Shown here: in pieces, positions 1 to 48,538 of the stretch
How the letters are laid out: each line of letters opens with the position of its first letter
How positions within the stretch are numbered: the first letter of the stretch is position 1
Source: Promethearchaeati archaeon
GTDB taxonomy: Archaea; Asgardarchaeota; Heimdallarchaeia; JABLTI01
Reading direction: 5' to 3'
NCBI GenBank assembly: GCA_013166835.1
Contig: JABLTI010000030.1
Location: 1 to 48,538 of the forward strand
Length of the DNA stretch: 48,538 nucleotides
Notes under the pieces: generated by a model
Told to the model about the DNA's origin: nothing
Seen by the model: the letters and a program-made list of their open reading frames with translations, nothing else
The model's database searches: none
Position numbers and translations under genes: made by a program

Positions 1-2537
1 AGTTTTTTAGGAATTCTGAGCGAAGTTTCAGGGGGAAACGCATTATAACTTCTACCAACAAGTAAAATACCGATATCGTTTGTATCTTTTAATTCTTCAA
101 TAGCCACCTTCCCCATTTGTAGGAATTGATTTTCAATATCCTTCTGAACCTTGACAGCCTTAGCAAAAGCTTCAGTTGCTGCTTTCTTGGTTTCATTTAG
201 TCTATCAACCGCTGTCAAAACCATGAATCTATCATTCTCATAACCATCTACGAAATCAAGTGTTGGACTGAGAAAAGTGGCATCCCTGAACGCTACAGAA
301 ATAAAGTATGGACTTGCTTGAGTTAATGGACAGAAAGTAGCTTCTAACCATTTCTCACCTTTAGGCATTTGGTGAACATGCGGGAGAAAAATGGTTGTAA
401 TATCATTCTTAATAAGATCCAAAACAGCTCCATGTAAAACTTGAATCGGATAACAAAAAGCAGCATTAGTCATGAGTTCTTTCTCTTCATCAATATCGGA
501 AAGGATAACTTCATACCCAAGTTCTTCAAAGAATGTGGAGAAGAGTGGGTAAAGACTATGTGTTAGTAAAGCTCTTGGAATGCCAATTTTTCCTTTACTT
601 TGAACTGCTTTTTCTTTTGGTTTTTCCTTAGTTCGTAAGATGAGTTCATTTCTTAATTCGACAAGATTTTCTTTTTCCTCTGTTTTTTCGGTTCCTTTCC
701 ATTGGTATTCGTATCTGGTGCAGCTCCCACCAAAATTGAATTTACGCCCTCCTACCTCGTACTTCTCAATACGACAATAGTTATCACATGCCTTACAGGT
801 AAAACTACCAAGATGCTTCAATTCTTCTTTAATTATAGTTTTGAGATCTGTTTTCGCTGGCATTGCTTTAATTTCATGTTGCTCGTACTTCTCTTTAGCA
901 ATAAGACTAATGCCAAAAGCACCAACAAGCTCTGGACTTGGAGGAATAATGATTTGTTTACCAGTAGCTTCAGCGAAAGCAAAACCTACAGAGTGATTCT
1001 TAGCAACTCCTCCTTGGAAGAAGACTTTCTTTCCAACAGTTCTAGAACCTTTAACCTTGTTCAGATAATTATCAACAATAGAGTAAACTAATCCACCAAC
1101 AATATTATCTCGGCCATATCCTTCTTGCATAGCTGTACGGATGTCGGTATTGATGAACGCTGCACAGTCTGCCTTGAATCTAACAGGAGTCTCAGCACCA
1201 ATAGCTGTTTTTGAGATATTGAAAACATCAATTCCTAAGTCACCCTTAGCACTTTCCTCGAGGAAAGAACCTGTTCCAGCAGAACAAGTTGCATTCATAG
1301 CATAATCAACAGGAACACTGTTTTGAAGGAACATATATTTGGAGTCCTGGCCTCCAATCTCGAATACAGTATCCACTTCGGAATCATAGAATACCGCACC
1401 TCGAGAATGAGCAGAAATTTCATTATATACAGCAGAAGTTCCTAGATACGCTGCAACTAGTTCTCGACCAGAACCAGTAACCCCAACTAAATTAACTTTC
1501 TGATTTCCAACTTGTGAAATGATTTCCGTTATGCATTTTCTTGTAGCTTCTACTGGATTACCACTAGTTCTTCCATAATAAGAAGCTATTACTCCTAAAT
1601 CTTCAGGATCAACTAGAACCGCTTTAGTTGTTGTAGAACCAACATCCACACCTAAAAGGAAGGAAGAATCTTTCTTGAAATCCTTCTTATGCTCAACTGA
1701 TTCGATAATAGTTACCTGCTTTCTAAATTGCTCTAAAGAAGGCATTGTGGAAAAGCTTTTGCTAGTAATCAAGTTCAATTCTTCGTGAATGGGATCATCT
1801 TTAGCAAGAAGAGCTGCGCCATAAGCCTCGAAAACTGAGCTGACATCCTTGAGAACAACTTCAACGTCTACTAGTTCCTCCTTGAGCAATTTAATAAACG
1901 CAGTATTAAGAGAAACCCCACCAATAACAAGTAATTTCTTAACATCTACTCGAGATTGAACGACAAGTCCTTTGATTTTGTTAGCCATACTAGCAAGAAC
2001 TGAAGTTAAAAGATCTTCAACAGAGGCTTCTCCACGATTCAATTTATGAGTGATATCAGATTTACAATGAACGGAACAACGAGAAGCTAGTTCAGTTTTC
2101 TTACCCTTATGAGCAAGAGAGATAGCTTCCTCAAGAGAAATCCCTAAACGATCGATCTGTTGAATGAAAAATTCCCCACTACCTGCTGCACATTTATCGT
2201 GAGATAAAACATTAAGGATGTATCCTTCCTTACTCAAGACATACAAAACAATGGCTTCCCCACCTAAGGAGAGAATAACATCAAATTGTTCCTCTAAAGC
2301 TTTTATCCCTCGTTCAACAGCAATAATCTCAGAAATCTCTCCAAAAGAACCACTGACACCATAGAAAGTTTTACCTGGATTACTGTTTGCTTTTAGAAGT
2401 TTATCAAGAACTTCTTGAGGTTTCCCTACATGAGATTCTTTAGCGATTGTATACTTGCCTTCTTCATCAACACTAACAAGATTGACAGATACTGAACCGA
2501 TATTGACACCTACATAATAGTTGGAAATAGCTAACAC
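1..2537 (-). CDS. CoA-substrate-specific enzyme activase (tandem BadF/BadG/BcrA/BcrD ASKHA ATPase domains plus DUF2229-like domain), 3' end outside window
   Basis: Not in the ORF track because there is no stop inside the window. Manual minus-strand translation of segments gives YYVGVNIGSVS, HDKCAAGSGEFF, ASRCSVHCKSD, LGVDVGSTTTK, EIGGQDSK, MNATCSAGTGSFLEE and IGIPRALLTHSLYP. First in-frame start after an upstream TAA is GTG at 2537. Confidence 0.9.
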   Translation of the reverse strand, partial: MLAISNYYVGVNIGSVSVNLVSVDEEGKYTIAKESHVGKPQEVLDKLLKANSNPGKTFYGVSGSFGEISEIIAVERGIKALEEQFDVILSLGGEAIVLYVLSKEGYILNVLSHDKCAAGSGEFFIQQIDRLGISLEEAISLAHKGKKTELASRCSVHCKSDITHKLNRGEASVEDLLTSVLASMANKIKGLVVQSRVDVKKLLVIGGVSLNTAFIKLLKEELVDVEVVLKDVSSVFEAYGAALLAKDDPIHEELNLITSKSFSTMPSLEQFRKQVTIIESVEHKKDFKKDSSFLLGVDVGSTTTKAVLVDPEDLGVIASYYGRTSGNPVEATRKCITEIISQVGNQKVNLVGVTGSGRELVAAYLGTSAVYNEISAHSRGAVFYDSEVDTVFEIGGQDSKYMFLQNSVPVDYAMNATCSAGTGSFLEESAKGDLGIDVFNISKTAIGAETPVRFKADCAAFINTDIRTAMQEGYGRDNIVGGLVYSIVDNYLNKVKGSRTVGKKVFFQGGVAKNHSVGFAFAEATGKQIIIPPSPELVGAFGISLIAKEKYEQHEIKAMPAKTDLKTIIKEELKHLGSFTCKACDNYCRIEKYEVGGRKFNFGGSCTRYEYQWKGTEKTEEKENLVELRNELILRTKEKPKEKAVQSKGKIGIPRALLTHSLYPLFSTFFEELGYEVILSDIDEEKELMTNAAFCYPIQVLHGAVLDLIKNDITTIFLPHVHQMPKGEKWLEATFCPLTQASPYFISVAFRDATFLSPTLDFVDGYENDRFMVLTAVDRLNETKKAATEAFAKAVKVQKDIENQFLQMGKVAIEELKDTNDIGILLVGRSYNAFPPETSLRIPKK

Positions 2538-2708
2538 CTTTTTACAGAGTGGTTATACACTAATTATGAAAACACCTCTGATATAAGACTTTCCTCTTAA
2601 AAAAGTAAACCAAAAATTACTATGATTTTTTTGTCTAAATTAACAAAGACTGGTTTTAAAACTTAAAAAGAGTAATCAAGAAATGTATTTATTATTTGGG
2701 GAATTACA

Positions 2709-3683
2709 ATGAGTAATCTTGATCATCAGAAGGTAAAAGAAGTTATTAAGAAAATCTTTGACTGCAACAAGGTCAGTGAATTTATTTCTTTTCCTTCATC
2801 AGTTAATACACTTTTGCAGTTTGAAATCAATAATGAAAAGTACATGATAAAGATTCTAACATTACCAACTTTATCTGAATGGGAAAATCACCGATTGGAT
2901 AAAGAAGGAAAACTACTGGATTTATTCTTCAAACACGATTCGTTGAAAGTTCCTGTTCCAGAACTTGTTCACATCGAAAACAATGATGAGTTAATTGGTT
3001 ACAAATTCATTATTTATCGTTTTGTTGATGGAGTAATTCTTTGGAGTATTTGGAGAGATTTATCCAAAGAAGAACAAATCCGACTTGTGAAGGAATTAGC
3101 AAGCATCGTTAAGGAAATTCATTCTGTGAAATATGATTGGTTTGGTGAAATCGAAGACATCGAGGAAGTCTCAAGACATTCTTCTTACAAAGAATCAACT
3201 CTGAATTGGATTCAAGAATTGAAAGATTGCATAAGCGAAAATAAATCTTTGCCGATGGATTTGCTTGAAAAAGCTCAGAAGTTTGTCCAAAACAATATCG
3301 ACAAAGTCACCTACAAACCTGTGCCAACTCTTGTTCACAATGACATTCATCAAGCAAATGTTATAGTTAAGAAAAATGAGCAAGGAAACTACAAAATTCA
3401 AGCAATTGTTGATTGGGAATGGGCTTGTTCAGCGAATCTGCTTGATGATCTTTTCTGGATTAAAGATATGGTCCTTACAGATAAGGAATTGGAATCAGCC
3501 TTTTTCCTTGAGTATTTCCAAGGTGAAAGAGATAATCTTGATGATTTTGTAATTGATCGTAAGATCTCTAATATCTGTTTAGGGTTAGATACTGCTGCGT
3601 CTATTTGGGACACTCATCATCCTCCCACTGATGAGGAAGTAGAAGAAGTAAAACGTTCACTTGAAGAAAACTCGAAGGAATAA
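2709..3683 (+). CDS. Aminoglycoside phosphotransferase / choline kinase-like family protein
   Basis: Brenner motif HNDIHQAN and IVDWE; N-lobe MIKIL, VPVPEL. Confidence 0.85.
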   Translation: MSNLDHQKVKEVIKKIFDCNKVSEFISFPSSVNTLLQFEINNEKYMIKILTLPTLSEWENHRLDKEGKLLDLFFKHDSLKVPVPELVHIENNDELIGYKFIIYRFVDGVILWSIWRDLSKEEQIRLVKELASIVKEIHSVKYDWFGEIEDIEEVSRHSSYKESTLNWIQELKDCISENKSLPMDLLEKAQKFVQNNIDKVTYKPVPTLVHNDIHQANVIVKKNEQGNYKIQAIVDWEWACSANLLDDLFWIKDMVLTDKELESAFFLEYFQGERDNLDDFVIDRKISNICLGLDTAASIWDTHHPPTDEEVEEVKRSLEENSKE

Positions 3684-3796
3684 AGCACTATTTTTTATCT
3701 AAATTCCTTCTAGTTCTTTGTTTTTATTCACAAAATTTAATTTCAATTACGACAATTAAAACTTCATTCATCTAATAATACCACTGAGGGATTCAT

Positions 3797-6169
3797 TTGA
3801 AACTATTCGAACCGATAAAACTAGGCAAAGTTGAAATTAAAAATAGAATCGTCATGCCTGGGATGGAGACAAATTTAGGCGATGAACATGGAAATGTAAC
3901 TCCACAAACTATTGCTTATTACAAACAAAGAGCAAGAGGTGGTACAGGATTAATCATTATTGAAGGCATATTTTTTGATAAGACAGGTCGTGGAACACAG
4001 AATATGCTTAGTATTGAATCCAATAAATATATCAATGGATTCAAAAAACTCGCAGAAACAATTCATACTTATGAAGCGAAAGTTCTCGGTCAACTTTATC
4101 ATGCTGGCATACAATCAACTAGTTTTATAACTGGTGAACAAATAGTTGGTCCCTCAAATATTCCTAGTACCCTTACCGGTGTAATACCTCAACCTATGTC
4201 GAAAAAAATGATTAAGGACGTTGTTAAAGGGTATGCTGATGCTTCTGCTCGATTACAAAAAGCAGGATTTGATGGGGTTGAAGTTCACGCAGGTCATGGG
4301 TATCTTTTGAATCAGTTCTTTTCTCCTCTGTATAATGACCGTACTGACGAATATGGTGGTACTCTTGAGAATAGAACAAGATTCGCTGTTGAAGTCTCTA
4401 CTGCTATTAGAAAGAAATGTGGTGAAAATTTCATTATTTGTTTTAGACTTAACTGTGAAGATTTCATAGAAGGTGGATTATTAGTAAATGAAATGGGTCT
4501 GATCGCTCAGAAATTGAGCCAAGTAGGAGCAAGTCTACTAAATATTACTGGGGGAATTTTCGATTCTCCTTATTATCCTGTTGTACCATTTATGAATCGC
4601 CCTCGAGGAGTGTATTCTAAATACTCCAAAACTATCAAGCAGTTTGTTCGTCGTATTCCGATTTGTGTTGTAGGTAGGATTAACACTCCTGAAATTGCGG
4701 AAGAAATCCTACAAGATAATCGAGCTGATATGGTTGCTATGGGTCGAGCAGTTATAGCTGATCCTTATTTCCCTATCAAAGTTTTAGAAAATAAAAGAAA
4801 TGAAATGATTGTCTGTCCAGCATGCAATGCTTGTTTAAATCAAATCCTTATAGAAGAGAAAGTTTCTTGTGCAATCAATCCCAATATTTTCGGAAGATAT
4901 CAAGATATTGATCCTACAAAAGACGCTTGCAAAGTACTTGTTATTGGTGCAGGTCCTGCAGGTTTAGAGGCTGCACTTGTAGCAAAGATACGTGGTCATA
5001 ATGTTTTACTTGTTGATGAACAAGATAAAATAGGCGGAAATCTTCATCTTGCAGCCATTGCTCCTATGAAAAAAGAAACAAGAAATTTTATCACAAAATA
5101 TCTAACCCTTACAGAGAAATACAATTTAGATATTAAACTTAATACACCTTACAGTAAGGAAATACTTGATGAGTTTAAACCAGATGTGGTAATAATCGCA
5201 ACTGGTTCAGTTCCTTCTATTCCAACTATTAATGGAATAGATTCGGAAAATTACAAAACTTATACAGAAATTTTGCGAGATGATAATCCACCTGGAATAA
5301 AATATGCTGTTATTGGTGGAGGGATGATTGGCATTGAAGTTTCTAATTATCTCTCAAGTAAGAAAAAGCAAATCACTATTTTTGAAGAGAATTCTGTTCT
5401 TGGAACGGATCTATATTCTCTTGTTGGGTCTGAAATCGTTCAAAGAACTCTCGATGATGATAGAATTTTGGTAGTTAATAATGCTGTAATTGAAAATATT
5501 GACGGTAAGATAATCTCCGGCAAGCGCGAAACAAATGATTTTGCTTTCGTATTTGATGAAATCATTGTTGCTACTGAACCTACTCCTTACAGTGACATTG
5601 AAACTGAAATTAAAAAGCATGTACCTAAAGTCTTCAAAATCGGTGATTGCAAGAAGAAGAGGGTCAGGAAGATCCTAGATGCTGTACAAGATGGATATGA
5701 AATTGGAATGACTTTAGAATCAGCTAAACTTGCACCTTCCTTAGATGAAGACGCAGGTGAAGAAGGAATACGCAGTGAAGTAGTTCACAAAGTGAATACA
5801 AGTACATTTGAAATTGAAGACATGCCCAAGTATTTACAGGTTTTAGTTGAAATTTGTAATAGTAATACATCTATACAAAAGAAATCCAAGAAATCAAATC
5901 TAAAATTCCAATTTCGAGTTGTACCTGGACCTAGTTATTGGATCAATATTACTAATGGTAAATTCACAACTGGAGAAGGAGAAATGACTAAACCAGATGT
6001 CATTATTGAAATGAGTAAAAACATCGCTGCGGGAATCTTTACAGGAGAAGTGAATGCTGCATCTGCTTATATGTCCAAGCAATTGAAATTTATTGGTCCA
6101 TTACGACATGGTATGAAGTTCCAACAATGGACAAATGCAGTTAAAAAAGAACTAGGATTCGAGGTTTAA
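3797..6169 (+). CDS. NADH:flavin oxidoreductase (FadH/2,4-dienoyl-CoA reductase-like) with C-terminal SCP2 domain
   Basis: OYE barrel (KNRIVMP, HAGHGYLLNQFFSP, RTDEYGG), Fe-S motif CPACNAC..C, two Rossmann motifs (GAGPAG, GGGMIG), C-terminal SCP2-like segment (KPDVIIEMS..IFTGEVNAASAYMSKQLKFIG); TTG start with GAGGG upstream. Confidence 0.88.
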   Translation: MKLFEPIKLGKVEIKNRIVMPGMETNLGDEHGNVTPQTIAYYKQRARGGTGLIIIEGIFFDKTGRGTQNMLSIESNKYINGFKKLAETIHTYEAKVLGQLYHAGIQSTSFITGEQIVGPSNIPSTLTGVIPQPMSKKMIKDVVKGYADASARLQKAGFDGVEVHAGHGYLLNQFFSPLYNDRTDEYGGTLENRTRFAVEVSTAIRKKCGENFIICFRLNCEDFIEGGLLVNEMGLIAQKLSQVGASLLNITGGIFDSPYYPVVPFMNRPRGVYSKYSKTIKQFVRRIPICVVGRINTPEIAEEILQDNRADMVAMGRAVIADPYFPIKVLENKRNEMIVCPACNACLNQILIEEKVSCAINPNIFGRYQDIDPTKDACKVLVIGAGPAGLEAALVAKIRGHNVLLVDEQDKIGGNLHLAAIAPMKKETRNFITKYLTLTEKYNLDIKLNTPYSKEILDEFKPDVVIIATGSVPSIPTINGIDSENYKTYTEILRDDNPPGIKYAVIGGGMIGIEVSNYLSSKKKQITIFEENSVLGTDLYSLVGSEIVQRTLDDDRILVVNNAVIENIDGKIISGKRETNDFAFVFDEIIVATEPTPYSDIETEIKKHVPKVFKIGDCKKKRVRKILDAVQDGYEIGMTLESAKLAPSLDEDAGEEGIRSEVVHKVNTSTFEIEDMPKYLQVLVEICNSNTSIQKKSKKSNLKFQFRVVPGPSYWINITNGKFTTGEGEMTKPDVIIEMSKNIAAGIFTGEVNAASAYMSKQLKFIGPLRHGMKFQQWTNAVKKELGFEV

Positions 6170-6289
6170 TCCTTTTCTTTTTTATATTATTCTTAGCAAA
6201 TGCTGGGTAAGACTCTTTGGAATTCTTAATAAATTATTTAAACAAGAAAAAGACTCTTTTTGCAGAGAATTTTGGGATGATGATTGTTA

Positions 6290-7615
6290 ATGTCACATAA
6301 AATTGGTATTCGTCGTGAAACAAAACCTGGAGAACGAAGAACTCCTCTTACTCCAATTGCAGTTAAGCAGTTGAAAGAGGAACATAATATTCTAACTATT
6401 TTACAACCATTTGATAAGAGAGCCTTCTCAGATGAAGAGTATAAAGAAGCAGGAGCATTGATCAATGAAGACCTATCTGACTGCTCTGTTGTTTTTGGTA
6501 TCAAGGAAATGGATCTCGATATTTTCCTTCCGGACAAAGCCTTCATGTGTTTTCATCACGTAATTAAGGGTCAAGAAAGCAATATGCCAATGCTCAAGCA
6601 TATCATGAAAACTGGGAGCACTATGCTTGATTATGAGAAAATTACAGATGATAAAAATCGTCGTTTGATTTTCTTTGGTCGCCATGCTGGTTACGCTGGA
6701 ATGATTGATACCCTTCATGGGTTTGGTCTTAGATTAAAGGAGATGGAAGGACTGGATTCCCCATTTCTAAAAATTAAGCAATCATGTGATTATTTTGATC
6801 TCAAAGAAGCTAAAGAAGAAATAGCGAAAGTTGCTGAAATCATCAAAAAAGATGGTCTTCCCTATAATCTATTTCCTCTAGTATTCGGTTTTCTTGGATA
6901 TGGAAATGTCTCTCAAGGGGCTCAAATGATTCTTGACCTCCTACCTGTGAAAGAGATAGCTCCAGATGAATTAGCAGAATTATGTGCTTGTCCAGATGTT
7001 GATGAATGTAAAACAACAATCTACAAAGTGGTCTTCAAAGAAGAAGATATGGTGAAACCAAAGGATGCATCAGCAAAATTTGTTTTACAGGATTACTACG
7101 ATCATCCAGAAAAATATGAAGGCTGTTTTGCAGAGGAATATCTTGAGCATATAACAGTAATTGTAAATGGTGCATATTGGTCGGATAAATATCCTAAATC
7201 TATAACCAAGGAAGACATCAAAGAGCTATATTGTGGAGATAAAGAACCACGATTAAGATTCATCGGTGATATTAGTTGCGATGTAGAAGGCGGAGTCGAG
7301 GCTACTGTAAGAATCTCCTATATTGAACGTCCTTTCTTCTGTTATGATCCTGAAGAAGATACTGCAACAGATGGAGTAAAAGGTAGTGGTCCAGCAATTC
7401 TTGCGATTGATCACCTCCCAACAGAAATCCCTCGAGATGCTTCAGAGTACTTTAGCAATACCTTACTGCCATTTGTCCCTAATATCGCAAAAGCAAACTA
7501 TAATGGTACATTGGATGAAGCTGGTTTAGCCGAAGAAATTAAGAAATCAGTAATTCTTTGGAAAGGAAAATTCACACCGAATTACGAATATATAGGTGAT
7601 TATCTAGAAGATTAA
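6290..7615 (+). CDS. Lysine-ketoglutarate reductase (LKR domain of alpha-aminoadipic semialdehyde synthase; AlaDh/PNT fold)
   Basis: IGIRRE..ERRTPLTP, RAFSDEEY, HVIKGQ..NMPML, DYEKI, FFGRHAGYAGMIDTLHG, GNVSQGA, DISCDVEG, IDHLPTEIP; ATG at 6290 preferred to 6284. Confidence 0.88.
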   Translation: MSHKIGIRRETKPGERRTPLTPIAVKQLKEEHNILTILQPFDKRAFSDEEYKEAGALINEDLSDCSVVFGIKEMDLDIFLPDKAFMCFHHVIKGQESNMPMLKHIMKTGSTMLDYEKITDDKNRRLIFFGRHAGYAGMIDTLHGFGLRLKEMEGLDSPFLKIKQSCDYFDLKEAKEEIAKVAEIIKKDGLPYNLFPLVFGFLGYGNVSQGAQMILDLLPVKEIAPDELAELCACPDVDECKTTIYKVVFKEEDMVKPKDASAKFVLQDYYDHPEKYEGCFAEEYLEHITVIVNGAYWSDKYPKSITKEDIKELYCGDKEPRLRFIGDISCDVEGGVEATVRISYIERPFFCYDPEEDTATDGVKGSGPAILAIDHLPTEIPRDASEYFSNTLLPFVPNIAKANYNGTLDEAGLAEEIKKSVILWKGKFTPNYEYIGDYLED

Positions 7616-7804
7616 TCACCCATCAATTTTCTATTGAGGAAATGTTTTTTATCTGAAAAAAAGTTAACAACATCTAGGTGCCATTGTATTTTTTACCCAA
7701 TCTACAAAAGAAAACAAAGCAAATAATGTGATAATTGAAGAAGATTTGATTTTCAAAATTGTTATTAATACAACTTCTCATATTGAATTGGGAGGAAAAT
7801 TATA

Positions 7805-9157
7805 TTGCAAAAAAAAGCTCTGTTAAATTTTTCTTTTGTATTTCTAATCATTTTTCTTTGTTTTAATCCGATAGTACAGCAAATTGATTCCGTAAATAAT
7901 TCTAATATTTACCATCCAAGTCTCAATCAAGTTACTTTCGAAGACCAAGAAAAATATATACAACTTCCTTATTTACCAGTTGATATAGATGAAGTTTTTT
8001 GGGCTGATAATCTAACAAAACAAAATGAATATCTTAACCTTATTGGAAATGGAACCAATGCCTGGTTTATGCACCCTTGGGGTGCTTGTTTTTTTAGTGA
8101 GCATACAGAAGGAGCTGATAAATGGTATTTATACACTCATAGGGAAATGATTGTAAAAATGCCAATTGCTGGGAGACTTGTTCAATATCAAGTAGATAAT
8201 GAAACCAAAATTTCCTACAATGGTTTTGATTTGATAACAGATGTTCGTATTTTCATAGAAATTGGAAAAGACTGTGCAATACTATTGGAACATGTCGATA
8301 TTCTTGAATCATTACACAATGAGTTTCTAATTAATCCCAATTATAGATTCATAAAAGATCAATTTCTAGGTTTTACATCAAAGCTAGCAGCACTAAATTT
8401 CTATTATATTTACAAGTATTGGATGGTCTATCCACTTCCTGCATTCCCTTTGGATTATCAAGCTAAAATTACTAACTATTTTGATTTACAAGTTGAACGA
8501 GCGGTGATTTCAGGTAATTGGCCTGAATCTGATATGTATATTCCTCTAGATAAGGCGGAAGCCAATTCACTTTGGGGAATCTGGCGATACGATAGTGGTC
8601 CTTATGATTCATTATATGAGAATACTCGATGGGATGATTTGCGTGGTAGCATATTAACATTATATAATCGCGAAAGGACTAATTCTGCTACTTTTCACAA
8701 AGATCCAATGAATATATCAAAAGATCTTTCTGATGATGTAATTGGTTTGTTGTTTGATTATGATGGAATCGAACCAGCTGATTACAAACAAAAGGGTTAT
8801 ACTTTAATTGAACAGATAGAGGGCGATTCAACTCAAGGCGTTCTAAAATTGCGTTGTTTATGGTATGGGGATTATAACAATGAAACTATTTATGCTCGAT
8901 TTTCTATGGATTTAAAGAAGGACAAAATTGAAGATGATCTACTGAGCATAGAATACTTTGACCATCTGATTGACGCTCAAGCTGGTTTTACAGGAAATGA
9001 AATTACGTATAGACGACTTATTCGAGAAGCTAGAGCTCCTTGGAATTATATTGTTTATCGTTATATAATTATAGCAGGCGTTGGTGGTGTTGTTCTTTTA
9101 GCTGTAATTATAACTACAATTGTCGTTGTTGTTAGAAGGCGTAAGAAGAACAACTAA
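7805..9157 (+). CDS. Hypothetical secreted protein with C-terminal membrane anchor
   Basis: N-terminal signal-like hydrophobic stretch; C-terminal TM helix followed by RRRKK; GGAGG upstream of TTG start. Confidence 0.75.
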   Translation: MQKKALLNFSFVFLIIFLCFNPIVQQIDSVNNSNIYHPSLNQVTFEDQEKYIQLPYLPVDIDEVFWADNLTKQNEYLNLIGNGTNAWFMHPWGACFFSEHTEGADKWYLYTHREMIVKMPIAGRLVQYQVDNETKISYNGFDLITDVRIFIEIGKDCAILLEHVDILESLHNEFLINPNYRFIKDQFLGFTSKLAALNFYYIYKYWMVYPLPAFPLDYQAKITNYFDLQVERAVISGNWPESDMYIPLDKAEANSLWGIWRYDSGPYDSLYENTRWDDLRGSILTLYNRERTNSATFHKDPMNISKDLSDDVIGLLFDYDGIEPADYKQKGYTLIEQIEGDSTQGVLKLRCLWYGDYNNETIYARFSMDLKKDKIEDDLLSIEYFDHLIDAQAGFTGNEITYRRLIREARAPWNYIVYRYIIIAGVGGVVLLAVIITTIVVVVRRRKKNN

Positions 9158-9270
9158 CATTTCTTTTTTTGTAAACAAACCACATTGGATGTTAAAGAAT
9201 TTAGAAATAGAAAGGAAAAAAACATTTAATTAGACAGGTAAAATAGGAAAGCTAAGAAAAACTAAAATCA

Positions 9271-10593
9271 ATGGTACGATTGACTATGAAAAAAATTGTT
9301 GTTTTTGGTGCAGGTTTAGTATCAAAACCTGGGATTATGTATTTACTCGACAAAGGTTTTGAAGTAACTGTTGCTTCTCGAACTGTCAGTAAAGCTGAAG
9401 CGATTATTGGCGATCATCCAAATGGGAAATCGGTTGCGTATGACATCACTAAAGATCCACTTGATGATTTGATTAAAGATGCTGATTTAGCTATCAGTCT
9501 CTTGCCTTATGCTTTTCATCCTGATATTGCTAAAGCATGTATTAAATACAAGAAACATATGGCCACAACCTCCTATGTTTCAGATGCTATGAAGGCTTTA
9601 GATGAGGATGCCAAGAAAGCTGGCATTTTAATCATGAATGAATGTGGTGTTGATCCCGGAACTGATCATATGAGTGCTATGAGAGTTATTCATGATGTTA
9701 AGAAGAAGGGTGGAAAAATCACTAGTTTCAAGTCAACAACAGGTGGTCTCCCAGCTCCAGACTCTAATGATAATCCCATGGGTTACAAATTCTCTTGGTC
9801 GCCTAAAGGTGTTATTTTGGCTGGAACCAATGCTGCTCAATACCTTGATGATGGTAAGATTGTTTATATTAAGAGTGGTGATCTCTTCAATCATTATTGG
9901 CCTTACAATGTTGAGGGAATGGATCTCGAAGCTTATCCGAACAGAGATAGTATGCAATACGTCGAGTTGTATGGTTTAGAAGGTATCAAAACTATGTTTA
10001 GAGGTACTTTCAGGTATCCTGGTTGGTGTGATACTCTTCAAGCTTTATTCGATCTTGATTTGATGAATAAAGAAACTAAAGAAGGTATAGAAGGCTTAAC
10101 TTGGAAGCAATTAATACAGATGATTCTTAATTACAAAGGTGATGATATCAAGAGAGAAGTTGCCCAAAAACTTGGAAAGATTGAAGATGCTCAATGTCTT
10201 AAAAGATTAGAGTGGATGGGTTTGTTCAGCGACCAGAAAATTGCTCAAGGTGGTTCTCACCTAGATGCGTTAGCCGATCTATTTTTGACCAAACTTGGAA
10301 CCTTCAAACCAGAAGAACGAGATATGATTGTCATGCTTCATGAATTCACTGCTGAATATCCCGATGGTAAGGAAGAAAAGATAACATCTACTTTACTTGA
10401 TTATGGTATTCCAAACGGTGATTCATCAATGGCTCGTACAGTTTCTCTTCCAGTAGCAATTGCCGCTCGTATGATGCTTGAAGGAGAAATTACAGGGACT
10501 GGTGTTATTATTCCTACAGAACCTAATGTTTACAATCCAATCCTTGATGAGTTAGAGAAATTGGATATTGTCTTCAAAGAAAAAATTCTTTAA
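9271..10593 (+). CDS. Saccharopine dehydrogenase (glutamate-forming; LYS9/AASS SDH domain-like)
   Basis: VFGAGLVS, ISLLPY..H, TTSYVS, NECGVDPGTDHM, GGLPAP, NPMGYKFSWSP, EAYPNRDS, RGTFRY, SSMARTV; the start may be ATG 9286. Confidence 0.92.
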   Translation: MVRLTMKKIVVFGAGLVSKPGIMYLLDKGFEVTVASRTVSKAEAIIGDHPNGKSVAYDITKDPLDDLIKDADLAISLLPYAFHPDIAKACIKYKKHMATTSYVSDAMKALDEDAKKAGILIMNECGVDPGTDHMSAMRVIHDVKKKGGKITSFKSTTGGLPAPDSNDNPMGYKFSWSPKGVILAGTNAAQYLDDGKIVYIKSGDLFNHYWPYNVEGMDLEAYPNRDSMQYVELYGLEGIKTMFRGTFRYPGWCDTLQALFDLDLMNKETKEGIEGLTWKQLIQMILNYKGDDIKREVAQKLGKIEDAQCLKRLEWMGLFSDQKIAQGGSHLDALADLFLTKLGTFKPEERDMIVMLHEFTAEYPDGKEEKITSTLLDYGIPNGDSSMARTVSLPVAIAARMMLEGEITGTGVIIPTEPNVYNPILDELEKLDIVFKEKIL

Positions 10594-10603
10594 AAAAATA
10601 ATT

Positions 10604-10647
10604 GTTAGACCAATGCTTAATGCATGGGTCTAGCTTTTCTTGTTTTT
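10604..10647. terminator. Probable bidirectional hairpin terminator between convergent genes
   Basis: GTTAGACC-A-ATGC-ttaat-GCAT-G-GGTCTAGC with T-rich tract downstream and A-rich tract upstream. Confidence 0.6.
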
Positions 10648-11259
10648 TTAGTGACTATGACCATATTCTTCATGTGGCAGAATACCGTATAATCCGCTAT
10701 CGGCATAAAATTCGTGTTCAAATAATGGTATGTGTATTGGGGCATAAGTGAAGACTATAAGTAATATAGCAAGTATCGCAATGAAAACTGATGAAACTAT
10801 TAGAATGGTTTTCTGATGCTTTTCTTTAACTGGTTCACGTGTTAGTATTTTATAACTAACAAATTGTTGAATACCTATTAGAAAGAACAAAACTATAGTA
10901 TCAAATATGAAACTCTCAAATCCTGTTGCTCCATAAACAACATAGAATATTGTTATGCTCAATATCGGTGTTTGGTAGAATGCTATTGTTTTTGCGAATA
11001 CAAAATTATTTGTTTTCTTGTATAGGAAAATTCCTTCTATAATGTAATAGAGTAGTGCTGGCCAAAACATTAATTTGACATGTTCCCAGACTGATTCGTT
11101 TACTGGTAATATCCACCCGATAGGTGCCCAAGCTTCGAACCATGCGAACATAAAATGCCATAGTGCTCCAAGTCCAAATATGACAAACCATCCAACGAGA
11201 TGCCAGATCATAATTTGTTTCTTAAATGGGTCAATTTCTTCTAGTGTTCTAAATTCCAT
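10648..11259 (-). CDS. DUF6512-family integral membrane protein
   Basis: Motif LWHF....PVNESVWEHVKLMFWP; about 5 TM helices. Confidence 0.75.
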   Translation of the reverse strand: MEFRTLEEIDPFKKQIMIWHLVGWFVIFGLGALWHFMFAWFEAWAPIGWILPVNESVWEHVKLMFWPALLYYIIEGIFLYKKTNNFVFAKTIAFYQTPILSITIFYVVYGATGFESFIFDTIVLFFLIGIQQFVSYKILTREPVKEKHQKTILIVSSVFIAILAILLIVFTYAPIHIPLFEHEFYADSGLYGILPHEEYGHSH

Positions 11260-11398
11260 GATAACACCCTATTTTACGATTCCTACAAACCAGTAAAAGA
11301 ATAGCTCTATACTAAATTAAGAATGGTGATATAAGAACTTAATATATTAAAAAAAAGAAAGTTTTATTTAAAGTTATACTTCTCTATTCTCGATTGTG

Positions 11399-12355
11399 AT
11401 GTTTGATAATGTAGAAGCTGCATATGAACGTATAAAGCAGTTCGTAAACAAAACACCAGTGATGACCTCTTCAACTCTAGATGAAAAACTGGGTTGCGAA
11501 TGTTACTTCAAATGTGAAAATTTCCAAAAAATTGGTGCTTTCAAGTTTAGGGGTGCTCTCAATACGATTCTTCAATTATCTGATGAAGACAAGAAGAAAG
11601 GAGTTATCACTCATTCCTCAGGTAATCATGCTCAAGCTCTCGCTTTAGCTGCTAAAATCTCAGGTATTAAAGCTGTTATTGTTATGCCTGAAAATGCTCC
11701 TCAAGTGAAAGTTAATGCTACTCGAGGGTATGGTGCTGAAATAGTAGTATGCGGTTCCAAACCTGGGGACAGAGAAGAAGCTGTCAAACCTCTAATTAAA
11801 AAACATGGATATACTTTAGTTCATCCTTCGGACGATTTAACAATAATACATGGAGCAGGAACTGCTGCTTATGAATTAATCAAGGAAGTAGGAGAGTTAG
11901 ATTATGTTTTTGCTCCAGTTGGTGGCGGAGGATTTCTTAGTGGTACAGCTCTTGCAACTAAGGGATTGCTTTCCAAGTCAAAGGTTATAGCTGTAGAACC
12001 AAAAAATGCTAATGATGCTTACAGATCCTTTAAGGAAGGTAAAATCATTCCCTCAATTAATCCCAATACCATTGCTGATGGTTTGCGAACCCAGTTAGGT
12101 CCAAACACTTTCAAGGTCGTCATGGATAAAGTTGACGATATTATCCTTGTTTCTGAAGATGAAATTGTTGATGCTATGCAATTTCTTTGGGAACGAATGA
12201 AATTGGTTATAGAACCTTCTGGTGCTGTATCCTTAGCTGGTGTTCTTTCAAAACAAATTGATATTAAGAACAAGCGTGTTGGAATAATGGTCTCTGGTGG
12301 GAATATTGATCTTACTAATTTCTTTGCAACAATAAGATCCACTATTCAACAATAA
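11399..12355 (+). CDS. PLP-dependent serine racemase / threonine-serine dehydratase family
   Basis: FKCENFQKIGAFKFRGA (PLP lysine), SSGNHAQ, VGGGGFLSG, TIADGL, EPSGA, SGGNID; no ACT regulatory domain. Confidence 0.9.
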   Translation: MFDNVEAAYERIKQFVNKTPVMTSSTLDEKLGCECYFKCENFQKIGAFKFRGALNTILQLSDEDKKKGVITHSSGNHAQALALAAKISGIKAVIVMPENAPQVKVNATRGYGAEIVVCGSKPGDREEAVKPLIKKHGYTLVHPSDDLTIIHGAGTAAYELIKEVGELDYVFAPVGGGGFLSGTALATKGLLSKSKVIAVEPKNANDAYRSFKEGKIIPSINPNTIADGLRTQLGPNTFKVVMDKVDDIILVSEDEIVDAMQFLWERMKLVIEPSGAVSLAGVLSKQIDIKNKRVGIMVSGGNIDLTNFFATIRSTIQQ

Positions 12356-12423
12356 TGTGACATTATATCAACCAAACATATTTATATTAGTAAACCTTTT
12401 CGTTTACTTGAACCTCAATATTC

Positions 12424-12536
12424 GGAGGAGTGTAGAAAGATGGATTGGCCGTCGCATTTGGGAAAGGCTTCCGATAGATTGGGATAAGGGCAGAAATCCT
12501 GATTCAGAGTAGCAATAATCAAAATGTCACTCCTCC
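12424..12536 (+). ncRNA. Candidate structured non-coding RNA or cis-regulatory leader, family unknown
   Basis: Perfect 9-bp terminal helix GGAGGAGTG/CACTCCTCC; internal G-U-containing stems; about 46% GC (52/113, hand count) between AT-rich flanks; TATA-like TTTATATT at 12381 and T-run at 12541. Confidence 0.5.
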
Positions 12537-12579
12537 ACTATTTTTAGAAAAGTAAAAAAGTCCCCAATGAATTCTATAT

Positions 12580-13344
12580 ATGAGTGTAATGACTGAAGAG
12601 AATACACTAGCAGCAGCTATATCTGCAGTAAATCAACTTATAGAAAAAAAGAATCAAATAAAAATCGTTGCTTTAACAGGTTCTGGAATATCAAAAGGAT
12701 CTGGAATACCTACTTTTCGAGGTAAGGATGGTTTATGGAAGAATTATAATGCCATGGAATTAGCAACTCCGCAAGCTTTTGGAAGAGATCCTCAACTCGT
12801 TTGGGAATGGTATGCTTGGCGTATCGGAATTATTCTAACAAAGGATCCTAATCCTGCTCATCATGCTTTGGTAAAGTTGCAAGAAAAGGGATTGCTTGAA
12901 TGGATTATTACACAAAATGTTGATTCATTACATTTTAGAGCTGGTTCCAAGAATTTACTTGAGGTTCATGGAAATATTTTTCGCACGAAATGCATGAGCT
13001 GTGAGAAGAAAATAATGCTATCAGAAGCACCTATAGAACCGCCTTTGTGTGAATGTGGGGAGATGCTTCGTCCAGATGTCGTATGGTTCGGTGAATCATT
13101 AGATAGAAATGTTCTACAAAAGGTTGATGAAATAATTAGAACCGAATGTGATGTTTTACTTGTTGTAGGTACTAGTGGTGTTGTGTACCCAATAGCAGAT
13201 TTACCTTACTTAGCAAAAATGAATGATGTCATAGTAATCGAGTTTAATGTTGATGAAACACCAATCACACAATTAGCAGATTATACGATACTTGGAAAAT
13301 CCGAAGAAATACTCCCTAAATTTGTTGAAGGTATAATACATTAG
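12580..13344 (+). CDS. cobB: NAD-dependent protein deacylase (sirtuin, class III-like)
   Basis: TGSGIS..SGIPTFRG, WEWYAWR (YxxR), TQNVD, HGN, CxxC..CxC zinc site, RPDVVWFGE, GTSGVVYP. Confidence 0.93.
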   Translation: MSVMTEENTLAAAISAVNQLIEKKNQIKIVALTGSGISKGSGIPTFRGKDGLWKNYNAMELATPQAFGRDPQLVWEWYAWRIGIILTKDPNPAHHALVKLQEKGLLEWIITQNVDSLHFRAGSKNLLEVHGNIFRTKCMSCEKKIMLSEAPIEPPLCECGEMLRPDVVWFGESLDRNVLQKVDEIIRTECDVLLVVGTSGVVYPIADLPYLAKMNDVIVIEFNVDETPITQLADYTILGKSEEILPKFVEGIIH

Positions 13345-13413
13345 CTATTTTCTTCTAAATTTGTGCTAAAAGCTTTTATTTAACTAAGAATTATTTTTGT
13401 TGGTTAAAAGAAC

Positions 13414-14334
13414 ATGAAGAAATGGTTAAAGATTACACTCACTACCATTGGTTTGGTTGTTCTGGTTTTTGGTTCTCTCCTAATTTTTTCGATTATCCCT
13501 TTGATTGGAAAAAATACCATGCTTCATCCTACTCACGAAGCTATGGACAAGTATCCTCATGATTATGGAATGACTTATGAAAATGTAACCATCACAACAA
13601 GTGATGGATTAGGTTTAAAGGGTTGGTTTATTGAACCAAAGAATTCTTCTGCTACAAACTCCAACATAACAATAATTGTCTTACATGGAGCTACTCATTC
13701 AAAGACTTGGATGTTGGATCATTATGGAGAAGGATTTTATAATTTAGATTATCGATTGGTCTTCTTTGATTCTCGTAATCGAGGTGAATCTCCAGATACA
13801 AATCTCGGGTTGACTTGGGGTATTGATGAAGTAAAAGATGTGCAAGCTGTAGTAAATTACACAAAATATCAACCTGGAGTTAATGCTTCCCAAGTTGTCT
13901 TGTTTGCTGAAAGCCAAGGGGCTGCAACTATCCTGTTCTATACTGCTCAGTTCAATGATGTTTCTGCTTGTATTGCTGATTCTTCTTGGGCTTATGGTGA
14001 TCAAATGATTCGACAAGCTTACCCTATTAGATCAGGTTTCCCTTGGGCTATTTTTGGACAGATAACTATCGCTAAGATGGAAACTCATTATGGGTATTCG
14101 TTTGCGGATATATCCCCTGCGAAAGAAGTTTACAATATTACTATCCCTACATACATTATCCATGGTAATGCTGATTTGGATATTAATCCAGAAGATGCTA
14201 CAACCATCTACAATGCGCTAAATAATACTGCTTCAAAATTACTCTGGCGGGTAGATGATAGAGGTCATGTAAAAGCATACTTGGAACCTAATTATTTCAC
14301 GAATATTCAGCAATTCATAAACAATAATATTTGA
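13414..14334 (+). CDS. Membrane-anchored alpha/beta hydrolase
   Basis: N-terminal TM; DGLGLKGWF, VLHG, DSRNRGES, nucleophile elbow AESQG, IHGNAD, GH. Confidence 0.85.
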   Translation: MKKWLKITLTTIGLVVLVFGSLLIFSIIPLIGKNTMLHPTHEAMDKYPHDYGMTYENVTITTSDGLGLKGWFIEPKNSSATNSNITIIVLHGATHSKTWMLDHYGEGFYNLDYRLVFFDSRNRGESPDTNLGLTWGIDEVKDVQAVVNYTKYQPGVNASQVVLFAESQGAATILFYTAQFNDVSACIADSSWAYGDQMIRQAYPIRSGFPWAIFGQITIAKMETHYGYSFADISPAKEVYNITIPTYIIHGNADLDINPEDATTIYNALNNTASKLLWRVDDRGHVKAYLEPNYFTNIQQFINNNI

Positions 14335-14354
14335 AGTAGAATTTTATTTGAATT

Positions 14355-14900
14355 CTACTTTTCCTTCATTTTCTCCCATTCTTCTCTTAAAATATCCATG
14401 AATACCATATCATTATATTTTCCTTCGATGAAATTTGCTTGTCTTAGCTTACCCACTTCTGTAAAACCAACTTTCTTGTATGTTTTAATTCCTCTTACAT
14501 TGAAATCGTTAACTCTTAATCGAATGCTATTCAAATTCAAGTAATTAAATCCGAATTCAAGGAGAACTTTCATGGTATCAGTTCCGTAACCTTTCCCCCA
14601 ATTCTTCTCAGCATGAATTGCAATTCCAAGTTCTATCGATCGTGCAACCGAATTTAAACTAAATAATCCTGCTGTTCCAAGAAATTCTTTGGTTTCTTTA
14701 TGTTCAACTGCAAATTGAAAATCAGTTCCCACTTTTCTTCGTCGCCAAGTACTTCTAATCCATTCTTCCTCTTCATCTCGAGAGTATGGTCTAGGCTCAT
14801 GTAGGAAACGTCTGAGTTTTAGATTGTTCCAATTTTCCATTATCGCATCAAGATCGGTGAGTTCTATTGATCTTAATCGTACTTTTTCTCCTTCGAACAA
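14355..14900 (-). CDS. GNAT acetyltransferase, RimJ/RimL family
   Basis: GEKVRLR, ELGIAI, WGKGYGT, N.RGIKTYKKVGF; GGAGG upstream of TTG. Confidence 0.9.
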   Translation of the reverse strand: MFEGEKVRLRSIELTDLDAIMENWNNLKLRRFLHEPRPYSRDEEEEWIRSTWRRRKVGTDFQFAVEHKETKEFLGTAGLFSLNSVARSIELGIAIHAEKNWGKGYGTDTMKVLLEFGFNYLNLNSIRLRVNDFNVRGIKTYKKVGFTEVGKLRQANFIEGKYNDMVFMDILREEWEKMKEK

Positions 14901-15099
14901 ATAATTTTCCTCCGGTTACTTGAAAAAATCATGCCTTAACCTATTTAAATTAAACGGCAAAAATTGCAATAAAATTAATTTTTTGCTATGATCTAAAATT
15001 GTGTCATCTCTACCTCTACGAATTCTTTAGGTTCACAAATTTATGTTTTTCATTGATTTTTAGCGTTAATAATAAAAATTGGTAGAAGTAATTGTATTT

Positions 15100-16098
15100 A
15101 TGCCAAAATTTGATCTTGAATCAATTCCTCGAATTAATCATTGTTTATTACCTACTCCTCTTATCCTAATGGAGAGACTAACAGAGCACTTAGGAAAAGC
15201 GAATGTTTTCGTTAAACGGGATGACCTTACTGGCATGGCTTTTGGAGGTAACAAAAATAGAAAACTTGAATTTCTTTTAGCTGATGCTTTGTTGAAAGGT
15301 TCTCATGTTGTTCTTACAGAAGGAGCACTTACATCCAATCATTGTCTTCAAACAGCTGCATGTTGTGCTCGAATAGGATTAGACTGTGAATTAATTTTAT
15401 CAGATTCTGTTATTGGTGATCAGATTACGGGGAATATATTACTTGATCAAATTTTAGATGTGAAAATTCATAGAGTAAAATCAAGTTCAGATCGAAAACA
15501 GAGAATGGAAGAAATAGCAGAAGTATTACAAGATGAAGGAAAAGTTCCATACATTATCCCAACTGGTGGATCCACAAAGCTGGGAGCTCTAGGTTATGTT
15601 TTATTTATGAAAGAAATTGCAGAACAATCAGAGGAAATGAATCTTACTTTCGATTATCTTGTTTTTCCTACAGGTAGTGCGGGAACACAAGCTGGAATTG
15701 TTTTAGGTAAAAAATTGTATTATCCTGAAATTGAAACCATGGGTATTGGTGTTGGTGATGGAAGAGAAGAGGTAATTGCAGAAGTTCAGAAAATAGTCTC
15801 TGAATTCCAAGAAGAATGGTCACTAGATCTAGCAATAAGAGATACGGATATAGTTGTTCTTGAAGGATATTATGGTCAAGGTTATGGTGATCCAAGTAAA
15901 GATATGATTGATGTAGTTAAGTTAATCGCCCAATTAGAAGGTATATTCTTGGATCCTGTTTATAATGGAAAAGCAATGGTTGGGTTAATTGATCTAATCT
16001 CTCATGAAGAGATACCTGTAGATTCAAATGTTTTGTTTCTGCATTCCGGTGGGGGACCTGCTATCTTCTCTTATGCAGATGCATTTAGTAAGAAATAA
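15100..16098 (+). CDS. D-cysteine desulfhydrase / ACC deaminase family PLP enzyme
   Basis: KRDDLTG..GGNKNRKLEF, SNHC, GSAGTQAG, LDPVYNGKA, FLHSGG; ATG 15100 preferred to 15079. Confidence 0.9.
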   Translation: MPKFDLESIPRINHCLLPTPLILMERLTEHLGKANVFVKRDDLTGMAFGGNKNRKLEFLLADALLKGSHVVLTEGALTSNHCLQTAACCARIGLDCELILSDSVIGDQITGNILLDQILDVKIHRVKSSSDRKQRMEEIAEVLQDEGKVPYIIPTGGSTKLGALGYVLFMKEIAEQSEEMNLTFDYLVFPTGSAGTQAGIVLGKKLYYPEIETMGIGVGDGREEVIAEVQKIVSEFQEEWSLDLAIRDTDIVVLEGYYGQGYGDPSKDMIDVVKLIAQLEGIFLDPVYNGKAMVGLIDLISHEEIPVDSNVLFLHSGGGPAIFSYADAFSKK

Positions 16099-16251
16099 TA
16101 AAAGAAATTAATATTCAGAGGAAAAAATACAAGATAATAATATTCTGAGATTGTTTTTCATTAATTTATGAATGATGAACTTATTAATTCTTAAGGGGCT
16201 TGTTTAATTAGAACTAAATTTTTCTATTTTGGAAATGAAGGTGAATATAAA

Positions 16252-16476
16252 ATGGGTAAAAATAAGAAAGTAACCTTTAAGGTAAGTGGTATGCACTGCA
16301 ATGGTTGTTCAGCATCTATTGGTAGAGCTCTAAGCCGATTAGATGGCATTGAACATGCTGAAGCTGATTTTCAAAAAGGCATTACAGATGTATCATACAA
16401 TGAGAAAGCAATTGAAAAAGAGAAAATAGTTGAAACTATAGAAAATCTCGGTTATAAGGTAGAGGGCGAATCCTAA
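16252..16476 (+). CDS. copZ: Copper chaperone (HMA domain)
   Basis: GMHCNGC motif, 74 aa, directly upstream of a P1B ATPase. Confidence 0.88.
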
Positions 16477-16489
16477 GAGAAAATATTCA

Positions 16490-18976
16490 ATGGTGAAAAC
16501 AACGGCTGAATCAGAAACCGAATCAACAAAGAAAAAAGTAAAGATTGGTGTCACTGGCATGACTTGTGCAGCATGCAGTGCATCAATTGAAAGAAGTTTA
16601 AATAAAAGAGATGGTGTTGATAATGCTGTTGTTAGTCTTGCTACAAACGAAGCAGTTGTTACTTTTGATCCAACCCTTATTAATGAAACAGAATTAGTTG
16701 ATGCAATTGAAAGTGTTGGATATGGAGTAAGATTAGAAAAAGTGGAATTAGTAGTAATCGGTATGACTTGTGCATCATGTGCTATGAATGTAGAGAATGC
16801 ATTGAAGAAAGTGACTGGAGTTATCTCAGCAGCAGTTAATTTAGCTACAAGAAAAGCGACCGTTGATTTCAATCCTAGTTTAGTTAATATTTCAATTTTG
16901 GAAAAGGCAATTAAGGATGTAGGTTATGATATTGAGAAGTTTATAGAAGAAGATGCTCTTAGCCAAAGAAGAAGAATAGAGCGAGAAGAAAGATTACATT
17001 ATAGAAATCGATTAATTTTTGGTGCAATTTTCACAACCCCGTTAATGGTATTCATGTTCATTGATATGGGTATAGATGGATTCATGCAATTAACTGCGAC
17101 AAAATATACAATGTTAGTTTTAGCAACTTTGGTTTACTTTTATGTTGGTTGGCCTTTCTTCAAAAGTGCCTTCAAAGCAATAACTCATTTTACTACAAAC
17201 ATGGATGTCCTAGTCTCATTAGGTAGTAGTGCTGCTTACATTTACAGTGTTGTTTCTTTAATTATAGGAGGACCACTTTACTTTGAATCCGCAGCGTTTA
17301 TCCTCACGGCTTTAGTTGTTGGTAAGTATCTAGAAGCAATTGCCAAAGGTAGAACATCTGATTCAATAGCTAATCTACTTGGATTACAGCCAAAAACTGC
17401 TCGAGTAATTAGGGATGAAGTGGAACTTGATATTCCTATTAGTGAAGTTATTGTTGATGATATTATTATTGTACGTCCTGGTGAGAAAATTCCCGTAGAT
17501 GGTACTATATTAGAAGGTATTACTGCTATTGATGAATCCATGCTAACAGGAGAAAGCTTACTTGTTGATAAGAAAAAGGGTGATTTAGTCATTGGAGCTA
17601 CCATTAATAAAAATGGTTTCATTAAATTTAGAGCTGAAAAAGTTGGATCTGACACTGTTTTATCCCAAATAATAAAATCAGTTGAGGATGCTCAGGGTAG
17701 TAAGGCTCCAGTTCAAAGATTAGCTGATAAAGTGTCTGCATATTTTGTTCCAATAGTAATAATCCTTGCAATTGCTACAGTAACAATATGGATGATTCTT
17801 GGTGGTGTCTTTGGATTTACCCCAATAAGAGAAATTCTTTCATCACAAAATTGGTATACTCATGCAATTCTAAATACCGTAGCTGTTCTAGTCATTGCAT
17901 GTCCTTGTGCTTTAGGTTTAGCAACTCCTACAGGAATTATGGTGGGTTCAGGGAAAGGAGCTGAACTTGGTATTCTTTTCAAAAATGCCGAATCTCTTGA
18001 AAAAACCTTGGATATTGATACTATTCTTTTTGATAAAACTGGAACTTTAACAAAAGGAGTTCCAGAAGTCACTGATATTATTCCATTAAATTCAAGATTT
18101 TCAGAGCACGATTTATTGTATTTATCTGCGAGTGCTGAAAAAGGTTCCGAGCATTCACTAGGTGAATCAATTGTCAAGGCAGCTTCAATGAGAGATATTT
18201 CACTAGATGAACCAGATGAGTTTAGTGCTATTCCTGGTAAAGGAATTATTGCTACTGTTAAGAATGAGAAAATCATTCTTGGCAACAAGTCACTAATAGA
18301 AACTCAAAAAATAAGTTTGGTAGAAAATCTCGAAGAAAAAATGAGTTCTCTACAAAAAGAAGGTAAAACTGTGATGATATTGGCCAAAAATAAAGAAATT
18401 CTAGGATTAATAGCTGTTGCTGATGTCATTAAAGAATCTTCAATTGAAGCAGTGAGGATTTTAAAATCTCTAGGAAAAGAAGTCATTATGGTGACTGGAG
18501 ACAATAAAAGAACTGCAGATGCTATTGCAAAACAAGCTGGAATAGAAAGAGTATATGCAGAAGTTTTACCAGAAGAAAAAGCAAAGCTAGTTAGAGAAAT
18601 TCAAAAAGAAAATCGAAAAGTTGGCATGGTAGGTGATGGTATCAATGATGCTCCTGCTCTAGCTCAAGCTGAAATTGGTTTTGCAGTTGCTACAGGTACA
18701 GATGTTTCAATTGAAACTTCTAACGTAACTCTTATGAGAAGTGATTTAACACAAGTTGTCGATGCTATAGAACTAAGTGGTGAAACATTAAAAATTATAA
18801 AACAAAATCTTTTATGGGCATTTTTCTTCAATATTATTGCGATACCAATCGCCGCAATTGGATTACTCGTTCCAATGATTGCAGCAGCTGCAATGGCTTT
18901 TAGCTCAGTATTCGTTGTGACTAATTCCTTACGATTGAAACGTTTCAAACCAAAAATCAATCCAAATAACTCATAA
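16490..18976 (+). CDS. copA: Cu(I)-exporting P1B-type ATPase
   Basis: Two GMTCxxC HMA domains, TGES, CPC, DKTGT, GDGIND, MAFSS. Confidence 0.95.
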
Positions 18977-19100
18977 TTTCCTTTTTTTCCTTCTTTAGTC
19001 CAGAACAGTAATCTTAATTTAGTTATATCCATTAGAGTTCTGTATCGCAATGGGTTTCAAACCCATTCTGAAATATAAAATAAAATTAGGCGTGAAGGCA

Positions 19101-20285
19101 TTGAGTGAACAAGGAGATTCTACATTAGTAAAAACCTTGAGGTGCCCTACATGTGGAGCACCAATGAGACCTTCAGCAGAATCCCTCTTAGTGATTTGCA
19201 ATTTTTGCGGTGAAATTGTTGCTGAAAGCCATATCTCTCCTCACGCGATAGTAAAACCATTACCAATGACTCCTCCGGAAGGATCTGGTCAAGTTCGTAG
19301 TATGGAATTAATTCTCGTACCTTTCTTTGAAGTAAAAGCTGATGTTAGTGTTGATGCTTTAGGCTATCAAAGAAGAGAACGAACTGAAACCAAGACGGTC
19401 ACTCGAGGTGGAAAAACTTACAGAGAATCTAAGACTATCGTCGAATATCGTCCTTGGCGTGTACAACACCAAGGAAGCCACAACGTTCGATTCCTAGCTA
19501 GACAAGAAGTAACAATGTTTGGATCTGGTGAATTGGTTTCTTCTGTTGCCAGAACAATTGGTGGAGAACCTATTCCATTTAGTCCAAATTTTATCAAGGG
19601 GTTAGCAAGTAAAGATCAATCACTTGTTGCATTAAGTCCTGAGTGGGGACAAGATGAAGCTTCGAAGAAAGCTGGTGAAGTTGTCTACGAATCCGCTTAT
19701 TCTCATGCTAAATCTCAAATGCATGAAGTTTTTGATACAAAAGTTAACTTTAGACCCTTGACAAAACCAACTTTGGTACATGAACCATTATTACTTATTA
19801 GACGCAGAATTCAAGGAAGATTGTATCGAGCAGCATATCATTGGGGTAGTGGTCAATTATTACGCGAGGAACAACCTATTAAAAACAGAGGACTCATGAT
19901 GTTCTTTGCTCTTTTAGGTTTCATATTAGCACCAATTCTTACCCAATTAGGTTATAATCAATACATTGGCAGTGCGAGTGAAAATGCTATTTGGTGGTTA
20001 ATCGCTTTAGGTGTAGTCGCTTTAGCAGGAGTAATTGTAGGTATAGTATTGCTGGTTAGAGTGTACAAGCCACATAAAATCCATTCAAGTGGAAGTGGTT
20101 TGAGTCTATTCGCTTTCGAACGATTAGCACCTACTGCTAGAGCAGCAATAGCAAAACAACAACCTCAACAACCACAACCAGGTAGCGGTCAACCTGTTGC
20201 AAGATTTTGTCCAAAATGCGGTGATCCATTAGAACAGAATCAAAAATTCTGTGAAAAATGTGGCCAAGTTATGGATGGGAGATGA
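19101..20285 (+). CDS. Zinc-ribbon membrane protein (YdjG-like) with extra C-terminal zinc ribbon
   Basis: CPTCG..CNFCG, LVPFFEV, two TM helices, Q/P-rich linker, CPKCG..CEKCG; TTG 19101 preferred as start. Confidence 0.7.
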   Translation: MSEQGDSTLVKTLRCPTCGAPMRPSAESLLVICNFCGEIVAESHISPHAIVKPLPMTPPEGSGQVRSMELILVPFFEVKADVSVDALGYQRRERTETKTVTRGGKTYRESKTIVEYRPWRVQHQGSHNVRFLARQEVTMFGSGELVSSVARTIGGEPIPFSPNFIKGLASKDQSLVALSPEWGQDEASKKAGEVVYESAYSHAKSQMHEVFDTKVNFRPLTKPTLVHEPLLLIRRRIQGRLYRAAYHWGSGQLLREEQPIKNRGLMMFFALLGFILAPILTQLGYNQYIGSASENAIWWLIALGVVALAGVIVGIVLLVRVYKPHKIHSSGSGLSLFAFERLAPTARAAIAKQQPQQPQPGSGQPVARFCPKCGDPLEQNQKFCEKCGQVMDGR

Positions 20286-20292
20286 TTAAGAA

Positions 20293-21273
20293 ATGGCAGT
20301 AGAACAACAATCGAAAAAGATAACTTGTGGATATTGTCAAGCAGAAAATGATATTCCACCCTTTGCTTCCGTTGTAACTTGTGATTCTTGTGGAACACCA
20401 AATGAATTACAAACCGGCAAAACATTTCAAAATCATCACATGTTAAACGTGTACTTTAGTGGTTCAGAATTAACCGAATTAGTACCTCAATATCTCTCAA
20501 AGTACGTTGGCGTCCCAAGTGATTTTGCTGATAAAGCTGTTTTCAAAGGCTTTGAATTAAGAATGATGCCATTCTGGATGTTCGAATTCCATGGACACAC
20601 TGATTATCAAGGCATTGGCAAGTATGTCAGTCCGAATCAGGGTTCCCACTGGAGTAGAAATATAAATATCCTTACTAGACCAGAACGCGGCTCCATTGAT
20701 TTAGATCAAACCTGTTTGATCTTTGGCTATAAAGAACAACATAGAGAAATTCGTGACGAAAAAATCCCAGTAGGTTCGAAAGATGCATTTGATGTTAATG
20801 CAGTGAACAGGGAAGGTGGTCAAATTTATGACACTGAAATTGGTTACAATGAAGCCTATGCTATAGCTGAAGATCGAGTCAAAAGTCGACATAATCAATT
20901 AATATTTCGAGAAATTTCCAAAATCGATGGAATAAGACAAGATATTGATTTGAAGGAAGTCTCTTATCTTCATGTTCCATTCTACCGAGTGAAATACAAC
21001 TATGGTAATTGGGAAGGTGAAGCATTAGTTGATGCTGCAAGAGGAAAAGTCCTAAGAGCTGAATATCCGATCTCAAGAGCACATCGTTTCTGGGGATTAA
21101 TGTCAGTTATTTTCGCAATAGCCCTTATCGCGTTTGCAATCATCTTAATCATTCAAGGTTTATTACCTTATGATTGGAGAATTGCTGGGTATGTGTCTGC
21201 AGTTGTCTTTGGTGGTCTCTTAATCTTTGGACTTAAGGAAACGTTGACGAAGAAAAAAGTAGCAGCGGAATAG
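20293..21273 (+). CDS. Zinc-ribbon membrane protein (YdjG-like), paralogue of the upstream gene
   Basis: CGYC..CDSCG, MMPFWMF, LHVPFYRVKY, LVDAARGKVL..EYP, two C-terminal TM helices. Confidence 0.7.
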   Translation: MAVEQQSKKITCGYCQAENDIPPFASVVTCDSCGTPNELQTGKTFQNHHMLNVYFSGSELTELVPQYLSKYVGVPSDFADKAVFKGFELRMMPFWMFEFHGHTDYQGIGKYVSPNQGSHWSRNINILTRPERGSIDLDQTCLIFGYKEQHREIRDEKIPVGSKDAFDVNAVNREGGQIYDTEIGYNEAYAIAEDRVKSRHNQLIFREISKIDGIRQDIDLKEVSYLHVPFYRVKYNYGNWEGEALVDAARGKVLRAEYPISRAHRFWGLMSVIFAIALIAFAIILIIQGLLPYDWRIAGYVSAVVFGGLLIFGLKETLTKKKVAAE

Positions 21274-21289
21274 TTTTTTGTATTTTTTT

Positions 21290-21326
21290 ACTGGGATTTC
21301 TCCCAGTTTTTCTTTCTCTTTTCTTT
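21290..21326 (+). terminator. Hairpin plus T-tract terminator
   Basis: ACTGGGA-tttc-TCCCAGT followed by a T-rich tract. Confidence 0.65.
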
Positions 21327-21416
21327 AGCAAAACTTTAATTGAATTAGTTTCGATTATCTCTTAATGAATTATCTTTAGAAGATTTTTCTGCAATATTTT
21401 CTAGGAGTATTGTATC

Positions 21417-22238
21417 ATGAAAGTTGGTTTCATTCAATTTAATCCAGCCTTTGGTGAGGTAACAAGAAATTTAGAACGCTCAATTGAATTGATAAGAGAA
21501 GGGGCAGACGCGGATTTACTTGTTTTGCCTGAATTATGTACCTCTGGTTATCTCTTCACTGATAAAAAAGAATTACAGAAATTAAGTGAAAAAGTTCCAG
21601 ATGGTCCTTCAACCAAAGCTTGGTTCGATGTTGCTAGGGAAACAAACACATACATCGTTGCAGGTATTTGTGAAAAAGTATCAGAAACTGATTTTTATAA
21701 CTCAGCAGTTCTTATTGGTCCAGATGGATTTATTGATGTGTATCGAAAAATACACTTGTTTGATAATGAAAAGACTTTCTTCAAAGCTGGAACTGGTCCA
21801 TTTAAGATATATGATTTAGGTCTAGCTAAAATAGGCATTATGGTTTGCTTTGATTGGTATTTTCCCGAAGTGGCTCGCATCTTAGCTTTATATGGTGCTG
21901 ATATCATTTGTCATCCTGCAAATCTTGTGTTACCTTTTTCACAAAAAACAATGTTGGCACGTTCAATTGAAAATAGAATTTTTACAATAACAGCAAACCG
22001 TGTTGGTGCTGACATTCGCCCAAATACAAAGTTGACCTTTACTGGACAAAGTCAAATTACTAGTCCTAAAATGAAACTTCTTGCCCAAGCTTCAGATGTT
22101 GAAGAGGTCGTAAAGATCGTTGAGATCGATCCAACTTTAGCTAGAAATAAAATGGTTACAGCTAATAATCATGCATTTATGGATCGTCGTGTTGAATTAT
22201 ACACTCCTCTATTGAAAAAAGACATTAAAAAGGATTAA
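21417..22238 (+). CDS. Carbon-nitrogen hydrolase (nitrilase superfamily)
   Basis: Catalytic triad motifs LPEL, YRKIHLF, VCFDWYFPE; ARSIEN. Confidence 0.92.
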   Translation: MKVGFIQFNPAFGEVTRNLERSIELIREGADADLLVLPELCTSGYLFTDKKELQKLSEKVPDGPSTKAWFDVARETNTYIVAGICEKVSETDFYNSAVLIGPDGFIDVYRKIHLFDNEKTFFKAGTGPFKIYDLGLAKIGIMVCFDWYFPEVARILALYGADIICHPANLVLPFSQKTMLARSIENRIFTITANRVGADIRPNTKLTFTGQSQITSPKMKLLAQASDVEEVVKIVEIDPTLARNKMVTANNHAFMDRRVELYTPLLKKDIKKD

Positions 22239-22316
22239 ATTACTATTTATAGAAGTTAGCTTTAAAAGTAGCTTATCATGTTTATTGATTAAAGAAGAAT
22301 TAGAAGGTTAGTGGTT

Positions 22317-23240
22317 ATGGCTATTCTTATCACAGGCGGCGCTGGATTTATTGGTTTTAACTTAGCAGAAAGACTTCTTGAAGCTGAAAAGGAAGTTGTC
22401 ATTTTTGATATTAATGTGAATAAAGTGAAAGATAAAGCTGAAGGAATAATCCTGGAGAAAGGAGATGTTTCCAAAGGTAAAGATCTAGATGCAGTCTGTG
22501 AGAAGTATGAATTTACAACGATATTTCATTTAGCTGCTATCTTACCTCCGTTGACAGAGGAGGAGCCATTTAAAGCTTTCAAAACTAATATTGAAGGTAC
22601 AATAAACGTCTTGGATGCAGCTCGAAAGTACAATATAGAAACGATAATTTATCCTAGTTCAGCTACTGTTTTTGGCCCAGATAGGAAACCCCCATTTACC
22701 GAAGAAGATCTTCTCGATCCCTGGACAATCTATAGCTCCTTTAAATTATGCACAGAGATTATGGGATCAATTTATTCCAAAAAATATGATATCAATTTTA
22801 GAGCAGTTAGATTTCCCGTTGTTGTTGGACCTAGAAGAGATCCTTTTCTAGGTATTACTAGGTATCCTACGCAAATGGTCGAAGAAGCAGTAAAAGGTAA
22901 ACCTTATGTTGCGGAAGTTCTTCCTGAAACAAAAATCCCAATCGTCTTCATTGATGACGCTGTTCAGATTCTTATTAATTTGTGGAGAAGTAAGGATCTT
23001 CATTTTGATATTGTAAATGTTGATGGATTATGGGTTACTGCTCAAGAAATAGCTGATGGAATTAAGAAGATTATTCCATCTGCAGAGATAGTTTTTAAAC
23101 CAATTGAAAACGTTCACATTCAACACGTCTTGTCTGGTGTTCAGAAACATAAAGATGAAGCCAAATATGGTCTTAAAGGTAAAAGACTCCTTGATGAAAT
23201 ACTTCAAGAATATATCTCGAGAAGTTCAGAAGAGAAATAA
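22317..23240 (+). CDS. NAD-dependent epimerase/dehydratase (extended SDR, threonine dehydrogenase-like)
   Basis: TGGAGFIG, FHLAA, YSSFK (YxxxK), VRFP. Confidence 0.85.
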   Translation: MAILITGGAGFIGFNLAERLLEAEKEVVIFDINVNKVKDKAEGIILEKGDVSKGKDLDAVCEKYEFTTIFHLAAILPPLTEEEPFKAFKTNIEGTINVLDAARKYNIETIIYPSSATVFGPDRKPPFTEEDLLDPWTIYSSFKLCTEIMGSIYSKKYDINFRAVRFPVVVGPRRDPFLGITRYPTQMVEEAVKGKPYVAEVLPETKIPIVFIDDAVQILINLWRSKDLHFDIVNVDGLWVTAQEIADGIKKIIPSAEIVFKPIENVHIQHVLSGVQKHKDEAKYGLKGKRLLDEILQEYISRSSEEK

Positions 23241-23290
23241 AAGATAAAATAATCTCCTTCATTTTAATACAAATCAAAGGTGAATTTGCT

Positions 23291-24412
23291 TTGAGTCAAT
23301 TTAAGAGAATACCTCATATTCCCACTTCGGATAAACTAGCTGATACTGTGTTCTCCCAATTGAAAAAAATTAGAGTTGAATTACCGAGAAAGCTTAAGAA
23401 AAAGAGATCAGATTATTCATTCTACAAGACCTTGTATTTTCGTCAATTTAGATATTTGTTTCCTGATTTAGAGGAACGATTAGAGAAAATTGTTTCAAGT
23501 TTCCCGTTAATCAATGATTTACATCCTTTTCACAGAGACCTGATCGAAGTACTTTATGGGATTGAAAAATTAAAGACTTCTTTGTCTAGGATAAACAACA
23601 CCAAGAAATCTCTCAAAAGCATAGAAAGAGAGGTTTCAAGGAAATTAGGTCAAAGCGAAACAGCAGACGAAGCAAAGGTTGTGAGAAAAGAAGCCATTGG
23701 ACGAATTGGTTCTACTATTAAGAAATTAAAAGATCCTTTAGATGAATTAATCACAGCAAAAATACAGTTGTCGAAAGTCCCAGATTTCAATCTTTATGAG
23801 AAAACAATTGCTTTTGCTGGAGCACCAAATGCTGGAAAGTCAAGTTTTGTGAAATTGATTTCCACTGGAAATCCTGAAATCGCTGCTTACCCCTTTACAA
23901 CAAAAGAATTAGTTTATGGTCATCGTAAACGTGAATTTGATTCCATCCAACTGCTTGACACTCCAGGTCTTCTTGATAGACCTTTACATGAAAGAAATGA
24001 CATTGAGATGAGGAGTATTTTAGCATTAAAACACCTTACTGATTACATTATCTTCTTATTTGATCCTACAGAAGAATCCCCTCTTAAAATGAATCAACAA
24101 TTGAATCTATTCAGTGAAATAAAAACAAAATTTTCAGAAATCCCAATTCAATCATTTATCAATAAGAAAGATATCCTTTCTGAAGTTCAACTACAAAACG
24201 CTGAACAAGTCGTAGGGAAACTAGAAAGAATTGCTACAATTGAGAAAAATGTCGATCAACTTGAGAAGATTATTTTAACAATTATTGAAAAAATCCCTGA
24301 TAAGAAATTATATGTTAGAGAAGAAAAGAAATTGGTTGAGGAAGAGATAGAAAAATCCAAATCTAGAGACAAAATTGAGTGGATTTTCTTTGACGAAGAC
24401 GATAAGAATTGA
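23291..24412 (+). CDS. NOG1-family GTPase (large-subunit biogenesis)
   Basis: N-terminal helical domain with LHPFH; GAPNAGKSS, YPFTTK, DTPGLLDRP..RN.IE, NKKD. Confidence 0.92.
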   Translation: MSQFKRIPHIPTSDKLADTVFSQLKKIRVELPRKLKKKRSDYSFYKTLYFRQFRYLFPDLEERLEKIVSSFPLINDLHPFHRDLIEVLYGIEKLKTSLSRINNTKKSLKSIEREVSRKLGQSETADEAKVVRKEAIGRIGSTIKKLKDPLDELITAKIQLSKVPDFNLYEKTIAFAGAPNAGKSSFVKLISTGNPEIAAYPFTTKELVYGHRKREFDSIQLLDTPGLLDRPLHERNDIEMRSILALKHLTDYIIFLFDPTEESPLKMNQQLNLFSEIKTKFSEIPIQSFINKKDILSEVQLQNAEQVVGKLERIATIEKNVDQLEKIILTIIEKIPDKKLYVREEKKLVEEEIEKSKSRDKIEWIFFDEDDKN

Positions 24413-25460
24413 TGGCAGTATTCTTGAGGGTGGAGGTTCAATTGTTCGAAATGCCGTTGCATTAGCTACTTTGTTTCAGAAACCACTTGAGATATACAAT
24501 ATTCGAGCTAAACGTTCAAAACCGGGTCTACGAAATCAACATACTTTTGCTGTAAAAACAATTGGGGATCTTTGTAATGCAAAAACTGAAGGAGTTAGTG
24601 TAGGTTCTCAAGCAATCAAATTCTTTCCTGGAGCAATTCGAGGTGGTGAATTTGAAATCGATGTTAAAACTGCTGGAAGTTTATCATTACTTCTCCAAGC
24701 AATTCTTCCAATTGCAGTACATGCACCCGAAGATGTTATGTTTTTGATGAAGGGTGGAACAGATGTCCCAATGGCCCCACCTTATGATTACATCCGATCA
24801 GTTTTCTTACCGATACTGGAAAATATTGGTGTAGATGTTGTTACTTGTTTAGGGAGGAGAGGTCATTATCCGAAGGGTAGTGGCATATTATCATGTATCG
24901 TTCAACCAAAAATACGATTGAAACCAATTCAATACAAATTGGAAAAACCTTTAGAAATTGAACAAATCGATGGAGCTGCTCATGCTGTACAGCTACCGGA
25001 GCATATTGTTGATAGAATGATTACATCAGCATCTGAGGAATTGAAGAAGCATAACCTAAAAATTGGCGAAATTGAATCCTTATGGTGTAAACCCAAATAT
25101 GATCCTCATGCTGGTCCTGGGACAGGAATAACACTTTGGACTAAAACAAATCATCAAACATATCTTGCTGGTGATTCTTTAGGGAGAAGGGGAATACCAG
25201 CTGAAGAGGTAGGAAGCATTGCAGCACGAAATTTAATTCAACAAATTAAATATGGAAAACCAATCGATTATCATTTGGCTGATCAATTAATTATCTGGAT
25301 GACAATATCTGATTATCCTTCGATTATCGAAACTGGTAGGATCACTTTACATATGCTGACCAATATTGAAATTACCAAAAAGATAACAAATGCAGAATTT
25401 AAAGTAGAAGGATCAGAAGGTGGACCTGGAATTATTTCTTGTGAACCGAACAATTCTTGA
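24390..25460 (+). CDS. rtcA: RNA 3'-terminal phosphate cyclase
   Basis: IDGSILEGGG, IRAKRSKPGLRNQH, TAGS, GGTDV, RRGHYPKG, active-site DYHLADQL; TTG 24390 preferred as start, overlapping NOG1. Confidence 0.93.
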   Translation: MTKTIRIDGSILEGGGSIVRNAVALATLFQKPLEIYNIRAKRSKPGLRNQHTFAVKTIGDLCNAKTEGVSVGSQAIKFFPGAIRGGEFEIDVKTAGSLSLLLQAILPIAVHAPEDVMFLMKGGTDVPMAPPYDYIRSVFLPILENIGVDVVTCLGRRGHYPKGSGILSCIVQPKIRLKPIQYKLEKPLEIEQIDGAAHAVQLPEHIVDRMITSASEELKKHNLKIGEIESLWCKPKYDPHAGPGTGITLWTKTNHQTYLAGDSLGRRGIPAEEVGSIAARNLIQQIKYGKPIDYHLADQLIIWMTISDYPSIIETGRITLHMLTNIEITKKITNAEFKVEGSEGGPGIISCEPNNS

Positions 25461-25551
25461 TTATACTTTGAAGTTAAATAATGATATTTTTCGTAAGATT
25501 ATTTACTAATTAAGAACCATATATGAACTAGTGTAACGTTTTGTGATTCAA

Positions 25552-25926
25552 ATGTACGAGATAACAGCAGAAGATGAAAAGAAATTAGCAAAATTAGGTT
25601 CTTATCAACAAGCAATTCTGAGACTCCTAGCTGAAGTTCCAGAGGGTAAAGTTACTACATATGGTGATTTAGCCAAGGAATTGTTTAAGAGAAATCCTAA
25701 ATTTAAACCTACTGCGAGAGCTGTGGGTACAACTATGAGAAATAATCCTTGTGGACCCTATATTCCTTGTCATCGTGTTATAAAATCTGATGGTGCAATA
25801 GGAAACTTTCGTGGAGGAGCTCCAGGTGCTGTCAAAGAAAAAGCTGCGATGCTAAGAGATGAAGGTGTTGAAGTAGTTAGTGGAAAAATAAATCTAAAAG
25901 TTTACAGATACGAATTTACATCCTAA
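25552..25926 (+). CDS. ogt: Methylated-DNA-protein-cysteine methyltransferase (single domain)
   Basis: VPEGKVTTYGDLA, ARAVG, NP..IPCHRV. Confidence 0.88.
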   Translation: MYEITAEDEKKLAKLGSYQQAILRLLAEVPEGKVTTYGDLAKELFKRNPKFKPTARAVGTTMRNNPCGPYIPCHRVIKSDGAIGNFRGGAPGAVKEKAAMLRDEGVEVVSGKINLKVYRYEFTS

Positions 25927-26420
25927 GTTTATCTGAGGAATTCACAGTTTGAATTCTTTTTACTCCTTCTATTTCTTTAATCACTTCCACAACTGCTTTT
26001 GGAACTAGTTCCTTCCATTCTTTTTTGTCCTTTTGCATTGTAATCCTCTCTTTCATAAAGAGGTGGTCTCCTTACTTCTTTATCAGTTAGTGAGAATAAG
26101 TGTTCGGTTAATGGATTATTAGTATAAACAATGTCGAATTTCGGAACTAACCGAGTAATGTGTGCAACCCACAATCCATTGTCCTTTACATCATTCGCAG
26201 GTATGACGATCACTCGAGTAAGATCCTTTAGTTCATCAACAAGAGTATTATGAATCATATCATACCTTTCTCCTGCAGTGAATGGATTATCTGGTTGATG
26301 GCTTTGTTGAGAAGCAGCTATTATTACGATTAAATCATCAACTTCGTTTAAAATATACTTTATTGCATTCAAGTGCCCATTATGAAAAGGCTGAAATCTT
26401 CCAACTATCATTCCGCGCAT
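25916..26420 (-). pseudogene. nadM: Nicotinamide-nucleotide adenylyltransferase, frameshifted near 26036
   Basis: GRFQPFHNGH, NPFTAGER, TNNPL in the first frame; conserved C-terminus (WKELVPKAVVEVIKEIEGVKRI) continues in a shifted frame to TAA at 25916; the TxIR motif is missing. Confidence 0.8.
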
Positions 26421-26519
26421 TACAAACCATCCATATTTAACTAATTTATGTGTATTTTTCCTTCCTTAAAATAATTTGTTTTGTGACTATTAAATGACTT
26501 ATTAAAGTTCATCGTGTTG

Positions 26520-26540
26520 AAAAACTTTATAAGTAAATTT
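26520..26540 (+). promoter_or_regulatory. BRE/TATA promoter of the rpoD operon
   Basis: A-rich BRE followed by TTTATAAG at 26526-26533; the same 14-mer TTATAAGTAAATTT recurs at 43607-43620 upstream of another gene. Confidence 0.55.
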
Positions 26541-26624
26541 CAAACATTCGAGAACTGATACGTATCAAAATTGTCCTTTTCTTTATATTAATTTAGAGGG
26601 CAATATATTATGCCGTGATTTACC

Positions 26625-27458
26625 ATGGAAATAGAGGTTATTGAAAATAAGAATAACAAGCTTCGTTTCATCATACGAGGAAGCAATTTTACCTTTGTGA
26701 ATGCTCTTCGCAGAACTATTATCTCAGAGGTACCTACATTAGCAATTGAAGATATAATCCTAGTTGAGAATACTTCCCCCGTTCTTGATGAAATTGTTGC
26801 ACATAGACTTGGTCTTGTACCTCTAACAACTCCTAACGATGAATTTACAGTTGCCAGTGAGTGTGATAATTGCGGTGGCGAAGGCTGTCAGTTTTGCTCT
26901 GTGCCATTAACACTTGAAGCGGAAGCTGGTGACAACGAAACAAAGATGGTTTATACTAAAGATCTAGAATCAAATGATGACAAAATAAAACCTGTTTCTG
27001 AAAAAATACCCATTGCTAAACTCGGTGCTGGTCAAAAAATCACTTTGGAAGCAATTGCAATGATGGGTAGAGGAAAACAACATGCGAAATGGTCTCCTGC
27101 AGTAACTTGCAGTTATCGATATTATCCCCTAGTTCAACAAGACGCTTCAAAATGCACGAATTGTATGGAATGTGTAGATGCTTGTCCGTTAAACATCTTA
27201 GAAGTAAACAAAAAGGTGGTCAAATTAACTGATCCTTTATCGTGTTTACTCTGCGATCTCTGCACCAATGCATGCGCTGATGATTCATTGAAAATGAGTC
27301 AAATTGAAGGAGATTACATTTTCTTACTTGAAACTACTGGAGCATTGGCTCCGCTTGTTGCATTTAAGAAAGCAACCGAAATCCTCAAAAGTAAAGCTAA
27401 GGATTTCGAGAACGAATATAAAGTCGCTTTGGAAAGTTTTCTGAAGCAGAAGAAATGA
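26625..27458 (+). CDS. rpoD: DNA-directed RNA polymerase subunit D (Rpo3) with ferredoxin-like domain
   Basis: NALRRTIISEVPTLAI, DEIVAHRLGLVPL, GRGKQHAKWSP; CTNCMECVDACP and CLLCDLCTNAC. Confidence 0.97.
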   Translation: MEIEVIENKNNKLRFIIRGSNFTFVNALRRTIISEVPTLAIEDIILVENTSPVLDEIVAHRLGLVPLTTPNDEFTVASECDNCGGEGCQFCSVPLTLEAEAGDNETKMVYTKDLESNDDKIKPVSEKIPIAKLGAGQKITLEAIAMMGRGKQHAKWSPAVTCSYRYYPLVQQDASKCTNCMECVDACPLNILEVNKKVVKLTDPLSCLLCDLCTNACADDSLKMSQIEGDYIFLLETTGALAPLVAFKKATEILKSKAKDFENEYKVALESFLKQKK

Positions 27459-27507
27459 TTAATCCAATTAAAGTTTTCATTAATTGAAGACGGAGGATTG
27501 TGAGAAA

Positions 27508-27879
27508 TTGCCAAAACCCACAGGGCCATCTGATCCTAATACCGTCGCGCTAATACGCGATTTGAGAAAAAAAAGTGCTGCTGATATGAAGCACAATTTT
27601 TGGAATGTTCTCTCTAGAAAGTTAGGAAAGCCCAGAAGAATACGACCTGCCATTAATCTTAGCAAAATCAGTCGTTATGCTAGGAAAGGTGAATTGGTTG
27701 TTGTTCCTGGAAAAGTCTTAGCTTCAGGAGAGATAAAGGGCAGCTTTACTGTCGCTGCATTGAATTTCAGCGAAGTTGCCAAAGAGAAGATAACAAAAGC
27801 TGGCGGAAAAGCAATTACATTAAGAGACTTAATGGAATTACCAGCAACAGAGCTCAAAAGAGTTCGAATTCTTGCGTAA
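27508..27879 (+). CDS. rpl18e: 50S ribosomal protein L18e
   Basis: INLSKI, VVVPGKVLASG, VAALNFS..AKEKI.KAGG; position after rpoD; TTG 27508 preferred as start. Confidence 0.95.
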   Translation: MPKPTGPSDPNTVALIRDLRKKSAADMKHNFWNVLSRKLGKPRRIRPAINLSKISRYARKGELVVVPGKVLASGEIKGSFTVAALNFSEVAKEKITKAGGKAITLRDLMELPATELKRVRILA

Positions 27880-27899
27880 AATAATCGGAGATACTAAAA

Positions 27900-28361
27900 A
27901 TGACTAACACAGTAGTCGATGCAGAAGGAGCAATCCTTGGACGTTTAGCTTCAAAAGTTGCTAAAAGATTATTGTCTGGAGAAATTGTAGATATAGTTAA
28001 TGTTGAGAAAATCGTCATCTCTGGAAAACCTGCATCTGTAATAAAAGAATACAAAGCAAAGTTAGATATCAGAAGTAAGTATAATCCACTTAGAGGTCCC
28101 TTCCACTATCGACTCCCGGATAGATTTGTGAGACGAGTAATTCGTGGAATGCTGCCATATAAGAAACCAAAAGGAAAAAATGCGTTTCATCGTTTGAAGT
28201 GCCACATTTCAATTCCAAAAGAATTCGAGAAAGCAAAACTAATTAAAATCCCAGAAGCAGATTCTACAAAATTAACCGTTAAAAGAATCTCAGTTGGCGA
28301 GCTTTGTAAACAATTAGGATGGAATTACGATCCAAAATTAGATCCTAATTATAAGGAATGA
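27900..28361 (+). CDS. rpl13: 50S ribosomal protein L13 (uL13)
   Basis: VDAEGAILGRLASKVAK, GPFHYRLPD, RGMLPYK. Confidence 0.97.
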   Translation: MTNTVVDAEGAILGRLASKVAKRLLSGEIVDIVNVEKIVISGKPASVIKEYKAKLDIRSKYNPLRGPFHYRLPDRFVRRVIRGMLPYKKPKGKNAFHRLKCHISIPKEFEKAKLIKIPEADSTKLTVKRISVGELCKQLGWNYDPKLDPNYKE

Positions 28362-28380
28362 AAAATAGGTGAAAACTACA

Positions 28381-28791
28381 ATGTCTTCAAAAAGAATTGT
28401 TTTAACTTCTGGAAAGAGAAAAACTGCAATTGCCCGAGCCACAACTAAAGCTGGTAAAGGACGAATCCGCATAAATTCCATTCCTCTCGAGATTTATCCA
28501 TCTGAATTAGCTCGAATGAAAATCCAAGAACCACTCATCATAGCTGGAGATAAAGTCATGAAATCAATTGACATTTTCGTTAAGGTTATGGGAGGAGGAA
28601 TTGTTGGCCAAGCTGATGCTGCTAGAACAGCAATTGGTCGAGCACTTGTAAAATGGACCCAAGATCCTGAACTACGAAGCAAATTCATGCATTATGATAG
28701 ATCTATCTTGGTTGCTGATTCTCGAAGGAAAGAAGAAAAGAAAGCTGGCGGACCGGGAGCGAGAGCTCGTTATCAAAAATCCTATCGTTAG
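28381..28791 (+). CDS. rps9: 30S ribosomal protein S9 (uS9)
   Basis: [31 protein letters not shown]; GGTGA upstream of ATG 28381. Confidence 0.97.
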
Positions 28792-28810
28792 ATTATTGCT
28801 AGAAATAAGC

Positions 28811-28840
28811 AGTGGATTTTTTCCACTCTTTATTTTCTTT
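28811..28840 (+). terminator. Hairpin plus T-rich terminator after rps9
   Basis: AGTGGA-ttttt-TCCACT followed by CTTTATTTTCTTT. Confidence 0.55.
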
Positions 28841-28923
28841 ATAGTTATTATCTTGAGATTTCTTATCTCAAGCAGTTATATTGCAATTATTATTTAATTT
28901 CGAAATTCAAAGTTGATTTACAA

Positions 28924-29316
28924 ATGTCCCGAAACAAAGATTGGTTAAATTACTCAGAAGAATTAATCGATATTGCTGAGCTTTTATTGAACAAAGGAAG
29001 ATTCTCTTGGTCATGTTTTACCTCTCAACAAGCTTCAACTGCTGCTCTTAAAGCAATTTTATCAATAAATAATGACTCAACATTTGGTGACAATTTAATT
29101 GCCTTATTGCGTATAGTGAAAGAAACATATACAATTCCTGAAGACGTTAAAGTTGCATGTCATTATGTCAACGATTTCTTTACAAAGAGTCGAGACTTAG
29201 AAAACAAGCCTGAAGGAACCCCACCAAGTTATTTTAATCTCTCAGATGCTCAAAAAGCGAAAGCAAGTGCATTAACTATTCTTCGATTTGCACATCACAA
29301 CTCATATAATTCTTAA
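28924..29316 (+). CDS. HEPN-domain protein (degenerate)
   Basis: W...S..LI..A..LL..G..SWSCFTSQQA...ALKA pattern typical of HEPN; the usual HDL and RY motifs appear as DNL and RD. Confidence 0.75.
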   Translation: MSRNKDWLNYSEELIDIAELLLNKGRFSWSCFTSQQASTAALKAILSINNDSTFGDNLIALLRIVKETYTIPEDVKVACHYVNDFFTKSRDLENKPEGTPPSYFNLSDAQKAKASALTILRFAHHNSYNS

Positions 29317-29417
29317 AATAGATTCATCTCGAATCACACCATTTATTTACTTTTAAATAATGAGTTGTTATACATACAAATGGTTCCTATTTGTATTAAA
29401 TTACAGGATATTACAAA

Positions 29418-30863
29418 ATGACTCTCTCTCCTCAAGCAACGGATGCTCTGGACTATGCTTTGAAAGCAGAAGCTGATTATGTTGATATTAGAGTGGAGAA
29501 TGAATTTTCAAATTTTACTGGATTACGAAATAACTCAATTTGTGGTGTAAATACTAGTTTAGAAGAAAGAATTGGTATTAGAGTTCTATACAAGAATTGT
29601 TGGGGTTTTGCTTCAACGTCTTCAATAGATAATGCTTCAATCAAGAAAGCAGTTCAAAATGCAATCGTCTGTGCAAAAAAAGCAGCTAAAAAAAACCCTG
29701 ATTCGAAAATTAACCTTGCTGAAGTATCTCAAAGGAAAACCAGTGTTTCTGACGAGTGTAAGAAACACCCTCAATACTTAGAACAAGTCGACCGCATTGA
29801 TCTCTTAAATTGGATTAATACTAGAATTAATTCTCGAATTAAAGTCATTAATGTTTTAGATTTGAAATTAATTGAGAACCATACACAGAAATTATTCATT
29901 AGTTCTGAAGGATCTGAAATCGAACAAATTCTTATTCGCGCTAGCTTATTCATAGGTTCATCAATTAGTAGTCCTGGTAATTTTCAACGAGTAAGATCTG
30001 TTGGTTTTGGTGGAGTTGGCGGTATTGAAATACTCGAAAGTATTTCGTTTGAAGATTTTCTCACAAATTTCATTGTTACTTTGCCTGAAATTGCCCAAGC
30101 TAAATTAATCAAACCAAAAGAACAGCCTGTCATTTTGAATGAAGAGATGGGCTGGAATTTATGTCATGAATTCAGTCATGCAGTTGAATCAGACCTTTTG
30201 CTTGCTGGGCATTCCCCTTTAGCTAATCGAATTGGGAGTAAAATTGGATCAGAAGAAGTGACTATAATTGATGATGCTAGCTATAAAGGATATGGGGAGT
30301 ATTACTTCGATGATGAAGGAGTTAAAGCATCTGGTACTATGATCATTGAAGACGGTATTTTATTTGATGTTCTACAAAGCAGGGAAACCGCGACTGAAAT
30401 GAATGCCATTCCTACTAGCAATGGACGGGCTGAAAATTGTTTACATTATCCTCAAGTCAGACAAAGCAATACTTTTTTTGAACCTGGTGATCTCACATTT
30501 GAGGAATTACTTCAAAATGTAAAAAATGGTCTTTATGTTTGTGATTCATTTGGAGGGAATGCAGATACTACTCACGGCAATTTCCAATTGGATGCTCAAT
30601 ATGGTCGCAAGATCGAAAAGGGTGAACTAGGTGATTATGTCACCAATTTTTCAATTATCGGTAACCTCTACACAATTCTTGGCGATATTGTTGGTATGAC
30701 GAAAAATTTGGGAAGTTTTCCCGCTTATTGTGGTAAGAATGGTCAAAGGGTCAGTGTTGGTGCCATCTCACCAAAAGTTGCTTTGGTAGGAATTCCAGTT
30801 ATATCAAACATTTCTCAAAGACAAATTAGAAAAATCGATTTTACTAGGGTGAGTGAGAGATAA
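29418..30863 (+). CDS. tldD: TldD-family metalloprotease
   Basis: YVDIRVE, IGIRVL..WGFAST, HEFSHAVE, FDDEGV, SNGRA, RQSNT, CGKNGQ. Confidence 0.9.
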   Translation: MTLSPQATDALDYALKAEADYVDIRVENEFSNFTGLRNNSICGVNTSLEERIGIRVLYKNCWGFASTSSIDNASIKKAVQNAIVCAKKAAKKNPDSKINLAEVSQRKTSVSDECKKHPQYLEQVDRIDLLNWINTRINSRIKVINVLDLKLIENHTQKLFISSEGSEIEQILIRASLFIGSSISSPGNFQRVRSVGFGGVGGIEILESISFEDFLTNFIVTLPEIAQAKLIKPKEQPVILNEEMGWNLCHEFSHAVESDLLLAGHSPLANRIGSKIGSEEVTIIDDASYKGYGEYYFDDEGVKASGTMIIEDGILFDVLQSRETATEMNAIPTSNGRAENCLHYPQVRQSNTFFEPGDLTFEELLQNVKNGLYVCDSFGGNADTTHGNFQLDAQYGRKIEKGELGDYVTNFSIIGNLYTILGDIVGMTKNLGSFPAYCGKNGQRVSVGAISPKVALVGIPVISNISQRQIRKIDFTRVSER

Positions 30864-32228
30864 ATGACAGAAGTACTGGCTGATCTAGTATTAACTCTTG
30901 CAGAAAAAATGAAAATTGATGCTACAGAAGTTTTTGTACAAAGTAAGGAAATAAAGAAAATTGAAATTAGTAAAGGAATAATAAAATACGCTATTGAGCA
31001 AGAAAAATCTGGTATTGCTATTCGTTCCGTAATTGATGGCCAAATGAGTTTTGTTTCATCAAATGCTGCAAATAAGATAAACGAAATCTTGGAATTATCT
31101 GTCCAAAATGCAAAAACATCAACTCAGAAAGTTTCCCATAATTTCGTGAGTAGGAAATTTATCACCCCTGTTCAGCAAATTAGAGACGATCGATTAAGGG
31201 ATTTATCATTAGAAGATATTTGTGATAGGGTTTCAGAAATTCTTTCATCGATAGAATTATCAAAACCAGTTAAAAATATAGATAGTATTGTTGCAATTGA
31301 AACTGAAGAACGACTAATCGCTAATTCAGAAGGTTTGTGGAAACGCGAAGTCGGTACAAGATTAAAAACTGACATACTTACTACTACTAAAGTTGATGAT
31401 TTCATAGGAATGGGGTCTGGGCATTTAGCTTCCAGAGTTTTACAGGAGGACTGGCAAAAGCTTTTCAATACTTCAATAAAAACTGCTTATAACCAAAGAA
31501 ATCGCAAGAAAATGACTATTGGAAGACCACGAGGAGTTATTTTTAGTCCTGAGTCTGCTGCTCAAATTCTTGCTCACGCATTAATTCCTTCTTTTCATTA
31601 TACTAGTGGCAGTCACTATTATGATTCATTTCGGAATTGTCGTTTCAATAAAAACATCGTAATGATTGATGATCCAACTTATCCTGGAGCACAAAACACC
31701 TTTGGTTTCGATGATGAGGGATATCCGAGTAAACCAAGGGATGTCCTTAGTGGTGGGAAATGCAAGCGGCTTTTAGGTATGAATTTCTCCTGTCCAGAAT
31801 TGGATAAAAAAGAAGTATATCGTGGAAATTGCTATCGAGTGGCATTTCTTAGCAATGATACAAGAAGTTATGTTTACCCCCCAACAGTCTCATCTTCAAA
31901 TTTTATTATTAAAGCTAAAAAACCTCTTACAGAGCCTCTTGCTCAAGAATTGAATAGCGGTATATATATCAAAGAAATTGTTGGAGCTCAGGATGCTAAC
32001 TATTACACTGGTGATTTTGTTGTTTCAGTTGTTGAAGGATATGAAATTAAGAATGGTGAAATACTAAATCCCATATTACCTTGTTATTGTTCTGGTAACA
32101 TCTATAGAATGCTTGAAGACTCTTCTTTAATACTTGGAAATCAGCTTCAAGAAGTTCCTATACGAGCTACTCCCTTAAATGTATTAATGCCTGAAATTCT
32201 TTCAACAAGAATGACTATTTCGATATAA
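30864..32228 (+). CDS. pmbA: TldE/PmbA-family protein
   Basis: Abuts tldD; IANSEG, DDPT, FDDEGYP, TGDF; lacks the HE metal motif. Confidence 0.85.
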   Translation: MTEVLADLVLTLAEKMKIDATEVFVQSKEIKKIEISKGIIKYAIEQEKSGIAIRSVIDGQMSFVSSNAANKINEILELSVQNAKTSTQKVSHNFVSRKFITPVQQIRDDRLRDLSLEDICDRVSEILSSIELSKPVKNIDSIVAIETEERLIANSEGLWKREVGTRLKTDILTTTKVDDFIGMGSGHLASRVLQEDWQKLFNTSIKTAYNQRNRKKMTIGRPRGVIFSPESAAQILAHALIPSFHYTSGSHYYDSFRNCRFNKNIVMIDDPTYPGAQNTFGFDDEGYPSKPRDVLSGGKCKRLLGMNFSCPELDKKEVYRGNCYRVAFLSNDTRSYVYPPTVSSSNFIIKAKKPLTEPLAQELNSGIYIKEIVGAQDANYYTGDFVVSVVEGYEIKNGEILNPILPCYCSGNIYRMLEDSSLILGNQLQEVPIRATPLNVLMPEILSTRMTISI

Positions 32229-32256
32229 AAAAAATAAAATATTAGGAATGAAAAAA

Positions 32257-32907
32257 TCATTCCTTCTTTTCTGCTTCTTCTGCAGCACCTTTAGTAGTAG
32301 TTGTTGGTTTCTTTCTTACTCGTTTAACAGCTTTCTTTGTTCCTTCTGGTGCGGCTACTTCAGGTTTCTTTTCTTCTTTGGTTATACCTATTGCTTCAGC
32401 AAGTTCTTCTTCAACTTTTTCTAAAGCTTCTTCAGGTGTCTCCTCAGAATCTATTCCTTCTTCAAGAGTTTCCAATTCAGCTAATTCATCCTCAGTTAAT
32501 TCTTCAGCTTCGCTTTCAACTTCTAATTCTTCAGCTTCTCTCTTAGCTATTTCTTCTTGGATTCTCTTTCTTTCTTCTTCAATTTCCTTTTCTCGTTCAA
32601 TTGATTCTTTATCTTCAATTTGCTTTCTCTTCTTAGCTTCTCTTCGAGCTTTTACTCCATCCTTTCTGACTTTTAGTAACGCTTTTTCTTTATCAGCTAA
32701 GACTTTAACATAATCTTCTTTGAAAACCTTTAGTGTAGCAATATTTTCTTTGTACTTGGATTTTCTTCTTTCATCTACAATTAGTCCTGCTTCTCGAGCT
32801 TGTTTAACATTCCACTTTATAGCTGCAAGTTCATCTTTACTAAATCCTCTTCCCTTTCTGGGATTATTTGTTGCAGGGCTTTCAACACTAACAGATGGTT
32901 TCATCAT
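32257..32907 (-). CDS. rpl13e: 50S ribosomal protein L13e with long charged C-terminal extension
   Basis: RKGRGFSKDEL..AREAGLIVDERRKS..EN core, then about 150 aa of K/R-rich and E-rich tail. Confidence 0.9.
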   Translation of the reverse strand: MMKPSVSVESPATNNPRKGRGFSKDELAAIKWNVKQAREAGLIVDERRKSKYKENIATLKVFKEDYVKVLADKEKALLKVRKDGVKARREAKKRKQIEDKESIEREKEIEEERKRIQEEIAKREAEELEVESEAEELTEDELAELETLEEGIDSEETPEEALEKVEEELAEAIGITKEEKKPEVAAPEGTKKAVKRVRKKPTTTTKGAAEEAEKKE

Positions 32908-33020
32908 TTTTTATACCTCATAAATGGTTAATTTTCTCTTATTGGTTCCACAAAGGTGTTACCTTTTATTCTTTTGGTTATTTTCTAAATATCCTTTTGT
33001 TCCTACTTTATCTTCTATTT

Positions 33021-33539
33021 TTATTCTTTTTCATTCATCTCTTCGGTTTTTTCACCGATTTCGATTTCAATATCAGTTTTTGTTTCTTCCTCTATCTCTT
33101 CTCTAAAGACTAGTTTACTTCTAAACATAGCTAGTATAAGATAGGTTAAAGCAAGACCAGTTGTTACTCCTAATCCAACAGAGCTTGAGTTAATAAATGC
33201 CCAGCTACCTTTGTCACCAGGGATTGTAAAGTATAGAATAACTGATATTATTAAGGAGAGAATTAGAATTAGAGCAGCAGAATATAGAATTATATTTCTA
33301 CCAATTCCTGCTTTTCTTCTTGTAAAGATCAATAGTGTAGTAATAACAAATAATACTCCTCCACCTACTCCAATTCCAATATACATTAAAACATCAAGGG
33401 CAATTGTTGTGCCATAGATAGAATTTATCACAACAATAAAGATTGCACACATTATTAGTAAGCATAACATTAAAGCAATCGACATAAATCTGGATTCGAA
33501 AATTGATGTTGCTTTACTTTTTTCTTCATCTGTTGACAC
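33021..33539 (-). CDS. Hypothetical 4-TM membrane protein
   Basis: Four hydrophobic segments and an acidic C-tail; GGAG upstream of GTG. Confidence 0.75.
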   Translation of the reverse strand: MSTDEEKSKATSIFESRFMSIALMLCLLIMCAIFIVVINSIYGTTIALDVLMYIGIGVGGGVLFVITTLLIFTRRKAGIGRNIILYSAALILILSLIISVILYFTIPGDKGSWAFINSSSVGLGVTTGLALTYLILAMFRSKLVFREEIEEETKTDIEIEIGEKTEEMNEKE

Positions 33540-33650
33540 GCTTTATATCTCCTTACTATCTTCTATTCTTTTCAAATAACCCATTTTAAAATCCTTCTGA
33601 AAAAGTTGATAAATCTTTTCTCTATGCAAATATATAGGTTGGTGTTTGAA

Positions 33651-34895
33651 ATGAATGAAAAGAAAGAGGATGCATCAAAAGGTATTGGTGTAATAAAAGA
33701 TAAAGTTGAAGAACAAGAGGATTTGGGAAAGAGAATAGGCACTAAAGTTGTACATGCAGGTGAAAGCATTAATCCGGTTACTCGAGGGATAACAACTAAT
33801 ATTGACTTTTCAACTACTTTTGCATATGATATTGCTGACCAATGGGCAGATGTATTTTATCATGGAAAACCTGGTTTTGCTTATTCGCGTCATGCGAATC
33901 CTACAAGATCTGTTTTTGAAAAGAAAATAGCCATTTTGGAAAATGGTGAAGCAGGAATAGGATTCAGCTCAGGAATGGCCGCAATATCAACTGTCTTTAG
34001 TACTTATTTAAAACCCAGCGATGAAATCATTGTCACAGATAGGTGCTATCCTGGGACGAGGCATCTTCTTAATCAATACTTTAAGGAGTGGGGTTTCATA
34101 GTACATTTTGTTGATGCTACTGACATTGAAAACATAAAAGCAAAAATCACTAACAATACAAAATTGATTCACATGGAATGTCCTGCAAATCCTACTTTAT
34201 CACTCTGTGATATTGCAGAGATTGCTAAATTAGCTAAAGAGATACAAGCGAAATTTGTATTTGACAATACATTTGCTACTCCTATAAATCAAAATCCAAT
34301 TGATATGGGAGTCAATATAGTCGTTCATAGTGTAACCAAATATCTTAGCGGTCATAGCGATGTCTTAGGAGGAGCAACTGTTTCATCTGCTGATGAACGT
34401 GCAGAAATAATGAATACTGCTGTTTATTTTGGAGGAGTCATGCAACCATTTGATGCTTGGTTAACAATTCGAGGAATTAAGACCTTGGAATTACGTGTAA
34501 ACAGACATACTGAAAATTCTCAAGCAATAGCAGAATTCTTGGAAGATCATCCAAAGATTAGAGAAGTCTATTATCCTGGACTTACAAGTCATCCTCAACA
34601 TCATTTAGCTAAAAAGCAAATGAGCGGTTACGGTGGAATGGTCAGTTTTTGCGCAGGTAAATCTGATAAGGACGGTGTCGATTTCATTAATAATTTGAAA
34701 ATAATCAAAAGAGCAACAAGTTTAGGTAGTACAAGTTCTCTAATACAAGCATCCGGAAGTATGCTTTATCTTGAATTTACTGAGGAAGAGAAAAGATCTA
34801 TTGGTATTAACCCTGGCTTTGTAAGATTCTCCCCAGGTATAGAAGATAAGGATGATTTAATAGAAGATATTGATCAAGCACTAAGAAAAATCTAA
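33651..34895 (+). CDS. Cys/Met metabolism PLP enzyme (cystathionine gamma-synthase/lyase or methionine gamma-lyase)
   Basis: YSRHANPT, FSSGMAAI, ECPANPT, DNTFATP, HSVTKYLSGHSD, SLG; ATG 33651 preferred as start. Confidence 0.92.
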   Translation: MNEKKEDASKGIGVIKDKVEEQEDLGKRIGTKVVHAGESINPVTRGITTNIDFSTTFAYDIADQWADVFYHGKPGFAYSRHANPTRSVFEKKIAILENGEAGIGFSSGMAAISTVFSTYLKPSDEIIVTDRCYPGTRHLLNQYFKEWGFIVHFVDATDIENIKAKITNNTKLIHMECPANPTLSLCDIAEIAKLAKEIQAKFVFDNTFATPINQNPIDMGVNIVVHSVTKYLSGHSDVLGGATVSSADERAEIMNTAVYFGGVMQPFDAWLTIRGIKTLELRVNRHTENSQAIAEFLEDHPKIREVYYPGLTSHPQHHLAKKQMSGYGGMVSFCAGKSDKDGVDFINNLKIIKRATSLGSTSSLIQASGSMLYLEFTEEEKRSIGINPGFVRFSPGIEDKDDLIEDIDQALRKI

Positions 34896-34911
34896 TGTGC
34901 GTTAAAACAAA

Positions 34912-36147
34912 CTATTGAACATCCATCTTATTCATTTCTGTTATTTTATCAGCTAGATTACAGATTGTTCTATATCCCTTTTCAGAATCTTTACAAGGTA
35001 GAACTATACTGCAAAAAGGGTCCGTTTTCTCGAGTAATACTTCTTTATGTGTTCTATCTACAATCCATTCATTTTTTGGGTATCCCTTCACTGGGAATGG
35101 TTGTTCACTGTCTGAAAATAGTATCCCTTTAACTGAACATTGATTGTATCTTGGTATTGCTGGGATATCATGCTTAATTTTATGAAAGGCGTCTAGATGT
35201 AACTGAACTAAATTATGTCCAGTAGCATATTGAACACATTCTATACTTCCTTGGAAACGTGGATTCACTTCCATGAAGAAAAGCTCTTTATTTTTTATTA
35301 TAAAATCAACCCCATTTGAACCCATCAATTGAATTTTTTTGAATAATTTTCTGATGGATTCAAAATGCTTTCCCTCTAAAGATGGGTTTTTTTTATATGA
35401 ATCATAATTTAAGGGGACAACATTCCCTGTATATGCAAATTCGCTTGGTGCTCTAAGATTCTTATCTCCAATTAATTGTCTATTAACTGAAAGTATTTGC
35501 ACCTCATTTTTTAAACAATTCACAGTAGAACTAGCATCTATACCTTCAATGTATTCTTGTACCCAGATTGTTTTTTCTTGATCTTCATCTTTTGAACTAA
35601 AGTAATCTTTCAATTCATTGAGGTTTTTCCAAAGTTTTATCCCAGCTCCTCCACCACCTCCATCCCCTCGAGTAACTAGCGGGAATGAAAAACTCTTTGC
35701 TATTTCGATTAATTCTTGATAATTATCTGCTGATTCTAGAATAGGAATTTCAAAACCAGCATTTTTAGCAATATTGTTTATTTTATGTTTTTGACGAGTT
35801 AAGGCATATTTCTTCGGGTCATTTGCATATACTTTCGGACCTATATCTCTGAATCGTTTAACCAATTCATGATATCGATCAAAAGCAGAACCAAGAATAA
35901 TTCCCTCAAAATCTCCTTGTTCATCTGACATTATTTCAGCTAAATAATACAAGTATTCTGCAGGTCGTCGGTGTAGAAGACGATGTAATAATTCCCTTGG
36001 TTTTTGTCTTAGTACTGAAAAGCAATTTTTAGTTAGTTTTAGTAAATCGTAATCTCCAAAATAATCTATTACTCCAATTTTATGCCCTGCTTGTACGGCT
36101 GATTTTGCAATGGGTCTTGCATTAAATCCTACAACTAGAAGTTTCAT
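34912..36147 (-). CDS. ATP-grasp domain protein (COG2232-like, associated with archaeal C1-cofactor genes)
   Basis: VVGFNARPIAKSA..AG, IDYFGDYD, GGGG loop, QEYIEG, GSNGVDF, MEVNPRFQGS. Confidence 0.8.
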   Translation of the reverse strand: MKLLVVGFNARPIAKSAVQAGHKIGVIDYFGDYDLLKLTKNCFSVLRQKPRELLHRLLHRRPAEYLYYLAEIMSDEQGDFEGIILGSAFDRYHELVKRFRDIGPKVYANDPKKYALTRQKHKINNIAKNAGFEIPILESADNYQELIEIAKSFSFPLVTRGDGGGGGAGIKLWKNLNELKDYFSSKDEDQEKTIWVQEYIEGIDASSTVNCLKNEVQILSVNRQLIGDKNLRAPSEFAYTGNVVPLNYDSYKKNPSLEGKHFESIRKLFKKIQLMGSNGVDFIIKNKELFFMEVNPRFQGSIECVQYATGHNLVQLHLDAFHKIKHDIPAIPRYNQCSVKGILFSDSEQPFPVKGYPKNEWIVDRTHKEVLLEKTDPFCSIVLPCKDSEKGYRTICNLADKITEMNKMDVQ

Positions 36148-36156
36148 TTATTATCA

Positions 36157-36774
36157 TTACTCTTTCAATTTGGAAACTTTTTCTGTTATTTTCTGGAAAA
36201 TTCCTATACCTTCATTGAACCAATCCCGAAATTCTGGAACATCTTTTTCTCTGAACATTAATAATTGTTCCATTAATTGAAATTGCAATAACGCTTGTTC
36301 AATGAAGAGACTATTATACATCTCCTCATAATTCCTTACAATTGTTTCTGTTTCATTAAGAGTTATCCCTAACAGTTGTAGATTTCCTCGGAATTCAGTA
36401 ATCGTGTCTGCTTTTCTTAAATTTTTTATATAACGTGTCATTAGAAATAGTTTCTGATCATATGATGATCTATATCTAAGAAGTAACACTAATTTGTTGA
36501 AAAAATCTTCAAGCATACCAATTAATTCCATATCAATTTCAAATTTGTCCTCTAAAATACTGCCAATGTCTTTTACTTTAAGACCTCTAGTAGAGACAAG
36601 TGACGGAAGTGAAAGTGCTGTCTTGTTTAAGATGTTGACCAAAGATTCCAATGAGCCTTTTAACTCATTCAAAGTTTTTTTGTCTTCGGCACTTATTGTC
36701 CTGGTTTTTGAGGTAGTTTTCTTTTGTGGAGTCTTCTCCACTGGTGCTTCTTTACCTTTCTTAGTTGTTGACAA
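36157..36774 (-). CDS. Hypothetical all-alpha protein
   Basis: 205-aa ORF 9 nt upstream of the ATP-grasp gene; purine-rich SD-like sequence before TTG. Confidence 0.75.
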   Translation of the reverse strand: MSTTKKGKEAPVEKTPQKKTTSKTRTISAEDKKTLNELKGSLESLVNILNKTALSLPSLVSTRGLKVKDIGSILEDKFEIDMELIGMLEDFFNKLVLLLRYRSSYDQKLFLMTRYIKNLRKADTITEFRGNLQLLGITLNETETIVRNYEEMYNSLFIEQALLQFQLMEQLLMFREKDVPEFRDWFNEGIGIFQKITEKVSKLKE

Positions 36775-36952
36775 TTACTTTACCTTCCTCAAAATTATCC
36801 TTGATTCTAGCTTTCATTTCCACAATATGGATGTCTGATTTTTCTTATTTAACATTCTAATACTCACATAATATCAATTAAATCCTTAGGAATAGCTAAA
36901 AAAGATAAATATTCTTAACTTGACTTATACATGATTATTGAGGAGAATAACA

Positions 36953-38155
36953 ATGAAGCTACAGCATTTTCTAGAATTACTTGAGAATCATAAAATCTTC
37001 AGAAAAGATTCGATTAATCTAATAGCAAGTGAGAATTATTCCTCACCTTTTGTTCGAGCTATTCTTTCTTCTGATTTAGGTAATAGATATTCTAGCGATT
37101 ATTATGGTGGAACTAAATTCATACAACAAATCATCAGCAAAACTGAAAGTTTCATCAGAGAGTTATTCGATGCTGATTATGCTATTGTTTCTCCCTTATC
37201 TGGAAATATGTGTGATTTAGCCCTCATTCTTGGTTTAACTAAATCTGGGAATAAAATCATGTCTGTAGAAGCTGGGGATTCAGGTGGTTATCCATTGAAT
37301 TATGAATTCTTCAATCGAAAATACTTGCCTTTTCATTTCTCAAAGGAAAACATGAATATTCTCGTTGAAGAAAGTATAGAAGCAATCAAGAAGCAAAAAC
37401 CTAAGTTGGTTATTTTTGGCTCCTCATTTTTCCCCTTTCCACATCCAGTAAAAGAAATAACTCAAGAATTTGAGAAACGTAAGACAATTCATTTCGCATT
37501 TGATGGATCTCATGTTTTAGGCCTTATTGCTGGGAAACAATTTCAAGATCCTTTGCGTGAAGGATCCTCTATACTTGTTGGTTCAACGCACAAATCTTTT
37601 CCGGGTCCCCAAGGAGGATTAATTGTAACAAATGATATGGAAAAATATGAGACTCTATCTTCTACATTTGATATCGATCTGGAAAATGGCATAAAATTAA
37701 CAGATAATGTTCATGCTCATAGAATAGCTGCCTTAGGTGTAGCTGCTTTGGAAATGCTTGAATTCGGAAAAGAATACGCATCTCAAATCGTTAAAAACAC
37801 AAAAACACTTGCATCAACGCTAGATAATCATGGTATTCCTGTAAAGTTTAAGCATCTTGATTTCTCCGAATCTCATCAAGTAATACTTGATATCTCATCC
37901 ACCAATGATAAAAATATGTTGAAAGAACGAGCTGAGAATCTTGGATTGATGATAGATTCAGGCATACGCTTAGGGACTGCAGAAATAACTCGTATGGGTA
38001 TGAAAGAACTCGAAGTTAAAGAAATAGGAGAAATCTTGGCGGGTATTTATCACAATGATATCACCGAAGATATGTCTTGGAGAATTAAGGATTTTGCTAG
38101 AATTTTCAGTAGTCCTGCTTATTGTTTTAACAATGTTGGTGATTTGCCTTTCTAA
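36953..38155 (+). CDS. glyA: Serine hydroxymethyltransferase, archaeal type
   Basis: INLIASEN, YYGG, DGSHVLGLIAG, GSTHKSFPGPQGG, GIRLGTAEITRMGM; GAGGAG upstream of ATG 36953. Confidence 0.93.
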   Translation: MKLQHFLELLENHKIFRKDSINLIASENYSSPFVRAILSSDLGNRYSSDYYGGTKFIQQIISKTESFIRELFDADYAIVSPLSGNMCDLALILGLTKSGNKIMSVEAGDSGGYPLNYEFFNRKYLPFHFSKENMNILVEESIEAIKKQKPKLVIFGSSFFPFPHPVKEITQEFEKRKTIHFAFDGSHVLGLIAGKQFQDPLREGSSILVGSTHKSFPGPQGGLIVTNDMEKYETLSSTFDIDLENGIKLTDNVHAHRIAALGVAALEMLEFGKEYASQIVKNTKTLASTLDNHGIPVKFKHLDFSESHQVILDISSTNDKNMLKERAENLGLMIDSGIRLGTAEITRMGMKELEVKEIGEILAGIYHNDITEDMSWRIKDFARIFSSPAYCFNNVGDLPF

Positions 38156-38255
38156 TGGTTTACTTTAGAAGCATAGCTAAAAGAAATACAGATAAAAGAT
38201 TATGTCCATATTCTTCTTATATAGAAAATGATTATTTGCTTTAGGAGAATTATTA

Positions 38256-39107
38256 ATGATACGCGAACCAGTAGTTGCTGGATTGTTTTATCCAGGCAAG
38301 AAGGAACAGCTTATTGAGAAAATAGAGGGGTGTTTTAAGGATGAAGCTATTGGTCCTGGAGAATTACCTGATATAGAGAATCCCCCTGAAAGAAAAGGGA
38401 AAATATATGCTTTAATCTCACCGCATGCTGGCTACACCTATTCAGGTCCTGTTGCTGCTCATGGTTATCTAGAGCAATTCAAAGATGGAAAACCAGAATT
38501 TTTTGTAATTATTGGGCCAAATCACAAAAACATAGGTCCTGCTATTAGTGTTTATTCTGAAGGTAGTTGGAAGACCCCGTTAGGTGAAGCTTTAATTCCT
38601 GAAGATATCGCAGAATTAATCGTTAAACAACCACATTTCCGTGCAGACACCTCTGCCCATATGATGGAACACAGTATTGAAGTACAAGTGCCTTTTCTAC
38701 AATATTTGTATGGTGCTGATGTTCCTATACTGCCAATTTGTATGAAGGATCAATCTAAAGAAAATTGTGAACGTGTGGGTACAGTTCTAAGTAAGGTTTT
38801 AGCTAATTACGATTATTGTTTAATTGCTAGCACTGATTTGACTCACTATGAAAGTCAAGCATCAGCAATGTCTAAAGATTCCCACGTAATAGATAGTATA
38901 CGAAAAGTGAATCCTAATAAATTGCTCAATACTGTTATTGATAATTTAATTTCTATGTGTGGTCCCGGTCCGGTCGCTTCCGTATTGATTGCTTCCAACA
39001 AAAACAATGTCAAAGAAACTAAAATCTTAAAGTATTCAACCAGCGGGGATATCACTGGAGATAAAAATCAAGTCGTCGCTTATTTGTCTGCGATACTGCT
39101 AAAATAA
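38256..39107 (+). CDS. MEMO1-family protein (AmmeMemoRadiSam protein B)
   Basis: REPVVAGLFYP, SPHAGYTYSG, GPNH, WKTPLG, EHSIEVQVPFLQ, STDLTHY, SMCGPGP. Confidence 0.93.
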   Translation: MIREPVVAGLFYPGKKEQLIEKIEGCFKDEAIGPGELPDIENPPERKGKIYALISPHAGYTYSGPVAAHGYLEQFKDGKPEFFVIIGPNHKNIGPAISVYSEGSWKTPLGEALIPEDIAELIVKQPHFRADTSAHMMEHSIEVQVPFLQYLYGADVPILPICMKDQSKENCERVGTVLSKVLANYDYCLIASTDLTHYESQASAMSKDSHVIDSIRKVNPNKLLNTVIDNLISMCGPGPVASVLIASNKNNVKETKILKYSTSGDITGDKNQVVAYLSAILLK

Positions 39108-39140
39108 TTTCAAACTATTGAAAAATAGAGTGAGAAATAT

Positions 39141-39530
39141 TTATTTCTCCTTTCTTTCTTCTACTAAATCTTCAATAAATTTCTCTCTTTCTTCATTTGT
39201 TAGTGTTCTATCCAAATAAATCCATTTCTTTGAACGCCAACCACAATCTAAGCAAACACAAACTGGGTACCCAGAATTTATCCCCATTCCTGTTAAGATA
39301 TCCTCAACTTTTACTCGTAAACTATAGCATCTTGGACAAATTCTTATGTCTGGTCCTCCCTTCTGATTTATTTTATTGAGCTCTTCAACTAATAATCCGA
39401 TTTTGACAACATTCTCTTCAATTTCCTTTTCAAGTTCAACTTCTTCCTCAACAACTTCCTCTGTTTCCTCGATCAGCTTTGACTTTCCCTCGCCATTCTC
39501 TTTCTCATTATTTTCTGTCAAAATGTTCAC
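39141..39530 (-). CDS. Small acidic zinc-ribbon protein
   Basis: E-rich N-terminus, CPRC..CLDCGW. Confidence 0.7.
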   Translation of the reverse strand: MNILTENNEKENGEGKSKLIEETEEVVEEEVELEKEIEENVVKIGLLVEELNKINQKGGPDIRICPRCYSLRVKVEDILTGMGINSGYPVCVCLDCGWRSKKWIYLDRTLTNEEREKFIEDLVEERKEK

Positions 39531-39734
39531 TTCTGATGATTACAATCTATTCTTTCTTATCATAATTAAAATGTTTTAGATTTATTTCATAAAATTGCTC
39601 TCTTTCTTCCTTTAGATCGCTTCCTTACGAGTACTTTTTTGTCCCAAGACTTATTTTTTACTTTAATAGTTATCTAATATTTTAGGCATTGCCAAATACA
39701 AAAGATTTTTATCGCTTTGACGAGTGATGTTTGA

Positions 39735-39770
39735 ATTACGTAATATGTTGGGCGCGACAAATTACGTAAT
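39735..39770. promoter_or_regulatory. Twin palindromes ATTACGTAAT (operator pair or long leader hairpin)
   Basis: Exact 10-bp palindromes at 39735-39744 and 39761-39770 separated by a self-complementary spacer (TGTTG-ggcg-CGACA). Confidence 0.5.
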
Positions 39771-39802
39771 CGGAAGAGTGCACGAGGAGGTCTCTTAGAA
39801 GA

Positions 39803-40174
39803 TTGGATAGAATAGGCTTAACTGATGCCGAGGTAAAACAGAAGATAGAAGATTATCTTAACAAACGTGGCGTGAAATATCGAAGAAATGTTGCTTTTGG
39901 AAACAAGAAGAAATTAAATTACTTATTTAAAAACGATCATGGAGAAGTCGTCGGAGTGTATGTACTTCTTTGGAGGAGACCTGTTACTTACAAAACTATA
40001 TTTGATTTGATTGACTGGTCAAAAGGAGAGGATATTCACAAACTCATCTTGGTTTGTAGAATTATGGGTGAGCGTGCTCGTGAAGTTATAAATAAAGAAC
40101 CTAGTAATGTTTCGTATATCCTAGAATCTTGGTTCCGACGTAGTAGTCATAATCCATTACTAGCAGCATTCTAA
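39803..40174 (+). CDS. Restriction-endonuclease-fold protein, probably inactive; resembles the RPB5 N-terminal domain
   Basis: Helix-strand pattern of the Mrr/PD-(D/E)XK fold without the catalytic D and ExK residues; VTYKTI..EDIHKLILV..M..RA..YILES; GAGGAGG upstream. Confidence 0.6.
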   Translation: MDRIGLTDAEVKQKIEDYLNKRGVKYRRNVAFGNKKKLNYLFKNDHGEVVGVYVLLWRRPVTYKTIFDLIDWSKGEDIHKLILVCRIMGERAREVINKEPSNVSYILESWFRRSSHNPLLAAF

Positions 40175-40178
40175 TTTT

Positions 40179-40210
40179 GAGGAATATTCCTCTTTTACTT
40201 TTTTTTTCTT
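40179..40210 (+). terminator. Hairpin plus T-tract terminator
   Basis: GAGGA-atat-TCCTC followed by a long T-run. Confidence 0.6.
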
Positions 40211-40247
40211 TGAAAGCTTTCTCGAGTAATATTTAGGATTATTATAT

Positions 40248-40727
40248 TTATTCGAATAATCTGCGAACAAGTTTAGTTGTTTCGTTATTTTCATCATATG
40301 TGACTAATCCATTATTTCGCAAATCAAAGATTGCTCGTAATGTTGCGGCAGGTTGTATTCCACTTGCCATAGAAAGCTCATTTTTAGTCATCTCTTCTTT
40401 TTTACCATGGAGAAGTGTCAATAATTTTATGTGTGCACTACCATCAAGAACTTGTTCTGTTAATATCACATAGAGCCTCATGACTTCTTGTATGTCAATT
40501 TCAACATCTTTCTGACCTTTTAATTCCTCATATACTGAAGAAAGCTCAGACATTTCGTCTTCCATTTTCTTTAATTTTTCAGCTGCAGATGTTTTTTCTT
40601 TAGCTAATTTACTTGCTTTATCTTTTGCTTTCGAAATATCTTCTTCATATTTCGCAACTTTAGTTTCCAATTCATTAATATAATCCTGAATATCTTTTAT
40701 AGCTCCTTCAACTTTAGTATCAACCAA
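40248..40727 (-). CDS. Coiled-coil protein with C-terminal winged helix
   Basis: Heptad-rich residues about 5-72; C-terminal pattern KLLTLLH..MTKNELSMASGI..TLRAIFDL...GLVTYD. Confidence 0.75.
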   Translation of the reverse strand: MVDTKVEGAIKDIQDYINELETKVAKYEEDISKAKDKASKLAKEKTSAAEKLKKMEDEMSELSSVYEELKGQKDVEIDIQEVMRLYVILTEQVLDGSAHIKLLTLLHGKKEEMTKNELSMASGIQPAATLRAIFDLRNNGLVTYDENNETTKLVRRLFE

Positions 40728-40914
40728 TGTTAAACCTCATATTTATATTAAAAAAAACATTATAAAATTTATTCGGTCGTCTTTTTTTTTGTAAAATACA
40801 TAATCGATACGAAAAATAGTTTTATATTTAGAAAGAAAACAAAAAGAATCTTGCCGAAAGACTTTAAAATGTCTTTAATCGGTTTCCTATTTATTGCTGT
40901 TGAGGTTTCCTTAC

Positions 40915-41199
40915 ATGTCTAAGAAAATTGACGTAAAAGAAGAGATTATCGCTGATACCATCGTCGTTGGTCCTCCAAAATTAACAAGGTTTGAAAAAGC
41001 ACGAATTATTGGTGCAAGAGGTTTACAAATTTCTCTTGGTGCTCCCATTTTAATACGAATCAAGAAAGACATATCTGATCCTATCATAATTGCTGAAGAA
41101 GAGCTAAGAAAAAATGTTTTGCCTTTAACAGTTGCACGTCTTCTTCCCGATGGCAAGTATCAAAATATACCTTTAAGCTGGTTGATAAAAGGGGTTTAA
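40915..41199 (+). CDS. rpoK: DNA-directed RNA polymerase subunit K (Rpo6)
   Basis: [38 protein letters not shown]; GAGGT upstream of ATG 40915. Confidence 0.96.
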
Positions 41200-41206
41200 A
41201 ATAGCG

Positions 41207-41224
41207 TCTGAGATTTTTCTCAGA
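41207..41224. terminator. Hairpin between convergent genes
   Basis: TCTGAGA-tttt-TCTCAGA. Confidence 0.45.
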
Positions 41225-41237
41225 AGCGACTTTATTG

Positions 41238-42593
41238 TTAATTTTCATATTCAATTGGTTCTCGAACATTAGGTAATTTAACTTCTCTTCCATTTTCTAA
41301 ATCCTTTTTAAGAGATTCACCAGCTTCTTCTGATCCATGAACTAATAAAATATTCTTACTGTTAATTGCCTTTAGCATTTTTATTAATTCATTTCTTTGT
41401 GCATGTCCTGAGAATTGAAATTGCTTTACTTCTGCATTAATTTCTGTTTTGAAGCCTTTCTTATCTCCCCAACTAAATAGTGTCACATCTTTTGCTCCTT
41501 CAAGAATTTGTCTACCTATGGTTTCTTCAACTTGATATCCCGAAATTGCTATCAAGTTATGAGGATTGCCTGCAGCGTGATTAAGGTATGAATGGATTGG
41601 TCCTCCTTCCATCATTCCAGAAGTTGAGAGTATAATATTGGGTTTTTTCTCAGAAACTATCATTTTTCTATATGTATCAAGATTATCTGCAAGATTTCTA
41701 GATACTGGTATAAAATTCTTTAAATCGAATGGAACTTCTACTTTGTAATCTCTACACCAATTAAGAATTTTCTTTGATATCCAGTATTCATGAAAATACA
41801 TACGATAAATTTCATTCATTTTCAGAATCATACCATCAATAAAAATCCTAAATTCTTTGTTCAAAAACTCTTTCGCAAGAATAGCTTCAATTTCCTGTGC
41901 TCGTCCCAAAGCAAATGTTGGTATAATTGTAATTCCACCTCTTTGATACGTCTTGTAAATAGCTTCAACTATAGACTCATTTGGAATTTCACGATTGGGT
42001 AAATCTCTAAGACCATTGGTTGATTCTGAGATTAATATAGAGATATCTTCTATGGTTGGGTACTTGTTTGTATCATGGTATGGTGTAGCAAAAGTATTGA
42101 TATCTCCAGTGTAAAAGATAAGTTGACCTTTCCAATCTAGAAGAATACTGGCTGAACCCAAAATATGCCCCGCATCAAAATAAGTTGCAGTGACCCCATC
42201 AGCTATTTTGAATTTTTGATCATAATAATGACTCTTTATAGCACGAAGAGTTTCATACATATCATCTTCATTCCAATGACGTGCTCCTTCAATTTTCAGA
42301 TGATCTCTCCATAGTATAGCTGCAATATCTTTAGTAGGATGAGTCATATGAATATCCTTACAACCTTCTCGAACCATTCTAGGTATATATCCCGTGTGAT
42401 CAAAATGAGCGTGAGAAATAACCATACTTTGTATTTCTGGTGCGTGTTTCAATAATCCTAAAGGAGCTTCAGTTGGTTCTTTTGGTCTAATTTTTAATCC
42501 ACAATCTAGTAGAATTTTTGTATCTTTATCTTCAACGAGAATAGCACTTTTTCCGATTTCTTTCGCAGCGCCAAATGCAGTTATTTTAATCAA
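41238..42593 (-). CDS. MBL-fold beta-CASP ribonuclease (aCPSF2-like, no KH domains)
   Basis: GAAKEIGKS, LDCG, SHAHFDH, AGHILGS, YTGD, FALGRAQE, SGMMEGG, GYQ, FSGHA, LVHG. Confidence 0.92.
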   Translation of the reverse strand: MIKITAFGAAKEIGKSAILVEDKDTKILLDCGLKIRPKEPTEAPLGLLKHAPEIQSMVISHAHFDHTGYIPRMVREGCKDIHMTHPTKDIAAILWRDHLKIEGARHWNEDDMYETLRAIKSHYYDQKFKIADGVTATYFDAGHILGSASILLDWKGQLIFYTGDINTFATPYHDTNKYPTIEDISILISESTNGLRDLPNREIPNESIVEAIYKTYQRGGITIIPTFALGRAQEIEAILAKEFLNKEFRIFIDGMILKMNEIYRMYFHEYWISKKILNWCRDYKVEVPFDLKNFIPVSRNLADNLDTYRKMIVSEKKPNIILSTSGMMEGGPIHSYLNHAAGNPHNLIAISGYQVEETIGRQILEGAKDVTLFSWGDKKGFKTEINAEVKQFQFSGHAQRNELIKMLKAINSKNILLVHGSEEAGESLKKDLENGREVKLPNVREPIEYEN

Positions 42594-42871
42594 ATAGGTT
42601 CACTACCAAATCCAATTTATTTTTGTTTATAAGCTTTCTTACAACCATCTGACAAGTTTTCTAATGTTAAGAAAAGTGTTTCTATATAATTAATAACCCT
42701 ATTATACAAATCTATTGTCTTTGGCATCCCAAATATGGCATATAGTTGCTTTCAATTTTGAAATGAAAGGTTTAATTTACTGAAGAAACATGTTATTAAT
42801 AATTAATAGAATACTTTCATTTGAAAAGCTAAATAAAAGTAGTCTTCTCAAAGATACATGAGGTTATTTCC

Positions 42872-43561
42872 TTGAGTGACAAAGATAAAGTTAGTGATGC
42901 TTACAAAAAATTTGCCGAAGATCTAGAAGAAATTGAAGAAAAGGATAAAGAAAAACGAAAAGAGGTTTTACAGAAAGGAGTTCTTGATCTTGAGCAAAAA
43001 TACAGGGATGAAATAAAGGGAACTCGAGTTATGGATGAACGACTTGTAAAACTTCGGAAAGAAGCGGGAATGCCTGAATTAATTGGCATCGGGGATAAAG
43101 TACAGAGAAAGAGATTCAAAGATAAAGATAAGTATGATCAATTCTTAGCTAAAGAAGTATTAGAAGTTGGTATAGAAGAAAGTAGTGGTTTTGGTGGGAT
43201 AATGGTCTATTCTGATTTTTGCACTATGTTTGCAAATAAAAGACCAAACTGGGATGCTCCTAAAAAAGAGATTAAAAAAGCGCTAGAATATTTAGCTGAA
43301 TCCGGTTTAATTCCAAAAATGCAAAAAATGAAGAATAAAGCATTGCTAATTACTTTCAAACCCGCGGAATTGGAATCTGATGTGTTAACAATACTAAGTA
43401 TTGCTTCTGTAAATGGATTAACTAGTTATGAAGAAGTTGCTACTCTAACCGGCTGGCAAAAAGTAAGAATTGAAGTAGCTCTAGCTTCTTTAGTAGATCA
43501 CGAAATAGCTTACATAGATAAAAAAGATAAAACCTATTTCTTCCCAAGTCTGAAGAAATAG
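42872..43561 (+). CDS. ESCRT-II Vps22/EAP30 (SNF8)-like protein
   Basis: Collinear match to recalled SNF8 motifs: KYRDEIK, GGIM, PAELESD..ILSIA..NG, GW...R...AL..L, AYID, YFFPSL; N-terminal helices plus two winged helices. Confidence 0.85.
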   Translation: MSDKDKVSDAYKKFAEDLEEIEEKDKEKRKEVLQKGVLDLEQKYRDEIKGTRVMDERLVKLRKEAGMPELIGIGDKVQRKRFKDKDKYDQFLAKEVLEVGIEESSGFGGIMVYSDFCTMFANKRPNWDAPKKEIKKALEYLAESGLIPKMQKMKNKALLITFKPAELESDVLTILSIASVNGLTSYEEVATLTGWQKVRIEVALASLVDHEIAYIDKKDKTYFFPSLKK

Positions 43562-43658
43562 TTATCATTTTTCTTAAGAGCTCTCTTTTCAACGTTTGGC
43601 AAAAAGTTATAAGTAAATTTTTTTTCTGGTTGCGCAGTGAAGTAATCGGAAGTGGAAA

Positions 43659-44891
43659 TTGGTGAAGCGAATCCTTATTGTAGACTATATTGTTGGTGGT
43701 GGTTTTGCAGAAGAAGATCTTCCAGTCAATATTCTTGCTGAAGGATATTCCATTCTAAGATCATGCATTGAACAATTTGCACAATTAGGTTTTAAAATTG
43801 CTACATTAATAGATCATCGATTAATGCAGCACATTCGTATTTCCCCGATTCATGAATTCAAATCAGTTTCCAGTCATGAGGATTTTGTTAGTGGGATAAA
43901 AGCTTTCGCTGACCAGGTTGATTATGCCCTTACTTTAGCTCCAGAATCTAAGGGTATCCTGAAAGACCTCTCATCTATAATTGTGAATTCACAAGCAATC
44001 TTCTTGGGAAGTAATCCTGATTCTATAGAACAAGCCGGTGACAAATTAAAGACAATGAATTTGGCGAAAGAATTAGATCTAAATGTTCCTGCAACATTCT
44101 CACCTTCAAACAATGATTCCTTTGATAATATCCAGAGTGAAGTTGATGTTTTAGGATATCCATTAATTGTTAAACCAATAGATGGTGTAGGTTGTCAGGG
44201 TCTTACAAAAGTGACAAAACCTAATGACTTAAGATTTGGTTTGCAAGCAGCTCATGCAGTAACTAGCATGGATAATTGCATTGTTCAAGAGTTTATAAAA
44301 GGCACTCCAATAAGTACAAGTCTATTAGTAAATGATGATAAAGCCGTTCCAATATCAATCAATCATCAGAATCTTCGGTTGGATTCAATGAAGAAATCTG
44401 GGGATTATTTAGGTGGAGAAGTTCCATACAGTATTCCAAAGTACAATAATGAGATAATTGAAACATCAGTTAAACTTGTAGAACAAATGAATCTCAATGG
44501 ATTTATTGGTGTGGATTTAGTAGTTGGCGAAGATGGAGTGTTTGTTATTGAAGTTAATCCAAGAGTTACCGTTCCCTTTATAGCTATTAATGAATTAGCA
44601 AACAGAAACGTTGCCAAAGAATTGATAGAAATTGTGGAAAAAGGAAAGATAACTGGAGAAATTAAGTTAAATGGTTATGCTACTTTCTCTAAAATTACTG
44701 TTCCATCAACTTTTAACAAAATTGCTAGATTTGAAAGAGCAGCAATTATAGATGGTGTACTTAGCCCGCCCTTCCCTGTTGGGAATAATTCTCATTCCTA
44801 TACTCTCTTAATGGGTTTAGGTGCAACAATTGAAATGGCAAGAAAGAATTTTCGAAATATCAAAAATGAAGTTTTGAAAAATCTTTCATGA
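43659..44891 (+). CDS. ATP-grasp protein, MfnD/COG1821-like (tyramine-glutamate ligase family)
   Basis: YIVGGG..ILAEG, LAPE..GIL, AGDK, VKPIDGVGC, QEFIKG, YLGG, GFIGVD, IEVNPRVT. Confidence 0.8.
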   Translation: MVKRILIVDYIVGGGFAEEDLPVNILAEGYSILRSCIEQFAQLGFKIATLIDHRLMQHIRISPIHEFKSVSSHEDFVSGIKAFADQVDYALTLAPESKGILKDLSSIIVNSQAIFLGSNPDSIEQAGDKLKTMNLAKELDLNVPATFSPSNNDSFDNIQSEVDVLGYPLIVKPIDGVGCQGLTKVTKPNDLRFGLQAAHAVTSMDNCIVQEFIKGTPISTSLLVNDDKAVPISINHQNLRLDSMKKSGDYLGGEVPYSIPKYNNEIIETSVKLVEQMNLNGFIGVDLVVGEDGVFVIEVNPRVTVPFIAINELANRNVAKELIEIVEKGKITGEIKLNGYATFSKITVPSTFNKIARFERAAIIDGVLSPPFPVGNNSHSYTLLMGLGATIEMARKNFRNIKNEVLKNLS

Positions 44892-44975
44892 AAAAAACAT
44901 TAGTCTTTACGTTCTTTTCTTAATTAGAAGTTAAGAAGAATTGTTGGTTGAAGACAAAATAAAAAAACAAAAATT

Positions 44976-45218
44976 CTATAATTGGGTTGCTCCACCAACA
45001 GCTAGTTTTTCGATGACTTGAACCTTGCCATCTTTAATTTGTACCATTATACTTGTAACATAACCAGCGATTCTATTTCTCATTCGTTTGGACATCACAT
45101 TTGTCAATTTATTGACAAGTATTTTGTTTTGTTCGAAATCAGTTGAGAGATGCTGGTGATATTTGGCTACTAATTCCTTTGCGGTTCGTTTAATTTTCTG
45201 AGATCGAATATTACCCAT
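44976..45218 (-). CDS. rps17e: 30S ribosomal protein S17e
   Basis: MGNIR...IKRTA, DFEQNK, SKRMRNRIAGYVT; GGAGG upstream of ATG 45218. Confidence 0.96.
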   Translation of the reverse strand: MGNIRSQKIKRTAKELVAKYHQHLSTDFEQNKILVNKLTNVMSKRMRNRIAGYVTSIMVQIKDGKVQVIEKLAVGGATQL

Positions 45219-45573
45219 TGGGTTTTCCTCCATTGAGTTAAATGACTTGCCCTTTTAGGCTGTTAATAAATCTTCTTAATTATCTCTTTATTCATTGAGA
45301 AAGTGAAAATTAGTCTATCTTTTGTATACTGTAATTTTCATTTTTTCTATTTGATATTTCAGATAATTTTCGTTATCCATCAAAGACCTTAAATAATCTC
45401 TGTTCTGGGTAAAATTAATTCCGAGAATATGGGTAAACCTTTTGAAGAAACCTTTTCTTCGAAAGGGTGGAAACTTTAAAAACATTAATAATTTAGAGGC
45501 AGTTAACTGATAAAACAAATCAAGTTAACAAAATTCAATATTTGGCTATTAATCTAAATCTAGGTGAAAGATA

Positions 45574-47367
45574 TTGAAAATACATTCAAAGAAACTTACA
45601 ACTATGGCACTAATCTTATTGGTTTTACCATTCGTTTCATTAGTGTCATTACAAATAAAAGATGCAGCTGCTGAGAGTCCCACAATGACTATTCTTGAGG
45701 TGACTTCTAACATTAGTTACCAAATTGAAGTTTCTGTTGAGATCACATTAACAGGATTCAATTATGATCTTTATACTGAATTTTTGAGATTATATCTTAA
45801 TCAATCCACTGCTACTATTTTAGCAAATGATTATGATGGTTTCAATGCATCTAAAACTTTCAGTAGACAAGATGATGCTACTTTTGAAGCTCAAGTACTT
45901 TCACCAGTATTATATAATGGTTCACATTTAGATTCCGCCAATTATAACGTAACTGTTATTGCTATTACAAATACTGATGAAAAAAGCACTCTAATTGAAT
46001 GGTCTGGTGGGTATATCTTCATAGATACAGATTTACCAGATATTACTTACATTCATCCAAGTGTTGCTCTTGAAGAAATTTGGGGTATTTATACTGTAGA
46101 AACAAATATTGTAGATACTTCAGATATTAGTTTGGTTGAATTCTTTATAGACAACAATTTAAGATATCAAATCGATGATCCTTTTCCAGGACAAACAAGT
46201 TTCACCTGGGATTGGCTTAGTTCACAAGATGATAAAGGCGTTCGCTCTGTTAAAGTAAAAGCTACAGATAACAGCTCTGCATTTAATGTAGAAGAGCTAT
46301 CTTTCTCTGTTACAGTCGTTGGACCAGAAATGAGTTATCTCGATCCAATTCCAGCAACTATTGATTTTAACAATACATTAAAACTCAATCTTACAGTCAC
46401 TGATGCGTTCTTTGAGATTGATTCAGTTTATACAAATTATTCCATTGATGACGGTCCTTGGGTTTTCACAAAAATGGAGAATCTAACAGTAGATCAATTT
46501 AATTATACTTTCTCCAGTTATCCGATTGGGTCCAAAATCAACTGGGAGATTTTTGCAAATAACACTGATGGTCAGTACCACATATTCCGAACAGCTGCCC
46601 TTGAGCCATGGGAAATATTTTCTGTACATTGGGATCATATTAACCCAACGGGAGAAGTAAACCATGATTATCAATTGACTATAGATGATGAAATATTCGT
46701 CTTTCTGAATGTAACAGAACAATCCCCCCTAGACTTGTGCAATATTAATTACAGAGTCGATGAAGGAGACTGGCAAGAAGTAGCAATGGTTCTAAATGAA
46801 ACCGGGGTAAATAATACCTGGTACGAATACAAGCATTATTTCACTGATAGCTATCCTATCTTTACTTACATTGAGTTTTACATTTGGTTAAATGATTCAG
46901 GAAATAATATCTTAAGACTGGATAATAATGGAGATTACTATTCAATTAAAATCATCCCGCATGATCTTGTAGCTCCCATTCTAACAATAGATGTAATGCC
47001 AGAAACAATAACAACACTGCAGAACATTACAGTTACAGTAACTATCAATGAAACAAGTAATCTGCTGTCCGTGGATGTCCTATACAGAGTTCAAAGCACG
47101 CAGTACTCTATAGCAATGAACCAAATTGGGAGTGATACTTGGACAGCCAGTTTTGTAGTCATTGCAACAACTGGAGATACCGTTGAAATCTGGGTTAGAG
47201 CAATTGATGAATATTACAATACTGCGGAAACCGATGTTGAAGATTTCGTTGTGGTAGCAGAAGAAGCTGGAGTAACTCACAGTAATTTCTTATTATGGTT
47301 GATGTTAATTGTTCTAATTATTTTACCAATAGTTATTACTTTGTTAATCCTAAGACCACAAAGATAA
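45574..47367 (+). CDS. Cell-surface glycoprotein with tandem Ig-like domains and C-terminal TM anchor
   Basis: Signal peptide, acidic beta-rich repeats (VKATDN, FANNTDG, WLNDSGNN, RAIDEYYN), many N-x-S/T sequons, C-terminal TM. Confidence 0.8.
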   Translation: MKIHSKKLTTMALILLVLPFVSLVSLQIKDAAAESPTMTILEVTSNISYQIEVSVEITLTGFNYDLYTEFLRLYLNQSTATILANDYDGFNASKTFSRQDDATFEAQVLSPVLYNGSHLDSANYNVTVIAITNTDEKSTLIEWSGGYIFIDTDLPDITYIHPSVALEEIWGIYTVETNIVDTSDISLVEFFIDNNLRYQIDDPFPGQTSFTWDWLSSQDDKGVRSVKVKATDNSSAFNVEELSFSVTVVGPEMSYLDPIPATIDFNNTLKLNLTVTDAFFEIDSVYTNYSIDDGPWVFTKMENLTVDQFNYTFSSYPIGSKINWEIFANNTDGQYHIFRTAALEPWEIFSVHWDHINPTGEVNHDYQLTIDDEIFVFLNVTEQSPLDLCNINYRVDEGDWQEVAMVLNETGVNNTWYEYKHYFTDSYPIFTYIEFYIWLNDSGNNILRLDNNGDYYSIKIIPHDLVAPILTIDVMPETITTLQNITVTVTINETSNLLSVDVLYRVQSTQYSIAMNQIGSDTWTASFVVIATTGDTVEIWVRAIDEYYNTAETDVEDFVVVAEEAGVTHSNFLLWLMLIVLIILPIVITLLILRPQR

Positions 47368-47374
47368 AATGAAT

Positions 47375-47410
47375 GCTCCCCATAGCAGGGGCCTTCTATC
47401 TCTTTTTTTT
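47375..47410 (+). terminator. Hairpin plus T-tract terminator
   Basis: GCTCC-ccatagca-GGGGC, then a pyrimidine run ending in T8. Confidence 0.5.
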
Positions 47411-47581
47411 AATTAGAGTTGCTCTTTTAGTAATCTTTGTTTAATTAAAAAGTCAATCAGGAATAATAAGAAATCTTTCACAAATAAATCGTATATAATA
47501 TATATGGTTCTGAGAAATTATGCGAATTCATTCTCAGAAATATGAGAAACCTTAAAACTGCCTAAAAGAAGAAGAAATATT

Positions 47582-48355
47582 ATGGCACTTTCAAAAATTA
47601 CTCGGAATATCATAATAAGTTTAGGGGTTATTTTTGCAGTTACAGCAATTGTAGTTCCATCAGTAGTTGTACCATTAAGAAATAATAGTACAATCAGTTT
47701 CAAGCTATTATACAATGCAGGAGTTATGATTGAAACACAGGACACACGGATTTATGTTGATCCATATAGTTTAGATTATTCATACGAAGATTTAGACGCT
47801 GATATTATTCTTATTACACATCCACATGGAGATCATTATGATCCCGCATCACTTAATTTGCTCGATAAAGAAGACACGATATATATAATGCCTGAAAACA
47901 TGACAACTGAGCTCTCTTTGCGTGATGGTATTGGGGTCAACCCTGGAGACGAACTGGAATTTGGCTCAATAAAAATTACTGCTTTTTACATGTATACATT
48001 ACCGGTAGATATTTATCCCGCAAGTCATCCCAAGGCAGCTAATTGGACCAGTTATCTTATTGACGTAGATGGGTTCACATTTTTCCACGCAGGGGATTCA
48101 AAAAACATAGCTGAATATAGCCAACTTACAGGCTTAGTTGATGTAGCTTTATTACCTTTAGGTCCTGGTTGTCAGACAATGACTGATATGGAAGTTGTTG
48201 ACGCTCTTAATACTATTGAAGGACAGTACTTTATACCTATTCATTATGTTTGGAGCGCTTGGCAAACATTCATTGCAAACTATGGTTCTTATGTTATGAG
48301 TGAATGTCAAATTATTCATCTTGAATATTGGGAATCTTATGAATTTGAACAATAA
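47582..48355 (+). CDS. Membrane-anchored MBL-fold metallo-hydrolase (UlaG-like)
   Basis: N-terminal TM; IYVDPY, THPHGDH, FHAGD, IPIHY. Confidence 0.88.
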   Translation: MALSKITRNIIISLGVIFAVTAIVVPSVVVPLRNNSTISFKLLYNAGVMIETQDTRIYVDPYSLDYSYEDLDADIILITHPHGDHYDPASLNLLDKEDTIYIMPENMTTELSLRDGIGVNPGDELEFGSIKITAFYMYTLPVDIYPASHPKAANWTSYLIDVDGFTFFHAGDSKNIAEYSQLTGLVDVALLPLGPGCQTMTDMEVVDALNTIEGQYFIPIHYVWSAWQTFIANYGSYVMSECQIIHLEYWESYEFEQ

Positions 48356-48386
48356 TAGTAAAGAATAACTCAAAGATTACACATAA

Positions 48387-48429
48387 GGCACTTGTAGAAA
48401 AATACAGTGCCAATTTTTTTTATTTTTTT
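48387..48429 (+). terminator. Hairpin plus T-tract terminator
   Basis: GGCAC-t-TGTA-gaaaaa-TACA-GTGCC followed by AA and T-runs. Confidence 0.6.
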
Positions 48430-48538
48430 AGATTAGTGCTCAAAGAGCAGTAAATGTACTAAAATAACTCAAGAATTAATCCTAACTACAGTGAAGTCTT
48501 TTATTTTTTGTCGATTATTATATTATCAGTGGGAGCAC

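Follow-up and report, generated by a model that had tools for sequence, protein, structure and literature searches.

We found that a real, conserved and folded RNA lies before a sirtuin gene (cobB) in one group of Heimdall (Asgard) archaea. This structured RNA is uncatalogued and genus-restricted, and a family of CU-rich small RNAs (sRNAs) encoded elsewhere in the genome carries the reverse complement of its conserved nucleotides as an invariant part. After weighing the structural and comparative data, we tentatively propose, with somewhat less than even confidence, that the element belongs to a cobB leader that derives from an inverted sRNA gene and would be open to sRNA pairing while it is nascent. 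The features of the locus are collected in Table 1; the window is the whole stretch of 48,538 nucleotides that was analyzed, and G000 is the genome that carries the element (85% complete).

Table 1. Features at the sirtuin locus (window coordinates) and the intact sRNA paralogues of the same genome.
Feature	Position	Strand	Remarks
PLP-dependent Thr/Ser dehydratase-family gene, upstream	11396..12355	+	No link to the element: G003 carries another gene between dehydratase and promoter
Conserved BRE/TATA promoter	12364..12388	+	TATA 12381-12388; predicted start ~12410 (TATA+29)
Imperfect, operator-like palindrome AGTAAAC-N6-GTTTACT over the start site	12389..12408	.	Left arm nearly invariant in 12/12 loci
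Alternative 4-bp 5′ hairpin CCTC/GAGG	12413..12428	+	CCTCA invariant in 5/5 type-A loci; part of the predicted sRNA1-bound state
Structured element	12424..12536	+	P1 12424-32/12528-36; P2 12439-53; P3 12454-59/12522-27; P4 12477-12504
Purine-rich tract	12448..12494	+	Predicted collinear pairing with the single-stranded linker of sRNA1/sRNA2
Conserved core CCGTCGC..GGGAAAGG	12449..12467	+	TATA+68 to +79 in 12/12 loci; its reverse complement stands in the CU-rich sRNAs as their invariant 3′ linker and stem
T5 run, possible weak terminator/attenuator	12541..12545	+	Weaker in G002 and G003; U-tracts longer in other lineages
Genus-restricted CobB-type sirtuin (NAD-dependent deacylase)	12580..13344	+	NF001753 above cut-off; start probably 12589
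Alpha/beta hydrolase, downstream	13414..14334	+	Missing in 5/11 other loci checked; a paralogue is cargo of the G007 cassette array
Two intact sRNA paralogues in G000	C77:77252-77373; C142:15796-15911	+	Other loci: L135, L132

The initial annotation had described a span of 113 nt with 52 G or C, and its coordinates and helix arms proved exact on recheck. The perfect 9-bp closing helix, P1, was predicted with a pair probability of 0.98-1.0. Among the internal stems that had been put forward, P2 (0.87), P3 (0.28-0.82) and P4 (0.74-0.91) were predicted as well, and only GGGA/TTCC was unsupported (0.01-0.02), leaving four of the five helices standing. The plus-strand fold reached a z-score of -2.27, with 4 of 200 shuffles equally stable, compared with -1.32 for the minus strand; with flanks included, the plus-strand value was just -0.97. 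A perfect helix of at least 9 bp with at least 6 GC pairs that closes 80-130 nt occurred in 1 of the 884 intergenic regions of G000, and it was the element's own. The argument that the G-U pairs identify the plus strand as the RNA did not hold up, because the plus strand is G-rich (33 G, 19 C), which confounds it.

A BLAST search of 100 relatives returned four clear homologues, all from the same genus and syntenic. Identity between the element and these homologues was 0.96, 0.87, 0.90 and 0.53, compared with 0.80, 0.66, 0.70 and 0.39 at the four-fold sites of the sirtuin gene; the element is thus more conserved than synonymous sites, which supports purifying selection. Covariation was limited: three compensatory pairs in P1 and P3 were found (3 of 500 shuffles), all of them from one genome, G009. 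From the sirtuin orthologues and the promoter pattern we assembled 12 distinct loci, which represent 10 of the 11 genus genomes and two metagenome contigs (L070, a duplicate of G009, was excluded). The promoter and the palindrome over the predicted start are common to all 12. Four folds occur downstream of this promoter, namely type A, which is that of the window (five loci), and types B (two), C (three) and D (two); the tree left five lineages unresolved. A covariance model of the five type-A sequences matched only those five among 83 class genomes and missed all seven B, C and D loci. Across all loci, a CCGUC(GC) core, a purine-rich tract with GAAAAGGG-like words, a GGAG/CUCC hairpin and a U-run are kept. 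The core, CCGUC..GGRAAAGG, stands at TATA+68 to 79 even in lineages with other folds (68-73 nt from TATA, and 79 in type C), and its chance expectation is about 5e-4 per 12-nt window. Orthologous loci retain only approximately 15 nucleotides, with the fold lost. Both the core and the GAAAAGGG motifs were recognized before the CU-rich sRNA family was found.

The statement that the element matches no tRNA, 5S, SRP, RNase P or riboswitch consensus was borne out: it has no Rfam match, ARAGORN was empty in the window, and the 5S, SRP and RNase P RNAs have their own genes elsewhere. In the cmscan-type check against Rfam, nothing matched positions 12424-12501 at E<=10, and one chance match to DdR4 (E 5.9) overlapped the 3′ end of the element. 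At the gathering threshold, Rfam 15 gave no hit in the window or in five homologous loci. A divergent 5S rRNA was rejected, as the 5S of this genome is a permuted gene at C173, and so was an RNA antisense to the 5S linker, as linker and core do not covary in 11 genus genomes. Full-length SRP and RNase P RNA genes are present at C107 and C163. A tRNA-like reading failed for want of a cloverleaf with a T-arm in the window (ARAGORN), only the helix being acceptor-like. We also rejected a CsrB-type sponge and a Y RNA, given that the CsrA and the Ro60/TROVE proteins were each found in 0 of 1 genome (G000, at its 85% completeness), and an Argonaute guide, given that Piwi occurs in 1 of 11 genus genomes and was not found in G000 at that completeness. 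A guanidine-III riboswitch, an origin recognition box, a dif site, a retron RNA, 6S RNA and an HDV-like ribozyme had no support from Rfam or context. Viral contigs contained no match to the sRNA core and one chance match to the core of the element. Neither the element nor the CU-rich sRNA family turned up in a literature search, most subscription papers and bioRxiv supplements lying outside its scope.

The TATA-like box and the T5 run are both present as previously claimed. The start spacing of TATA+29 equals that of the SRP, 5S and CU-rich sRNA genes. The promoter pattern occurs once per genome in 10 of the 11 genus genomes, always at the sirtuin locus, and in 2 of 389 other genomes; G006 possesses the sirtuin and both sRNAs without promoter or element. 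With a matrix built from sRNA-family promoters, the plus-strand promoter exceeded the intergenic null at eight of the 12 loci (p 0.002-0.02; G000 0.011), compared with none of the 12 for a minus-strand promoter at sRNA-family spacing (p 0.06-0.75). This test favors the plus strand, which is therefore the probable transcript. A tRNA-trained matrix gave the plus promoter just 4.0 bits, under its 1566 listed sites, so the promoter is conserved but not evidently strong. A genome-wide promoter matrix built by EM converged on the Shine-Dalgarno motif and was not used; the genome does use Shine-Dalgarno sites, with GGAGGA as the top hexamer. A scan for bacterial promoters and terminators found no match. 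For the operator-like palindrome, 13 loose intergenic matches in the genome formed no convincing regulon, and no other good copy was found. A 14-nt word in the type-B hairpin (G005/G004) equals the minus strand of the G000 palindrome region 12389-12408, possibly by chance. Element and sirtuin are never separated in the 12 loci, though the flanking genes change. The likely start of the sirtuin is ATG 12589, because G003 has only that start. The distance of 43 nt reported between element and cobB holds for a start at 12580 and becomes 52 nt with the likely one. The ribosome-binding site of the sirtuin lies outside the element, and because the two do not overlap, no direct switch is evident.

The promoter scan also led to an ~80-bp repeat that contains the core and has 14 copies in G000. 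This repeat family is present in 12 of 12 genomes of the same taxonomic family and in none of 71 others. Its copies form same-orientation arrays between variable genes at two fixed loci. The fixed array ends, read on the opposite strand, are RNA genes that consist of a TATA box, a 5′ hairpin, a CU-rich linker, a 3′ GACG hairpin and a U-run. The linker, approximately 40 nt, is open and invariant, and the 3′ hairpin is 98.9% paired, with G-U and compensatory changes. The genes measure ~105-125 nt, with 2-5 full copies per genome in all 12 family genomes. Searches outside the taxonomic family gave no strong match (best E 5e-4), and neither the sRNA nor the repeat matched Rfam. We regard these genes as a previously undescribed sRNA family, predicted from sequence.

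The complementarity between the element and the exposed region of these sRNAs is extended. The predicted pairing is collinear over ~45 nt and continues past the repeat boundary. Among 2663 leaders of the genome, this leader ranked 5th by duplex energy with sRNA1 and 3rd with sRNA2, in a comparison where a CU-rich query favors any purine-rich leader; of 263 G-matched control windows, 2 and 4 equaled its pairing. A profile of the sRNA family was raised on the minus strand in types C and D, G009 and G007, with p 0.001 (D), 0.001-0.03 (C), 0.04 (G009), 0.045-0.21 (A) and 0.057/0.53 (B), and never on the plus strand (p 0.37-0.98). The window element itself scored p 0.21. The test windows were centered on the core, and these profile scores are therefore inflated. 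Taken together, the element looks, on weak to moderate statistics, like a back-to-front, diverged copy of a CU-rich sRNA gene, although we do not file it in the family, and descent from an inverted sRNA gene is likely. By such descent, the element would carry the complement of the single-stranded linker of the sRNAs.

The computed binding energies take intramolecular folding into account. By this measure, the sRNAs have a poor partner in the finished type-A leader, at -3.8 to -9.8 kcal/mol compared with medians of -9 to -10.6 for G-rich leaders (55 of 688 sampled). The nascent type-A leader is predicted to bind at -10 to -20 kcal/mol, compared with null medians of -8 to -9 and best null values of -16 to -17; the values for G000, -10 and -12 kcal/mol, fall inside the null range. 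For leaders of types B and C, the energies are -14 to -29 kcal/mol. The pairing site is thus predicted to be closed in folded type A, partly open in the nascent leader and open in B and C. In the predicted complex with sRNA1, P1, P3 and P4 are open and the CCUC/GAGG hairpin forms.

Based on these predictions, we provide a putative mechanism. The element would form the folded 5′ portion of an RNA transcribed from the plus strand, starting at ~12410 and running toward cobB; this transcript would be a leader, perhaps ending in part as a short RNA at the U-run, and would descend from an inverted copy of a CU-rich sRNA gene. During leader synthesis, sRNA1 and sRNA2 would pair with positions 12448-12494 and keep P3, P4 and P1 from closing, and once P1 and P3 had closed, the pairing site would be hidden. 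The outcome would be a change in read-through at the U-run or in RNA stability, and hence in sirtuin output, in either direction; alternatively, the short RNA would titrate the sRNAs. We infer that a kinetic window before P1/P3 closure is the simplest working model. The same energies also agree with the opposite reading, in which type A evolved to escape the sRNAs. Given its likeness to an inverted sRNA gene, the element may respond to pairing with RNA and not to a metabolite. The use of Shine-Dalgarno sites by this genome would suit CU-rich sRNAs. At low confidence, we further speculate that the CU-rich sRNA genes double as anchors of cassette arrays, that one inverted copy was domesticated before the sirtuin as an RNA-sensing leader or sponge, and that closure of the leader and production of the deacylase are decided co-transcriptionally by the sRNAs.

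The working RNA could instead lie on the minus strand, as a third, diverged CU-rich sRNA paralogue (5′ hairpin, linker, GCGACG hairpin and U-run) that the cobB leader overlaps antisense. The family already has several copies per genome, the profile signal sits on the minus strand, P1 and the compensations in P3 are strand-neutral, and the minus-strand folds of G005, G004 and M068 (types B and D) have exactly the family layout. However, the type-A fold of the window lacks that layout and is poor on the minus strand. None of the 12 loci has a TATA box 24-36 nt before the minus-strand hairpin, whereas the 5′ hairpin begins 26-30 nt after TATA in 19 of 19 family genes. The covariance model of the sRNA family likewise did not recognize the window element or type B at E<=5, and its values for the D and C loci (E 0.016-0.14) were no better than noise in the same searches. 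We therefore consider a minus-strand paralogue unlikely.

Alternatively, the promoter could drive a free plus-strand small RNA (~130 nt) with no tie to cobB and with a terminal helix resembling those of SRP RNA and RNase P RNA in this genome; the CU-rich likeness would then be a matter of chance or history only. This reading fits the tRNA-type promoter of its own, P1 at TATA+43, a terminal helix that ends in CCA and is unique in the genome, and the U-tracts after the hairpin in most lineages. It is rather unlikely all the same, as the fold is lost across lineages, all 12 loci have the element immediately ahead of the sirtuin despite changing neighbors, and cobB has no clear separate promoter. 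We rate as quite unlikely a structured leader that serves RNA stability and U-run damping and nothing else, with the core as a protein- or DNA-level site. Such a leader would leave unexplained both the ~45-nt collinear complementarity and the family-like minus-strand layout in B and D, although it accommodates the near-fixed distance of the core from TATA, the tolerance of different folds and the closure of the folded site to sRNAs.

The initial annotation had suggested either a new small RNA or a ligand-sensing leader of cobB. Homologues, selection, limited covariation and the promoter test support an uncatalogued, conserved structured RNA on the plus strand with a promoter of its own; ligand sensing, with only ~15 nt kept, is poorly supported. 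A riboswitch for NAD+, nicotinamide, ADP-ribose or acyl-CoA would fit the position before an NAD-dependent deacylase, as well as the three-way junction, in which the P2 loop is identical at all five type-A loci. The NAD+-I and NAD+-II riboswitches likewise precede NAD-related genes; unlike them, the element has no Rfam match (no riboswitch match in six loci scanned) and its fold is not kept. The aptamer is absent from 7 of 12 loci, and no copy precedes any other gene. That other lineages fold differently yet keep the core argues against a riboswitch, which we consider very improbable, and a constant locus with varying folds argues against both a riboswitch and a leader peptide. The leader peptide (uORF at 12439) was rejected: type-A length varies, G004 and type D have no start or frame, and third positions are invariant. 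A MITE or a neutral relic of a cassette boundary repeat is scarcely credible, despite the dispersed related repeats (14 copies), since the check run for it found the element to be single-copy at a fixed locus with no flanking duplication, since purifying selection and compensatory changes are evident, and since the likeness continues beyond the repeat end.

RNA-based regulation in Asgard archaea is almost uncharted, and the proposed leader offers a specific, testable sRNA-target pair with a simple origin, since an sRNA gene, once inverted, would serve as a target from the outset. If true, it would be an sRNA-controlled attenuator born from gene inversion, and it would tie an sRNA network to protein deacylation in the archaea closest to eukaryotes. 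Its reach is narrow: the element is confined to one genus and the sRNAs to one family. Methanosarcina sRNA154 and sRNA41, described as masking ribosome-binding sites, have exposed pyrimidine-rich stretches, a description that would also fit sRNA1 and sRNA2; unlike them, the window element is the complement and not the sRNA. In the pairs CJnc180/CJnc190 of Campylobacter jejuni and SraC/SdsR (RyeA/RyeB) of enterobacteria, as PMC8687705 presents them, an RNA complementary to an sRNA aimed at G-rich ribosome-binding sites can antagonize that sRNA, and the two come from opposing strands of a single locus and undergo RNase III processing. On that account, the likeness lies in a purine-rich transcript complementary to CU-rich sRNAs in a Shine-Dalgarno-using host. 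In contrast to those pairs as described there, the intact sRNAs here are at other loci, they are complementary to the element only in part, and the RNA in question is probably the leader of an mRNA. By analogy, the element would work like bacterial sRNA antagonist or target RNAs without being a member of them.

The element also led to an sRNA family whose 3′ ends mark cassette arrays, since the array repeats are copies of the 3′ ends of sRNA genes. Arrays occur at C74/C77, C185, C121, C137 and C142 of G000 and at L174-L191, anchored at sRNA genes; distal repeat copies are more decayed, and cassette content varies among close relatives. The hydrolase paralogue carried as cargo in the G007 array lies at L174:12522-13439. 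The window element bounds no cassette. Same-orientation repeat arrays that separate variable cassettes resemble the archaeal integrons and CALINs, as far as these are described in PMC9668308. Unlike the arrays described there, the repeats are sRNA 3′ ends, the arrays are anchored at sRNAs, and cargo orientation is mixed. An attC/IntI reading of the repeats was rejected, as IntI was not found and the only tyrosine recombinase found is Xer-like and under the IntI cut-off. IS110, Y1 transposases and resolvases were not found in G000. An Xer-like tyrosine recombinase with a Cys-rich insert is encoded at G000:C61:14202-15254 and at L134:934-1992; it is genus-restricted, with identities of 64-91% in eight of the 11 genus genomes and no higher than 32% elsewhere in the class. 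As the sole one found in G000, it is a candidate for the arrays.

Several other observations concern RNA genes of this genome. According to PMC8813620, 5S genes could not be predicted. We observed a circularly permuted 5S rRNA gene at G000:C173 ~37005-37160 (L109, L116-L131), found in 12 of 12 family genomes and four other class genomes; its helix I covaries and is closed by a short loop. A second sirtuin gene, G000:C173:26307-27035, is 45% identical and represents the class-wide form; in several genomes, ~10 kb separate it from the 5S gene. At G000:C260 ~8591(-) and C138 ~16750(-), strong promoters of the stable-RNA type precede structured, GC-rich stretches that contain no long ORF and are possible leaders or small RNAs. 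Finally, two tRNA genes were read oddly by ARAGORN, C59:19431-19538(-) as Stop-TTA with an intron and C31:7959-8060(-) as Pro with a D-loop insertion; these readings probably reflect non-canonical introns.
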